Under the pieces are notes generated by a model that was given only the letters and a program-made list of their open reading frames with translations, had not been told where the DNA came from and searched no databases. Shown piece by piece: positions 1 to 64,000 of a stretch of DNA of 64,000 bases. A program made the translations under genes and the position numbers. The DNA is taken from positions 1,922,001 through 1,986,000 of the forward strand of contig CDROCS010000506.1 of the NCBI GenBank assembly GCA_977020255.1, given 5' to 3'. Numbering within the stretch: the stretch's first letter is position 1; each line of letters starts with the position of its first letter. Source of the DNA: Obrimoposthia wandeli (Eukaryota).

Positions 1-1566
1 GACAAACGTTTCCGGTTGGAAGTTATCAAGTACAGTCGCAGCATCTAGGCCATTGAAGTCTAATACCCCACCCTGTGAGCCATATACGCCACACAAGCAC
101 AGTTCAACATTCTGTTGCTCCGGTACTTTATGTATTTGCTGGGCGAATAATGATAACCAACCAGCACCAATATTACCTTTACCAAATAGCACCACACCAA
201 CACGTTTTGGCTGTTTGAATAGCACAGTATGTAATTCTTTTAATAACGGTTCGAGTACAACTTTCTGCAATACTGCACAGATACTTAAATGATTATCACC
301 AGTTTGTACGAAACTAAGATTATGCTCAGAAATTAACTGATAAAACTGGTGAGACTGCAACGCATTTTCTGTCACGCCCGAGCCTACTAATGCCACCATA
401 CAAAAGCCACTGCGACAATCAATAGCACTGATCTGCGGTTGTTGCTGCTGGTAAGATTTTAATGCCGAAAGTGAGAATTCAACAATTTCAGCGGTATAGC
501 CTAAACGCACCACATGATCGGTTGGACGACGTTTAATGCAAATCGGCGATAATTGTTGTTCGGCAAGCAAGGCAAGTAACTGATCATATTGTGTTTGGTA
601 ATCAGCGTTTGCTGAAAATTCAATATCGATTAAATACAGATCATCAATCGAGGTAACGATTTTGGCACCCTTACCTTTGGGTAAACGACGGTGGATCTGG
701 GTAGAACCTTCGCTAGGTGTATAACTACAACGCAACTGCACATGCTGTTTACTCGCCACTACCGGCTGTAAAGTACGAGCATGTAATACCGGAGAGCCTA
801 AACGAGCCAGTTCAGCGGCTTCATCAAGGGATAATTTAGTTTGTAATTCAGCATCTTTAACGCGACGTGGATCAGCGCTAAATACCCCAGCAACATCACT
901 CCAAATAGTTGTTTGATTTGCATCGACTAATGCACCTAATAACGTCGCCGAATAATCAGAGCCATTACGCCCTAACGTGACAGTACGCTGTTGACTATCA
1001 CCAGCAATAAAACCAGTGACGACGACACGATTCTTGAGCGTCGCTAAACACGTCATTAATTTCTGACGCGATACAGTTTCATCAACAACAGGCTGCGCCG
1101 CTAATTCAGTCGTTAAGAACAAGCGTGAGTCTAAATCATCTGCGGGTAATTGGTTTTGCGTCAGTAATGCCGCTAGCAGTCGGGCTGACCATACTTCACC
1201 ATGGGCAAGGATTTGGTTTTTAGCGTAAACATCAAGGCTAGTTTCTAATAAATGGCTAATGGTATGAATGTCATCTTGCAGTGCAGCAGTGAGTTTTGCA
1301 CATAATTCATCAGCTAATAGCTCAGCGATCAGCTTAGCTTGGTATTCACACGTGGCAATAAGTCGTTCAGGCGCAGCTTGATCACCGTCTTCCGCTAACT
1401 GTAACAATTCTAACAGCTGGTTAGTGGTTTTGCCTGCCGCAGAAACAACAATCAGATCTTGAGCCTGGGTGTGCTCACTAATAATCGCCGATACGCGACG
1501 ATAACAAGTGGCATCCGCTAAACTACTGCCACCAAATTTATGAATACTACGCTTCACTGCGTCCAT
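1..1566 (-). CDS. metL: Bifunctional aspartate kinase II/homoserine dehydrogenase II, 5' part (runs off window start)
   Basis: Manual translation from ATG at 1566 gives MDAVKRSIHKFGGSSLAD (aspartokinase N-terminus) with a GGGAGA RBS. It is divergent from metJ. It is absent from the ORF track, presumably because no stop lies in the window. Confidence 0.92.
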   Translation of the reverse strand, partial: MDAVKRSIHKFGGSSLADATCYRRVSAIISEHTQAQDLIVVSAAGKTTNQLLELLQLAEDGDQAAPERLIATCEYQAKLIAELLADELCAKLTAALQDDIHTISHLLETSLDVYAKNQILAHGEVWSARLLAALLTQNQLPADDLDSRLFLTTELAAQPVVDETVSRQKLMTCLATLKNRVVVTGFIAGDSQQRTVTLGRNGSDYSATLLGALVDANQTTIWSDVAGVFSADPRRVKDAELQTKLSLDEAAELARLGSPVLHARTLQPVVASKQHVQLRCSYTPSEGSTQIHRRLPKGKGAKIVTSIDDLYLIDIEFSANADYQTQYDQLLALLAEQQLSPICIKRRPTDHVVRLGYTAEIVEFSLSALKSYQQQQPQISAIDCRSGFCMVALVGSGVTENALQSHQFYQLISEHNLSFVQTGDNHLSICAVLQKVVLEPLLKELHTVLFKQPKRVGVVLFGKGNIGAGWLSLFAQQIHKVPEQQNVELCLCGVYGSQGGVLDFNGLDAATVLDNFQPETFV

Positions 1567-1645
1567 GCGTTCTCCCGAACTTAATATCGAATTAATGTAT
1601 TACTAGTACCTCAAAACATACACCATTAAGTCACAATAGGTCAAT

Positions 1646-1661
1646 AGACGTCTAGAGCTCT
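1646..1661. promoter_or_regulatory. Tandem Met boxes (MetJ operator)
   Basis: AGACGTCT (perfect consensus) followed directly by AGAGCTCT, between metL and metJ. Confidence 0.9.
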
Positions 1662-1743
1662 TTACATACTGATTGCCAATAATCAAATTCAAAGGTAGAC
1701 TTATTACTTATTCATTAAATAATAATTTACCCAAAGGTCGAAA

Positions 1744-2070
1744 ATGACGAAGTGGAACGGCGAGTATATTAGTCCCTATGCAGAACATGGGAAAAAGAGT
1801 GAACAGGTTAAGAAGATTACTGTTTCAATTCCTTTGAAAGTATTGAAAATACTGACAGATGAAAGAACTCGCCGTCAGATTAATAATCAACGCCATGCGA
1901 CTAACAGTGAATTATTATGTGAAGCATTTTTACATGCTTACACTGGTCAGCCATTACCGGCAGATGAAGATTTAACCAAAGACAAACCAGATAACATACC
2001 TGCAGAAGCCAAAGCACAAATGTTAGCGCTAGGTATTAATATTGATGATTATCTAGAACAAGACGATTAA
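1744..2070 (+). CDS. metJ: Methionine repressor MetJ
   Basis: [42 protein letters not shown] matches MetJ. Confidence 0.97.
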
Positions 2071-2097
2071 TCGATAAATAACCGCTAAGCAGTTATG

Positions 2098-2134
2098 AAA
2101 AAGGCACTCCTTTATACAAGGAGTGCCTTTTTTT
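2098..2134. terminator. Bidirectional intrinsic terminator (metJ / S4 gene)
   Basis: AAAAAGGCACTCC-loop-GGAGTGCCTTTTTTT between convergent genes. Confidence 0.85.
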
Positions 2135-2195
2135 GATCTCAACGTACTGCATTCGAGATTTCAATGCAGTCCGTTAATAAATTCAAAGCCAGAAC

Positions 2196-2876
2196 CTAAA
2201 AACTAAAAGGTGCCGCACGGCCTTTTTTCTTTTCCGCTTTTTTAGGTTCAGCTACTTTTTCTTTTTGCACTTGTTTAGCTGCAGGTTTTTTCTTTTTCTT
2301 CTTTTCAGGCTGTTCCCAAGTATCCGCCGCAATGCTTTCAACTACAGGCTTAGCAACCGCAGACTTATCAACAACAGGTTTCGTCATTGCAGGTTGAATA
2401 GTCGCTGCTGGCGCGATAAACGCAGCTTCAACTACAACATCTTCTATGATCTCTTCAGCAATATCAGAGCTTGTAACACTCTCATTAGCAATGAAGTCAT
2501 CTTCAGTCAAATCATGTTCAGCCATGTATGCTGCGACAGAATCCGACTCGAGTGCAGCCGGATCAACAAATTCATCTTCAGGAAACTCTTCACCATCATC
2601 AGCTTCTACATAATCAGCGTCATCATATGATGCTAACTCTTCGGCAGACATAACTTGGTACGCTTCACCATCAAAACCGATGATGTCACCAAACATAATT
2701 TTTTTACGTTTACGCGTTTCAACTTCACCATTCACATATACAAAACCGTTAGCAATATGGTTCTTTGCTTCACTGCCCGATGTCACTAGGTTCTCAATTT
2801 TTAAAATTTTATATAGTTCGATTGGTTCTTCAGAAACAACAACAGGGATGACTTCAATTTCGTATTCTTCAGACAT
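2196..2876 (-). CDS. S4-domain RNA-binding protein (YbcJ-like) with long acidic and Lys-rich C-terminal extension
   Basis: N-terminal LYKILKIENLVTSGSEAKNHIANGFVYVNGEVETRKRKKI is an S4 fold. Start placed at MSEEY (2876) with an AAGG RBS; the track gives 2897. Confidence 0.75.
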   Translation of the reverse strand: MSEEYEIEVIPVVVSEEPIELYKILKIENLVTSGSEAKNHIANGFVYVNGEVETRKRKKIMFGDIIGFDGEAYQVMSAEELASYDDADYVEADDGEEFPEDEFVDPAALESDSVAAYMAEHDLTEDDFIANESVTSSDIAEEIIEDVVVEAAFIAPAATIQPAMTKPVVDKSAVAKPVVESIAADTWEQPEKKKKKKPAAKQVQKEKVAEPKKAEKKKGRAAPFSF

Positions 2877-2935
2877 GGGAACCTTAAATGTGGGCAATAT
2901 AGCGGCTCTTTATACAAGTATAAGCGCAGAAATGC

Positions 2936-2962
2936 AAACGCCAAGGAAAGACCTTGGCGTTT
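2936..2962 (-). terminator. Terminator after maeB
   Basis: AAACGCCAAGG-aaaga-CCTTGGCGTTT. Confidence 0.7.
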
Positions 2963-3008
2963 ATTAGAGCGATCAAATAGAATTATTCGATCGAATTACC
3001 GAATAAGT

Positions 3009-4250
3009 TTACAGCATGTAATTTTCTGGTAATTCAATACGTGATACACCCGTTTCAACAGCGGCTAGTGCAACTGCACGTGCAACTCGCGGTAATAAAC
3101 GTGGGTCCATTGGTTTCGGAATAATGTATTCTTTACCAAACACCAACGACGTCGCGCCAGACGCATCTAACACTGATTGTGGCACTTCTTCTTTCGCTAT
3201 CTCACGAATAGCATGTACCGCAGCCACTTTCATGGCTTCATTAATCACGCTAGCACGCGCGTCTAATGCGCCACGGAAAATGAACGGGAAACACAATACG
3301 TTATTCACTTGGTTTGGATAATCAGAACGACCCGTCGCCATAATCAGATCTTGACGTGCAGCATGTGCTAACTCAGGTTTAATTTCTGGATCTGGATTTG
3401 AACAAGCAAAAATAATTGGGTTATCCGCCATTAATTTCACATCATCAGCAGATAATACATTAGGTCCAGATACGCCAACGAATACGTCAGCACCATTAAT
3501 CGCATCTTGTAGTGTACGTTTATCAGTGTTGTTAGCAAAACGCTGTTTGTATTCATTAATGTCATCACGACGTGTGTGGATCACACCTTTACGGTCTAAC
3601 ATATAGATTTTTTCACGTTGCGCGCCACATGAAATTAATAATTCCATACAAGCGATCGCCGCTGCGCCAGCACCCATACAAACAATAACCGCTTCAGCAA
3701 TGTCTTTGCCTTGGATATCGAGCGCATTAATCATGCCTGCCGCTGTAACAATCGCAGTACCGTGTTGATCATCATGAAATACCGGGATCTTACAACGCGC
3801 AATCAACGCTTTTTCAATTTCAAAACACTCTGGTGCTTTAATATCTTCTAAGTTAATGCCACCAAATGTATCAGCGATATTAGCTACCGTATCGATAAAC
3901 TCTTCAGTCGTGCGATGTTTCACTTCAATATCAATCGAATCGATATCTGCAAAACGTTTGAATAATAATGCTTTACCTTCCATTACCGGTTTTGAAGCCA
4001 GTGGGCCTAAGTTACCTAGACCTAAAATAGCAGTACCATTAGTAATCACTGCAACTAAGTTGCCTTTAGCGGTGTATTTATAAGCATCGTCAGGATTAGC
4101 AGCGATTTCACGCACTGGCTCAGCGACACCAGGGCTATATGCTAGAGAAAGATCATCGGCAGTTTCTGCTGATGTAGTAAGTTGAATAGCAATTTTGCCT
4201 GGTTTTGGGTTCGCATGGTAATCCAATGCTTGCTGTCTAAGGTCTGACAT
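3009..4250 (-). CDS. maeB: Malic enzyme, MaeB-type without the PTA domain
   Basis: NGTAILGLGNLG, KPVMEGK, FHDDQHGTA and GAGAA motifs; 413 aa. Confidence 0.9.
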   Translation of the reverse strand: MSDLRQQALDYHANPKPGKIAIQLTTSAETADDLSLAYSPGVAEPVREIAANPDDAYKYTAKGNLVAVITNGTAILGLGNLGPLASKPVMEGKALLFKRFADIDSIDIEVKHRTTEEFIDTVANIADTFGGINLEDIKAPECFEIEKALIARCKIPVFHDDQHGTAIVTAAGMINALDIQGKDIAEAVIVCMGAGAAAIACMELLISCGAQREKIYMLDRKGVIHTRRDDINEYKQRFANNTDKRTLQDAINGADVFVGVSGPNVLSADDVKLMADNPIIFACSNPDPEIKPELAHAARQDLIMATGRSDYPNQVNNVLCFPFIFRGALDARASVINEAMKVAAVHAIREIAKEEVPQSVLDASGATSLVFGKEYIIPKPMDPRLLPRVARAVALAAVETGVSRIELPENYML

Positions 4251-4593
4251 ACGCAGTATCCTGAATGAAATGAATGCACATAACTCACCGTCTTAGTTCA
4301 AGAATAACAAGCAGCGAGAAACAACGTTGGGGAATTAAATAATAATTGAATGTAATACCAAGTATTTAACTTTAATTTAACACAGCTCACTTTTGTTTTA
4401 CACTGAGCGAAACCGGCTAATAATATTGTTGGCATGATTCTACATTAATTTAAGTGGTTTATTCTACCTTTGCACTGGTACGAAGTGTTTATTTTTATAT
4501 GCTTTGTTAATTTTAGAAGAAGATTTTTATAGAAATGAAATCACAGAGGTTAAATTTAAGTTTTATAAATGTTTCAAATTATTTTTTAGGTAT

Positions 4594-4621
4594 AAAAAAA
4601 GGCACCCGTAGGCACCCTTTT
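4594..4621 (-). terminator. rpmE terminator
   Basis: Minus strand AAAAGGGUGCC-UACG-GGUGCCUUUUUUU, a G-U-containing stem followed by a U tract. Confidence 0.7.
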
Positions 4622-4654
4622 GACTCACTGCAAATAATTGTATAAATACAATTA

Positions 4655-4867
4655 TTATTTTGCTGCAAGAGCACCAAAACGTTTGTTGAACTTATCAACA
4701 CGACCGCCAGTATCAACAGTACGTTGCTTACCAGTGTAGAACGGGTGACAGTTTGAACATACGTCTAGCGTGATGTTTTTACCACGAGTAGAGCCCATAG
4801 CAAAAACGTTACCACATGAACATTTTGCTTCGATTGCTGCGTACTCTGGGTGTATACCTTGTTTCAT
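4655..4867 (-). CDS. rpmE: 50S ribosomal protein L31 (Zn-binding type)
   Basis: MKQGIHPEY...CSCG...[12 protein letters not shown]; start set at 4867. Confidence 0.97.
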
Positions 4868-5099
4868 AGAAACCTCAATTTTGGTTATGTCGCCATCTGA
4901 AACTCTGCCAGACACCACATAAAGTTATAGAATTTTTAGGCTGCGAATAATATAGGATCTTACCCCCTAATATCAATAGCTGATGCATAAATAAACTGCA
5001 AATAGAACATTAAACAGAAAATATCAAGACATTACCTAGTTAACAGCCGTAAACTGTCTATCGAAATACAGATTTAGCCCGAAAAAGAGAGTTGAGTTC

Positions 5100-7301
5100 A
5101 TGCCTGTTGTCGCCGTTGCCGTTCCAGTCCATTTAAGCAGAAGCTTTGATTATATCTATTCAGATGATATCCACATCGAACCTGGTATGCGCATCTGTGT
5201 GCCTTTTATGAATAAGCAACTTATTGGTATTGCCCTAGCAACTAAACACGACAGTGAATTTCCACTGGCAAAACTTAAACCAATTATCAACGTGCTTGAT
5301 GATAGCGCTATTTTGTCAGCAGATATGTTGGCCTTTTTTAATTGGTGTGCCGATTATTATCATTACCCCATCGGCGAAGTCATCGCCCAAGCGTTACCGG
5401 TATTATTACGTAAACTAGAATCTGCGAAATTAAACAGTTACACATTTTGGCAATTAACCGATAGTGCCCATGAGTTAACGGCAAAAGAATTAAACCGTTT
5501 AACCCCAGCACAATTACAGACCATTAAATTATTGGCCGAAACAGGGCTGACGCAATCACATTTAAAATTAGCCAATATAAAATCAACGACCATCAAAGCC
5601 CTGCAAGACAAAGGCCTCATCAGCCAAGAATATATTGAAGTCCAAGATAACGATGCCCAGCATTGGCGCCAAAACTTAGTGGTCAGTGATAATCGCCCTT
5701 CGCTTAATACCGAACAAGCGATCACTATCGCCGCAATTGATATCAACCACTTTGCCACCTACTTACTCGATGGTGTGACAGGCAGTGGTAAGACTGAAGT
5801 TTATTTAAATGTTATCGAGAAAGTATTAAAGACGGGTAAGCAAGCGTTAGTCATCGTGCCCGAGATTGGTCTTACGCCACAAACCATTTCACGCTTCAAA
5901 CGCCGTTTCAATGTGCCGATTGTCGCACTACATTCTGGTTTAAATGACGCAGAGCGACGAGAAGCTTGGCTTGAAGCACAAGCTGGTGTCGCTGGTATCG
6001 TCATTGGTACGCGCTCTGCCATTTTTACTCCTATGCATGATTTAGGCGTGATCATTATTGATGAAGAGCATGACGGGTCATTGAAGCAACAAGAAACGTT
6101 CCGTTATCACGCGCGCGATCTGGCCATTGTCAGGGCGCATCGTAATAACATTGCCGTGGTATTAGGTTCTGCAACTCCTGCATTAGAAACCCTGCACAAT
6201 GCCATGACAGGTAAATATCGTCACTTAAAGCTTACCCAACGTGCGGGTAATGCGCAGATGCCTATTCATCACCTAATTGATATTAAGAACCAAGCTTTAA
6301 ATTCTGGATTATCCACTGAATTTATCGCCTTAATGGGGACTCATTTAGCGGCAGGTAATCAAGTCCTGCTGTTTCTTAATCGTCGTGGTTATGCACCTGC
6401 TGTCATGTGTCATACCTGTGGTTCCATGGCCGAATGCCAGCGCTGTAATACTTATTACACTTATCATCAGTCTCGCAATATATTGCATTGTCATCATTGC
6501 GATGAACAGTTTCCGAAACCACGTCGCTGTCCAAGTTGTGATTCCAACGAGATCATCACTGCAGGTTTTGGTACCGAGCAACTCGAGGCCATGCTTAGCG
6601 AACACTTCCCGCAATACCCGATTATCCGTATTGATCGAGATAGTACTAGCCGCAAAGGCAGTTTAGAAAAAGCATTAGAATCGGTACGCAAACGTGAATT
6701 CCGTATTTTGATTGGCACGCAGATGTTAGCCAAAGGCCATCACTTCCCCGATGTTACTTTAGTAGGCTTAATTGATGTCGATAGCGCCCTGTTTAGCAGC
6801 GACTTCCGTGCGCCAGAAAAACTCGCGCAATTGTTTGTACAAGTATCAGGCCGCGCGGGCCGAGCAGCTAAACAAGGTGAAGTTGCGATTCAAACCCACC
6901 ACCCTGAACACGAGCTGATCCAAGATTTGATCAATAATGGTTATAGCCACTTTGCTCAAACTGCATTACATGCGCGTTCGATGGCGAGTTTACCGCCTTA
7001 TAGCTTCCAGGCTTTATTCCGCTCAGAAGCCCATCAGTTCAGTGAAGCCAACGCTTTTTTAGTCGAAATAAAACAGTTAGTCCAAGAACATAATCACAAT
7101 CCACAACTGCTTTGTTTAGGCCCTATGCCAGCCCCGATGGAGAAACGCGCAGGAAAGTATCGTTTACAACTTTTACTACAAAGCCCTCAACGTCAGCATA
7201 TCACTCATTTATTACGCCAAATAATGCCCAAAATTGAAGCATTAAAGTCTGCACGTAAAGCCCGTTGGTCGTTAGACGTGGATCCAACTGAAATGTTGTA
7301 A
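5100..7301 (+). CDS. priA: Primosomal protein N'
   Basis: GVTGSGKTEVY, DEEH, Cys-rich zinc region and C-terminal DVDP. Confidence 0.97.
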   Translation: MPVVAVAVPVHLSRSFDYIYSDDIHIEPGMRICVPFMNKQLIGIALATKHDSEFPLAKLKPIINVLDDSAILSADMLAFFNWCADYYHYPIGEVIAQALPVLLRKLESAKLNSYTFWQLTDSAHELTAKELNRLTPAQLQTIKLLAETGLTQSHLKLANIKSTTIKALQDKGLISQEYIEVQDNDAQHWRQNLVVSDNRPSLNTEQAITIAAIDINHFATYLLDGVTGSGKTEVYLNVIEKVLKTGKQALVIVPEIGLTPQTISRFKRRFNVPIVALHSGLNDAERREAWLEAQAGVAGIVIGTRSAIFTPMHDLGVIIIDEEHDGSLKQQETFRYHARDLAIVRAHRNNIAVVLGSATPALETLHNAMTGKYRHLKLTQRAGNAQMPIHHLIDIKNQALNSGLSTEFIALMGTHLAAGNQVLLFLNRRGYAPAVMCHTCGSMAECQRCNTYYTYHQSRNILHCHHCDEQFPKPRRCPSCDSNEIITAGFGTEQLEAMLSEHFPQYPIIRIDRDSTSRKGSLEKALESVRKREFRILIGTQMLAKGHHFPDVTLVGLIDVDSALFSSDFRAPEKLAQLFVQVSGRAGRAAKQGEVAIQTHHPEHELIQDLINNGYSHFAQTALHARSMASLPPYSFQALFRSEAHQFSEANAFLVEIKQLVQEHNHNPQLLCLGPMPAPMEKRAGKYRLQLLLQSPQRQHITHLLRQIMPKIEALKSARKARWSLDVDPTEML

Positions 7302-7397
7302 GGATATCGGCATTTATCCGTTGATTAACTAGTCAAATGCCCGTAATCACGCTAAAATGTTGGATCTATTTTTCATCATTGCTAGCGAAGAGAATCC

Positions 7398-9152
7398 ATG
7401 AAAGAGCATATTATACAGCTGCTAGAGCAGACAGTTACGATCTTAAAAGAACAACAAATTATTCCTGCAGATGCACAACCACGCATCTCTGTAGATCGTA
7501 CCCGCGACAAAGCTCATGGTGATTTAGCAACAAATTTAGCAATGATGATGGCCAAACCAGCGAAAAAGAATCCGCGTGAGTTAGCCCAATTAATCATTGA
7601 TAACCTACCTGAATCAGACTTAGTTAATCGCACTGAAATCGCTGGTCCTGGTTTTATCAACATCTTCTTAAACCAAAACTGGTTAGCGCAGCAGATTGAT
7701 ATTGCACTTGCAGACGAAAACCTTTCAGTACAAAAAGCCACAACACCAGACAATGTGATCGTTGATTTATCATCACCAAACCTAGCCAAAGAAATGCACG
7801 TAGGTCACTTACGTTCATCAATCATTGGTGATTCAGTTGCACGTACACTTGAACTGCTAGGTCATAACGTTATTCGTCAAAACCACGTAGGCGATTGGGG
7901 TACTCAGTTCGGTATGCTACTAGCGTACATGGAAGAAAAACGTGCTGAGAACGCTGAAATCAGCATGCAACTTTCAGATTTAGAAGTGTTCTATCGTGCA
8001 GCGAAAGGTCGTTTTGACGAATCTGAAGATTTTGCCATACGCGCCCGTGAAATGGTAGTAATGCTACAATCAGGTGATGAAGCTTGTAATAAACTATGGC
8101 AAGAATTTAATGATGTGTCACTTGCACACTGTCATGACATCTACAAACGTCTAAACGTGAAATTAACACGTGAAGATGTACGTGGTGAAAGTTTCTATAA
8201 CAGCGATCTACACAACATTGTTGCAGAGCTTGAAGCGCAAGAGTTATTAACAGAATCAAACGGCGCTAAATGCGTATTCTTAGATGAATTCAAGAATAAA
8301 GACGGCGACCCGTTACCAGTCATCATCCAAAAAAATGGTGGTGGTTTCCTTTACGCGACAACAGATCTTGCCGCAATGCGTTTCCGTCAACAAACATTGA
8401 ATGCGAACCGCATCATGTACTTTGTTGACCAACGTCAGGCACTGCATTTCCAACAAGTATTCTCTGTCGTTCAAAAAGCCGGTTTCGTAAAACCAGAAAC
8501 ATCACTTGAACACCTTGGCTTTGGTACCATGAATGGTGAAGATGGTCGTCCATTCAAAACTCGTTCTGGCGGCACAGTAAAACTTATCGATCTACTTATC
8601 GAAGCAGAAGAACGCGCTTACACACTTGTTAAAGCGAAAAATCCGACGCTAACTGAAGAAGAACTAAAACACATCGCCCGCGTTGTTGGTATCTCATCGG
8701 TTAAATATGCTGATTTATCTAAAAACCGTAGCAGCGATTACATTTTCAACTTCGACTCAATGTTAAGCTTTGAAGGTAATACCGCTCCTTACCTACTTTA
8801 CGCTTGCACACGTGTTGGCAGTATCTTCAACAAAGTAGATGCTGAAACAGTCGCTAAACTAGCTACTGCAAAAGTACAGTTGAACGAAGATAAAGAACAA
8901 GAGTTAGCAGGTAAACTGATCCAGTTTAATGAGATTGTGCATCAAGTAGCAAAACGCGCGACACCAAACACGTTATGTACTTACCTGTTTGAACTGGCTG
9001 GCGTGTTCTCTAGTTTCTATGAAGCCTGCCCAATCCTAAGTACAGAAGATGAAGCGATTAAATTAAGCCGTCTAAAACTGGCGCAGTTAACAGCTAAAAC
9101 ACTTAAACAGGGTCTAGATTTACTAGGCATTGAAACTTTGGAACGTATGTAA
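7398..9152 (+). CDS. argS: Arginine--tRNA ligase
   Basis: [16 protein letters not shown] (HIGH-like) and FKTRSG motifs. Confidence 0.97.
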
Positions 9153-9155
9153 ATT

Positions 9156-9698
9156 ATGGCTCGTAAGGATTACGCGGGGCACGCCCCGAAGCCGAGAAAA
9201 CAGCGGGGTGCTAAAAAAGCACCGCCGGCGAAAAAGAAACGCCCAGTGTTGGCTATTTTAGTATTTTTATTGCTAGCTGTTGGCCTTGGCTATTTTTTAG
9301 CACAAGTCAGTGGCACCGCAGAAGAAACACAGCCAGAGCCTGTTAAAAAAGCGCAACCGAAAAAGCTAACGGTAAAACCATTACCGGAAAAGCCAAAGGA
9401 AGTGTGGCAGTATCCACAAGACTTACAAGATAAAGAAGTCATTGTCGAAATACCGCCGCAGCAAGACACTGGTATTCGTTATCAAATGCAATGTGGTTCG
9501 TTCCGTCAACAATCACAAGCAGAGGCGATGAAAGCAACGATAGCCTTCCAAGGTTATACTGCTAACGTCCGCCATACTGGTAATTGGTATCGTGTCGTTT
9601 TAGGCCCTTACGAACGTAAACGTACAGCAGAAAAAGAACGCCACCAAATTAAACGCGCAGGTGTCACAACTTGTGAAATTTGGCAGTGGAAGCCTTGA
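9156..9698 (+). CDS. ftsN: SPOR-domain cell division protein (FtsN-like)
   Basis: Basic N-terminus, one TM segment, C-terminal SPOR (QCGSF...WYRVVLGPY); lies upstream of hslV. Confidence 0.8.
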   Translation: MARKDYAGHAPKPRKQRGAKKAPPAKKKRPVLAILVFLLLAVGLGYFLAQVSGTAEETQPEPVKKAQPKKLTVKPLPEKPKEVWQYPQDLQDKEVIVEIPPQQDTGIRYQMQCGSFRQQSQAEAMKATIAFQGYTANVRHTGNWYRVVLGPYERKRTAEKERHQIKRAGVTTCEIWQWKP

Positions 9699-9722
9699 AA
9701 AACTAAATAAATATACCCACCT
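9694..9722 (+). promoter_or_regulatory. Sigma32-like heat-shock promoter of hslVU
   Basis: CTTGAA-N15-ACCCACCT resembles CTTGAA-N13-17-CCCCATNT; hslVU is a known sigma32 target. Confidence 0.65.
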
Positions 9723-9841
9723 TAGTTGGTATATTGTAATGAAACGCTTCATATCATATGAGGCGTTTTTTTTACCTAGCATATTGTAGTGCCACTCATT
9801 TAGACCCTGTGGCACTCGAATTTATTAGAATGGAGTTTATC

Positions 9842-10366
9842 GTGACTACTATTGTATCTGTACGCCGTGAAGGCAAAGTCGTAATGGCCGGAGACGGACA
9901 AGTTTCTCTTGGCAACACGGTAATGAAAGGCAACGCAAGAAAAGTGCGCCGTTTATACAATGGCCAAGTTATCGCTGGGTTTGCCGGTGGCACCGCTGAC
10001 GCATTTACCCTTATCGAACGTTTTGAAGCAAAATTACAAGCTCACCAAGGCAACCTAGAGCGTGCCGCTGTAGAGCTTGCGAAAGATTGGCGTTCCGATA
10101 AAGTGCTACGTAATTTAGAAGCCTTATTGGCTGTAGCAGATAAAAACAGTTCGTTCATCATCACTGGTAATGGCGATGTAGTGCAACCTGAAAATGACCT
10201 TATCGCAATCGGTTCTGGTGGTAATTTCGCTCAAGCATCAGCAATGGCATTATTAGAAAACACCGAATTAAACGCTGAAGAAATCGCTAAAAAATCCCTG
10301 ACTATTGCAGGTAATATCTGTGTATTCACCAACGGTTTCCAAACAGTTGAAACTATCGATTACTAA
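9842..10366 (+). CDS. hslV: ATP-dependent protease subunit HslV
   Basis: GTG start giving (M)TTIVSVRR with the catalytic N-terminal Thr; GGAG RBS upstream. Confidence 0.96.
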
Positions 10367-10393
10367 ATTTTACCGAATTAAAGGACGCTTATT

Positions 10394-11725
10394 ATGTCTT
10401 CAATGACGCCAAGAGAAATCGTTTCTGAATTAGACCGCCACATTATCGGTCAACAAAATGCTAAACGCGCAGTAGCAATTGCCCTACGTAACCGCTGGCG
10501 CCGTATGCAGTTAGACCAAGAACTTCGTCAAGAAGTATCACCAAAAAATATTTTGATGATCGGTCCAACGGGTGTAGGTAAAACAGAGATCGCCCGTCGT
10601 TTAGCCAAATTAGCTAACGCACCGTTTATCAAAGTTGAAGCAACGAAATTTACTGAAATTGGTTATGTTGGTAAAGAAGTCGAGCAAATCATCAAAGATT
10701 TAACCGACGTTGCAGTAAAATTAACTCGTGAACAAGAAATGAAAAAATATCACGTTCGCGCTGAAGAAAATGCTGAAGATCGTGTGCTTGATGCCCTACT
10801 TCCTAACCCACGTAACAACTGGGGCGAAGAAGAAAAAGCCAGTAATGACAATACTCGTCAAATCTTCCGTAAGAAATTACGTGAAGGTAAATTAGATGAC
10901 AAAGAGATTGATATCGAACTTGCCGCACCACAAGTAGGCGTAGAAATAATGGCGCCTCCAGGTATGGAAGAGATGACCAATCAACTACAAGGCATGTTCC
11001 AAAATCTATCTGGCGGTTCTACGACTAAAGCGCGTAAGATGAAAGTCAAAGATGCATTAAAACAACTTGTTGAAGACGAAGCTGCGAAACTAGTTAATCC
11101 TGAAGAATTAAAAGAAAAAGCGATCTTCGCTGTAGAGAATAACGGCATCGTTTTCCTTGATGAAATTGATAAGATCTGTAAGCGCAGCGATTCAAATGAC
11201 GGCGGAGTATCACGCGAAGGTGTACAACGTGATTTATTACCGCTTATCGAAGGTTCAACTGTCACGACAAAACATGGCATGGTGAAAACAGATCACATTC
11301 TATTCATCGCATCAGGCGCTTTCCAAGTAGCAAAGCCGTCAGATCTGATCCCTGAGTTACAAGGGCGTCTGCCAATCCGCGTTGAATTAGATGCATTAAA
11401 AGCAGAAGATTTTGTGCGTATCCTGACAGAACCAAAAGCGTCATTAACAGAACAATATGTAGCGATGCTAAAAACGGAAGGCGTCAACGTCGATTTCACC
11501 CAAGAAGGTATCGATGCAATTGCGAATGCAGCTTGGAACGTTAACGAGAAGACTGAAAACATCGGAGCACGTCGTTTACACACCGTAATGGAACGTTTAA
11601 TGGAAGAAATTTCATTTGATGCATCAGAAAAAGATGGCGAAAACCTACTGGTTGACGGCGATTACGTTGGTAAGTATCTTGACGAATTAGTTGAAGATGA
11701 AGATCTAAGTCGCTACATTCTTTAA
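10394..11725 (+). CDS. hslU: ATP-dependent protease ATPase subunit HslU
   Basis: [13 protein letters not shown] and [10 protein letters not shown] motifs. Confidence 0.97.
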
Positions 11726-11761
11726 TTTATTCATAATCCAATGCGGTAAATTAAAATAAAC

Positions 11762-11790
11762 AAAAAAGGCGCTTATCATAAGCGCCTTTT
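11762..11790. terminator. Bidirectional terminator after hslU
   Basis: AAAAAAGGCGCTTA-T-CATAAGCGCCTTTT region forms a hairpin with A and T tails. Confidence 0.85.
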
Positions 11791-11808
11791 AGTTATGCGG
11801 TAAAGATA

Positions 11809-11934
11809 CTAGCGTCTTTGTAACAAGACACTGTAAGTTGTCTCTATCGGTTTTAGCTTTTCGGTAATTTGACACCAGTGGCAACGAGTCCGTCGTAGCG
11901 AGTTAAGTTTTTTCTTCAGTCGAGTGCGTTTCAT
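11809..11934 (-). CDS. Putative 41-aa basic small protein with CHWC motif
   Basis: Manual translation MKRTRLKKKLNSLRRTRCHWCQITEKLKPIETTYSVLLQRR*; AAGGGG RBS; ends just before the bidirectional terminator. Confidence 0.5.
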   Translation of the reverse strand: MKRTRLKKKLNSLRRTRCHWCQITEKLKPIETTYSVLLQRR

Positions 11935-12223
11935 TAGTAGCCCCTTTGATTGCCGAGATATAGTGTCAAAAATTTCCGATTATCAATTCAATAAGACTAG
12001 TTTAGCTTTCAATAATAACCAACCTAAATTAACGCTAATTATCACTATTTACCGCTAAATGGCTTTAGTTCACAATAATCGAATAGGCAATCGCTGCAAT
12101 ATCACGATTGTTTTTTGATGCTAAACATATTTACAGCTAGTTAAGTCACCATTTTATTAATTAAATTATGGTAGTCTAGTAATAGATATTCACCACTAAA
12201 ATTAACAAGAAGCTCCTGCAACC

Positions 12224-13249
12224 ATGTCCAGCAAATACCCATGTGTCGAATTTGATAATCCGTATAACTTAACCACTGAATCACAACTTGCAGATCGATA
12301 TCATGATGAAATTGCAACATTTTGGGATGCCACGATTATCGAAGATACACTGCAAGGTGTTGATAATATAACGCTGCGTTACGCATCTGCAGTGATGGAT
12401 ACAACGGGTCCTGCAATAGTACTGCTAGGGGGGCGTTCTGAATCTTATCAAAAATTTCGCGAACTGATTTATGATCTTTGCCAACAAGGTTACTCAGTAT
12501 ATTGCTTAGATCATCGTGGCCAAGGTATGTCAGACAGATTATTAAAAAATCTGCATAAAGGCCATGTCGAACATTTCCGTGATTACGTCACCGATTTAAA
12601 ATTATTTATCGATAAAGTCATCAGCCCTACCCAACACAGTAAACAATATTTATTGTGTCATTCGATGGGTGGCGCAATTGGTAGTTTATACTTACAAAGC
12701 TACCACCATGACTTTGATGCAGCAGTACTTGCATCGCCTATGTTTGGGATAAACTTCGGCCAAATACCACGCCCTATTGCCAATGTTTATAGCCGAGCGA
12801 TGCAGATAGTGAACAAGATCATTCATACCGAATCATTTTACGCGCCCGGTAAAGGCGATTTTGCGCATTCTCCATTTGAAGCGAACCAACTAACGCACAG
12901 TCCCTTACGTTTTGACATATTCCGCCGTAGTTATGGTTTTTACCCACAGACGCAATTAGGTGGTCCAACGATTAACTGGCTACAGCAAAGCATTAAAGCT
13001 TGCCGCCGTGCGATCCAATATGCCGGACATATAAAAACACCAACGTTAGTCTTGCAAGCAGGTGGTGATGAAGTTGTACTTGCCGATGCACAAAAACAGT
13101 TTTGCCGCGCATTAAGCCATGAACATAATCAGCATCAACCCGCTGAGCCTGTTTTGATCCCTGGCGCAGCACATGAATTATTCTTAGAAACGGATATTTT
13201 TAGGATCCCAGCGCTCACAGTGGCATTAAATTATTTTGCCAAATATTGA
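12224..13249 (+). CDS. pldB: Lysophospholipase L2-like alpha/beta hydrolase
   Basis: DHRGQGMS, HSMGG nucleophile elbow and GAAHELFLE; adjacent to a Cof-type HAD as in pldB-yigL. Confidence 0.85.
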   Translation: MSSKYPCVEFDNPYNLTTESQLADRYHDEIATFWDATIIEDTLQGVDNITLRYASAVMDTTGPAIVLLGGRSESYQKFRELIYDLCQQGYSVYCLDHRGQGMSDRLLKNLHKGHVEHFRDYVTDLKLFIDKVISPTQHSKQYLLCHSMGGAIGSLYLQSYHHDFDAAVLASPMFGINFGQIPRPIANVYSRAMQIVNKIIHTESFYAPGKGDFAHSPFEANQLTHSPLRFDIFRRSYGFYPQTQLGGPTINWLQQSIKACRRAIQYAGHIKTPTLVLQAGGDEVVLADAQKQFCRALSHEHNQHQPAEPVLIPGAAHELFLETDIFRIPALTVALNYFAKY

Positions 13250-13316
13250 GTACATACTACGGACAGTTTCACGACAAGCATTACGCTAGATACACGCAGT
13301 AAATATTGAGGTTAAG

Positions 13317-14108
13317 ATGTATAAAGTTATCGTTTCTGATTTAGATGGTACGTTACTGACACCTGCACATATTGTCTCAGAACAGACCAAAGTAACTATT
13401 CACAAGTTACTTAAACAAGGTAAAAAATTCATCATCGCAACCGGCCGTCATAATGTCGATGTTGAAGCAATTAGAAAAACGATTGATGCTGAAGTCTATC
13501 TCATCACTTCAAACGGGGCTAGAGTTCACAACAATAAAGGTGAATTGATCTACAGTAAAAATGTGCCCGTAGAGATAGCACAAACGATCACAGAGATTGT
13601 GTTACCTGAGACAATTCAAACCAATATTTACCGTGATAACGAATGGTTTGTCGACAAGCCAAATCCAGAGATCCTTAGCTTTAGTCAAGACTCTACATTT
13701 AGCTATCAAGTTACCGACCTCACTAAATTAGAAAAAGCTGGCATCGCCAAATTCTTCTTCTGCGGCCCACATGAAGATCTCGTTATCTTAGCAGCACAAA
13801 TTAACGCACAGCACAGCGCCCAACTTAATGTGTCATTCTCATTGCCAGAATGCTTAGAAGTCATGGACATTAATGTCAACAAGGCTCTCGCATTGACTGA
13901 AGTACTCAAAATCAAAGGCTTCACAATGGCAGAAACTATCGCATTTGGTGACGGTATGAATGATATCGAAATGCTGCAAGCAGTTGATAAAGGATTAATG
14001 ATGGGAAATGCTTCCGACATGCTTAAAGCAGCACTACCCGATTTTGAAATGATCGGCAGTTCTGCTGAAGATGGCGTCGCCCACTATATAGAAAAAAATA
14101 TATTGTAG
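13317..14108 (+). CDS. Cof-type HAD phosphatase (YigL-like)
   Basis: DLDGTLL, ATGR, NGA and FGDGMNDIEML motifs. Confidence 0.9.
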   Translation: MYKVIVSDLDGTLLTPAHIVSEQTKVTIHKLLKQGKKFIIATGRHNVDVEAIRKTIDAEVYLITSNGARVHNNKGELIYSKNVPVEIAQTITEIVLPETIQTNIYRDNEWFVDKPNPEILSFSQDSTFSYQVTDLTKLEKAGIAKFFFCGPHEDLVILAAQINAQHSAQLNVSFSLPECLEVMDINVNKALALTEVLKIKGFTMAETIAFGDGMNDIEMLQAVDKGLMMGNASDMLKAALPDFEMIGSSAEDGVAHYIEKNIL

Positions 14109-14210
14109 TTACTCACGAGCAACCGCATAATAATGAATTAGTTACTTAGAAAGGATTCCACAGTAACTAATTCAAAATGTTTTAATCTCTCTCGATATCA
14201 AGGATGAATT

Positions 14211-15794
14211 ATGCTTCGAGTTATGACCTATTTCTGCCTCTTTTTAATCACAGGTTGTGTTCAACAACAGCACCAATCAATCGTCAGTAACAGTCCTTAT
14301 TCTATCGCTAGTAGTAAGCAACTACCCGATACGATGCCTGTAATTCAATCATCAACGTCAACAGTGAATACACGAGAAAATATCTCTATCGTACCAGCGA
14401 AATATTCTAATTTCAGCGGTATAGTGACCATAACAGCGCAGCAACGTACTATGCGTTTATGCCATACAGATCAAGTATTCAACCTTCAACCGAATGATCA
14501 TCTAATCACTCAAATCAAACGCTTAAATCAAGCAACTGCCTATATTGAATTTGAAGGGCAAATAAACCAATCTCTCAATCCATTGCATCAACGTGCGATT
14601 ATCAGTGTTGAAGAGCTACATTATTTATCTGGCCAAAAGGAAAATAGCTGTAGACCCCAGAGTTCACAACCAAACTTTGAGATAAGTGGTTCACAACCAG
14701 ATTGGACTGGTTATGCTCAAGAAAACCAGTTTACATTCATAATCAAAGATTTAAATAGTAAATGGACAATTAAAAGAAGTGCTATTACCAAAGGCTTACG
14801 CGCATTCGTGGAAACTAAGAATAGCGAAGGTGAACAATTAGACCTGTCTTTCACTGGTAACGGTTGTATCGATAGCAGTAATAATTACTGGCAGTATGAA
14901 ACCAAGTTATATTTAAAGGACAAACAAATAACAGGCTGTGGTAAATATCCAAATCAGCACGATGATACGCAGGCTTGGCTAGGTCATTATCGTTACAAAA
15001 ATGACAATGTAACCATTGAACTAAACTTGGCCAAGCATCAACGAGCGAATGTGAAATACCAATATAGCAATGGCAACATTCAGACTAGTAGTGGTTACTG
15101 GCACCTATATGGTTCATCTGGACTAAAATTATTACTCACCCAACATCAAGGTAATAAAGCCAACGTAGTTTATCACTTTCGACGTGATGGCGTCAGACTA
15201 CAGGCTGGTCAGCAATGGCGAGATAACCAAAAATATAGTTTTAATGGCGCACTATTAACGCTCGATAGGATGACCGATGAGGTTGAATTAGCGTCATTTA
15301 CCACCGTTAATATTAATGATACAGCGCGTGAATTTCAGGCCCAAAATATCATTTCACCGAGAATAAGCACACCTGCAATCAACAATGCCATCAAGCGCTA
15401 TTTTGCCATGCATAAAACCAAAACAGACAATAGCAAATATTGGTTTAGTGAATATGATTTAAATGATAACGGTCGCAAAGATTTGCTCGTCATGCTCGAT
15501 TGGTGTGAAGGAGAAGGCTGTGTATTATTAGTTTTTGAAAAAGACTTAAACAGTTATAAATTTATTAGCCGTATAGCACAAGTAAAAGCGCCACTACAGA
15601 TAAGTAAAACGAAACAACATCAATGGCAGAGTATATTGATAAAAAACAAGCAGCAGTGGCTACAGCTCGATTTTGATGGTATTAGCTATCCCCCATCGGC
15701 AAAAACCAACCAATTAGTTACGGAGACAAATTTCACTGAGGTTAAATTATTCACCACGGCGTTAACTGAGGATAATGCTATCGCAATAGAATAA
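14211..15794 (+). CDS. Multidomain hypothetical lipoprotein
   Basis: Signal peptide with lipobox ITGC; Cys-paired modules; C-terminal DLNDNGRKD motif. Confidence 0.7.
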   Translation: MLRVMTYFCLFLITGCVQQQHQSIVSNSPYSIASSKQLPDTMPVIQSSTSTVNTRENISIVPAKYSNFSGIVTITAQQRTMRLCHTDQVFNLQPNDHLITQIKRLNQATAYIEFEGQINQSLNPLHQRAIISVEELHYLSGQKENSCRPQSSQPNFEISGSQPDWTGYAQENQFTFIIKDLNSKWTIKRSAITKGLRAFVETKNSEGEQLDLSFTGNGCIDSSNNYWQYETKLYLKDKQITGCGKYPNQHDDTQAWLGHYRYKNDNVTIELNLAKHQRANVKYQYSNGNIQTSSGYWHLYGSSGLKLLLTQHQGNKANVVYHFRRDGVRLQAGQQWRDNQKYSFNGALLTLDRMTDEVELASFTTVNINDTAREFQAQNIISPRISTPAINNAIKRYFAMHKTKTDNSKYWFSEYDLNDNGRKDLLVMLDWCEGEGCVLLVFEKDLNSYKFISRIAQVKAPLQISKTKQHQWQSILIKNKQQWLQLDFDGISYPPSAKTNQLVTETNFTEVKLFTTALTEDNAIAIE

Positions 15795-15896
15795 ATACAA
15801 AAAACGGAAAACACAGCTGCTAATTTATCTCTGCAGCCTCATTTTCCGTTTTGGTCGTGAAGGTTATTTTATTATCTAGCTTATCAATTTTTTAAG

Positions 15897-17087
15897 TTAG
15901 ACAAACTGACCACAGCTCCAGCCAGAAGACCAAGCCCACTGAAAATTATATCCGCCCAACCAACCACTTACATCCATCACTTCACCAATAAAGTATAGAC
16001 CAGGGGCTTTTTTAGCTTCCATGGTTTTCGATGATAATTCATTAGTATCAACACCACCGAGCGTAACCTCAGCAGTACGATAACCTTCCGTGCCGTTCGG
16101 CTTCACTTGCCAGTTATGTAATAATGTTGAAATATCATTAAGATCTTTATGCTGTAATTGCTTAAGCGTGCACTCAGGTAATAATTCATCAGCGTAAAAT
16201 ATCTCAACTAAACGTTTTGGTAATACACGTGCTAACGCTGTCTTTAGCGCTTGATTCGGACTCGACGCTGTCATTGCAGCGAGTGTTTCTGTTATCTCTG
16301 AATCTGGCAGTAGATTGATACTAACCGCTTCACCAGGGTTCCAATAAGATGATACCTGTAATACTGATGGACCAGAAAGGCCGCGATGGGTAAACAACAA
16401 CGCTTCTTTAAAACTAACACCTGATTCAGTGGTAATACGCACAGGTAAACTCACACCGGATAGATCAGCATATTTATCTTTATCATGCTGCTGTAAAGTA
16501 AAAGGAACCAGACCCGCTTTCGTCGCATTGACTTGCAAGCCAAACTGCTCGGCAATCTTATAACCATAAGGTGTGGCGCCAAGTTTTGGCATAGAGAGTC
16601 CGCCAGTAGCAATAACTAAGGATGCACAATTCAACGCACCTTGACTCGTTTGCAAATGGTAACGACCGTCATCTGTTTTTTCAATAGACAGGATTTCAGT
16701 ACGTAACTGAATTTTCACTCCAGCCCAATCACATTCAGTATTCAGCATATCAACAATATCTTTTGCTGAATCATCACAGAATAACTGACCATGTTCACGC
16801 TCATGATAAGCAATACCATGACGCTCTACCATTTCAATAAAGTTCCAAGCGGTATAACGGCTTAACGCAGATTTGACGAAATGGGGATTAGAACAAATGA
16901 AGGCACTTGTCGAAAGATCATTATTAGTAAAATTACAACGTCCACCGCCACTAATAAGGACTTTACGACCCGCTTTCTTGGCATTATCGAGAACCAATAC
17001 AGAGCGACCTCGGTAACCAGCACTCGCTGCACACATTAATCCAGCTGCACCAGCACCAATTACAATCACATCACAACTTTGGCTCAT
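15897..17087 (-). CDS. yhiN: HI0933/YhiN (BaiN-like) flavoprotein
   Basis: GAGAAG, SGGGRCNFTN, FTHRGLSGP and GGYNFQWAWSSG motifs; start set at MSQSC (GAGG RBS). Confidence 0.9.
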   Translation of the reverse strand: MSQSCDVIVIGAGAAGLMCAASAGYRGRSVLVLDNAKKAGRKVLISGGGRCNFTNNDLSTSAFICSNPHFVKSALSRYTAWNFIEMVERHGIAYHEREHGQLFCDDSAKDIVDMLNTECDWAGVKIQLRTEILSIEKTDDGRYHLQTSQGALNCASLVIATGGLSMPKLGATPYGYKIAEQFGLQVNATKAGLVPFTLQQHDKDKYADLSGVSLPVRITTESGVSFKEALLFTHRGLSGPSVLQVSSYWNPGEAVSINLLPDSEITETLAAMTASSPNQALKTALARVLPKRLVEIFYADELLPECTLKQLQHKDLNDISTLLHNWQVKPNGTEGYRTAEVTLGGVDTNELSSKTMEAKKAPGLYFIGEVMDVSGWLGGYNFQWAWSSGWSCGQFV

Positions 17088-17200
17088 CAAAGACCTCTTA
17101 TTTAATAGCAGAAATAAACTACAATACAAAAATGGAGCCGCAGAATAGCATTAATTATCCAGATACCCAAACGACTTCACCGCCTATACCAACTGATTTA

Positions 17201-17596
17201 TTATGCCTTGTTAATACGTTCTTCCACTTCTGGCTCTAAATAAGCCATTTCATTCAAATCTTCAGCCCAATCATGTTTTTCAGCTAGTACTCGTAACATA
17301 CGGATCGCTGTAACTTGTACAATAGCAACTTCAGACCACATCGATTTATTCAAGCAACGCCAATGATCAGCATCAATACGCTTAGGGTTATTAAGCTGTT
17401 CACTGCAGGTATCACAAATGAGAATACAATCATCAAAATCAGGACTTGTCGGTACTGGCGCAACTTCAAAAATATTCAGTTTTACGCCTGATGCATCGCA
17501 TGTCTCACAGTGCGAACGCGCGCGTCGAGCTAGGTTTTTACCGAATGCACTTAATTCATCTTTTCTATTTTGATGTTTATCTAAGCCTTTAGCCAT
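17201..17596 (-). CDS. PhnA-like zinc-ribbon protein (N-terminal-type domain only)
   Basis: CETC...CDTC and HWRCLNKSMWSEV; likely ATG at 17596. Confidence 0.65.
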   Translation of the reverse strand: MAKGLDKHQNRKDELSAFGKNLARRARSHCETCDASGVKLNIFEVAPVPTSPDFDDCILICDTCSEQLNNPKRIDADHWRCLNKSMWSEVAIVQVTAIRMLRVLAEKHDWAEDLNEMAYLEPEVEERINKA

Positions 17597-17706
17597 AATG
17601 TCCAATTCCTATATATTTAAACTGTGTTGAAAATACGTTTATTTGCCATGAATAGCAAACCCAAGCGGTAATAAAAAAGACGATAAAATATCACTGGTTT
17701 AAATAC

Positions 17707-17735
17707 TTCATAGATGACGGGGCGATTGCTATAAT
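17707..17735 (+). promoter_or_regulatory. Sigma70 promoter of serC
   Basis: TTCATA-17-TATAAT with extended TG at 17727-17728. Confidence 0.6.
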
Positions 17736-17773
17736 CCTTGTAAATGGATAGCACTTTAGTAAAGGAATAACGA

Positions 17774-18898
17774 ATGATCCCAACAATTAAACCTCATAAC
17801 CCTAACTTTTCATCAGGCCCTTGTAGTAAGCGCCCTGGTTATGAGTTAACGCAACTCGACATTACCACGCTTGGTCGTTCACACCGCTCTGACATAGGTA
17901 AAGCAGCACTACAGCAAGCCATTGAACAGACAAAATCCTTGTTAAAGATCCCAGCTGATTACAAGGTAGGTATCGTTCCAGCTTCAGATACAGGTGCAAT
18001 GGAAATGATGTTGTGGTCATTACTAGGTGAAAGACCTGTCGATGTTTGCTACTGGGAATCATTTGGTAAAGGTTGGTTTAGTGACATTAAAAATCAGTTA
18101 AAGCTTAACAATGTAAATGCATTAACTGCAGATTACGGCCAACTACCCGACCTAACACAGACCAATCCAGATCATGATATTGTATTTACTTGGAACGGGA
18201 CGACCTCTGGCGTAAAAGTAGCAAATGCTGACTGGATAAGCGATACACGCAGTGGCTTAACTATTTGTGACGCTACATCGGCGGTATTCGCGATGCCAGT
18301 GGATTGGGATAAGCTAGATGTAACAACCTTTAGCTGGCAAAAAGTATTAGGCGGAGAAGGTGCTCACGGCATGATTATCCTCAGCCCTGCTGCAGTGGCG
18401 CGTTTAGAATCATATACACCGCCTTGGCCCCTGCCTAAAATTTTCCGATTAACACAAAATGGTAAATTAATTGATGGCATATTTACTGGGGCTACGATCA
18501 ATACCCCATCGATGTTGTGCGTCGCAGATTATTTAGATGCGTTAAATTGGATAACTGAAATCGGTGGCGTTGACGCTGCAATTGAGCGTTCTGAGAATAA
18601 CTTAGCGATCATAAGCAATTTTGTTAGCCAACATCACTGGATTGATTTTCTTGCTGATAAAATTGAATATCGTTCTAATACCAGCGTATGTTTACGTTTA
18701 TCATTGAATGACAAACAATTGAAAGCGTTTGGTAAGTTACTCGCTGATCAACAAGTCGCCTATGACATCAATTCATATAAAGACGCCCCATCAGGATTAC
18801 GTATATGGTGTGGTGCGACAGTTGAAGCTAGTAATGTAGAGTTATTATTACCTTGGCTTTCATGGGCATATGAAAGCGTTAAAGAAATTACAGAATAG
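17774..18898 (+). CDS. serC: Phosphoserine aminotransferase, Methanosarcina/alphaproteobacterial type
   Basis: [39 protein letters not shown] and GLRIWCG motifs. Confidence 0.88.
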
Positions 18899-18931
18899 GT
18901 ATAGTGGTATTTTTACGTCACCATAAAACAC

Positions 18932-18994
18932 AAAAACCAGCCGTAGGCTGGTTTTTTAGATACAAAAAAGCCGATATCATCACTGATATCGGCT
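18932..18994. terminator. Two tandem terminators between serC and the rrn 3' end
   Basis: AAAAACCAGCC-GTA-GGCTGGTTTTTT (18932-18957) and AAAAAAGCCGATATCA-TCAC-TGATATCGGCT (18964-18994). Confidence 0.85.
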
Positions 18995-19007
18995 AATTCT
19001 AATTTGG

Positions 19008-19126
19008 CGCTTGGCGATGCCCTACTCTCACATGGGGAAGCCCCACACTACCATCGGCGTTATTACGTTTCACTACTGAGTTCGGAATGGAATCAGGTGG
19101 TACCGCAACACTATGGTCACCAAGCA
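19008..19126 (-). rRNA. rrf: 5S rRNA
   Basis: Reverse complement reads TGCTTGGTGACCATAG...CCGAACTCAG...GAGAGTAGG...CCAAGC; ends approximate. Confidence 0.95.
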
Positions 19127-19261
19127 AATCTGGTTTGCTTTCTATAGAAGTTTTCACTTCGTTTTAATCTGAAAAGCTATAAATAAAGAAGTCTTTAAAA
19201 CATAAAGTGTTCAATCTATTCTTAAGTCGATTATTTCAATTAATCATACTTTAATTTGTAT

Positions 19262-19396
19262 GGTTAAGCCTCACGGGTAATTAGTACAAGTTAGCTCAAT
19301 GCCTCACAGCACTTACACACCTTGCCTATCAACGTTGTAGTCTCCAACGGCCCTTTAGGGAGCTTAAAGCTCCAGTGAGAACTCATCTCGAGGCCT

Positions 19397-19427
<31 letters not shown>

Positions 19428-19596
19428 AGTTCCGAACTTAGCTACCGGGCAATGCTATTGGCATAACAACCCGAACACCAGTGGTTCGTCCACTCCGGTC
19501 CTCTCGTACTAGGAGCAGCTCCTCTCAATTCTCAAACGCCCACGGCAGATAGGGACCGAACTGTCTCACGACGTTCTAAACCCAGCTCGCGTACCA

Positions 19597-19629
<33 letters not shown>

Positions 19630-19631
19630 AA

Positions 19632-19674
<43 letters not shown>

Positions 19675-19703
19675 ACCGCCGTCGATATGAACTCTTGGGC
19701 GGT

Positions 19704-19759
<56 letters not shown>

Positions 19760-19880
19760 AGAACCACCGGATCACTAAGACCTACTTTCGTACCTGCTCG
19801 ACGTGTCTGTCTCGCAGTTAAGCTGGCTTATGCCTTTGCACTAACCACATGATGTCCAACCATGTTTAGCCAACCTTCGT

Positions 19881-19923
<43 letters not shown>

Positions 19924-20181
19924 ACCCACCAGACACTGTCCGCAATCCCGATAAGGGACCTACGTTAGAACATCAAACGTACAAGGGTGGTATTTCAAGG
20001 TAGACTCCACATCATCTAGCGACAATGTTTCACAGTCTCCCACCTATCCTACACATGTAGGTTCAATGTTCAGTGCCAAGCTATAGTAAAGGTTCACGGG
20101 GTCTTTCCGTCTAGCCGCGGGTACACTGCATCTTAACAGCGATTTCAATTTCACTGAGTCTCGGGTGGAGACAGCGTGGCC

Positions 20182-20279
<98 letters not shown>

Positions 20280-22162
20280 CATGAGCTTCGACCTAAGTCT
20301 AACCCAATCAATTAACCTTCCGGCACCGGGCAGGCGTCACACCGTATACGTCATCTTTCGATTTTGCACAGTGCTGTGTTTTTAATAAACAGTTGCAGCC
20401 ACCATTTCTCTGCGACCAACAATAGCTTACGGAGCAAGTCCTTCACCATCATTGGCGTACCTTCTCCCGAAGTTACGGTACCATTTTGCCTAGTTCCTTC
20501 ACCCGAGTTCTCTCAAGCGCCTTAGTATTCTCTACCTAACCACCTGTGTCGGTTTGGGGTACGATTCTCTCATATCTGAAGCTTAGAGGTTTTTCCTGGA
20601 AGCCGGGTATCAACTACTTCATCTCCGTGGAGACTCGTCATCAGTTCTCAGCATTCTCACTAAAGAGAGCGACCCGGATTTGCCTAAGTCACTTGCCTAC
20701 TACCTTAAACATGGACAACCATCGCCATGCTAGCCTAACCTTCTCCGTCACCCCATCGCAATATAAGCGAGTACTGGAATATTAACCAGTTTCCCATCGA
20801 CTACGCCTTTCGGCCTCGCCTTAGGAGTCGACTCACCCTGCCCCGATTAACGTTGGACAGGAACCCTTGGTCTTTCGGCGTGGAGGTTTTTCACCCCCAT
20901 TATCGTTACTCATGTCAACATTCGCACTTCTGATACCTCCAGCAAGCTTCTCAACTCACCTTCAACGGCTTACAGAACGCTCCTCTACCATGCAAAGAAC
21001 AAGTCTTTGCATCCGTAGCTTCGGTGGTATGTTTAGCCCCGTTAAATCTTCCGCGCAGACCGACTCGACCAGTGAGCTATTACGCTTTCTTTAAAAGATG
21101 GCTGCTTCTAAGCCAACTTCCTGGCTGTCTGAGCCTTTCCACATCGTTTCCCACTTAACATACACTTTGGGACCTTAGCTGACGGTCTGGGTTGTTTCCC
21201 TTTCCACGACGGACGTTAGCACCCGCCGTGTGTCTCCCGCGATTGAACTTATTGGTATTCGGAGTTTGCAAAGGGTTGGTAAGTCGGGATGACCCCCTAG
21301 CCTTAACAGTGCTCTACCCCCAATAGTTAGACGCGAGGCGCTACCTAAATAGCTTTCGAGGAGAACCAGCTATCTCCCGGTTTGATTGGCCTTTCACCCC
21401 CAGCCACAAGTCATCCGCTAATTTTTCAACATTAGTCGGTTCGGTCCTCCAGTTGATGTTACTCAACCTTCAACCTGCCCATGGCTAGATCACCGGGTTT
21501 CGGGTCTAATCCCAGCAACTATTCGCGCAGTTAACACTCGGTTTCCCTACGGCTCCGCTATTCGCTTAACCTTGCTACTGAAATTAAGTCGTTGACCCAT
21601 TATACAAAAGGTACGCAGTCACAGAACAAGTCTGCTCCCACTGCTTGTACGTATACGGTTTCAGGTTCTATTTCACTCCCCTCACAGGGGTTCTTTTCGC
21701 CTTTCCCTCACGGTACTGGTTCACTATCGGTCAGTCAGTAGTATTTAGCCTTGGAAGATGGTCCTCCCATATTCAAACAGCATATCACGTGTGCCGTCCT
21801 ACTCGATTTCACAGTAAGGTCGTTTTCATGTACGGGACTATCACCCTGTATCGTGAAACTTTCCAGATTCTTCCATTAACTTCCAAACTGCTTAAGGGCT
21901 AGACCCCGTTCGCTCGCCGCTACTAAGGGTATCTCTATTGATTTCTTTTCCTCGGGGTACTTAGATGTTTCAGTTCTCCCGGTTCGCTTCGTTAAGCTAT
22001 GTATTCACTTAACGATACCTTACTTAGTAAGGTGGGTTCCCCCATTCGGAAATCTGTGGATTAACGCTTTTTATCAACTCCCCACAGCTTAACGCAGATT
22101 AACACGTCCTTCATCGCCTCTGACTGCCTAGGCATCCACCGTATACGCTTAGTCACTTAACC
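19262..22162 (-). rRNA. rrl: 23S rRNA
   Basis: Complementary ends GGTTAAG/TTAACC and conserved core sequences; about 2.9 kb. Confidence 0.97.
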
Positions 22163-22427
22163 ATACAATCTAAAGTAGACCGTACAATTGAAATAACTAG
22201 GTATTATCTAGTTTTTTTCGCCTCAAGAATACTCAAGAACACTTCATTGTTATTACCGAAGTAATAACGTGTTTTAAGAACTTCTTTATTTATTCAGCTT
22301 TCCAAATTTTTAAAGAGCATTTGCTAAAAAGCAAAGATAAACGATGCTTATCTTTACTTTCTAACGTCTTTAACGTTTTCTATTCAAGCAATTTGTGTGG
22401 GCACTTACAAAGATTAACAACTTTACG

Positions 22428-22548
22428 TAAGGAGGTGATCCAGCCCCAGGTTCCCCTAGGGCTACCTTGTTACGACTTCACCCCAGTCATGAACCACACC
22501 GTGGTCATCGCCCTCCCGAAGGTTAAGCTAATGACTTCTGGTGCAGCC

Positions 22549-22602
<54 letters not shown>

Positions 22603-22760
22603 GACATTCTGATTCACGATTACTAGCGATTCCGACTTCATGGGGTCGAGTTGCAGACCCCAATCCGGACTACGACGCACTTTATGGGATTCGCTTACCA
22701 TCGCTGGTTTGCAGCCCTTTGTATGCGCCATTGTAGCACGTGTGTAGCCCTACTCGTAAG

Positions 22761-22813
<53 letters not shown>

Positions 22814-22853
22814 CTCCTTAGAGTTCCCACCATTACGTGCTGGCAAATAAGGA

Positions 22854-22889
<36 letters not shown>

Positions 22890-22895
22890 TTCACA

Positions 22896-22927
<32 letters not shown>

Positions 22928-22983
22928 CTCACAGTTCCCGAAGGCACTGAGGTATCTCTACCAGATTCTGTGGATGTCAAGAG

Positions 22984-23054
<71 letters not shown>

Positions 23055-23160
23055 ATTTGAGTTTTAACCTTGCGGCCGTACTCCCCAGGCGGTCTACTTA
23101 ATGCGTTAGCTTAAGAGCCCAGTTCTCAAGGAACCAAACTCCGAGTAGACATCGTTTACG

Positions 23161-23194
<34 letters not shown>

Positions 23195-23417
23195 ACCCAC
23201 GCTTTCGCATCTGAGCGTCAGTTACTTGCCAGGTGGCCGCCTTCGCCACTGGTATTCCTTCAGATCTCTACGCATTTCACCGCTACACCTGAAATTCTAC
23301 CACCCTCTCAAGAACTCTAGTTTGCCAGTTCGAAATGCAGTTCCCAGGTTGAGCCCGGGGCTTTCACATCTCGCTTAACAAACCGCCTGCATGCGCTTTA
23401 CGCCCAGTAATTCCGAT

Positions 23418-23473
<56 letters not shown>

Positions 23474-23600
23474 CTTCTGCGAGTAACGTCACAGTAACAA
23501 CGTATTAATGCTTACCTTTCCTCCTCGCTGAAAGTACTTTACAACCCGAAGGCCTTCTTCATACACGCGGTATGGCTGCATCAGGCTTTCGCCCATTGTG

Positions 23601-23683
<83 letters not shown>

Positions 23684-23971
23684 GGGATCGTCGCCTTGGT
23701 GAGCTCTTACCTCACCAACAAGCTAATCCCACTTGGGCTCATCTAGTCGCGAGAGCTTTCAAGAAGAGGCCCCCTTTCACCCGTAGGTCGTATGCGGTAT
23801 TAGCAGTCGTTTCCAACTGTTGTCCCCCTCGACTAGGCAGATTCCCAAGCATTACTCACCCGTCCGCCGCTCGACGCCAGAATAGCAAGCTATTCTTCGT
23901 TTCCGCTCGACTTGCATGTGTTAAGCCTACCGCCAGCGTTCAATCTGAGCCATGATCAAACTCTTCAATTA
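22428..23971 (-). rRNA. rrs: 16S rRNA
   Basis: AGAGTTTGATCATGGCTCAG at the 5' end and GATCACCTCCTTA at the 3' end; V1 region resembles Moritella. Confidence 0.98.
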
Positions 23972-24166
23972 AAAGTTTTTTGACTAACCCAATCTACAAG
24001 TAGATTGAATTAAGTCGGCTCAATGAATTCTGTACTTCAACAACAAACCGAAGTTCATTGTTTATAAAACCAAATCTTTCGATTTAATTTAATGTTCACA
24101 ATTACATTGATATAATATTTGGTCATTATATCTCTGCAAGTGCTCACACAGATTGCTTGAATAAAT

Positions 24167-24178
24167 TGTTAAAGAGCG
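24167..24178 (-). promoter_or_regulatory. rrn leader boxA antiterminator
   Basis: Minus strand CGCTCTTTAACA. Confidence 0.8.
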
Positions 24179-24214
24179 TTGACCTTGACGTCTTGTGTCG
24201 TAGTCAGGCTGCGC

Positions 24215-24242
24215 ATTCTACGCAAACCAGTTTCGAAGTCAA
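24215..24242 (-). promoter_or_regulatory. rrn P2 promoter
   Basis: TTGACT-16-TAGAAT followed by GC-rich discriminator GCGCAGC. Confidence 0.85.
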
Positions 24243-24336
24243 GCACATATTAATGCTTTATTCAGGACGTTTAAAAAGTAACCGAAGTTGATTTAAACAC
24301 CTAACTGAGCGGCTGTTGCCATATCAGTGAGGCGCC

Positions 24337-24364
24337 ATTATAGGGATTTAACCTTTACAGGCAA
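24337..24364 (-). promoter_or_regulatory. rrn P1 promoter
   Basis: TTGCCT-16-TATAAT, discriminator GGCGCC, AT-rich UP element upstream. Confidence 0.85.
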
Positions 24365-24460
24365 GTGATTTATAAAAAAATAATATAGCGCTATCAAGCT
24401 TGGTTGTTTACCATGCTATTTGCATATTTAACTAACATTCATGACTATATAAGGACAATA

Positions 24461-25003
24461 ATGAGTATTTCACTTCGAAAATACCAAGGGATCTCACCGC
24501 AAATAGCTAACTCTGCTTATATAGATAAGTCAGCAGTCCTAATCGGCGATATAACAATAGCCGATGATGCCAGTGTATGGCCGCTCGTTGCTGCGCGTGG
24601 AGACGTTAATAAAATATCGATTGGTGCCCGTACCAATGTCCAAGACGGTTGTATATTACATGTCACCCGAAAAAGTGCAGCAAATCCGAACGGTATACCA
24701 TTAATTATCGGAGAGGATGTAACCGTAGGTCATAAAGCTTTATTGCATGCTTGCACTATCGGCAATCGAGTATTAGTCGGTATGGGCGCAATTGTACTTG
24801 ATGGTGCCATTATCGAAGATGATGTAATGATAGGTGCGGGAACATTGGTCCCACCAAGAAAAACACTCGCCAGTGGATACCTTTATATCGGTAGCCCAGC
24901 AAAACAAGCTAGAAAATTAACTAATGATGAAATTTCATTTTTGAAACTATCAGCAGATAATTATGTGGTGCTTAAAAATGAATATATAGAAGATAACCAA
25001 TAG
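24461..25003 (+). CDS. yrdA: Gamma carbonic anhydrase family protein
   Basis: Hexapeptide repeats, RGDVN, NVQDG and VTVGH; start set at MSISLRKY (AAGGA RBS). Confidence 0.9.
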   Translation: MSISLRKYQGISPQIANSAYIDKSAVLIGDITIADDASVWPLVAARGDVNKISIGARTNVQDGCILHVTRKSAANPNGIPLIIGEDVTVGHKALLHACTIGNRVLVGMGAIVLDGAIIEDDVMIGAGTLVPPRKTLASGYLYIGSPAKQARKLTNDEISFLKLSADNYVVLKNEYIEDNQ

Positions 25004-25059
25004 CCCTAAAGGCTAATCGTAGAGACTAATATCCGCTAATTAAGCTTAGCGGATTAACA

Positions 25060-25872
25060 CTATTTAATTGTTGTTCTTAATGCTTCAAGCACAGGAGCCA
25101 TCTTAGGCATAACACCTCGCCAAACATTAAAGCTTTCAGCTGCCTGACCGACCAACATGCCAAGTCCATCAATAACCAACTCAGCCCCTTGTTCTGCAGC
25201 CCATAAATTAAAAGCAGTCGCATCCGCTTTGTACATCATGTCATAACAGATCGTATTGTTATCGACTAATGCAGGCGAGATTGCCGGAACTAAACCCGAT
25301 AAGCTTGCTGATGTTGAATTAATAATAAGATCAAAGTCACCCGTTAATGCAGCAAAAGCACATGCGGTCACCAAGCCTTTATCATCAAATAACCTAGCTA
25401 ACTGCTGCGCCTTAGCATCCGTACGATTTGCGATCACTAATTCTGTAATGTTTTGGTCTAACAATGGTCCAATCACACCACGAGCAGCACCTCCCGCACC
25501 TAACAATAATACCCGTTTATTTGCGAGCGACGTATATTGTAATAAATCGTGCACTAAACCAAAGCCATCAGTGTTATCACCAACTACCTGACCATCATCA
25601 GTAAGCAGTAACGTATTTACTGCGCCAGCAAGTTCTGCACGCGGCGTTAATTGCTGCGCAAATAAAAATGCTTCTTCTTTAAAAGGCACAGTGATATTAC
25701 AACCCAGACCGCCTTGAGAAAAAAAATCATTCATTGCAACAGTAAAACCATTTATTGGCGCTTCAATGGCGTCATAACTCAAGTCCTGCGTAGTTTGCTG
25801 CGCAAATAAAGCGTGGATCATAGGTGATTTACTGTGGTTTATTGGATTACCAAATACGGCATAACGATCCAT
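25060..25872 (-). CDS. aroE: Shikimate dehydrogenase
   Basis: [23 protein letters not shown] and GAGGAARG motifs. Confidence 0.96.
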
Positions 25873-25968
25873 TCAACATAACTCCTGTAATGAAATAAAT
25901 AGAAGGAAAACCTAGTAAACAACGCTTCGCGTATATTGGTCAATAGGTATTATCAAGATTAAGGATGA

Positions 25969-26556
25969 TTAACGGTAGACCTTACCGGTCAGTGCATCTG
26001 TAATTGTTGTCGGCTGGGCAAGATCACCCACGTCAGCGTCCACAATTACACCCAGTAATGGAGCAAGTTGTTGCGTGACTTCAGCGGTCGTAACACAAGG
26101 TGTTAGCCCAGTTAAATTAGCACTGGTTGAAGTGATAGGCCCGCCAAATGCGAGACACAATTGTTGTACGGTCTGGTGTGCAGAGACACGTACGGCGATA
26201 CTATCGAATTGTCCGGTTAACCATTTAGGTACTTGCGCTTTAGCAGGCATAACCCAAGTCGCAGGACCAGGCCAAGTCTGCTTAATATTATCGATTTGCA
26301 GCGCAGATAATTTACTTAGATCAACATAATGCTCTAGCTGGGCTAAATTAGCGGCAATTAAGATCAGCCCCTTTTCAACAGGCCGTTGTTTAATAGTGAG
26401 CAAGCGTTGAACTGCGCTTTCATTCATAGGGTCGCAACCTAAGCCAAATACAGCTTCAGTTGGATAAGCAATAACTTGCTGGTTTTTTAACGCGATAACA
26501 GCGTTACTAATAGCGGTTGAATTATTCACTAGATTATATCTATTATTAATAGTCAT
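25969..26556 (-). CDS. tsaC: Threonylcarbamoyl-AMP synthase
   Basis: YPTEAVFGLGCDP, KQRPVEKGLIL and STSAN motifs. Confidence 0.93.
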   Translation of the reverse strand: MTINNRYNLVNNSTAISNAVIALKNQQVIAYPTEAVFGLGCDPMNESAVQRLLTIKQRPVEKGLILIAANLAQLEHYVDLSKLSALQIDNIKQTWPGPATWVMPAKAQVPKWLTGQFDSIAVRVSAHQTVQQLCLAFGGPITSTSANLTGLTPCVTTAEVTQQLAPLLGVIVDADVGDLAQPTTITDALTGKVYR

Positions 26557-26633
26557 AAATAAAAATGGTAGCTTACGCTACCATTTCTTACTCTATAACG
26601 ACAGTTATAAGCTTAGTTTATTACTAATTACAG

Positions 26634-27143
26634 TTACAGCGCTTTTAATTTAGCTTGTAATGCTGCGTCTTTAGCAATAATGCTTTCTGCATTAGCTTGA
26701 CGTTCAGCTTTTACTTTCGCAGCCATTTCTGGATTACCGATTGCTAGCATTTGTGCAGCAAGATAACCCGCATTTTTAGCACCAGCACTACCGATTGCTA
26801 CAGAAGCAACAGGTACGCCACCAGGCATTTGCACTGTTGATAATAATGCGTCCATACCTTGTAACGGGCCTGCGTCAATTGGCACGCCAATAACAGGATG
26901 CGTTGTAATACCTGCTACTGCGCCAGCTAAATGCGCAGCTAAACCAGCAGCACAGATAAATACAGCACAACCACGACTTTCAGCATCAGTCACATACGCA
27001 TGTGTCGCTGCTGGAGTACGGTGAGCAGAAGTTACTTTTACTTCATACTTAATTTCAAATGATTTAAGTACGTTCAGTGTAGCCTGCATCACAGGTAAAT
27101 CTGAATCTGAGCCCATTAATACTGCAACAAATTGTGTAGACAT
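26634..27143 (-). CDS. purE: AIR carboxylase / N5-CAIR mutase PurE
   Basis: MGSDSD, SAHRTP, AAHLAG, PVIGVP and STVQMPGGVPVA motifs. Confidence 0.95.
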   Translation of the reverse strand: MSTQFVAVLMGSDSDLPVMQATLNVLKSFEIKYEVKVTSAHRTPAATHAYVTDAESRGCAVFICAAGLAAHLAGAVAGITTHPVIGVPIDAGPLQGMDALLSTVQMPGGVPVASVAIGSAGAKNAGYLAAQMLAIGNPEMAAKVKAERQANAESIIAKDAALQAKLKAL

Positions 27144-27204
27144 AATTATTCCCTTTCCGTATGAGTTATTTTTAATTGGTTAAATTAATCGATAGTGTTA
27201 ATCA

Positions 27205-27774
27205 CTATTCTAATAAAGCACGCTTATAGCCACAGCTTTTCTGCGGACAAATAAGTTGTTTTCCATTACTGGTTTTCTTTTCCACTAAGATGCCCCACTT
27301 ACACTCGGGACATTCTTCTGAAACAGGTTTGAAATTAATAATGTATTTACACTTAGGGTATTTATTACAAGAATAAAATATCTTGCCGAAACGTGATTTT
27401 TTTTGCAGTAGTTCACCCAATTTACACTGTGGACAATCGACACCGGTCTCATCTGGCGTTTCTGTTTTCGACATATAATTGCAAGTAGGAAATTGGGTAC
27501 AACCGATGAAAAAGCCATAACGACCGCGTTTCAATGCGAGTTCATGTTGACACTCTGGACATTCAGAACCGGTAAGGACTTTGTCATCTTCAAAATGAGA
27601 TTGATTTGATAATGGGCGTGAATAATCACAATTGGGATAATTATTGCAACCTAAAAAGGGCCCGGATTTGGCATTCTTAATACTTAACTCAGCACCACAT
27701 TGTGGGCAGGTCTCGTACTCTTTCTCCAAGGCATGTTCATGAACTGTAAATAATTTTTCGTCATTTTTAGACAT
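27205..27774 (-). CDS. yrdD: Topoisomerase I C-terminal-like C4 zinc-finger protein
   Basis: Repeated CPxCG...F.GC..YP.C modules. Confidence 0.88.
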   Translation of the reverse strand: MSKNDEKLFTVHEHALEKEYETCPQCGAELSIKNAKSGPFLGCNNYPNCDYSRPLSNQSHFEDDKVLTGSECPECQHELALKRGRYGFFIGCTQFPTCNYMSKTETPDETGVDCPQCKLGELLQKKSRFGKIFYSCNKYPKCKYIINFKPVSEECPECKWGILVEKKTSNGKQLICPQKSCGYKRALLE

Positions 27775-27881
27775 TTGAACAATTTTTAAGTAAATAATTG
27801 ATGGGCGAATATTAGCAAAACTGACATATTATGCCAGTATTTAATGTAATTAAAATCGCCATTTCACTGTGTCATTCAATT

Positions 27882-28358
27882 TTAATGTAAGTAATTTAGC
27901 GTTTTTTCATGCACTAATTCTTCCATTTGTAGATAGGCTTGCTCACCATTTGGCACGTTAAAAAGCACCATAAGAATGACCCACTTAATATCTTCAAGGT
28001 CTAAATTGGTGTTTTCCAATTCAACTAAGCGATCAATAGCCATTTCTCTGGTTTCAATGTTTAGTACATTAATGTGTTCTAAAAATAACAGAAAACCACG
28101 GCATTCCGTGTTTATGAAGAGTTGCTCAGTGTCAGTATAAATCCGCATCGAACCAACGCTTGATACCAGCAGGTGAGTTTGTACGCCACCACTACGTAAT
28201 TCGACTAAATTCTCAATCCAGGTAATGGCTTTATGTATTTCAGCTTCAGCAAAACCGGCCTGAATTAATTCATCGAGCAAGTTATCTCGATCAACTAAGA
28301 ACTCAGATTCATTTTGTTCATAAAAATTTTCGAAAAGATAAATAAGTATATCTAACAT
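27882..28358 (-). CDS. smg: Smg (DUF494) protein
   Basis: MLDILIYLFE...AGF...KWVILMVLFN...LH. Confidence 0.92.
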   Translation of the reverse strand: MLDILIYLFENFYEQNESEFLVDRDNLLDELIQAGFAEAEIHKAITWIENLVELRSGGVQTHLLVSSVGSMRIYTDTEQLFINTECRGFLLFLEHINVLNIETREMAIDRLVELENTNLDLEDIKWVILMVLFNVPNGEQAYLQMEELVHEKTLNYLH

Positions 28359-29464
28359 TAGCCCCTCCGTTGCGATCTCACATAACCACCAGGCACAGCA
28401 TTGATCCAGTTATCAAGTTCTAGTTCAATTAAACTCGTTAATACTTGGCTAACGGGTTGTTGGCTGCGCTCAGCAATTAGGTCTGCTGTCGTTACTTCAT
28501 AACCGACATTATCTAAGATAATTTGATTTGGCAATGAAACAGTTTCTGGATCTGATTTGAACAGGTCTGTTTGTTCAAAATTCGTACGTACATTTATATA
28601 TGTGAGTTCATCAGTAATATCACTGGTTTGGGTGATTAGTTTCGCCCCTTGCTGGATCAGATGATGGCATCCTGCAGCGACAGGATTATCAACAACACCA
28701 GGTAAAGCAAAGACTTCCCTGCCTTGTTCAAGGGCATAACGTGCAGATATCAATGAGCCACTGTTTAATGCCGCCTCAACCACCACGACACCAAGTGAAA
28801 GACCACTAACAATACGATTTCGACGAGGGAAGTGTTCTGGTCTCGCTTGGGTAAAAGGACTGAATTCAGAAACCAATGCACCTTGTTCTCGGATCTGTTG
28901 GGCTAACTTGAGATGCCGTTTAGGATAAATTTTTGCTAAACCTGAACCTAACACAGCAATTGTGTCTCCCTTAACAGCTAATGCACTACGGTGACACTCG
29001 CTATCAACACCTATCGCCAAACCACTGGTGACAACGAGCCCTAATTGCGCTAATTCTGCTGCAAAAGTGTGAGCGTACCTTTTGCCATAATAACTCGGCG
29101 CCCGCGTACCAACCATGGCAATTTGTGGTTTAGAGATTAACTCAACATTACCTTCAAGATATAGGAGCAGCGGTGGAGCAGGAATATTTTTTAATGCCAC
29201 GGGATAGTGAGTAGCGGTGATAGGAATTAAGTAACGATTATCTTGCTCTGCTAGCCAATTGAGACTGCGATCAATAGCCTGCCAATCTGGGTCTAGGATA
29301 GCTTGTTGCTGCGCGGTATCTAAACCAAGTGATTGTAGATACTGCGCAGAACGAGTAAATAATTTAGTTAATGATGTTTTCTGTAATAATTTTAGCGCTC
29401 TACTGCCCCCGATTTTAGGGACTTCATATAATGCTAACCAATACTTATCTTGTTCATTAACCAT
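28358..29464 (-). CDS. dprA: DNA processing protein DprA
   Basis: VGTRAPS, VTSGLAIGVD, FPRRNRIVSG and SGSLISA motifs. Confidence 0.95.
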   Translation of the reverse strand: MVNEQDKYWLALYEVPKIGGSRALKLLQKTSLTKLFTRSAQYLQSLGLDTAQQQAILDPDWQAIDRSLNWLAEQDNRYLIPITATHYPVALKNIPAPPLLLYLEGNVELISKPQIAMVGTRAPSYYGKRYAHTFAAELAQLGLVVTSGLAIGVDSECHRSALAVKGDTIAVLGSGLAKIYPKRHLKLAQQIREQGALVSEFSPFTQARPEHFPRRNRIVSGLSLGVVVVEAALNSGSLISARYALEQGREVFALPGVVDNPVAAGCHHLIQQGAKLITQTSDITDELTYINVRTNFEQTDLFKSDPETVSLPNQIILDNVGYEVTTADLIAERSQQPVSQVLTSLIELELDNWINAVPGGYVRSQRRG

Positions 29465-29486
29465 AATTACACTTACACCCTAGTTA

Positions 29487-30578
29487 TCATAAGTTACTTA
29501 CCTTATCGTTAAGTTTAATCACTTGTGAGCTATGTGTAATAAGCGCAAGGCTAACTTTGTCGTAAACTTTGAACACCATCATTTCTCCGACTCGCTCATC
29601 TGGGAGCTGTAGCTCATTTTTATCAGAAAATAGCTTATCGTATTGGTTAACTTGATCACTATAATCAAAATCAAGGTCTTGCTCATGACGGATAATCGTT
29701 TTACCGCGTTTCAATACTGCAAACACATCACCGGCACCGACGCTATCACGCCAACCTCGATTGATAACCACTACATCATTCTTACCAATTGCACTGTAGT
29801 GCTCATCCGCGGAAACAATCAAACCGTCACTCGCCAACTGGAAATTACGCGGTTGAAAATAAACCGGTAACCTATCTTGTTCAGGCATAGGCAGTAACCG
29901 ATCACCTTTACGCGCTTCTTTACTGCTTTTCAAAATCGACAATTTCGCAGGGATAGTATCCGAACCCGTATTTACAACACGTGCTATCGCAATAAATTCG
30001 ACTTCGTTACCTAATTTTTCATTCGTCATCGGATCAATATAAGTACGTCCGCGGCGATAAATACCATATTGGCCAGGTTTTAACGAGCTTGATGCAAAAA
30101 TACTGTGACCAACAATAAATGTACTATTACCATCATTGTTACCTAAGATCACAGGAGCCTGTTTTAATTTATCATCAGCCGCGACATAATCACGACTTAA
30201 AAAAGAATTGATGAGTTTTAACGGTATCGTTGGAATAGCACGGCTGCCTTTTAATTCAGGTCGTGCTTTAGGGGAAACTTTGAGTATACGTTTGCGTATA
30301 TGATTACGTACTAAACGAGGTTGCCCATCAACAAAGATTAATTGTAGTTTATCGCCGGGGTAGATAAGATGCGGATCAGCTAATGCTGGGTTTGCATCCC
30401 ATAATTGTGGCCACAGCCAAGGGCTTTGTAGGTATTTACTTGATATATCCCAGAGCGTATCACCTTCTTTGACGGTGTATTCAGTGGGATAATGATTTTT
30501 TAAGTTTAAGCTATCAGCATGCGCTAAAAAAGGTAAAATAGCAGCCAAAGCAAAGATCAAACGACGTTTTATGGACAT
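29487..30578 (-). CDS. LysM peptidoglycan-binding protein
   Basis: Signal peptide plus YTVKEGDTLWDIS...LIYPGD; conserved dprA/def context. Confidence 0.88.
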   Translation of the reverse strand: MSIKRRLIFALAAILPFLAHADSLNLKNHYPTEYTVKEGDTLWDISSKYLQSPWLWPQLWDANPALADPHLIYPGDKLQLIFVDGQPRLVRNHIRKRILKVSPKARPELKGSRAIPTIPLKLINSFLSRDYVAADDKLKQAPVILGNNDGNSTFIVGHSIFASSSLKPGQYGIYRRGRTYIDPMTNEKLGNEVEFIAIARVVNTGSDTIPAKLSILKSSKEARKGDRLLPMPEQDRLPVYFQPRNFQLASDGLIVSADEHYSAIGKNDVVVINRGWRDSVGAGDVFAVLKRGKTIIRHEQDLDFDYSDQVNQYDKLFSDKNELQLPDERVGEMMVFKVYDKVSLALITHSSQVIKLNDKVSNL

Positions 30579-30683
30579 ATCCTTTCCTAATTGTTGTTTG
30601 AACGCTTATATTTATAGTGATTATTGTAACGTTTTACGTCAAAATTAAGCGTTATTTGAATCCATTCAAAATAAGAAAGTACC

Positions 30684-31187
30684 ATGGCTATATTAGAAGT
30701 TTTACATTTTCCTGATGATCGATTAAAAATGATTGCTCAACCTGTGCAGGAAATCACACCAGCAACACAAATCATCATCGATGACATGCTCGAAACCATG
30801 TATGCCGAAGAAGGCATAGGGTTAGCGGCTGTACAAGTCGATATTTTACAGCGCATTGTTGTTATCGATGTGTCAGGAAAACGCGATGAGCCTCTGATCC
30901 TTATCAACCCAGAGATTACCGAAAAACACGGTGATACGGGAATTGAAGAAGGTTGCCTATCGGTACCAGAATCACGTGCTTTCGTGCCCCGCGCGGAAAG
31001 CGTGACAGTAACAGCATTAGACCGTGACGGAAATAAGTTTACACTAGAAGCTCATGATTTATTAGCCATTTGTTTACAGCACGAAGTAGACCATCTGAAT
31101 GGAAAATTGTTCATTGACTATTTATCACCGTTAAAGCAGTTAAGAATTCGAAAAAAACTAGAAAAGCTAGCACGTCAAAATAAATAA
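30684..31187 (+). CDS. def: Peptide deformylase
   Basis: GIGLAA, EGCLS and QHEVDH motifs. Confidence 0.97.
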
Positions 31188-31209
31188 GAATACAAAATAG
31201 GAATTAACC

Positions 31210-32163
31210 TTGACCAAACCACTACGTATTATTTTTGCCGGCACACCTGATTTTGCCGCAAAACACCTCTCTGCATTAATAAATTCAGAGCATGAAGTGA
31301 TCGCTGCATATAGCCAACCCGATCGCCCAGCAGGTCGCGGCAAAAAATTAAAACCAAGTGATGTAAAGCAACTTGCTGTTAGCCATGACATCCCTGTTTA
31401 TCAACCAATCAGTTTACGTAATGAAGACGCTCAACAAGAATTAGCCGCGTTAAATGCCGACTTAATGGTTGTAGTAGCCTACGGCTTAATCTTGCCACAG
31501 ATCGTACTTGATACACCACGCTTAGGCTGTATTAACGTGCACGGTTCATTACTACCAAGATGGCGCGGTGCAGCACCAATCCAACGTGCAATTTGGGCTG
31601 GCGATGCCGAAACAGGCGTCACGATTATGCAAATGGATTTAGGTCTTGATACAGGCGCGATGCTACATAAAGTGACATGCCCGATTGCAGATGATGAAAC
31701 CAGTGCCAGTTTATATGACAAACTAGCAGAACTGGGACCACAAGGCTTACTCGAAACATTAGCACAAATCAGTAACAACACTGCCGTTGCTGAAGTGCAA
31801 GATGACGAACAATCAAACTATGCTGCGAAGCTAAGTAAAGAAGAGGCCAACATAGATTGGACTCAATCTGCTGTAGAGATTGAACGTCAAGTACGTGCTT
31901 TTAACCCTTGGCCTGTAAGCTACACCCAAATTGCCGAACAAAATGTTAAAATTTGGCAAGCAAGCGTGAGTGAAGAAACAACTGACGCACAGCCAGGTAC
32001 TGTCATAGCAGCAACCAAACAAGGCATTCAAGTCGCAACAGGTAATGGCGTGTTAACGTTATTAAACATGCAACTTGCAGGTAAGAAAGCTATGCCGGTG
32101 CAAGACATATTAAACGCTCGTAAAGAGTGGTTTACTGTTGGTCAATTACTTAATTCTATTTAA
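31210..32163 (+). CDS. fmt: Methionyl-tRNA formyltransferase
   Basis: FAGTPDFA and [16 protein letters not shown] motifs. Confidence 0.97.
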
Positions 32164-32214
32164 TATTTATAACCGTTTAGTAATGTTAAACGGTTCTACT
32201 GCGGATATACATAC

Positions 32215-33510
32215 ATGAAAACCAGAGCTAGCGCTGCAAAAGTACTTTACCAAGTAGTTGATAGAGGCCAGTCATTGACGACAGCTTTACCGATTGCCCA
32301 GCAATTATTACCTGCCAAGGATCGTGCTTTACTACAGGAGATCTGTTACGGCGTATTGCGTTGGTTGCCACGTCTTGAGTTTGTTAGCCGTCAGCTAATG
32401 AGCAAGCCACTAATTGGCAAACAGCGACCTGTGCATTTCCTGATTTTGGTTGGCTTATACCAATTAAAATACATGCGTATCCCTGCACATGCAGCCGTAG
32501 CTGAAACAGTTAACGCGATTAAAGTATTAAAATCACCTAAATTAAGTGGTTTGGTGAATGCTATTTTACGTAACTACCAGCGCCAACAAGAAGACCTAGA
32601 AGTCCTAGCAGACGGTAACGATGCGTGTAAATTTGGTCATCCAGGTTGGTTAATCAAACGTATTAAAGCCGCTTACCCTAAGCAATGGCAAGCTGTGTTA
32701 ACCGCGAACAACGAACGTCCACCTATGTGGATCCGTGTTAACCAACAGCACCATAACCGTAGCGACTACCAAGCACTGCTTGCAGCTGACGATATTGTTG
32801 CTGAAATAGTGGATAGTGCAGATTCGGCATTACGTTTAGAAAAACCAACTGACGTTTATAAGTTAGCTGGTTTTGCTGAAGGTCATAGCTCAGTACAAGA
32901 TGGCGCAGCACAGTTTGCCGCGCAATTCTTAGATGCACAACCAGGCGAGTTAGTACTTGATGCTTGTGCTGCTCCAGGTGGTAAAACAGCCCACATTCTA
33001 GAACGTCAACCAGCACTAAAACATCTTGTAGCTGTCGACTTTGATGAAACGCGTCTAGCTCGTGTACAAGAAAATCTAACCCGTATGCAGTTAGAAGCAG
33101 AACTCATTCACGGTGATGCTAGCAAGCCTGAAGATTGGTGGAAAGGCGATAAGTTTGACCGTATTCTGCTAGACGCGCCTTGTAGTGCAACCGGTGTTAT
33201 TCGTCGTCACCCAGATATCAAATGGTTACGTCGTGACTCTGACATCGCGCCATTAGTGCAACTACAAGCTGAAATTTTAGATGCTATGTGGAAGCAACTT
33301 AAACCGGGCGGCACACTTTTATACGCAACATGCTCAATTCTGCCGGCTGAAAACAGCGAGCAAATTAGCCAGTTTGTAGCACGTACAGCTGATGCAGTAC
33401 TAGTACCACTTAATGCAAACAGTGAAGACAAAGCGTTTAGCTGGCAGATCCTACCGAATACTCAAGGTATGGACGGTTTCTTCTACGCTAAGTTACAAAA
33501 AAAAGCATAA
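32215..33510 (+). CDS. rsmB: 16S rRNA m5C967 methyltransferase
   Basis: NusB-like N-terminus, [17 protein letters not shown] and YATCS. Confidence 0.95.
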
Positions 33511-33710
33511 CGATACCTAGTTATACTCAGTTACTGAGTATCTAGCCCTTATAGCCAACGGATGAATTATTATCATTTGGCTATAAGTTATTGGCGTTAT
33601 TCAACTATTGTCTTTAACTCAGCTTTTAGCTTAGTTCGACTTTAGCTTAGATAGGCGTAGAATAGCGTTATCAAAACAGATCACGACAATTTTATTTGGT
33701 GCGAGGTTAA

Positions 33711-35087
33711 ATGAAAATAATCATTATTGGTGCAGGCCAAGTTGGCGGCACACTAGCTGAAAATCTAGTAGGTGAGAATAATGACATTACCATTATCGAC
33801 CGCGATGGCAACAGCCTAAGAAACTTACAAGATAAATTTGATCTACGTGTTGTTGAAGGTCACGGGGCGAACCCTGACGTATTGCGTGAAGCCGGTGCAC
33901 AAGATGCCGATATGCTCGTCGCAGTAACCAACAATGACGAAACTAATATGATCGCTTGTCAGGTTGCTTACACCCTATTTAATACACCCAATAAAATCGC
34001 TCGGATCAGAAACGAATCTTATCTAGACCACAAAGATACCCTATTTCATAGCGGTGCGATCGCGGTTGATCACTTAATCGCACCCGAGCAACTAGTTACC
34101 GATTATATTAAACGTCTTATCGATTACCCCGGAGCACTGCAAGTCGTTAACTTTGCCAATAACAAAGTCGGACTGGTTGCGTTAAAAGCCTATTACGGTG
34201 GTCCATTAGTCGGTAATGCACTTGCTGCATTACGTGAACATATGCCCAATGTAGAAGCGCGCGTGGCGGCTATTTTCCGTCAAGGCAAGCCAATCCGCCC
34301 ACTCGGCACCACGATTATTGAAGCGGATGACGAAGTGTTCTTTGTGTCTGCAAGTAACAATATTCGCGCAGTCATGAGTGAGTTACAAAAACTAGAAAAG
34401 CCTTATCGCCGTATTATTATTGCAGGCGGTGGTAACATTGGTGCAGCCCTAGCGAGTCGTTTAGAACGTGATTATTCAGTAAAACTGATCGAGCGTAATA
34501 TTACTCGCGCCGAGCAGCTCTCAGAAATGCTCAACAACACCATCGTATTCTGTGGCGATGCATCCGATCAAGAATTACTTAGTGAAGAACATATTGATCA
34601 AACCGATGTGTTTATTGCGGTAACCAACGATGATGAAGCCAATATCATGTCGGCTATGTTAGCAAAACGAATGGGCGCTAAAAAAGCCATGGTACTGATT
34701 CAACGTGGGGCTTATGTAGATCTTGTACAAGGCGGCACGATTGATATTGCTATCTCGCCGCAGCAAGCGACCATTTCAGCTCTATTAACCCATGTCCGCC
34801 GTGCTGGTATCGCTAATGTTTATTCGTTACGTCGTGGCGCAGCTGAGGCGATTGAAGCAATTGCCCATGGCGATAAATTAACATCACGTGTTGTTGGCCG
34901 TACTGTAGGTAGTTTAAAATTGCCTGTCGGGACGACCATTGGTGCGATTGTACGTAATGATGCCGTTTTGATTGCTCATGACAAAACCGTGATTGAACAA
35001 GATGATCACGTCGTTATGTTTTTGGTTGATAAAAAGTTCATCCCAGATGTAGAGAAACTTTTCCAACCTAGTCCATTTTTCTTATAA
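33711..35087 (+). CDS. trkA: Trk potassium uptake NAD-binding subunit
   Basis: Two RCK domains (GAGQVG, GGGNIG); C-terminal FQPSPFFL. Confidence 0.96.
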
Positions 35088-35108
35088 ACACGCACAGAAG
35101 CTTGTTTC

Positions 35109-36554
35109 ATGGTTAATTTAAAACCCATACTGTTCATGGCAAGTGTGGTGCTACGCGCCCTTGCCTTATTCATGATTGCGCCGTTGGTATTAGCCATATA
35201 TACCGATGGCCATGGCGTGCCTGAATTTTTCAAATCCATTGTTATCACCACCATTGCATCGGGTTTATTTTGGCATAAAGGTCGTTCCAAAGAATTCAAA
35301 CTCGGGATCCGCGAAATGTTTTTGCTGACTACCTGTGTCTGGATAATTGCGTCTGCCTTTGCTGCATTACCACTGATGCTGATCCAGCATATTAGTTATA
35401 CCGATGCTTATTTCGAAACCATGTCAGGGATCACGACCACAGGGTCAACGGTATTATCAAACTTAGATACCACCGCCCACAGCGTATTATTATGGCGTTC
35501 TATTCTACAATGGTTAGGCGGTGTTGGTTTTGTGGTGATGGGAGTGGCAGTATTACCTTATCTCAACGTCGGTGGTATGCGTCTATTCCAAACCGAATCA
35601 TCTGATTGGTCAGATAAAAACACCTCGAAAACACAACATACCGCCGCCTACGTGATGTATGTTTATTTAAGCTTAACCGTGCTGTGTTATTTCGGTTATC
35701 TCAGCGCCGGAATGACCAGTTTCGAAGCCGTGAACCATGCCATGACAACCTTATCGACGGGTGGTTATTCCACTTCCGATCAATCGATGGCGCATTTCTC
35801 CAACGCTGCGCAATGGAATGGTACCTTCTTTATGTTTTTAGGTGGCTTGCCTTTCTTGCTCTTGATCACTGCAATTCATCGTCGCAATATCAAAGTACTT
35901 CTCAAGGACGCTCAGATCATCGGCTTTGCCAAACTGGTCCTGATAATGACACTCACGATGTCGCTCTACCTCTGGCAAAAAGATGTTTTCAGTCTCACCG
36001 ATGCCATACGTATTAGTATGTTTAATATCGTATCGATAGTCACTACAACAGGGTTCGGCTTAACAGATTTCGGCACTTGGGGAGAGTTTACGACAGTATT
36101 ATTTGCGGGTTTAATGTTTACCGGGGCCTGCTCTGGCTCGACTTCAGGCGGCATTAAAATTTTCCGTTTTCAAATTGCCTTTACCTTATTTCGCAAGCAA
36201 ATGTCACAGTTAGTGCATCCATCAGGGGTGTTTAGACAGCACTACAACGGCCGTAACGTCAATGATGTGATAGTACGTTCTGTGGTGGCTTTTGGCAGTG
36301 CCTTTATTGCTACAATCGCGATATTAGCGGCGATATTGAGTCTGCTCGGATTAGACCCGATCACCAGCATTACAGGCGCCATAACGGCAGTTGCCAATGT
36401 CGGTCCGGGATTAGGTCCCGTCATTGGTCCATCGGGTAACTTTGCTAGTCTACCTGATAGCGCAAAATGGGCGCTCAGTTTAGGTATGCTGATGGGACGA
36501 TTAGAGATCATGACGGTGCTAGTGCTGGTCACCCCCGCATTTTGGAAAGGTTAA
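35109..36554 (+). CDS. trkH: Trk potassium uptake permease
   Basis: FETMSGITTTG, STGG, TTTGF and NVGPG pore-loop motifs. Confidence 0.95.
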   Translation: MVNLKPILFMASVVLRALALFMIAPLVLAIYTDGHGVPEFFKSIVITTIASGLFWHKGRSKEFKLGIREMFLLTTCVWIIASAFAALPLMLIQHISYTDAYFETMSGITTTGSTVLSNLDTTAHSVLLWRSILQWLGGVGFVVMGVAVLPYLNVGGMRLFQTESSDWSDKNTSKTQHTAAYVMYVYLSLTVLCYFGYLSAGMTSFEAVNHAMTTLSTGGYSTSDQSMAHFSNAAQWNGTFFMFLGGLPFLLLITAIHRRNIKVLLKDAQIIGFAKLVLIMTLTMSLYLWQKDVFSLTDAIRISMFNIVSIVTTTGFGLTDFGTWGEFTTVLFAGLMFTGACSGSTSGGIKIFRFQIAFTLFRKQMSQLVHPSGVFRQHYNGRNVNDVIVRSVVAFGSAFIATIAILAAILSLLGLDPITSITGAITAVANVGPGLGPVIGPSGNFASLPDSAKWALSLGMLMGRLEIMTVLVLVTPAFWKG

Positions 36555-36599
36555 CTCTAGTGCTAAGCTAGCACTAGAGTTAAAGTCAAAACGAAAGCA

Positions 36600-37970
36600 T
36601 TATTCTAATAAGTTAACACTGCTTTTTTCGATAAGTTCGGCAGGTAATGGTTTTTTAACTTCAACTCCCAGTTCCACAAATTGCTGGGCTTGTTTAATTA
36701 AATTACCTTTGCCTGTAGCCAGACGCTTCATCGCCGAATCGTAACTATCCTGCGCCTTGTCTAATGCCACACCCATATCTTGCATATCATCACTAAACAA
36801 ACGTAACTTTTCGTAGATCTTACCCGCACGTTCTGCGATTAACTGCGCATTCTGATTCTGACGTTCATAACGCCATAAATTATCAATGGTGCGTAAGGCG
36901 ATTAATAAATTAGTCGGACTCACCAACATAATATTATTATCCAATGCAAATTTCATTAAGCTCGGGTCAGCCTCTAACGCCGCAAGAAATGCCGGTTCCA
37001 CCGCCACAAACATCAACACATAGTCTAATGTTTTCAAACCTTGTAATAAATGATAATCCTTACGCCCTAACTCACGAATATGGCTGCGCACAGAGCTCAC
37101 ATGTTCTTGTAATGCTTGTTTTCGTGTGATGTCATCTTCGGCATTAAAATAACGTTCGTAGGCTGTTAATGAAACCTTCGAATCAACCACTACATCTTTA
37201 TCTTGTGGCAAATGTACGATCACATCGGGCTGGAAACGCTTGCCATGTTCATTATTCAGGCTCACTTGCACATCGTATTCATGGCCTTCACGTAACCCTG
37301 ATTCCGACAATATCCGAGCTAAAATAACTTCACCCCAATTGCCTTGTTGCTTGTTATCGCCTTTCAATGCCTTGGTCAGATTAGCCGTCTCACTCGACAT
37401 AAGCTGATACACTTGTTGTAACCGGGCGACTTCGGATTGCAAGCTATGACGCTCTTTCGCCTCATTAGAATACACCTCTTGAACTTGCTGTTTAAAGCCT
37501 TCGAGTTGAGTTTTTAATGGCGACAACAGTAATTCCACACTAGACTTATTTAGTTCTTTGAAGTTGTCGGTTTTACTATCAAAAATCTTATTCGCTAGAT
37601 TTTCAAATTGCTGTTGTAAGCGTTGTTCTGATTGCGCTTGCAAGGCCAATTTTTCTTCACTGGCTTGGCGTTCAGCTTGTAAACGAATATCACTTTCACG
37701 CAATCGTGACATCACTTTAATTAGCTGGTTGTTTTGCGAATCTAATTTTAATTTGTTGTTATCATGCTCTTGTTGTAATTGCTCATAATTGTAATTAACG
37801 TTATCCAATTGCTGCTCTAACAACTCAACATCATGACTTAACGTTTGCATAGATAATGTCGCTTGCTGATTTTTACGAATAGCAATCAGCGCACAGATAA
37901 TCGCGACACACGTCGCGGCGATATAAGGTAAGACAGGCAACAAGAAATCAATACTCATAAAATAAATCAA
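36600..37970 (-). CDS. rmuC: DNA recombination protein RmuC
   Basis: QGNWGEVIL, QPDVIVHLP, VDSKVSL and LVSPTNLL; start may be the ATG at 37958. Confidence 0.93.
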   Translation of the reverse strand: MIYFMSIDFLLPVLPYIAATCVAIICALIAIRKNQQATLSMQTLSHDVELLEQQLDNVNYNYEQLQQEHDNNKLKLDSQNNQLIKVMSRLRESDIRLQAERQASEEKLALQAQSEQRLQQQFENLANKIFDSKTDNFKELNKSSVELLLSPLKTQLEGFKQQVQEVYSNEAKERHSLQSEVARLQQVYQLMSSETANLTKALKGDNKQQGNWGEVILARILSESGLREGHEYDVQVSLNNEHGKRFQPDVIVHLPQDKDVVVDSKVSLTAYERYFNAEDDITRKQALQEHVSSVRSHIRELGRKDYHLLQGLKTLDYVLMFVAVEPAFLAALEADPSLMKFALDNNIMLVSPTNLLIALRTIDNLWRYERQNQNAQLIAERAGKIYEKLRLFSDDMQDMGVALDKAQDSYDSAMKRLATGKGNLIKQAQQFVELGVEVKKPLPAELIEKSSVNLLE

Positions 37971-38209
37971 TGACGGAAGAAAGAGCTATGTGACAAAGTG
38001 CGGTCGATATATAACCACGTCGCCAGGCAACTTAAATACAGGAAAAAAATAATCCATTTATGGTAATTAGCCCCACTATCAATATGAGCAAATGGAACGT
38101 CACCGATCACGCTGTATAGCCAGATAACAAGTGGAAAGAACAAGAAAACTAACAGTTTCCAGAGAATCTTTAACGTCGGGCGATGTACTGTTATCGCTTT
38201 CATCAACAT
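37967..38209 (-). CDS. Small two-TM hypothetical membrane protein
   Basis: AAGGA RBS, two hydrophobic segments, stop abuts the rmuC start. Confidence 0.55.
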   Translation of the reverse strand: MLMKAITVHRPTLKILWKLLVFLFFPLVIWLYSVIGDVPFAHIDSGANYHKWIIFFLYLSCLATWLYIDRTLSHSSFFRH

Positions 38210-38377
38210 GTTCCTTAATTATAGCGCTTAACAATGACACTTAAATGTCAGCGTTAATGATGCTGAAAATAGATAATGATGTTAGCCTAACCTGCTCAAG
38301 ATTAAAACTAATCTGCTAAGGATAATCACAATCAGAGCACATTTCAGAGAAAATAATGCAGATTAATTAGCTATCCC

Positions 38378-38405
38378 CCTTGAAACGAGACAAAATACCC
38401 CAACT
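38378..38405 (+). promoter_or_regulatory. Sigma32-like promoter upstream of the DksA paralog
   Basis: CCCCCTTGAA-N14-CCCCAACT versus consensus CTTGAA-N13-17-CCCCATNT. Confidence 0.55.
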
Positions 38406-38519
38406 TGTAATCTTCAGTTATTTTTTTGCCAAAGTAGGGTTAATACTCCTATATTATGGACAACTCAAATGTCTATTATGCTAATTAATTATAATCCGAA
38501 TACGAAATAGGTAATATAT

Positions 38520-38900
38520 ATGAGCGATTTTATGAATGAAGGCCAAGTTGCCTATTTCAAAGAAAAACTAGAAACAGAGCAGCAAGAGATCATAGCGCGT
38601 GTCGAGAATCAATCAATCAACGTGGTTATCTCAGACAGCAATGAAATGGCAGATGAAATTGACCGTGCAGCAATGGAAGAAGCACATCGTCTTGAGTTAA
38701 ACCGTATCGATCACGATAAACTACACATCAAGAAAATAGTGAAAGCATTACGTCGCATCGAATGCGGTGATTATGGCTATTGTGATAGTTGTGGTGATGA
38801 AATATCGATTAAACGCTTACAGGCTCGTCCTGAGTCGCGTTTATGCTTAGAATGTCAGTCAACTAAAGAGTTCACTGATCACAGCTTATACCGCCGTTAA
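38520..38900 (+). CDS. DksA/TraR family C4 zinc-finger protein (DksA paralog)
   Basis: DEIDRA coiled-coil tip (DxxDxA) and CDSC...CLEC; colinear with E. coli DksA but lacks roughly the first 28 residues. Confidence 0.88.
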   Translation: MSDFMNEGQVAYFKEKLETEQQEIIARVENQSINVVISDSNEMADEIDRAAMEEAHRLELNRIDHDKLHIKKIVKALRRIECGDYGYCDSCGDEISIKRLQARPESRLCLECQSTKEFTDHSLYRR

Positions 38901-39051
38901 TCCTACGCACAATCGAATAACCAGCTCTGGTTGTTATCAATAAAACGATAAAAGATGGAAGGTAATAACAATAGATGTTATTGCTTTCCTCATTTGCCGA
39001 ACCATATTAATCTGTTATATCTCCCACATAAACCGCAATAGGAATGCATCG

Positions 39052-39549
39052 ATGTTAAAACCATTATCAGCCAATTTTAAAAAACTCAGTATATTGTCAT
39101 TACTTGTCAGCAGTGTTGCGTTAAGCGGTTGTAGTGATGATGAATCAGGCAAAATCAGTCTTGGTTTATTTACCACTAAAGATATCAAGATCAATAGTTT
39201 CATTGATCCAGCAATACCTGGCGTTACTTGCCACGTCAGTCATATTGAAGCCGATTTAGATTTTTCGGATCCGTCAGACATGGGTATAGCCTGTCGTCAA
39301 ACCGGTGAGATAACTGCCGCGATGTTAGCGACAATCGATACTTCAAAAGGCGGGGAAGTGATCTTCAAACAATCGAAGAGCATCTTATTTAAATCACTCA
39401 AAATACGTCGTATTTATGATGCTGAGAGCCAAAGTTTATTGTATGTGTCGTACTCGACAAAAGAGATAAATGGTAGTTACAAGCACTCGCTATCAACAGT
39501 GCCACTATGGGCAACAAAAGCTTGGCAAGCTCCAGTAACACCTGCATAG
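39052..39549 (+). CDS. creA: CreA family protein with lipobox
   Basis: DPAIPGVTCHVS, IACRQTG and FKSLKIRRIYD; LSGC lipobox. Confidence 0.85.
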   Translation: MLKPLSANFKKLSILSLLVSSVALSGCSDDESGKISLGLFTTKDIKINSFIDPAIPGVTCHVSHIEADLDFSDPSDMGIACRQTGEITAAMLATIDTSKGGEVIFKQSKSILFKSLKIRRIYDAESQSLLYVSYSTKEINGSYKHSLSTVPLWATKAWQAPVTPA

Positions 39550-39564
39550 CCGTAGCATAAAAAC

Positions 39565-39594
39565 AATAAAGCCACTGACATCAGTGGCTTTATT
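39565..39594. terminator. Bidirectional terminator
   Basis: AATAAAGCCACTGA-CA-TCAGTGGCTTTATT. Confidence 0.8.
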
Positions 39595-39627
39595 ACGATA
39601 ATTGAAAATAGATGACCTACGTTTAGC

Positions 39628-40365
39628 TTAAAAAGCCACGATAACACTCATACCAATCACTTCAGAAAACAATAATAATACCGTTGTTAGTGACACTAAA
39701 TTCGGTGAGTATTCTTGCTTGGTATAAAGTGGAATAGTCCACACAGCTAATGCCAACAATAAAATAATCGCCCGATAAATAACAAATTCTTGGATCACCG
39801 GCATATTACTTGACCCTGCATGCATGCTAGCGACAACCAGTAAGCCCAACATCAGCAATACACTGCTCGCGATACCTACGATAGGTAAAATAACATTAAA
39901 TGCCTGTAGGCGATGTTTAGCACGCAATAAGATGACATGCGCAAACACCGCACCTAGCAATACTGATTCTAAAAGTAATAACGGTTGTTGTTGCTGCCAC
40001 AATACCAATAAGCCGGTAAGCACAGCCAGCGCGATAGGCAAGCGTAACCACGAACTCGGAATAACTCGTTTACCTTCTAAGCGAGATTGAACAAGGTTTT
40101 GCATAATACCAATAAATACCGTCATACCACCGAGAACCAAGGTTAATGTAGTTGCATATACTTCAACCCCGATCATCAACCCTAGCGCTAATACAGCCCA
40201 AATTGAGATCATATTTTCGGTAATACGTTTACGCTGTCCAGGGCAAACTTCGCCTTTGGATAATACCAGCGCTAAAAAACAGGCGGCCGCTATCGGCATC
40301 ATTACTATAATAGGATAAATTTGTTGGTAAAAACTGATTTCAGTCACGCGACAACCCTTAGACAA
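39628..40365 (-). CDS. Hypothetical polytopic membrane protein
   Basis: About 7 hydrophobic segments; exact start uncertain. Confidence 0.7.
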   Translation of the reverse strand: MSKGCRVTEISFYQQIYPIIVMMPIAAACFLALVLSKGEVCPGQRKRITENMISIWAVLALGLMIGVEVYATTLTLVLGGMTVFIGIMQNLVQSRLEGKRVIPSSWLRLPIALAVLTGLLVLWQQQQPLLLLESVLLGAVFAHVILLRAKHRLQAFNVILPIVGIASSVLLMLGLLVVASMHAGSSNMPVIQEFVIYRAIILLLALAVWTIPLYTKQEYSPNLVSLTTVLLLFSEVIGMSVIVAF

Positions 40366-40483
40366 TACTAGATTAAAGTAAATTAGGTGCGAGAGTATAT
40401 CAGTGTCATCTAAAGGTGATAATCAATAATTGCTTAAAATTGAAATTTCAAATGCAGGCCACGAAGATAATCAAAATTCAGAC

Positions 40484-40515
40484 AAAAAAAAGCCCACTCA
40501 CTAAGAATGGGCTTT
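40484..40515 (-). terminator. Terminator after the 83-aa ORF
   Basis: A8-GCCCA...TGGGCTTT. Confidence 0.7.
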
Positions 40516-40526
40516 ACCTGTTTACT

Positions 40527-40778
40527 TTAGACTTTGTTACCATGCTCTTGCTCTGAAATTAATGGTTCAATACCTAATATACGAGAAAGTAAGTCGGCTT
40601 CATTCAAATTATCATCACTTAGCTGTACGCTAACTAACAATGATTCAAATTGACTTTGTTGTAAAACCTCCGAAATCCCCCTCATGCCACCTGCAGTTTT
40701 TAGCAAGGATGATATAACCGTATTCGATCCTGAATCTCGTTGTTTAACGTCCTGTTTAACATCCCATTTATCATTCAT
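40527..40778 (-). CDS. Hypothetical 83-aa protein
   Basis: Strong GAGGGGG RBS and its own terminator. Confidence 0.6.
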   Translation of the reverse strand: MNDKWDVKQDVKQRDSGSNTVISSLLKTAGGMRGISEVLQQSQFESLLVSVQLSDDNLNEADLLSRILGIEPLISEQEHGNKV

Positions 40779-41024
40779 AACACCCCCTCACAATCCCTTA
40801 TTTCTATCCCTTAGAAATATAATGAATGCTCATAACAACACATTCAGGTAATCAGTGGAATCATCCGTCAGCAAGATTGAGAGGTAAAACGGATAAATGA
40901 CCAGGTGTCATATCAAGCACAATAAGAACTGTGAGATAACTACAAATAAATGATATGGATAGCATCGTTAGCGCAGGAAAGTGCGAATAGATAAATAACA
41001 GCGGTAAAGTAAACGTCAGAAACG

Positions 41025-41052
41025 AAAAAAGCCTGCTCAATGAGCAGGCTTT
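41025..41052 (-). terminator. Terminator of the Pro-His-Leu-Pro tRNA operon
   Basis: AAAAAAGCCTGCTCA-A-TGAGCAGGCTTT. Confidence 0.85.
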
Positions 41053-41081
41053 CTCGAATTCCAATTTCTTGGAAGAATAAG

Positions 41082-41158
41082 TGGTCGGTGATAGAGGATT
41101 CGAACCTCTGACCCCCTGGTCCCAAACCAGGTGCGCTACCAAGCTGCGCTAATCACCG
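41082..41158 (-). tRNA. tRNA-Pro(TGG)
   Basis: 77 nt cloverleaf, anticodon arm CCTGG-TTTGGGA-CCAGG, encoded CCA. Confidence 0.97.
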
Positions 41159-41162
41159 AACA

Positions 41163-41247
41163 TGGTGCGGAAGGAGAGACTTGAACTCTCACACTTTGCA
41201 ATACTAGAACCTAAATCTAGCGCGTCTACCAATTCCGCCACTTCCGC
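41163..41247 (-). tRNA. tRNA-Leu(TAG)
   Basis: 85 nt with long variable arm, anticodon arm CTAGA-TTTAGGT-TCTAG. Confidence 0.96.
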
Positions 41248-41326
41248 ACAATTTTTCAACTTACTAGCAGGTAATTCTAGCAAGGGTGATAACTCAATTC
41301 TAAAAGAATATCTACGTTATCGAATA

Positions 41327-41403
41327 TGGGGCGACTGAAGGGGATTGAACCCTCGACAACCGGAATCACAATCCGGGGCTCTACCAACTGAGCTACAACC
41401 GCC
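41327..41403 (-). tRNA. tRNA-His(GTG), copy 1
   Basis: G-1:C73, anticodon arm CCGGA-TTGTGAT-TCCGG. Confidence 0.96.
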
Positions 41404-41407
41404 ATAG

Positions 41408-41484
41408 TGGTCGGTGATAGAGGATTCGAACCTCTGACCCCCTGGTCCCAAACCAGGTGCGCTACCAAGCTGCGCTAATCACCG
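41408..41484 (-). tRNA. tRNA-Pro(TGG), second identical copy
   Basis: Same sequence as 41082-41158. Confidence 0.97.
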
Positions 41485-41525
41485 AACATACAAGTTAGAA
41501 TGCATCATTCTTAACAAGTGTGCGC

Positions 41526-41553
41526 ATTATAGATATTGTGTGTATCTGCGCAA
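41526..41553 (-). promoter_or_regulatory. Stable-RNA-type promoter of the Pro-His-Leu-Pro operon
   Basis: TTGCGC-16-TATAAT with GCGCAC discriminator. Confidence 0.8.
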
Positions 41554-41642
41554 GTGTTTTTAACTAAAATCCGTGTTTTTTGTCATTTCCAATTAAAACG
41601 CGACAAAAACACACCGAGAGCGAACAAAAAACAAGCAAAGGC

Positions 41643-44600
41643 TTAATTGATTACTCTACGGTATATCACTCGATCATTGCCTCGGAATAAGCCAAAAGTA
41701 GCAATAGCTGAAGGATCATCATAACCCGCTATGTTGTCCCAATCAAATTCTAACCAGTCATACGTATCATATGAGACATTAATACTACCTGAACTATCAG
41801 CGTCTTGAGCATCTAATTGAATATTTCGTGTTTCACCACTAACGAACGTCCCCGAGCCACCAAGTGTATCTATATCAGGACTAGAGGACAACTTCCCATC
41901 ATCATAACTCAAGCAATTATTATCAGTAGAAACCGTAAAAACACGACCATCAAAATGTTCAACTTGCAGGAGCTGCGCAAGATCAGTCCCTTCAGGGCCA
42001 AAGCTATTTTGTAATACGAGTCGACCAAATCTGATTTCGACCCCAGCAGGCGATGCATCAACAGTCATGCCTGCACGGAGGTTAACGCTATCGGTATCGG
42101 AAATACTGGTAATGGCAAAATCAATATCCGCGGTAAACGGAGCTACTAATGCATTATTAGAGCGGCTATAGATAAAATTATCATCATCTGAAAACTCGTA
42201 ATGCAATACTCCTTTCGGTAATGCCACAACACTAGGCAATACCGTCAAATCATTTGAACTCACAGTGCCTTCACCCTGCATATGGGCCGTTAGCGGCAAG
42301 CGATTATTATTCACACCAATCGCGGCTTCATCCTGCGTTGGCGAGGTAATGCTAACACCAGAGGCTATAAGTTTCATAAAGTCCCCAAGGTAATTTTCAG
42401 TAACATTTCCTTGGCTATTGTAGGCAGTAATAGCCAGTACGGGATTAACTAAATATGAAATAGCACCGATACTTGCATCAGACTCTTTTGTTTGCCCGCT
42501 ATAAGCAAACCGGGTAGCTGCGCCACAAGTCGCCGATAAATGGCCATGCTCAGTAATTGTTTGCTGGAAGTATTTAGGGGTAAAGCGACCGACATTAATT
42601 GCATCCGCCGAGATAGTAAGCCCTGCGTTACCATAATCACGGTCTTGAATATCTAAATTAAATAGCCCAACCTCTGAATATTTTGCTTCTAGATAAGTAG
42701 AAGTACCGGACGAAAAGGTATCCAAAGTAACATCTTGGAATCCCGCATTCCTTGCTACCGTTTTCGATGGCGCATAAGTGAAACGTCCATCCACACTATC
42801 ACTTAGCGCAGGGGCTGTACGTGTTAGGTTTAATTGTATCTGTCCTGGAGAGTAATTTGGCGTAATAACAGCAGGATCAGCGGCATTATAGGCACTCACA
42901 ATAAATTCAAAATCGTCACCTGCAGCATGTATTTTCGCAGCAGTTGCCGTGTCACCATTTAAATCGGAACCAGCAGATTTAGCGCTGGCAACTAGTTTAG
43001 CAGGGCGCACCCAGAACGAGTTGCTAATGCCAGATAAAGTGACACCGTTAAATTCAGCCCCTTCGGTTCCTTCGGCTAGCGCTACCGTATAATTTGCATA
43101 TAAGCTGATTTCCCCAGCATCGTTATATCTCGGAGTTCGTATTTCCGCAATGCTATCAACACCAAAATTCAAACTTACACCTGGAGTATAAGCAGGAGTT
43201 TTGGCTATATTGGTATCTTTATTGATTTGAAAGCTCAACCCTGGATTTGTGTTATCAGGCGTAATATTTTTTTGTGATAAATTAACATTAATGAGACCAG
43301 TAAATATGCCCTTACAAACACCTTTAGAATCTTTTACGGCCTGAATTTGTAACGTTTCACCGAATACTAAACCCGATATTTGAGGCGGGATAATTGTTTT
43401 ATTGTTATAAAGAAATCTAAAACCTGCCTTTTCAAATTTTATTTCACAAGCAGAGCCAGTACTGCCATTACATTTTAAAGGATTTGAAGGTGTTGTGTTA
43501 CTGTTTGCTATGGTAAAGGTCAAGGTTTCAGCGGTTGTATGATTAAAGCTAACTGTCGTACTGCCAGTAAAATTAGGAGAACCGATAATTTCACCATCAG
43601 CAAGTACATCGAGCGTTACGGACTTTGTACTTAAATTTTCCTCAGAGCAGCTCGCATCTGTACATGCTTTAATTCTGATAGATTCAGCGTCACAGGTTAG
43701 TCCATGACCATCGTGTTCAATTTCAAAATGGTCTATTATCGAAGGTTCCGAGGGACAGAACCTATCTGTACTACCATCATAATTTCTCTTATTATTCTGA
43801 TTATCATAAATAAAACTTACGTCGGATTGAGATAATACCGATTTGTAAACCAGTAACTCATCGAGCTGCCCAATAAAATACTTACTAATCCCATTATTAT
43901 CGTTATTATTTTGCTCTCTATTTTCAATTCTACCAATACTTGAAAAAGTCGTACTAACAACACCTGATTCCGATTGAACTCGACCATTAGGCCCTCTCAC
44001 TCCGTCAACAAATACCTCAACAACATTATCATCGATATTTCGAGTCAATACCACGTGGTGCCATTTATTATCGTTAACGTTACTACTTGATACAGCAGCG
44101 GCACCATTACCTTTTTTGATTCCGATACGACCAGAACCGTCCAAATATCCCCAAAAAATATCATTACCTGTACCAATTTGTTCTACCCCCAATATCCCGG
44201 GAGCTTGCCAAGCAGTATTATTTCCAGATTGATTGGTTTTAATCCAAAACGAAAGACTCGCAGAATTTTTTAGGTATTCATTAATACCACTAACGTCAAT
44301 ATAATCACCTGAACCACCAAAGTTACCAGCTCTACATATCTGCCCTTCTGTATTTTTAGTTGTTGTCGTATTTCCATATGCCTTACCATCAGGCCCAGAA
44401 CTTAAATTATTATTGACTTCATCGTCTGTTCCGTTCCAACTAACTTCATCAAAACGATACTCTAATTCGGGGATTGCTATAGAACAAGATTCCGGAGCAC
44501 GCTGGTTAATAAAATCATCATAATTCCGGCCTGCAAGTTCATTATTGTAAATATTACTTATCTGCGTAGAAGAAAGTTTTTCATCAAAAATTTTAAATTC

Positions 44601-46046
44601 ATCTAACTGACCTTCAAAGTTTTGGCTATCACTAAAACCACCACCAAAACTATCTTGCTCTTGCCCAATAACAACCGCATTAGGATGTGTTACTGACAAC
44701 CGTCCATTTTTAACACCATCATCACAATCTTGCGGAAAACCATCAATGAACAAGCATACTTGCTTCTTGATTCGTGTAAGAACTAAATGGTGCCACTCAC
44801 CATCAGTTAGTTCTTTGTTACTACTCAACTCTTCGCTTTCACCCCGAACCTTTATGTAAACGGTCTTATTGTCTCTTAGAAAAATCTCTAACTCATCATC
44901 ACTCGTCTTATTTCCTAAAGCATGAAATATCTCTTGTTGGGATTTACTTACCGAGGTTTTAAACCAAACAGCTATTGAAAAGTCATTTAAACCATCTACA
45001 GCGCCACTGGGGACATCTACCCAGTCACTGGTATTATCTGTGCTTAAATCAAGTGATGAATTGATCACAGCATCGTTGAAAGGCGCTGAAATACTATTAG
45101 AAGTGCCATTGAAATTACCTGTTTGATCAATAACATCCCCCGCTAATCCGGTGTAGCTACATTCATCAAAACGGTATTCTAATTTAGGAACGGGCAAAGT
45201 CGAATCATCAATACTACAAAAATCATTAAAGTTAGCAGATTCAATACTATCAGGTGCATATTTGACGGCGGCGTTAGAATCTAACTTCATATCTTTGCCA
45301 TTAATAGCTCCTGTAAAATCACTTGGGCTTTTAAGTGACACCGTTTTTTCTGTATAAATAAAACCTTTAAAATTAGCATTACTGCCAAATTTGATATCAT
45401 CATATGCAATTAATACAAGCTGGTCAGGAGAACCATTAACATTAAAGTAAGTAGGTGACCGTTCAAACTCAGGATCTTTAATGATTAAAGTCACTTTATC
45501 GTCAGCATTAATAATAATCTGAGTTTTCGAGCCAATACTAAGTTTTTCGATCCAATAAACACCTTCATCGAAGATAAGCGTTGTTTCAGAATTCGTTGAG
45601 ACTAACTCTTTAATTTTTGCCGAGCTGTTATTTACTTTAAAATGTGCAGTAGCTCGGAAAGCCAGTTCAATCTTGTCGTAGTTACCCTGAAAATTACGAG
45701 TCTGCTCTTGTCCTACTGTACGGTCTCGGATTGAATTAGATTGCTTGAATGATGGTAAATTCAATGACTGAGATCGTCGTTCTGAATCTTTACAGGTATA
45801 GCCATTACAGCTAGGCGGGCTATTCTCATTTTGCTCAATGCCAATATTAAGATTTCCCTCTATAGTCCCACTCAGCGCGACACCCCAGTTGAGTTCAGCC
45901 TCTCCATCGCTGTAAGGAGATGATAAAACCGTAGGAAAAACATCAATACAACTAACTGCCATTGCATTTACCGAGGTCAATAAAAGCAGGCTCGTGACGG
46001 CTATTTTTAGGCTTAATAAACTCGTCTTTACCATATTGGTCATCAT
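41643..46046 (-). CDS. MshQ-like (DUF6701-type) pilus-associated adhesin with two LamG-like domains
   Basis: Signal peptide; two LEYRFDE-initiated ConA/LamG modules (WHHLVLTR, WHHVVLTR, GQLDE); DHFEIEHDGHGLTC, GRFTP, RFGRL and ATFGLFRGNDRVIY typical of the MshQ C-terminus. Confidence 0.8.
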   Translation of the reverse strand: MMTNMVKTSLLSLKIAVTSLLLLTSVNAMAVSCIDVFPTVLSSPYSDGEAELNWGVALSGTIEGNLNIGIEQNENSPPSCNGYTCKDSERRSQSLNLPSFKQSNSIRDRTVGQEQTRNFQGNYDKIELAFRATAHFKVNNSSAKIKELVSTNSETTLIFDEGVYWIEKLSIGSKTQIIINADDKVTLIIKDPEFERSPTYFNVNGSPDQLVLIAYDDIKFGSNANFKGFIYTEKTVSLKSPSDFTGAINGKDMKLDSNAAVKYAPDSIESANFNDFCSIDDSTLPVPKLEYRFDECSYTGLAGDVIDQTGNFNGTSNSISAPFNDAVINSSLDLSTDNTSDWVDVPSGAVDGLNDFSIAVWFKTSVSKSQQEIFHALGNKTSDDELEIFLRDNKTVYIKVRGESEELSSNKELTDGEWHHLVLTRIKKQVCLFIDGFPQDCDDGVKNGRLSVTHPNAVVIGQEQDSFGGGFSDSQNFEGQLDEFKIFDEKLSSTQISNIYNNELAGRNYDDFINQRAPESCSIAIPELEYRFDEVSWNGTDDEVNNNLSSGPDGKAYGNTTTTKNTEGQICRAGNFGGSGDYIDVSGINEYLKNSASLSFWIKTNQSGNNTAWQAPGILGVEQIGTGNDIFWGYLDGSGRIGIKKGNGAAAVSSSNVNDNKWHHVVLTRNIDDNVVEVFVDGVRGPNGRVQSESGVVSTTFSSIGRIENREQNNNDNNGISKYFIGQLDELLVYKSVLSQSDVSFIYDNQNNKRNYDGSTDRFCPSEPSIIDHFEIEHDGHGLTCDAESIRIKACTDASCSEENLSTKSVTLDVLADGEIIGSPNFTGSTTVSFNHTTAETLTFTIANSNTTPSNPLKCNGSTGSACEIKFEKAGFRFLYNNKTIIPPQISGLVFGETLQIQAVKDSKGVCKGIFTGLINVNLSQKNITPDNTNPGLSFQINKDTNIAKTPAYTPGVSLNFGVDSIAEIRTPRYNDAGEISLYANYTVALAEGTEGAEFNGVTLSGISNSFWVRPAKLVASAKSAGSDLNGDTATAAKIHAAGDDFEFIVSAYNAADPAVITPNYSPGQIQLNLTRTAPALSDSVDGRFTYAPSKTVARNAGFQDVTLDTFSSGTSTYLEAKYSEVGLFNLDIQDRDYGNAGLTISADAINVGRFTPKYFQQTITEHGHLSATCGAATRFAYSGQTKESDASIGAISYLVNPVLAITAYNSQGNVTENYLGDFMKLIASGVSITSPTQDEAAIGVNNNRLPLTAHMQGEGTVSSNDLTVLPSVVALPKGVLHYEFSDDDNFIYSRSNNALVAPFTADIDFAITSISDTDSVNLRAGMTVDASPAGVEIRFGRLVLQNSFGPEGTDLAQLLQVEHFDGRVFTVSTDNNCLSYDDGKLSSSPDIDTLGGSGTFVSGETRNIQLDAQDADSSGSINVSYDTYDWLEFDWDNIAGYDDPSAIATFGLFRGNDRVIYRRVIN

Positions 46047-46265
46047 CTTTATCTCTTACATTGTGCCGACCAATAAGGTTCGAGCTACGATAAATTTAAG
46101 GCATAATCCATATTACACGGGACTACTAGCCATATTAACAGGCCAAATTAAAACCTGATATGACGCCTTTAAAAAATGCGACATGAACACATTCAAAGGC
46201 CGTTACATCTGGATTTAGCTAAAGCCTTTCGACAATAATTTGTTGATTGTAGAATATTTAAAAGC

Positions 46266-46302
46266 AAAAAGCCCGTAACACACTGAAGCATTACGGGCTT
46301 TT
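46266..46302 (-). terminator. Terminator after the Arg-His tRNA pair
   Basis: AAAAAGCCCGTAA...TTACGGGCTTTT. Confidence 0.8.
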
Positions 46303-46319
46303 CTAAATCTGGTAGATAA

Positions 46320-46396
46320 TGGGGCGACTGAAGGGGATTGAACCCTCGACAACCGGAATCACAATCCGGGGCTCTACCAACTGAGCTACAACCGCC
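46320..46396 (-). tRNA. tRNA-His(GTG), copy 2
   Basis: Identical to 41327-41403. Confidence 0.96.
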
Positions 46397-46434
46397 ATTT
46401 ATCATTCATTACACAACTACTATAATAACTATAG

Positions 46435-46511
46435 TGGTGCGTCCGAGAGGAGTCGAACCTCCGACCTCACCCTCCGGAGGGGCGCGCTCTATCCAACTGA
46501 GCTACGGACGC
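46435..46511 (-). tRNA. tRNA-Arg(CCG)
   Basis: 77 nt, anticodon arm CGCCC-CTCCGGA-GGGTG, encoded CCA. Confidence 0.95.
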
Positions 46512-46752
46512 ATGAATAATATCTTACGTCCAACAGCAAATCTCGTCTAGGCAAATTCGGTTATTCTGCCGGAAAATGTCGTATCACCACCTAGCCTGTA
46601 TCTTTTATAACCAAGTAAAATGCAACAAACACTGTTACAACTATTTAACCTAAGGCTCGGTAAGGATATAATGCCCAGCAGTACTAGGGATTAATTATAA
46701 CAAAAGTCACCCACTGACTAACAATACCATTAATTAGGGAGCTAAAAAGAGC

Positions 46753-47172
46753 ATGCATAAACTACGAAATATTCTAATCACTTTATCAGCATCATTGCTA
46801 TTTGCATTCACAGTGAACGCAGGTCACAACTCTGCTGAATCAATTGCAGAACGTATTGCTCCTGTTGGCCAAGTATACCTTCCAGGTGAACTTGCTCCTG
46901 TTGTTGCTAAGAGTTCAACACCAGCAGCACCACGTACTGGCGAACAAGTTTATACAGCGACTTGTAACATGTGTCACGGTAGTGGTCTTGCAGGCGCTCC
47001 AATTAAAGGTAACGCAGATCAGTGGGCACCACGTATTGCCCAAGGTAAAGCAACATTATATCGCCACGCAATCGAAGGCTTAAATGGTGTAATGCCTCCA
47101 CGTGGTACTTGCTCAACCTGTTCTGATGATGAACTACAGGCAGCTGTTGATTACATGATCCAAGGTCTATAA
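46753..47172 (+). CDS. Cytochrome c5 family protein
   Basis: Signal peptide, AERIAPVGQV, CNMCH heme motif and MPPRG. Confidence 0.9.
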   Translation: MHKLRNILITLSASLLFAFTVNAGHNSAESIAERIAPVGQVYLPGELAPVVAKSSTPAAPRTGEQVYTATCNMCHGSGLAGAPIKGNADQWAPRIAQGKATLYRHAIEGLNGVMPPRGTCSTCSDDELQAAVDYMIQGL

Positions 47173-47243
47173 CACGACCGCAGAGTCATGTTCTAACAAA
47201 AAATTATGACGCTAAGCCGTTATAAGACACAGACTTTCGATAG

Positions 47244-47272
47244 AGCCACTAATTTATTTAGTGGCTTTTTTT
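47244..47272 (+). terminator. Terminator after cytochrome c5
   Basis: AGCCACTAA-loop-TTAGTGGCT followed by a T tract. Confidence 0.8.
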
Positions 47273-47344
47273 GACCCACAGTTATCCACTGCTAGACTTT
47301 ATCACTATAAGACTTCGTTTTTTTAGTGATTAAAGACCATTAGG

Positions 47345-48724
47345 ATGCCAATTGTGAACAAGGACCGTCTTTCAGTACTCCAGCAGCAACCACATAATAC
47401 TAAACTCATCAGTTTGGCGTTGTCTCATTCATTGCGCACCCAGCGAGCTTTATTTATCACGCAGCTAAAATCCGCATTACAGCTATTGCAGCAGACCCAA
47501 CAACGGTTTGTATTATTACTGATAAAAGTGGATAACCTCGCCGAGGTTGAACGCAACTTTGGCAGCGATCTCAGCAATAAATTAATAACCACTATCCGCG
47601 ACCATTTACAGTCATTAACCTCGAGCAATGATTGTTTAGTCAACTTGCAAGGGGATGAATTCGCCTTACTCAAAACAGATATCAGCGATGCAGACAGCGC
47701 GTTAGGCTTAGCCAAAGAGATCCAATCACAGTTTCGTTTTAGCTTCCAGGTTAACCATTATAAAATTCTCTGCAGCAGTAGTATCGGCATTAGCTTACAG
47801 CAAGCGCCACACTCCGTGAGTCAGGTATTAAAAGATGCCGATATCGCGCTAAAAAGTGCGCAACAGCAAGGTTTAGGTCATTATCATTTATCCACCGCGC
47901 TACCAGCTCCAACACAAAACACTCAAGTAATACAACAACAAGAAGAACTCACTCGTGCGATCATTAACAACGATATACAACCTTACTACCAACCGATTAT
48001 TCAATTAAACAGCAATCAGTTAATTGGCTTTGAAGTCATTGCCCATTGGCATGAAGCAGACCCATGTAGTCACAATATTAATGACGGGGATAACAGTGAT
48101 GAGCATAATCGCAACTTTATCTCATTAGCAGAGAACACCGATATTATCATCGCCCTCGATCTGCATATTATTTATCAAGCCTGTTTACAGCTAAAGAAAT
48201 GGCATGACTCGCACGCTGATAATCAACAAATCATGTTAACCATGAACTTATCCGCCAAACACCTGATACTAGATGGTGCTGTCGAACATTTAATTTTCAT
48301 TCTTCAGCAACAAAAAATTCCACCGCATTGCTTGGTGTTCGAATTTAGAGAACACGAGTGCATGGCGCATAATAAATTTGCCATCCGCGCACTGGAAAAG
48401 TTACGCCAAGTCGGTATTCAAGTAGGATTAGATGATTTTGGTAATGGTTTTAGCTCACTCAATGCGTTCTTTAAATATCCCATTGATTTCGTCAAGATAG
48501 ACAGCCATTTTACCAACCGCATGTTGATGTCAAAAAAGGACTTATCCTTGATCCGTGTGATCAGAGATATTAGCCATGATATGGGCTTCAAAGTCATTGT
48601 CGAAGGAATTGAAAATCAGCAGCAACATGCCAAACTCGTGGAGTTAGGTTGTGAGTTTGGTCAAGGTAGTTATATCGCAAAACCAATGGATTATAGGCAG
48701 GTTAATCGCTTACTAGAGATCTAA
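47345..48724 (+). CDS. GGDEF-EAL protein with degenerate GGDEF domain
   Basis: QGDEF; YYQPII, EVIAHW, DDFGNGFSS, KID and EGIE. Confidence 0.85.
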   Translation: MPIVNKDRLSVLQQQPHNTKLISLALSHSLRTQRALFITQLKSALQLLQQTQQRFVLLLIKVDNLAEVERNFGSDLSNKLITTIRDHLQSLTSSNDCLVNLQGDEFALLKTDISDADSALGLAKEIQSQFRFSFQVNHYKILCSSSIGISLQQAPHSVSQVLKDADIALKSAQQQGLGHYHLSTALPAPTQNTQVIQQQEELTRAIINNDIQPYYQPIIQLNSNQLIGFEVIAHWHEADPCSHNINDGDNSDEHNRNFISLAENTDIIIALDLHIIYQACLQLKKWHDSHADNQQIMLTMNLSAKHLILDGAVEHLIFILQQQKIPPHCLVFEFREHECMAHNKFAIRALEKLRQVGIQVGLDDFGNGFSSLNAFFKYPIDFVKIDSHFTNRMLMSKKDLSLIRVIRDISHDMGFKVIVEGIENQQQHAKLVELGCEFGQGSYIAKPMDYRQVNRLLEI

Positions 48725-48789
48725 TAAGCGACCTATTAACGCAAGTAACAGCATTTATTAATGCTACTTATTCACGTTATTTATTAACA

Positions 48790-50805
48790 TTACTTATTAA
48801 AGAGTGCTCTCAGATTGGCGACACCACGTTTACCCTTCGCCTGTTTTTCGACTGGCGAATCAGGTACTTTACGTAAATCCCATTCCAGATCATCTTGCGG
48901 TAACTCTAACAAGAAACGGCTTGGTTCAGGTTTTACCACTTCACCATATTGACGACGCTCTTTGCATAACATCATGAACAAGACTTTTTTCGCGCGGGTG
49001 ATACCCACATACGCTAAACGACGTTCTTCTTCGACATTCGGATCATCATCGATCGAGCTTTGATGCGGCAAGATACCTTCTTCCATCCCCACCATAAACA
49101 CGTACGGATACTCCAGACCTTTAGAAGCATGGTACGTCATCAATTGCACTTGATCAGAATCGTCTTCATCTTCATTACGCTCTAACATGTCACGCAATGT
49201 TAATCGCGTCACCACTTGTGCCAGCGTCATCTCTTCATCAAGATCATCACCTTTGAGCATTTCTGTTACCCAGCGATATAACTCCGAGACATTCTTCATA
49301 CGCATTTCAGCCGCTTTAGCGCTAGTACTGGTTTCGTATAACCAATCTTCATAATGAATATCGCGCACCATATCACGCACAGCATCGATACTATCGCTAC
49401 GCTGCTCTTGGTCTGCTAATTCAACTAACCAACGGGTAAAGCCGCGTACAGCGATTAAACCACGCCCCGTTAATGTCTGCTCAAGTCCCATTTCAAAACT
49501 GGCGGCAAACAAACTGATATTACGTAGGTTGGCGTAATTACCGAGCTTTTCTAATGTTGTCGGGCCGATCTCACGACGCGGCACGTTCACCACACGTAAA
49601 AAGGCATTATCGTCATCCGGATTCACTAATAATCGCAGGTAAGCCATCATGTCTTTGATCTCGGCACGCGAGAAGAACGACGTACCACCACTGATTTTAT
49701 ACGGAATACGGTTGGTCATTAACGCTTTTTCAAATAACCGAGACTGATGGTTACCACGGTATAAGATCGCGTAGTCTTTATATTCGCTGCGCGCCATAAA
49801 TTTATGCGCAAGTATTTCTGAGACTACTTTTTCAGCTTCATGCTCTTCATTTTTAGTAGTGAACACTTTAATCGGTTCACCATAACTCAATTCACTGAAT
49901 AAGCGTTTACTAAACTCATGCGGGTTATTATCAATTAAGATATTGGCCGCTTTTAAAATACGCTGCGTCGAACGATAGTTTTGTTCGAGCTTAACTACTT
50001 TCAAGCCAGGAAAATCACTCTGCAATAACGTCAGGTTTTCAGGTCGGGCACCACGCCATGAATAAATCGACTGGTCATCATCCCCTACCACGGTAAATTT
50101 AGCGCGGTGGCCAACGATCAGTTTCACCAATTCATATTGGCTGGTATTAGTGTCTTGGTACTCATCCACTAATAAATAACGGATCTTGTTTTGCCAGCGT
50201 TCACGCACCTCTTCATTCAAGCGTAGTAACAAGGTTGGCATCATGATCAGATCATCAAAATCCAAGGCGTTATAAGCTTTCATATGGCGGAGGTAATCGT
50301 CGTAACACTGGGCAAATAATTTGTCTTGTGGCATCTGTGCTCGGGCAATTGCTTGCGGCGGCAATACCAACTCATTCTTCCAATTCGAAATAGCGCTGCG
50401 TAATTGGTCGATAAGTTCTTTATCTTCTTCTAACGTATCTTGTGTCAGCTCTTTTAATAATGCCAACTGGTCTTGATCGTCAAACAAGGTAAATGCCTGT
50501 TTGATACCCAAGGTTTTATATTCTTTACGAATAATATTTAACCCTAAGGTATGAAATGTTGAAACCATCAAGCCTTTTGCTTCTTTTTTACCTAATGTCT
50601 GAGCGATACGCTCTTTCATCTCGCGCGCGGCTTTATTGGTAAACGTTACCGCGGCAATATTCTTGGCATCATAACTACAGTTCTGTACTAGGTGGGCAAT
50701 TTTGGTGGTAATAACACGGGTTTTACCACTGCCGGCACCAGCGAGTACCAAACATGGACCAGAAATATATTTAACAGCTTCATCCTGACGGGGATTCATT
50801 TTCAT
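48790..50805 (-). CDS. rep: ATP-dependent DNA helicase Rep
   Basis: [26 protein letters not shown] and EERRLAYV; Rep-length protein. Confidence 0.95.
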
Positions 50806-50872
50806 AGCGATAACACCAGACTAAAACATGAGGGAAAGAGGTAGAGATTAGATTGTAGCAAAATTTGCATAC

Positions 50873-50905
50873 AAAAATGCCAGTTATAAATAACTGGCAT
50901 TTTTT
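50873..50905 (-). terminator. Terminator after rpmBG
   Basis: AAAAATGCCAGTTA-TAAA-TAACTGGCATTTTT. Confidence 0.85.
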
Positions 50906-50929
50906 ATACATCAAAAACGCAATCAAGTA

Positions 50930-51085
50930 TTACTTGATTTTGCCTTCTTTGTAGATAACGTGCTTACGAACAACTGGATCAAACTTTTTGATTTCCATTT
51001 TTTCAGGCATGTTTTTTTTGTTCTTATCTGTAGTATAGAAATGACCTGTACCAGCAGATGAATTCAAACGAATTTTATCGCGCAT
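50930..51085 (-). CDS. rpmG: 50S ribosomal protein L33
   Basis: Manual translation [51 protein letters not shown]; below the track length cutoff. Confidence 0.96.
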
Positions 51086-51096
51086 AATCTAGTTCC

Positions 51097-51333
51097 TTAA
51101 ACCTTAACACCACGGGCACGCATTTCAGTTAAAACTGAATCAATACCTTTCTTATCGATAATACGCATACCTTTAGCAGTAAGACGTAATTTAACAAAGC
51201 GATTTTCGCTCTCAACCCAAAAACGGTGTGTATGTAGGTTTGGCAAGAAACGGCGACGTGTGCGGTTTTTTGCGTGAGAAACGTTGTTACCAACAGCTGG
51301 TTTTTTACCAGTGACTTGGCATACTTTAGACAT
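51097..51333 (-). CDS. rpmB: 50S ribosomal protein L28
   Basis: [33 protein letters not shown]; start set at 51333. Confidence 0.97.
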
Positions 51334-51681
51334 AGTGTGCTCCAATAACTTCAAATATAAGTGTCTACATAGTCGCATTTGAAGCTACTAGGTATACTTT
51401 TAAAGCTCGGTTTATACAGTAAAGCCAGACACAAATCAATAATAGTGCAAAATATCACCATCTTTAATCACACACAAAACGCGCTAAAAACAGGCTGCAG
51501 CGGTGGCTTTCTGAACACAAACGCCAAAAAACAGTTTAATACGCAAAAAAAAGGTCAAAAACAAGCAATAAAAATTAAATCATAATAATTGCAAAAAGTA
51601 TTTCAATTCGCTGAAATGCACAAATGCGTAAGCCGTTATTTCAGGTTATAATCCCCACTCCTTGATAGTGAGTTTACCACC

Positions 51682-52902
51682 ATGCTTAGCGATATTGAAT
51701 TAATTAACCTCAGACAATTGTTCCCCGTATTATCCCAACAAGTAAACGATCACCCGTTAATTTATTTGGACAATGCAGCCACCAGTCAAAAGCCATTATG
51801 TGTGCTTGAGGCAATTAATACTTATTATCGTGATATCAATGCCAATGTCCATCGCGCATCGCATGCATTAAGCGCACAAGCGACGTCGGCTTATGAAAAT
51901 GCCCGAGATATCTGCGCGCAGTTTATCAATGCCAATAGCAGTAAAGAGATCATCTGGACCCGCGGAACCACCGAAGCCATTAATTTAATCGCAAACTGCT
52001 TAACCACCAGTATTCAAGCTGGCGACGAGATCATCATTTCGACCTTAGAGCATCACGCCAATATAGTGCCTTGGCAAATGTTAGCACAACGCACAGGCGC
52101 GATTATCAAAGTTATCCCGTTATTACCGTCTACAGACCTCGATATGCAGGCCTATAAACAGCTCCTAAGCGCTAAAACCAAGTTAGTGGCAGTCAGCCAT
52201 GTATCCAATGCAATCGGCACGGTGAACCCGATTGAGGAGATCATCGCATTAGCCAAGCAAGTCGGCGCTAAGGTATTAATCGACGGCGCTCAAGCTATTT
52301 CGCACTGGCATGTTGACGTACAAGCGCTAGGGTGTGATTTTTATGTGTTCTCTGGACATAAAATGTATGGCCCAACCGGTATCGGCGTGCTTTGGGGTAA
52401 AGAACAAGAACTAAATCAACTACCGCCGTGGCAAGGCGGTGGCGAAATGATTAAAACCGTGAGTTTTGAACATACTACGTATAACGAATTACCGTTTAAA
52501 TTTGAAGCCGGTACCCCGAATATTGCCGGTGCGATTAGCCTAGCCCGCGCCATGACATTTTTAAACAGTTATGACCGTCAGGCATTAGCAAGCCACGAGG
52601 CTGCATTGCTGGCTTACACAACAGCTGAACTAGCAAAGATGCCACGTATTAAAATCATTGGTTCACCGCAACACCGTGCAGGCGGCGTCAGTTTTATTAT
52701 CGGTGACGCCCATAATGGCGATGTCGGTATGCTGCTAGATTTACAAGGTATTGCCGTGCGCACTGGACATCACTGCGCCCAACCCTTGATGCACAGCCTG
52801 AAACTATCCGGCACTATTCGTGTGTCGCTAGCCATTTATAATACCAAAGCAGAAATCGATTTTTTCATTAAAGCATTGAATGAGCTACTCGATTTACTCT
52901 AA
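51682..52902 (+). CDS. csdA: Cysteine desulfurase, CsdA/SufS group
   Basis: YLDNAATSQKP, FSGHKMYGPTG and RTGHHCAQP; csdE and tcdA lie nearby. Confidence 0.88.
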   Translation: MLSDIELINLRQLFPVLSQQVNDHPLIYLDNAATSQKPLCVLEAINTYYRDINANVHRASHALSAQATSAYENARDICAQFINANSSKEIIWTRGTTEAINLIANCLTTSIQAGDEIIISTLEHHANIVPWQMLAQRTGAIIKVIPLLPSTDLDMQAYKQLLSAKTKLVAVSHVSNAIGTVNPIEEIIALAKQVGAKVLIDGAQAISHWHVDVQALGCDFYVFSGHKMYGPTGIGVLWGKEQELNQLPPWQGGGEMIKTVSFEHTTYNELPFKFEAGTPNIAGAISLARAMTFLNSYDRQALASHEAALLAYTTAELAKMPRIKIIGSPQHRAGGVSFIIGDAHNGDVGMLLDLQGIAVRTGHHCAQPLMHSLKLSGTIRVSLAIYNTKAEIDFFIKALNELLDLL

Positions 52903-53137
52903 GTACGCGTTATAAGCGTTCGCTATAAAACGTGAAAAACACAGCCATCTCCGCACATGTACTGAATATGAACAACGCACTCAGATTGTATTCAGTATCA
53001 ATGTTGTTTAATAGCATCATCAACATTGTCTAGAACATTAGATTAAAAATTAATTAGAACGCTGCTGCTACAACGATAACGACAATAGCTGCAGCAATAA
53101 CAACAAACGAAAGCCACCGGTTTTCAGGAGATTTAAG

Positions 53138-53518
53138 ATGCTAAAGAAAACAATTATCGCACTCGCAGCAACGATCGTTATGTTACCAACATTAGCAATG
53201 GCAAAAGGCCATGATGATCACAACAAACAATCGATTCATTACACAGGCCCAGCAATGAACGTTACGACAGTAGCTGAAAACCTAGAAAACATAGGCAGTT
53301 TCAGCGAAGCTAACGTGGTATTAGAAGGTCAGTTAATCCACCAAATCAGCGCAGACAAATACATGTTCGCCGACGCAACAGGCCAAGTTATTGTTGAACT
53401 TGACGATGATATCAAGCTACCAGTAGCCATTGATAACAACACCAAGCTACGCATATTTGGTGAATTTGAAGGTGGCTCGACACCTGAAGTCGAAGTAGAA
53501 AGCATTAAACTTTTATAA
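53138..53518 (+). CDS. Periplasmic BOF/OB-fold protein (YgiW/YdeI/CarO-like)
   Basis: Signal peptide; V.LEG.LI.QI..DKY.FAD.TGQV.VELDDD pattern. Confidence 0.85.
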   Translation: MLKKTIIALAATIVMLPTLAMAKGHDDHNKQSIHYTGPAMNVTTVAENLENIGSFSEANVVLEGQLIHQISADKYMFADATGQVIVELDDDIKLPVAIDNNTKLRIFGEFEGGSTPEVEVESIKLL

Positions 53519-53567
53519 TATCGACGCTTTATAATATCAGGCTTTTATAATACCAAACGTTTATAAA
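53512..53567. repeat. Degenerate 16-bp-period tandem repeat (TTTATAATA core)
   Basis: Core starts at 53512, 53528, 53544 and 53560 (last copy TTTATAAA). Confidence 0.75.
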
Positions 53568-54931
53568 CGGTTACGTAGCGGCAGTGCTAATTGCGCCGCT
53601 AAGCCACCCAGCGATGCGCGCTGTAACACAAGCTTGCCTTGATACATCCGCGCCATTTCTGCTGCGATATTAAGCCCTAGGCCATGACCTGGGGTTTGTT
53701 CATCTAAGCGCTGACCGCGGTCCAATACCAACTGACAATCTGAGTCACTCATACCTGGACCATCGTCTGCTATCGTCATTTGCAATAAGCCATCAACCAC
53801 GATAGCTGAGATAACAATACGCGATGTCGCCCATTTATATGCATTCTCAATCAAGTTACCGGCCATTTCATCAAAGTCACGGCCATCAACAGCAACTGTT
53901 AACCCCTCGTCAAAGGTAAGTTCAACGGCAATATTACGGCTGGCATACAAACGTGAAAAAGCCGACACGGCACTGCTACATTGTTGGTGTGGGCTACATT
54001 TAGCGCCTAACAACTGCTTCGCGGCTATTTGCGAAGATGATAAATGGTATTCAATATGTTGGCGCATTTGCTGTAGTTGTTGTTGTAACAAAAGCCGTTG
54101 TGGCGGTTGCGGCAGAGCCAATTCATTTTGCATAATACTTAGTGGTGTTTTTAATGCGTGCGCCATATTACCGGCATTGGTACGCGCCTTTTCTAGCAAC
54201 TGCTGATGATGGTCCAACAAGCGGTTAATATCTTTGACCAACGGGTCGATTTCTTGTGGATAATGGTGCTGAAAATGCGCTTTATCGCCGTTTTCAATTT
54301 CAGCCAACTCTTTACGCAATGTCGTCAGAGGTCGTAGACCCCAGGTTAACTGCAGAAAAATCAAAAGCATAACAGCTAGCGCCAAGAGACCTAGGCCAAT
54401 GAGCAAACTACGATTAACACCCTGTAATGCCAGCGCTAAGCTGCTACTTTCTTGTGCCACAGAAACCCAAAAAAACATTTCACTATCGGGTAGTTTTACT
54501 TTTTGCTGCAACACCATAAGCGCTTTGCCTGTGGGGCCATCAGTCACAAAATCATCAAGACCAAATTCATTATTCAGATGACTAAAGGTAAGTTGTTTTT
54601 CCCATAATGAACGCGAGCGTTTTAACACCTTATTATCAGTTTGGATTTGCCAATAAAGTCCCGAATAAGGTTGGTTAAATCGCGGTTCGGACAAGGAGTT
54701 AATCGGCATGATATTAAAGGGAATATAGCGATTAGCAGAGTCGAGCGTGGGCGGTTGCACTTCAAGGCGACTTAATAATTCATCTAACGACAAGGTTAAT
54801 TTGGTCACCAATTCGCTACGTAAATAGTCTTGCATGTAACGCTGCACGGTAAATCCAGTGATCAGGATCAGCACTACGCAACAGCCTCCCGCTGCAAACA
54901 ATAATCTATTTTTTAATGAAAAACGTTTCAA
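53561..54931 (-). CDS. Sensor histidine kinase (BqsS/CarS/PhoQ-like)
   Basis: Two TMs, HAMP, HALKTPL H-box, NLIENAYKWA, DDGPG and GHGLGL. Confidence 0.92.
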   Translation of the reverse strand: MKRFSLKNRLLFAAGGCCVVLILITGFTVQRYMQDYLRSELVTKLTLSLDELLSRLEVQPPTLDSANRYIPFNIMPINSLSEPRFNQPYSGLYWQIQTDNKVLKRSRSLWEKQLTFSHLNNEFGLDDFVTDGPTGKALMVLQQKVKLPDSEMFFWVSVAQESSSLALALQGVNRSLLIGLGLLALAVMLLIFLQLTWGLRPLTTLRKELAEIENGDKAHFQHHYPQEIDPLVKDINRLLDHHQQLLEKARTNAGNMAHALKTPLSIMQNELALPQPPQRLLLQQQLQQMRQHIEYHLSSSQIAAKQLLGAKCSPHQQCSSAVSAFSRLYASRNIAVELTFDEGLTVAVDGRDFDEMAGNLIENAYKWATSRIVISAIVVDGLLQMTIADDGPGMSDSDCQLVLDRGQRLDEQTPGHGLGLNIAAEMARMYQGKLVLQRASLGGLAAQLALPLRNRL

Positions 54932-55587
54932 TCCTGCGCGATCCTATAACCTAATCCACGTACCGTTTCGATCATTTTACTGCCGATTTTTTTGCGTAAT
55001 CGGCCGACAAAGACTTCAATAGTATTGGAGTCACGATCAAAATCTTGCGCGTAAATATGTTCAATTAAGGTAGCCCGAGAGACCACTTGACCAAGGTGGA
55101 GCATTAAATAACTCAGCACTTTAAACTCATGAGCCGTCAGCGTCACACTCAAACCAGCATTAGTGACTGTTGATGCCGAGATATCTAAACGGATATCGCC
55201 AACAGTCACAATCGATGATGCTTTACCTGCTGCTCGGCGGACTAAAGCCTGTAAACGCGCAACTAATTCACCCATTTGAAAAGGCTTTGCCAGGTAATCA
55301 TCAGCGCCCGCGTTCAAGCCTTCAATTTTTTCGTGTAATAACGACCGCGCAGTAAGAATAATAACGGGCATAGTCAGGTTTTCAGCGCGCCATTTTTTCA
55401 ACACCGTTAAACCATCAATTTTTGGCAAGCCTAAATCGAGCACCACGGCATCATAAGTTTCGGTCGAGCCCATAAAATGCGCTTCTTCACCATCATAAGC
55501 ACAGTCAACAATAAAGCCCTGCGCAGTTAATTGCTGCTGCATTTGTTGAGCTAATTGCGGTTCATCTTCAACGATTAATACTTTCAT
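54928..55587 (-). CDS. OmpR-family response regulator (BqsR/CarR-like)
   Basis: VEDE, LDLGLP, GADDYLAKPF, IEVFVGRLRKK and TVRGLGY; overlaps the kinase start. Confidence 0.93.
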   Translation of the reverse strand: MKVLIVEDEPQLAQQMQQQLTAQGFIVDCAYDGEEAHFMGSTETYDAVVLDLGLPKIDGLTVLKKWRAENLTMPVIILTARSLLHEKIEGLNAGADDYLAKPFQMGELVARLQALVRRAAGKASSIVTVGDIRLDISASTVTNAGLSVTLTAHEFKVLSYLMLHLGQVVSRATLIEHIYAQDFDRDSNTIEVFVGRLRKKIGSKMIETVRGLGYRIAQD

Positions 55588-55589
55588 GC

Positions 55590-55946
55590 TTACCTATTCT
55601 GATTAAAAAAACGTTCAAGTTTATGGCCTTTAATGGCTAACAAACGGAACGTTTTAGCGTCAAAGTCTGCTTTGACCACATTACGATCGGCATCGAGAAT
55701 TTTGATTTCGTATATCCAAATATCATCTTCGCTGTAATCATCGTCTTTTTCGAGTTCGACTTTAATTACTCGACCGTTAAAGTCACGCTCAATAATGGCG
55801 AGTAAATCAATAAACGGACTGATCTCTTTCGCCTCCACGGCTGCCGTGACTTCGTCAAGATCTTCTTCGTATTCGATATGCGGCATTGCCACACTCTGCC
55901 ATGACATAAAGATTAGCATGACAGTTAATAAGATTCGTGTTTTCAT
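55590..55946 (-). CDS. PepSY-domain protein
   Basis: Signal peptide; GRVIKVELE...YEIKIL...DAKT pattern. Confidence 0.85.
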   Translation of the reverse strand: MKTRILLTVMLIFMSWQSVAMPHIEYEEDLDEVTAAVEAKEISPFIDLLAIIERDFNGRVIKVELEKDDDYSEDDIWIYEIKILDADRNVVKADFDAKTFRLLAIKGHKLERFFNQNR

Positions 55947-55998
55947 AGGTTCTAGAGTACCGTTGTTTAAATGAATAGAACATTAACAGGGTCAAATT

Positions 55999-56253
55999 TT
56001 GCTAAAATATTATTACTTAATACTGATTTTACTCAGTCCTGTAACGCTTGCTAATCCAGTACATGATCAGCCAGAAAAATCCATCGCGCAAGTGATTGAA
56101 CTGCTTGTTGAACAAGGTTTTCATGATATTTCTAAAGTTGAATTTGATTATGACGATAATCGCTATGAAATTAAAGCGCGTAACGCTAACAACGACAAAG
56201 TTGAAATAGAACTGACTACCACAGGTCAATTTATCTCAGTCGAAGAAGATTAA
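55999..56253 (+). CDS. PepSY-like small periplasmic protein
   Basis: Signal peptide; GF.DI.KVEFD....YEIKARN.....VEIEL. Confidence 0.8.
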   Translation: MLKYYYLILILLSPVTLANPVHDQPEKSIAQVIELLVEQGFHDISKVEFDYDDNRYEIKARNANNDKVEIELTTTGQFISVEED

Positions 56254-56308
56254 TTTTACCCTGCCAGAGCACTTCTGGTAGCTAATACAAGAATAATCAG
56301 GAATATTC

Positions 56309-56734
56309 ATGACCGATTTCTCGTCAAGCCCATTTGGCAACTCCATCACCAGTACAGATGTGCTGACGTTATTAACCGCACAAGCTGGCTGGCAAAATAA
56401 ATACCGCCAATTGATCCAACTTGGTAATAAGATCCCAGCATTAAGTGATGATTATAAAATAGCAGAAAATCAAATTAAAGGCTGCGAAAGCCAAGCTTGG
56501 TTAGCCTTGCACTGCGATAATGACGAACGATTATGGTTTGGTTTGGATTCTGATGCCCGTATAGTTAAAGGCTTAATGGCAGCATTATTAGCCGCAGTTA
56601 ACGGTAAAACCCGTGCTGAGATCGCGACGTTTGATGTCGATGATTACTTTGCGCAATTAGGCTTTATGCAACAACTCAGTCCATCACGTGGCAATGGTTT
56701 AAAAGCCGTTATTGCAGCAATTAAAGCGGCTTAA
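56309..56734 (+). CDS. csdE: Sulfur acceptor protein, SufE/CsdE family
   Basis: WQNKYRQLIQLG, GCESQAW, DSDARIVKGL and LSPSRGNGL. Confidence 0.9.
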   Translation: MTDFSSSPFGNSITSTDVLTLLTAQAGWQNKYRQLIQLGNKIPALSDDYKIAENQIKGCESQAWLALHCDNDERLWFGLDSDARIVKGLMAALLAAVNGKTRAEIATFDVDDYFAQLGFMQQLSPSRGNGLKAVIAAIKAA

Positions 56735-56809
56735 AGACGCTTTAATTGTAACGTGTAAGTGAATCAGCTCATCACTTACACGTTATCGTCATCAAAAACT
56801 ATCTCATCA

Positions 56810-58021
56810 TTATTTCTGCAAGTTTTTAACGATCAACGCCGTCCCCATACCACCACCAATACACAGCGATGCTAGGCCGTAATCGACACCACGCTTTTGC
56901 ATTTCGTGTAATAACGTCACGGTAATACGACCACCAGATGCACCTAATGGGTGACCCAGAGCGATAGCGCCACCGTTAACATTGGTCTTATCGGCAAACC
57001 AATCCATATCAACATTGTGCTCTTGAGTCAGGTTAGTCATTACCCCTAACGCTTGCGCAGCAAAGGCTTCATTAAGCTCTAATAAGTCCATCTGTTCTAA
57101 TGACATGTCAGCACGCTTAAGTGCTTGCTCAATCGCAGGTACTGGACCTAAGCCCATAACTTGTGGATCAACACCACCTTGACCATAAGCAATCAGTTCT
57201 GCCATCGGTTCTAAACCGTATTTTTCTACCGCTGCAGCAGAGGCTAAGATAATAGCAGCCGCGCCATCATTAATGCCCGATGCATTTGCCGCTGTCACAG
57301 AACCATCCGCTTTAAATGCTGGGCGCAATTTAGCTAAGCCTTCAACGCTGGTATTATCTTTTGGATATTCATCAGTCGCAAAGCTTTGTGTTTGACGACG
57401 CACTTTGATTTCAACGGGTACAATCTCGTCAACGAAACGTTCAGCGGCAATAGCTGCAACCGCTTTATGTTGGCTACCCACTGCAAACGTATCTTGTTGT
57501 TCACGGGTTAAACCAAACTGATCAACGATATTTTCCGCTGTCATGCCCATGTGGTAATTATTAAATACATCAGTCAGTCCATCGTTGATCATGGCGTCAA
57601 CCATGGTCATGTTACCCATTTTAGAACCAAAACGGGTTTTAGCAGGCATCAAATAAGGAATGTTAGACATGCTTTCCATGCCTGCAGCAACAACGATATC
57701 GGCATCACCCGCTTTAATGTGCGCAGCACCGTCCATGATGGTTTTCATGCCGCTACCACAAATCATATTCAACGTATAAGCAGGAACACTAGCAGGAATA
57801 CCCGCTTGCATAGCGGCTTGACGGCCCGGTCCCATGCCTTGACCAGCACTAATCACATTACCAACAATCACTTCATCAACATGCTCAGGATTAACCTTGG
57901 CAGCAGCTAATGCGCCTTTGATTGCCGTTGCACCTAACGTCGCCGCATCGACACCAGCTAAGCTGCCACCAAAACTACCAAGGGCCGTACGCTTTGCTGC
58001 AACAATAAATACTTTACTCAT
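56810..58021 (-). CDS. Acetyl-CoA C-acetyltransferase (thiolase II, AtoB-like)
   Basis: NMICGSG, NEAFAAQ, GHPLGASG and CIGGGMG motifs. Confidence 0.92.
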   Translation of the reverse strand: MSKVFIVAAKRTALGSFGGSLAGVDAATLGATAIKGALAAAKVNPEHVDEVIVGNVISAGQGMGPGRQAAMQAGIPASVPAYTLNMICGSGMKTIMDGAAHIKAGDADIVVAAGMESMSNIPYLMPAKTRFGSKMGNMTMVDAMINDGLTDVFNNYHMGMTAENIVDQFGLTREQQDTFAVGSQHKAVAAIAAERFVDEIVPVEIKVRRQTQSFATDEYPKDNTSVEGLAKLRPAFKADGSVTAANASGINDGAAAIILASAAAVEKYGLEPMAELIAYGQGGVDPQVMGLGPVPAIEQALKRADMSLEQMDLLELNEAFAAQALGVMTNLTQEHNVDMDWFADKTNVNGGAIALGHPLGASGGRITVTLLHEMQKRGVDYGLASLCIGGGMGTALIVKNLQK

Positions 58022-58057
58022 ACCTTGTTTCCTTACTTGATGTGATCAGTTTGGTTT

Positions 58058-58075
58058 TTCAAACATGTGTTTGAA
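58058..58075. promoter_or_regulatory. Perfect palindrome resembling a PsrA operator
   Basis: TTCAAACA-TG-TGTTTGAA, 37 bp upstream of the thiolase start. Confidence 0.6.
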
Positions 58076-58266
58076 TGGTATCACAACTTGTTAACATAAC
58101 CGAATTAAAGGCAGTGAACCAAGGCGTATTTAAGTTAGGAGAAAAATAAAGGCAGGTGCTAGATACAAAAAAACCAGCGAATACAGGGAGTATCAGCTGG
58201 TTTCCATTATTTAGTAAAAATCTGATTCAAACCTTACTCGAACCTCAATCAAATCTAACTAAAACC

Positions 58267-59067
58267 CTATTCTGGACGATAACGCGCTTCTCGTTCGGCT
58301 AATTTTTTTAATACTCGCGACGCGGCAATTAAGCCAAAACTAGCCGTCACAGCAGTTGAAGAACCAAAGCCACTTGAACAATCCATGCCTGTTGCGCCAT
58401 CAAGAAAGTTTTTGGTCGCACACACTTCGCCATCGGTACCCGGGTAAATTAATTGCTCGGTAGAGAATACACACTCGATACCAAAGCGACTCGTTGGGTT
58501 TTTACTGAAGTTATGTAAACGACGCAGATCAGAGCGTACTTTCGCCGCTAATGGATCTTGGTTTGTTCTAGATAAATCCAGTACTTGAATTTGAGTTGGG
58601 TCGATTTGACCACCCGCAGCGCCAATGGTAATGCATTTAATTTTTTGGCGATTACAGTGTGCTAGTAAGGCGGTTTTTGAACGTACGCTATCAATCGCAT
58701 CAATGACGTAGTCGAAATCTTTGCTTATGTGCATACCAACATCATCAACCGTAATAAAATCATCGATTGGCGTCACGATACATTCTGGATTAATGGCACG
58801 AATACGTTCAGCCATCACATCAATTTTCTGCTTACCGATAGTGTCTTTTAAAGCATGAATTTGACGGTTGGTATTAGTCACACAAATATCATCCATGTCG
58901 ATTAGGGTGATCTTGCCGATACCTGAACGCGCTAAAGTTTCAGCTGCCCAAGAACCCACACCACCAATACCAATCACACATACATGCGCTTGACTAAAAA
59001 ATTGCAGTGCTTTAACGCCATATAAACGCGCAATACCACTAAAACGATTGTCATATTCGGCTGACAT
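58267..59067 (-). CDS. tcdA: tRNA threonylcarbamoyladenosine dehydratase
   Basis: GIGGVGSW, DMDDICVTNTNRQ, QDPLAAKVR and VFSTE. Confidence 0.93.
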   Translation of the reverse strand: MSAEYDNRFSGIARLYGVKALQFFSQAHVCVIGIGGVGSWAAETLARSGIGKITLIDMDDICVTNTNRQIHALKDTIGKQKIDVMAERIRAINPECIVTPIDDFITVDDVGMHISKDFDYVIDAIDSVRSKTALLAHCNRQKIKCITIGAAGGQIDPTQIQVLDLSRTNQDPLAAKVRSDLRRLHNFSKNPTSRFGIECVFSTEQLIYPGTDGEVCATKNFLDGATGMDCSSGFGSSTAVTASFGLIAASRVLKKLAEREARYRPE

Positions 59068-59095
59068 ACCCTACCTCAAATAATAGCAAAGGCGC

Positions 59096-59124
59096 ATTAT
59101 ACCGATAACACCAGCTAACTACAA
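59096..59124 (-). promoter_or_regulatory. Sigma70 promoter of tcdA
   Basis: TTGTAG-17-TATAAT with GCGCC discriminator. Confidence 0.65.
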
Positions 59125-59148
59125 AAAGGATAGAGCGTTTAGTTTAAT

Positions 59149-59162
59149 TTGATTGAAATCAA
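59149..59162. promoter_or_regulatory. Consensus FNR-type box
   Basis: TTGAT-TGAA-ATCAA. Confidence 0.6.
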
Positions 59163-59378
59163 ACTAAACTGTGATAGCTAATTATTGCAAGATGCATACT
59201 GAATTGCATAAAACAATAAAAAACGGCTCGCCCTCCCTGCCTGTAAATGCATGCTTAACCAAAATAAAAGCATATTAAAACAATAGAAATAAATGCATAT
59301 TTCCCAAGCCGTTTCACTAAAGGCCCAGCTAATTATAAAAATATAATTCAGTTCTGCATTAGCGCATTTTTTACCAAT

Positions 59379-59392
59379 TGCATAATGTTGCA
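59379..59392. promoter_or_regulatory. Possible ArgR box upstream of arcD
   Basis: TGCAT-AATG-TTGCA, one mismatch to TGMAT-N4-ATKCA; AT-rich context makes this weak. Confidence 0.3.
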
Positions 59393-59694
59393 ACTATTCA
59401 ATGAAAATATCCACACGTAAACAGCGCCAAAAAAAACCACTACTTAAGAGATAACTTCTTCCTTTAAAATGTGATCAATTAGTAATTATGCAAAGCCAAA
59501 CTACATTATTATTTCGGCTAAATCTCCGGCCTTTAATTTGGATAAATGATAATGAAAATATTATGTTTTATTTATAAACACCGCCTATCACCCAGAGCCT
59601 TTACCGCATTTATATTATATAAAAATTCCAATTCTAATTGCTAAAAAATTAATGCTATGCCCGATATCGGTATAACAAATAGCGAGGATAAAAG

Positions 59695-61140
59695 ATGACT
59701 ACATCAACTTTAGATACAGAAAAAAAAGGCTTTTTTGCTAACTTAAAATTTCCATCTGCTTATACGATCCTGTTTGCACTTATTGCAATTGTCGCTCTAA
59801 TGACTTGGATTATTCCAGCAGGTCAATACGACCGAGTCATGAATGAAGATATTGGCAAAGAAGTGCCAATCACAGGTACATATCATGCTGTTGATAATAA
59901 TCCGCAAGGGTTCGTAGATGTAGTGCTTGCTCCTATCGATGGTTTTTACGATCACAATACCTATGCAGCTGCGGCAATTGATGTCTCTCTTTTCATTCTT
60001 ATTATTGGTGGTTTTCTTGGGCTTGTAACAAAAACAGGCGCAATCGATGCTGGTATTGAGCGTGTAACAACTCGCTTAAATGGTCGAGAAGAATTAATGA
60101 TCCCGATCCTGATGGCGCTATTTGCTGCAGGCGGTACTATTTACGGCATGGCAGAAGAGTCATTACCATTTTACTCGCTGATCGTCCCCGTCATGCTCGC
60201 AGCTCGCTTCGATTCTGTAGTCGGCGCCGCAACCGTACTGCTAGGCGCAGGTATTGGTGTAATAGGGTCGACCATTAACCCATTTGCAACCGTGATCGCA
60301 TCTAATACTGCCGGTATCCCGTTTACTGATGGTATGTTTTTACGTATAGCTACCTTAGCGATTGGTTGGTTAATCTGCGTAATCTACGTCATGCGTTACG
60401 CTAAGAAAATCAAAGCCGATCCATCAAAATCGATTATGTTTGATAAACATGAAGAACATATAGCGCATTTCTTAGGTAATAAATCAGATGAGAAATTAGA
60501 ATTTACAACAACGCGTAAACTCATTCTCACTATCTTCGTCGCTTCTTTTGCAATCATGATTTATGGTGTTGCAGTCGCGGGTTGGTGGATGGCTGAAATC
60601 TCAGGTCTATTCTTAGTCGCTGCCATTATTACCGGTCTCGTTGCTAGAATGAGTGAAGAAGAATTAACATCAAGTTTCATTGATGGCGCTCGTGATTTAC
60701 TTGGTGTCGCGCTCATTGTTGGTATCGCGCGTGGTATCGTCGTGATAATGGACCGAGGTATGATCACTGATACCATTCTCAACTCTGCTGAAATGGCAAT
60801 CTCAGGTTTATCTGGTATTGTCTTTATCAATGTCATGTATTGGATTGAAGTATTACTGTCATTCTTAGTGCCATCAACATCAGGATTAGCTGTTTTAACG
60901 ATGCCGATTATGTCTCCATTAGCTGACTTTGCTTCTGTTAGTCGAGATTTAGTTGTCACAGCATTCCAATCAGCTTCTGGTATTGTGAATTTAATTACCC
61001 CAACGTCAGCTGTCGTTATGGGTGGTCTTGCGATAGCCAAAGTACCTTATGTTCGTTGGTTAAAATGGGTCGCACCACTGATCGCTATATTAACTATTTT
61101 AGTGATGGCAATGCTTAGCCTTGGGGTCATCCTGTCATAA
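59695..61140 (+). CDS. YfcC-family basic amino acid antiporter (ArcD role inferred)
   Basis: FPSAYTILF, IPAGQY, YGMAEE, NPFATVIA and PSTSGLA; adjacent to arcA. Confidence 0.82.
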   Translation: MTTSTLDTEKKGFFANLKFPSAYTILFALIAIVALMTWIIPAGQYDRVMNEDIGKEVPITGTYHAVDNNPQGFVDVVLAPIDGFYDHNTYAAAAIDVSLFILIIGGFLGLVTKTGAIDAGIERVTTRLNGREELMIPILMALFAAGGTIYGMAEESLPFYSLIVPVMLAARFDSVVGAATVLLGAGIGVIGSTINPFATVIASNTAGIPFTDGMFLRIATLAIGWLICVIYVMRYAKKIKADPSKSIMFDKHEEHIAHFLGNKSDEKLEFTTTRKLILTIFVASFAIMIYGVAVAGWWMAEISGLFLVAAIITGLVARMSEEELTSSFIDGARDLLGVALIVGIARGIVVIMDRGMITDTILNSAEMAISGLSGIVFINVMYWIEVLLSFLVPSTSGLAVLTMPIMSPLADFASVSRDLVVTAFQSASGIVNLITPTSAVVMGGLAIAKVPYVRWLKWVAPLIAILTILVMAMLSLGVILS

Positions 61141-61174
61141 TATCCGCATAAGTTCATTCGTCTCACTGATGACT

Positions 61175-61211
61175 AAAATACCCTGCCTATCTCAAGGAAG
61201 GGTATTTTTTT
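61175..61211 (+). terminator. Terminator after the antiporter gene
   Basis: AAAATACCCT...AGGGTATTTTTTT. Confidence 0.8.
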
Positions 61212-61927
61212 GCCTATAATAACAAGCTCACCCTCCTCCCCTTATACTTTATAACTACTCCATTTATGCACTTTATCTCTCAGTTAATAACCTCATATCC
61301 CGTCTTTTATTTTTACAACATTCATTGTCCATTTAAGAACTAATATTGACGAAATGGACCTGAAGCAAGCACCCAAAAATCTAAGCTGTAAATACGAAAT
61401 AAACGTCATTTCATACTGTAAATCAGGGGGGATTATTGACCTTAATATCGCCCAGTAAATAGAGAACATCGCTTGCCTATAAAAGCAATGAAAATGGCAA
61501 GCTCTAAAGCAATAATAACCCCAAATAAAAACATGATCTGGCTAGCAAATTAACAACCAAAAAGCCCCTACCCATTTAGATATATAAGCACTTCACCTGC
61601 ATAAATTTTAACGATTAAAATAGTGTTTTAAAACCAATCAAAAAAGACAATGAGCAAATACTTTAAAATCAAAAGCTTAATTAAAAAAACTAACTAAACA
61701 ACTGCGTTAACATCATAACTTCCAACTAACCGCGGCATAATAAAACACATTTAAATCAACATGTTACATACCATTAACAAGATAAAAACGTGACCAAGAT
61801 CGAAGATTAGCAGAACCTATATCGTATACTCCACACATCAACTTAAAGCACTAAGTAGCAGCAATAAAAATTTAAGCTTTCACATAATTAATAGTATTTC
61901 ATAAACGATTTAGCGAAGGATAAGATT

Positions 61928-63148
61928 ATGAGTAAATTATATGTAGGTTCTGAAGTAGGTCAATTACGTCGCGTTCTAGTTCACCGTCCAAGACGTTCAC
62001 TAAGCCACTTAACACCATCTAACTGCCACGAGTTATTATTTGATGATGTGCTAGCAGTAGAACGAGCAGGTAAAGAGCACGATGTGTTTACCAAAACATT
62101 GCGTGATCAAGGTGTAGAAGTGTTACTTCTCACTGACCTTCTTGCTGATACATTAGCAATCCCTGAAGCTAAAGAGTGGTTGTTAACAAGTCAAATATCG
62201 AATTACCGCTTAGGCGCGACATTTGCTAATGACGTACGCTGTTACCTCGCTGATTTACCAAATATCGACCTTGCTAAAATCTTAACTGGTGGTCTGTCTT
62301 ACGCTGAAATGCCAATGAAATCATCTTCAATGATGCAAAGCATGCACGCACCAACAGATTTCATTATTGAACCACTACCAAATCACTTATTTACTCGCGA
62401 TACGTCTTGCTGGGTATATGGCGGTGTTTCTATTAACCCTATGGCTAAAGCGGCTCGCCAACGTGAAACTAATCACGTTCGTGCAATCTATCACTGGCAC
62501 CCAATCTTCGCTGGCGCAGATTTCGTTAAGTACTACGGTCATGAAGAAAAAATGTATGACAACTCAACAATCGAAGGCGGTGACGTTCTGGTTATTGGTA
62601 AAGGTTCAGTCCTTATTGGTATGTCTGAGCGTACAACCCCACAAGGTGTTGAGCAACTAGCATCTGGCCTATTCAAAAGCGGTCAAGCAAAACAAATTAT
62701 TGCAATGCAGCTCCCTAAACACCGCTCTTGCATGCACTTAGATACAGTAATGACGCACCTGCGTGAAGATACATTCTCAGTTTACCCTGAAGTTGTAAGT
62801 AAAGACGTACAGTGCTGGAGCCTAACAGGTGATGAATCAGGCGCAGTTAACGTGAAAGAAGAAGGTTACTTCGTTACCGCTATCGAAAAAGCACTCGGTG
62901 TAGGACAACTAAACCTAATCACCACTGGTGGTGACAGTTTCACAGCAGAACGTGAGCAGTGGAATGATGCTAACAACGTATTAACGGTAAAACCTGGTGT
63001 CGTCATTGGTTATGAAGGTAACTCTCACACTAACGAAAAATACGATAAAGCAGGCATCACAGTTCTACCAATTCCAGGTGATGAACTAGGCCGAGGACGC
63101 GGTGGCGCTCGCTGCATGAGTTGCCCAATTGAACGTGACGGTATCTAA
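61928..63148 (+). CDS. arcA: Arginine deiminase
   Basis: [23 protein letters not shown] and [11 protein letters not shown]. Confidence 0.96.
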
Positions 63149-63175
63149 CAATTTAATTCACTGAGATAAATCATT

Positions 63176-64000
63176 ATGACTAAAAAAACTGTTGTTGTGG
63201 CATTAGGTGGGAACGCTCTATTACGTCGTGGCGAGCCATTAGAAGCTGAAATTCAACGTCAAAACATCGCGACGGCTGCCAAAGCCATTGCTGAAATAGC
63301 CAAAGAATATAATGTAGTACTCGTGCATGGTAACGGCCCTCAAGTTGGTTTACTAGCACTACAAGGATTGGAATACAAAGCTGTGAGCCCTTATCCACTT
63401 GATGTTTTAGGCTCTGAAACGCAAGGAATGATTGGTTACATTTTAATGCAAGAACTTAAAAACATACTGCCTGAACAGAATGTATCTTGCTTACTAACGC
63501 AGATGAGTGTTGATCCCAATGATCCTGCATTTGCAGACCCAACAAAACCAATTGGTCCCGTTTATGCCGAAAAAGAAGCGCGTGAATTAGCCGAAAAACA
63601 CAACTGGATTATCAAACCTGACGGCGAATATTTCCGCCGTGTAGTACCGAGCCCACAACCAACTGGCATTATTGAAAATGACGCGATTGCAGCCTTAATT
63701 CAACAGCAGCATTTGGTCATCTGTACTGGCGGCGGCGGTATTCCAGTAAGAAGTGAGAATGGCAAATTAATCGGTGTAGAAGCCGTTATCGATAAGGATA
63801 TGTCAGCTGCTTATCTCGCCAAACAACTTCAAGCAGATGCGTTATTGATTTTAACAGATGCGGACGCTGTATTTATCAATTGGGGAAAACCAACCCAAAC
63901 AGCACTACGCGCAACAACCCCCTTTGAGCTAGCACAACATAGTTTCGATGCAGGCTCTATGGGACCAAAAATTGAGGCCTCTTGTGAGTTCATTAAACAA
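63176..64000 (+). CDS. arcC: Carbamate kinase, 5' part (runs off window end)
   Basis: Manual translation MTKKTVVVALGGNALL...HGNGPQVG...GGGGIP...VIDKD...GSMGPK. Confidence 0.93.
   Translation, partial: MTKKTVVVALGGNALLRRGEPLEAEIQRQNIATAAKAIAEIAKEYNVVLVHGNGPQVGLLALQGLEYKAVSPYPLDVLGSETQGMIGYILMQELKNILPEQNVSCLLTQMSVDPNDPAFADPTKPIGPVYAEKEARELAEKHNWIIKPDGEYFRRVVPSPQPTGIIENDAIAALIQQQHLVICTGGGGIPVRSENGKLIGVEAVIDKDMSAAYLAKQLQADALLILTDADAVFINWGKPTQTALRATTPFELAQHSFDAGSMGPKIEASCEFIKQ

What the first reader, a model, noticed from the sequence alone, without database searches (positions are those of the whole stretch)
38520..38900. DksA paralog with the catalytic tip intact but ppGpp site-2 residues replaced
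By-eye ungapped alignment to E. coli DksA from D71 to C138 keeps D71, D74, A76, R125, R129, K98 and all four Zn cysteines. It changes R91 to H, K94 to L, L95 to H and K139 to Q, residues reported to form ppGpp site 2. The N-terminal roughly 28 residues are absent, and the gene is outside the usual sfsA-dksA-gluQ context. It could be a ppGpp-independent (TraR-like) or dominant-negative secondary-channel factor (inference).
Basis: partly seen in the sequence, partly recalled or inferred. Interest (0 to 1): 0.7.

Follow-up and report, generated by a model that had tools for sequence, protein, structure and literature searches.

The report
Heat-shock-promoter DksA paralog lacking ppGpp pocket
A Moritella bacterium carries, besides its normal DksA, a second well-conserved DksA-type RNA-polymerase factor whose alarmone (ppGpp) pocket has been rebuilt and whose gene sits behind a heat-shock-type promoter, which suggests a way to throttle transcription without ppGpp.

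Summary
Window 38520-38900 (+) encodes a 126-aa DksA/TraR-family protein with the DksA fold. It keeps the DxxDxA tip, all four zinc cysteines, K98, R125 and R129 (E. coli numbering). It has R91H, K94L, L95H and K139Q and lacks about 27 N-terminal residues.

It is a paralog. A canonical sfsA-dksA-gluQ locus lies about 741 kb away on the same Moritella contig.

The changes are not decay. The gene is under strong purifying selection (dN/dS 0.02-0.1). It belongs to a distinct subfamily found in Moritella, all sampled Aeromonas species, Agarivorans, Aliagarivorans, Alginatibacterium and a few metagenomic sequences. In this subfamily H91 and Q139 are invariant and most of the basic phosphate-binding patch is gone. 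Canonical and even distant short DksAs keep that patch. Every one of the 44 genomes with a member also has another DksA-like gene.

A sigma32-type promoter precedes the gene in all seven Moritella loci and, in variant form, in 37 of 40 Aeromonas loci. The same motif precedes dnaK, grpE, clpB, hslV and rpoD in those genomes.

Best reading, which is inferred and not shown: a secondary-channel factor that works without ppGpp and is controlled by its own stress-induced expression, as TraR is. I found no paper on this clade. The scan had noted only this same stretch and its promoter.

The parts
38520..38900 (+). CDS of the 126-aa DksA-family paralog (stop included). A second in-frame ATG at codon 5 is an alternative start, which some gene callers use.
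   Evidence: ORF. Pfam DksA_N + zf-dskA_traR. E. coli DksA E 1e-24. AF2 model has DksA architecture and the top Foldseek hits are 5vsw_M, 1tjl_A and 7khi_M. dN/dS is 0.02-0.1.
38652..38669 (+). Codons for the coiled-coil tip D45-E-I-D48-R-A50 (the DxxDxA motif, = Ec D71..A76).
   Evidence: Invariant in all 17 clade members and all 11 canonical DksAs.
38700..38735 (+). Codons N61-K72 (NRIDHDKLHIKK), the coiled-coil helix-2 face that forms ppGpp site 2 in E. coli (Ec R87-K98, RNRDRERKLIKK). R87>N, R89>I, R91>H, R93>K, K94>L, L95>H; K98 is kept.
   Evidence: Alignments. Site-2 residues from bioRxiv 10.1101/188680 and PMC7676912.
38781..38858 (+). Cys4 zinc-finger/globular region C88..C112, with R99 (Ec R125), the ARPESR loop (R103 = Ec R129; T131>E105, A132>S106, D133>R107) and Q113 (Ec K139).
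   Evidence: Invariant columns in A1 and A4. Contrast with canonical ARPTAD...CKT.
38379..38406 (+). Sigma32-type promoter-like element CTTGAA-N13-CCCCAACTT (-35 at 38379-38384, -10 at 38398-38406), about 115 nt upstream of the ATG.
   Evidence: It is the only match in the 64-kb window, where 0.08 is expected. It is kept in all 7 Moritella loci, including L023, where 4 of 13 spacer bases differ but both elements do not. In Moritella PE36 the pattern has 13 genome matches against 2 in the control, including matches upstream of dnaK, grpE, clpB and rpoD.
38426..38455 (+). Sigma70-like promoter match TTGCCA-18-TATATT (weak, possibly a basal promoter).
   Evidence: Consensus scan, not above chance. 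Largely conserved in the Moritella alignment.
38954..38991 (+). Stem-loop (14-bp core) followed by UCAUUU, between the paralog and creA. It is a possible weak terminator. A smaller hairpin lies at 38916-38935.
   Evidence: RNA fold, z = -2.1. The simple terminator scan did not call it.

Best explanation
The gene encodes a full-length DksA-type factor that inserts its coiled coil into the RNA-polymerase secondary channel, as DksA does: the DxxDxA tip, the Cys4 globular domain, the rim-helix arginine R125 and the C-terminal helix are all retained. It belongs to a separate, old subfamily in which the ppGpp site-2 pocket has been rebuilt. R91 is His, K139 is Gln and L95 is mostly His. R87, R89, R93 and K94 are no longer basic, and a new Glu-Ser-Arg loop follows R129. 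It also lacks the N-terminal region whose deletion raises E. coli DksA activity.

I infer that it acts on transcription initiation (for example by destabilising rRNA-type open complexes) without needing ppGpp. Its activity would then be set by how much of it is made. In Moritella and Aeromonas it would be made from a sigma32 (RpoH) heat-shock promoter, so protein-folding stress could impose a stringent-like brake on RNA polymerase independently of the alarmone.

Shown: family, fold, residue pattern, paralogy, conservation, selection and the promoter motif with its genomic company. Inferred: RNAP binding, ppGpp independence and sigma32 dependence.
For: Family and fold.

Paralogy: the canonical sfsA-dksA-gluQ locus is on the same contig. 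Moritella PE36 and A. rivipollensis each hold exactly two PF01258 genes. All 44 of 401 sampled genomes with a clade member had at least 2 DksA-like matches.

Rebuilt pocket, fixed and selected: invariant H65, D66, N61, R62, E105, S106, R107 and Q113 across five genera. dN/dS is 0.02-0.1. The 11 canonical gamma DksAs, and the short, mostly unnamed metagenomic DksAs sampled (one named Desulfobacterium), keep R91/K94/L95/K98/K139.

Published mutagenesis: L95, K98, R129 and K139 are critical for ppGpp binding but not for DksA activity, and an R91 mutation strongly reduces binding.

Separate lineage: there is a score gap (clade 121 bits or more, then 104 or less) in a 5.8e9-protein profile search. 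In the tree the canonical clade has 99/99 support and lies across a 1.61 branch.

N-terminal region: its deletion increases DksA activity, and H39/E127 form the pH switch. Here these are absent, Y12 and Q101.

Promoter.

Logic precedent: TraR has no match to the ppGpp-binding residues and is controlled by conditional expression, whereas DksA levels are constant.
Against: No biochemical data exist for any member.

K98 and R129, two of the most critical site-2 residues, are kept in Moritella and Aeromonas. Histidines can bind phosphates or stack on a base, so a weaker or pH-dependent ppGpp site is not excluded.

The sigma32-like element is a sequence match only. In Aeromonas its -35 is CTTGGT rather than CTTGAA. 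The Agarivorans group has a sigma70-like promoter instead, so heat-shock control, if real, is not a property of the whole clade.

Another annotated DksA paralog, R. sphaeroides RSP0166, turned out not to act like DksA.

The metatranscriptome contigs covering the gene cannot prove transcription.

The beta' rim helices of this Moritella could not be read.
Confidence: 0.55

Rival explanations
1. It is an ordinary ppGpp-responsive DksA isoform. The two histidines, K72 and R103 still hold ppGpp (perhaps more weakly or in a pH-dependent way), and the paralog simply backs up or supplements DksA under some condition, as P. aeruginosa DksA2 does under zinc starvation.
For: K98 and R129 equivalents are retained in Moritella and Aeromonas. 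The overall fold and tip are DksA-like. DksA2 is a precedent for a conditionally expressed, functionally equivalent paralog.
Against: Three of the four DksA residues listed as contacting the phosphates (R91, K94, K139), plus the base-contacting L95, are replaced. The neighbouring R87, R89 and R93 are also lost, and an acidic E105 is added. In E. coli single changes at L95 or K139 already abolish ppGpp action. In the wider clade K98 is also lost, to S or Q. DksA2 by contrast keeps R, K, L and K at the equivalent positions of the HMMER alignment.
Confidence: 0.2
2. It is a competitor. It occupies the secondary channel but is weak or inert on initiation, so it tunes or blocks access of DksA, GreA and GreB. 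This is the dominant-negative or Rnk-like role.
For: Rim-helix-binding R125 and the globular domain are conserved. It always co-occurs with a canonical DksA. Secondary-channel competition is established for other factors (Rnk passage).
Against: The catalytic tip D-x-x-D-R-A and the following EE are invariant across the clade and identical to canonical DksA. That conservation is not expected if only occupancy mattered.
Confidence: 0.1
3. It is not an RNA-polymerase factor at all, or it has a different partner. It would be an annotated DksA-like protein with an unrelated role linked to its neighbours (creA; polyamine or pyrBI genes in relatives).
For: RSP0166 and Atu0905 show that DksA/TraR annotation does not guarantee DksA function. 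Loose linkage to creA is conserved between Moritella and Aeromonas. In Agarivorans the gene sits 51 nt upstream of pyrBI.
Against: Unlike RSP0166, it has an exact DxxDxA tip, a full-length coiled coil (one extra residue relative to E. coli in helix 1) and a C-terminal helix with E143 conserved. The neighbours differ between lineages.
Confidence: 0.1

Closest known systems
Canonical DksA (E. coli b0145; TIGR02420 / PRK10778; PDB 1TJL, 5VSW)
   Same: Same two Pfam domains and the same predicted architecture: coiled coil with a DxxDxA tip, a Cys4 globular domain and a C-terminal helix. About 40% identity. R125, K98, R129 and E143 are kept.
   Different: Scores fall below both equivalog cut-offs (106 vs 115.5 bits; 95 vs 289 bits). 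About 27 N-terminal residues are missing. R87N, R89I, R91H, R93K, K94L, L95H, T131E, A132S and K139Q. It is not in the sfsA-dksA-gluQ context. It has a sigma32-type promoter, whereas DksA is reported to be held at a constant level. It branches outside the canonical gammaproteobacterial clade.
TraR of the F plasmid and its phage/plasmid homologues (TIGR02419; PDB 5W1S, 6N57)
   Same: It has no match to the ppGpp-binding residues of DksA, and it is likely controlled by when it is made rather than by a ligand. This is the proposed functional analogy.
   Different: TraR is 73 aa, lacks the first coiled-coil helix and is carried on mobile elements. This protein is full length (126 aa), chromosomal, syntenic within each genus, and scores only 29.8 bits against the 59.7 cut-off on the TraR model.
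P. aeruginosa DksA2 (PDB 4IJJ)
   Same: It is a second, conditionally expressed DksA-type protein beside the housekeeping one. It has a similar length and a shortened N-terminus. Fold match is E 2e-6.
   Different: DksA2 has lost zinc-finger cysteines and is Zur-regulated, but it keeps R/K/L/K at the site-2 positions and works with ppGpp. Here the cysteines are kept and site 2 is what changed.
R. sphaeroides RSP0166 / A. tumefaciens Atu0905 (PDB 2KQ9)
   Same: Short chromosomal DksA/TraR-family paralogs of unknown role beside a functional DksA.
   Different: Those have a defective or displaced tip motif, a shorter coiled coil and no C-terminal helix. This protein has all three intact. The sequence match to 2KQ9 is only E 6e-7.

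Membership tests
DksA/TraR superfamily (Pfam PF01258 + PF21157) | C4 zinc-finger domain and DksA N-terminal coiled-coil domain above the gathering score | tested here: met
   PF01258 scores 50.6 bits (cut-off 24.9). PF21157 scores 46 bits (cut-off 27).
Canonical DksA (equivalog) | Score above the curated cut-off of TIGR02420 / NF008045 | tested here: not met
   TIGR02420 scores 106.1 against 115.5. NF008045 scores 94.6 against 289. The same-contig canonical copy scores 265.7 on NF008045.
Canonical DksA (equivalog) | DxxDxA motif at the coiled-coil tip | tested here: met
   D45-E-I-D48-R-A50, invariant in the clade.
Canonical DksA (equivalog) | ppGpp site-2 residues R91, K94, L95, K98, R129, K139 | tested here: not met
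   Only K98 and R129 are kept. The others are H, L, H and Q.
Canonical DksA (equivalog) | sfsA-dksA-gluQ gene neighbourhood in gammaproteobacteria | tested here: not met
   The neighbours are rmuC, an 80-aa ORF and creA. The canonical locus with sfsA and gluQ is elsewhere on the contig.
Canonical DksA (equivalog) | Binds the RNAP secondary channel and changes open-complex lifetime | not testable with these tools
   Needs purified protein and RNAP.
TraR family | About 70-aa protein lacking coiled-coil helix 1, above the TIGR02419 cut-off, on a plasmid or phage | tested here: not met
   TIGR02419 scores 29.8 against 59.7, and NF010268 scores 17.5 against 108. The protein is 126 aa with two long helices. 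The context is chromosomal and syntenic.
DksA2 (zinc-independent DksA) | Loss of zinc-ligand cysteines | tested here: not met
   All four Cys are present and invariant.
Sigma32 (RpoH) regulon | CTTGAA-N13-15-CCCCAT-type promoter upstream, as at the organism's own heat-shock genes | tested here: met
   Window 38379-38406. The same pattern lies upstream of dnaK, grpE, clpB and rpoD in Moritella PE36, with 13 hits against 2 in the control. The Aeromonas variant lies beside hslV, grpE and dnaK promoters of the same 26-27-nt geometry.
Sigma32 (RpoH) regulon | Heat-inducible, rpoH-dependent transcription from that start | not testable with these tools
   Only contigs of metatranscriptomes were available. 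They cannot show starts, strand or level.

The most novel reading that the evidence does not exclude
The rebuilt pocket at the DksA-beta' rim-helix interface is not an empty former ppGpp site. It would be a new sensor site. The invariant polar set H65, D66, (H69), E105, S106, R107 and Q113 would bind a different small ligand or a metal ion, or would respond to pH through the histidines. That would give RNA polymerase a second, ppGpp-independent signal input through a DksA scaffold, deployed under sigma32 control.
Probability: 0.12. Interest if true: 0.85.

Novelty: new variant of a known kind. Interest (0 to 1): 0.62.

Why it matters
DksA needs ppGpp to regulate transcription in vivo. The only well-studied relatives that act without ppGpp are the tiny TraR proteins of plasmids and phages. 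A full-length chromosomal DksA paralog whose ppGpp pocket has been systematically replaced would be a natural separation-of-function variant. It is conserved in every sampled Aeromonas species (a fish and human pathogen genus) and in psychrophilic Moritella.

If it is driven by sigma32, it would link the heat-shock response directly to secondary-channel control of RNA polymerase. That would also give a physiological meaning to the old 'DnaK suppressor' phenotype. It makes a clear question testable with standard assays: what does a DksA scaffold do when it cannot see ppGpp?

Tried and rejected
Recent duplicate of the resident dksA: rejected. It is only about 40% identical to the same-contig copy and falls outside the canonical clade (99/99 support) across a long branch.

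Decaying pseudogene: rejected by dN/dS of 0.02-0.1 and invariant motifs.

Mobile-element TraR-like gene: rejected by core-gene synteny within Moritella and by the TraR model scores.

DksA2-type zinc-sparing paralog: rejected because Cys4 is intact.

Functional clue from neighbours: weak. creA lies downstream in Moritella and 1.4-1.8 kb downstream in Aeromonas, but there are no shared neighbours in Agarivorans, where the gene precedes pyrBI.

Expression evidence: four RNA-library runs hold pieces of the locus. X2 and X3 carry it on 4-12-kb contigs that may be DNA, and the short X17 and X19 contigs cannot give strand or start. This is not decisive.

Sigma70/terminator scan: nothing above chance.

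Literature: eight searches found no paper on this clade or on a sigma32-controlled DksA paralog. Ross et al. 2016 is not held.

Not done:
- The large all-against-all protein search was not run, because the operators flagged its cost. The word-seeded profile search already showed a clean score gap, with the caveat that very distant members could be missed.
- Residue distances in the model could not be measured, because model coordinates are not exposed.

Full report
**What is there.** The window holds one 126-aa ORF at 38520..38900 on the + strand.
- Pfam finds the DksA N-terminal coiled-coil domain (residues 9-80) and the DksA/TraR C4 zinc finger (83-117), both above the gathering score.
- The curated NCBI equivalog models for DksA match along their whole length but stay below cut-off: TIGR02420 scores 106.1 against 115.5, and PRK10778 scores 94.6 against 289.
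- The best solved relative is E. coli DksA (1tjl/5vsw, E 1e-24), with residues 3-120 aligned to Ec 30-146. P. aeruginosa DksA2 (4ijj) comes next.
- An AlphaFold model built on an 11-row alignment has mean pLDDT 77.7. It shows helix 7-38, a tip loop at 39-45, helix 46-82, the zinc-finger region and a C-terminal helix at 110-124.
- Foldseek returns 5vsw_M, 1tjl_A, 7khi_M and 4ijj as the only significant hits.

**The observation, residue by residue.** The HMMER alignment has one single-residue insertion, before Ec T58. From there to the end Ec number = query number + 26, and a MAFFT alignment with 11 canonical DksAs gives the same register.
- Kept: D71, D74, A76 (D45, D48, A50); K98 (K72); R125 (R99); R129 (R103); the four cysteines (C88, C91, C109, C112); E143 (E117).
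- Changed: R91>H65, K94>L68, L95>H69, K139>Q113.
- About 27 N-terminal residues are absent.
- The published RNAP-DksA-ppGpp structure paper names R91, K94, K98 and K139 as phosphate contacts and L95 as the guanine contact, with R129 nearby. It states that L95, K98, R129 and K139 are critical for ppGpp binding but not for DksA activity, and that an R91 mutation strongly reduces binding.

**It is a paralog, not the dksA.** The window's assembly is 1.35 Gb in 6912 contigs and contains many bacteria: 7 canonical-type dksA copies and at least 16 bacterial rpoC copies. The window lies on contig C506, which is a Moritella chromosome piece of at least 2.38 Mb.
- The same contig carries a canonical dksA at C506:1180665-1181084, about 741 kb from the paralog. 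It is flanked by sfsA and gluQ and has all site-2 residues.
- Moritella sp. PE36 and Aeromonas rivipollensis each have exactly two PF01258 genes, the paralog and the canonical one.
- In a sample of 401 genomes of the same GTDB order, all 44 genomes with a member of this clade had at least two DksA-like matches.

**A distinct subfamily, not decay.** Orthologues of 81-100% identity occur in Moritella, and orthologues of about 60% identity (128 aa) occur in about 40 Aeromonas species.
- Across these two genera the tip, the stretch NRI(D/E)HDKLH, R99, R103, the four Cys and ECQSTKEF are invariant.
- A profile search of the order found a second tier (110-125 bits) in 12 genomes. These are Agarivorans, Aliagarivorans and Alginatibacterium.
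- A profile search of 5.8 billion proteins added four metagenomic sequences. It showed a clean gap: clade members score 121 bits or more, and everything else scores 104 or less.
- In all 17 clade sequences analysed, H at Ec 91, D at 92, N at 87, R at 88, E-S-R at 131-133 and Q at 139 are invariant. Position 95 is His in 12 of 17, and K98 becomes S or Q in the outer groups.
- By contrast, 11 canonical gammaproteobacterial DksAs have an invariant RDRERKLIKKI and C(I/V)(D/E)CKT. The short 120-aa DksAs just below the gap (mostly unnamed metagenomic sequences, one named Desulfobacterium) still have R91, K94, L95 and K139, and two of the three inspected (P0076, P0116) also keep K98.
- So the cluster of basic residues on this face (R87, R89, R91, R93, K94, K98, K139) is reduced to K67 and K72 plus two histidines, and an acidic E105 is added.
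- Pairwise dN/dS within Moritella and within Aeromonas is 0.02-0.1.
- In a maximum-likelihood tree the canonical gamma clade (99/99 support) sits with short DksAs and a DksA2-like sequence on the far side of a 1.61-substitution branch from the clade. The paralog is therefore an old lineage, not a recent copy. Rooting is uncertain and long branches are present, so I do not claim more than that.

**Other differences that point the same way.** E. coli DksA has an N-terminal region whose partial deletion increases activity. It also has a pH switch built on H39 contacting E21/Y23 and E127. The paralog lacks the N-terminal region and has Y12 and Q101 at the H39 and E127 positions. N88 is the site of the gain-of-function N88I change cited, and it is an invariant Arg here.

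**The promoter.** Another first-stage note (s1-224386) pointed to a sigma32-like promoter, and I tested it.
- The sequence CCCCCTTGAA-N13-CCCCAACTT lies at 38375-38406. It is the only match to CTTGAA-N12-15-CCCCA in the window, where 0.08 is expected.
- It is present in all seven Moritella loci. In the most divergent one, 4 of 13 spacer bases differ but neither element does.
- In the Moritella PE36 genome the pattern occurs 13 times against 2 for the reversed control. Besides the paralog, matches lie upstream of dnaK, grpE, clpB and rpoD.
- In Aeromonas, 37 of 40 loci have (C/A/G)TTGG(T/A/G)-N14-15-CCCC(C/T)AT about 70 nt before the ATG.
- In A. rivipollensis, among the first 30 listed matches to a looser pattern, those lying outside long open frames are upstream of hslV, grpE, dnaK and the paralog, all with the same 26-27-nt geometry.
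- The Agarivorans group has a sigma70-like TTGAAA-16-TAAAAT instead.

This is good comparative evidence for RpoH control in two genera, but it is still a motif, not a mapped start. Public metatranscriptome contigs cover parts of the locus but cannot show strand, start or level.

**Context.** In Moritella the order is rsmB-trkA-trkH (+), rmuC and an 80-aa membrane ORF (-), the paralog (+), creA (+), then a 245-aa membrane protein (-). This order is conserved across the genus.
- In Aeromonas the paralog is divergent from a GlnA-like gene and a class-III aminotransferase, and creA lies 1.4-1.8 kb downstream.
- In Agarivorans and Aliagarivorans it lies 51 nt upstream of pyrB-pyrI and is divergent from a PotF-like binding protein.
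- Nothing suggests a mobile element.
- Two hairpins follow the stop codon, so the gene may be monocistronic.

**How it most likely works.** The invariant tip, the rim-helix arginine, the zinc domain and the C-terminal helix say that this protein uses the secondary channel as DksA does. The systematic, conserved removal of the phosphate-binding patch says that it does not use ppGpp the way DksA does.
- TraR shows that a family member without those residues can reproduce the combined DksA+ppGpp effect. TraR-type factors are controlled by when they are expressed, whereas DksA levels are constant.
- A stress promoter in front of the paralog fits that logic.
- I therefore commit to a ppGpp-independent, expression-controlled secondary-channel factor, heat-shock-induced in Moritella and Aeromonas, at about 0.55.
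- The main rival is a still ppGpp-responsive isoform, because K98 and R129 remain and histidines can bind phosphate (0.2).
- A pure competitor (0.1) and a non-RNAP role (0.1) are less likely, given the invariant tip and the intact architecture.
- The conserved polar set in the rebuilt pocket leaves room for a new ligand, metal or pH input (about 0.12).

**Novelty and limits.** I found no paper on this clade or on a sigma32-controlled DksA paralog in eight full-text searches. Known paralogs differ in kind: DksA2 lost its cysteines but kept site 2, and RSP0166 has a defective tip.
- I rate it a new variant of a known kind.
- I did not run the large representative-protein search.
- I could not measure distances in the model.
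- Ross et al. 2016 is not held.
- All functional statements are inference from sequence.

Noticed in passing
L107:1546-3401 and L104:1478-3355: In Agarivorans and Aliagarivorans the clade member lies 51 nt (Agarivorans) to about 130 nt (Aliagarivorans) upstream of pyrB-pyrI on the same strand. It is divergent from a PotF-like solute-binding protein. In Aeromonas the divergent neighbours are a GlnA-like (PuuA-type?) gene and a class-III aminotransferase. So polyamine-type genes sit next to the paralog in two lineages.
   Followed up: partly
L024-L063, about -70 to -40 and about -150 before the paralog ATG (alignment A3): The Aeromonas sigma32-like promoter carries an inverted repeat GTCTG-N4-CAGAC inside its spacer. 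About 150 nt upstream there is a nearly invariant block TGGTACAAGGCCCGCCCTGATTT. These may be operator or regulatory sites.
   Followed up: no
L138 (A. rivipollensis G002:C1:684039-684065): A CTTGAAA-N14-CCCCAT motif lies 77 nt upstream of a RelA-like ORF, inside the preceding open frame. It may be a heat-shock-type promoter for relA.
   Followed up: no
whole assembly G000; contig C506: The assembly is 1.35 Gb in 6912 contigs, with at least 16 bacterial-type rpoC and 7 canonical dksA copies. It is a multi-organism (host plus bacteria) assembly. The window's contig is a Moritella chromosome piece of at least 2.38 Mb.
   Followed up: partly
window 37967-38209 (-): An 80-aa predicted membrane ORF overlaps the rmuC start by 4 nt. 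It is conserved (85-89% identity) in the two Moritella loci that show it (it was not found in L023), has no Pfam match, and is transcribed divergently from the paralog.
   Followed up: no
window 38240-38401: Two independent metatranscriptome runs (X17, X19) have short contigs covering the intergenic stretch upstream of the sigma32-like -10 and ending at 38400/38401. The strand is unknown. This could be the 5' UTR of the divergent 80-aa ORF, or just a break in assembly.
   Followed up: no
window 19009-23971 (-), 41085-41484 and 46323-46511 (-), 4872-4921 (-): A complete rRNA operon, two tRNA clusters flanking a 1467-aa MshQ-like (DUF6701, laminin-G) gene, and an L31 ribosomal-protein leader.
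   Followed up: no
L064 / L068 and L073 (Neptuniibacter MAG): Neptuniibacter has two further divergent DksA/TraR-type proteins (126 aa each) besides its canonical DksA. Neither has the H91/Q139 signature or an exact DxxDxA tip.
   Followed up: partly
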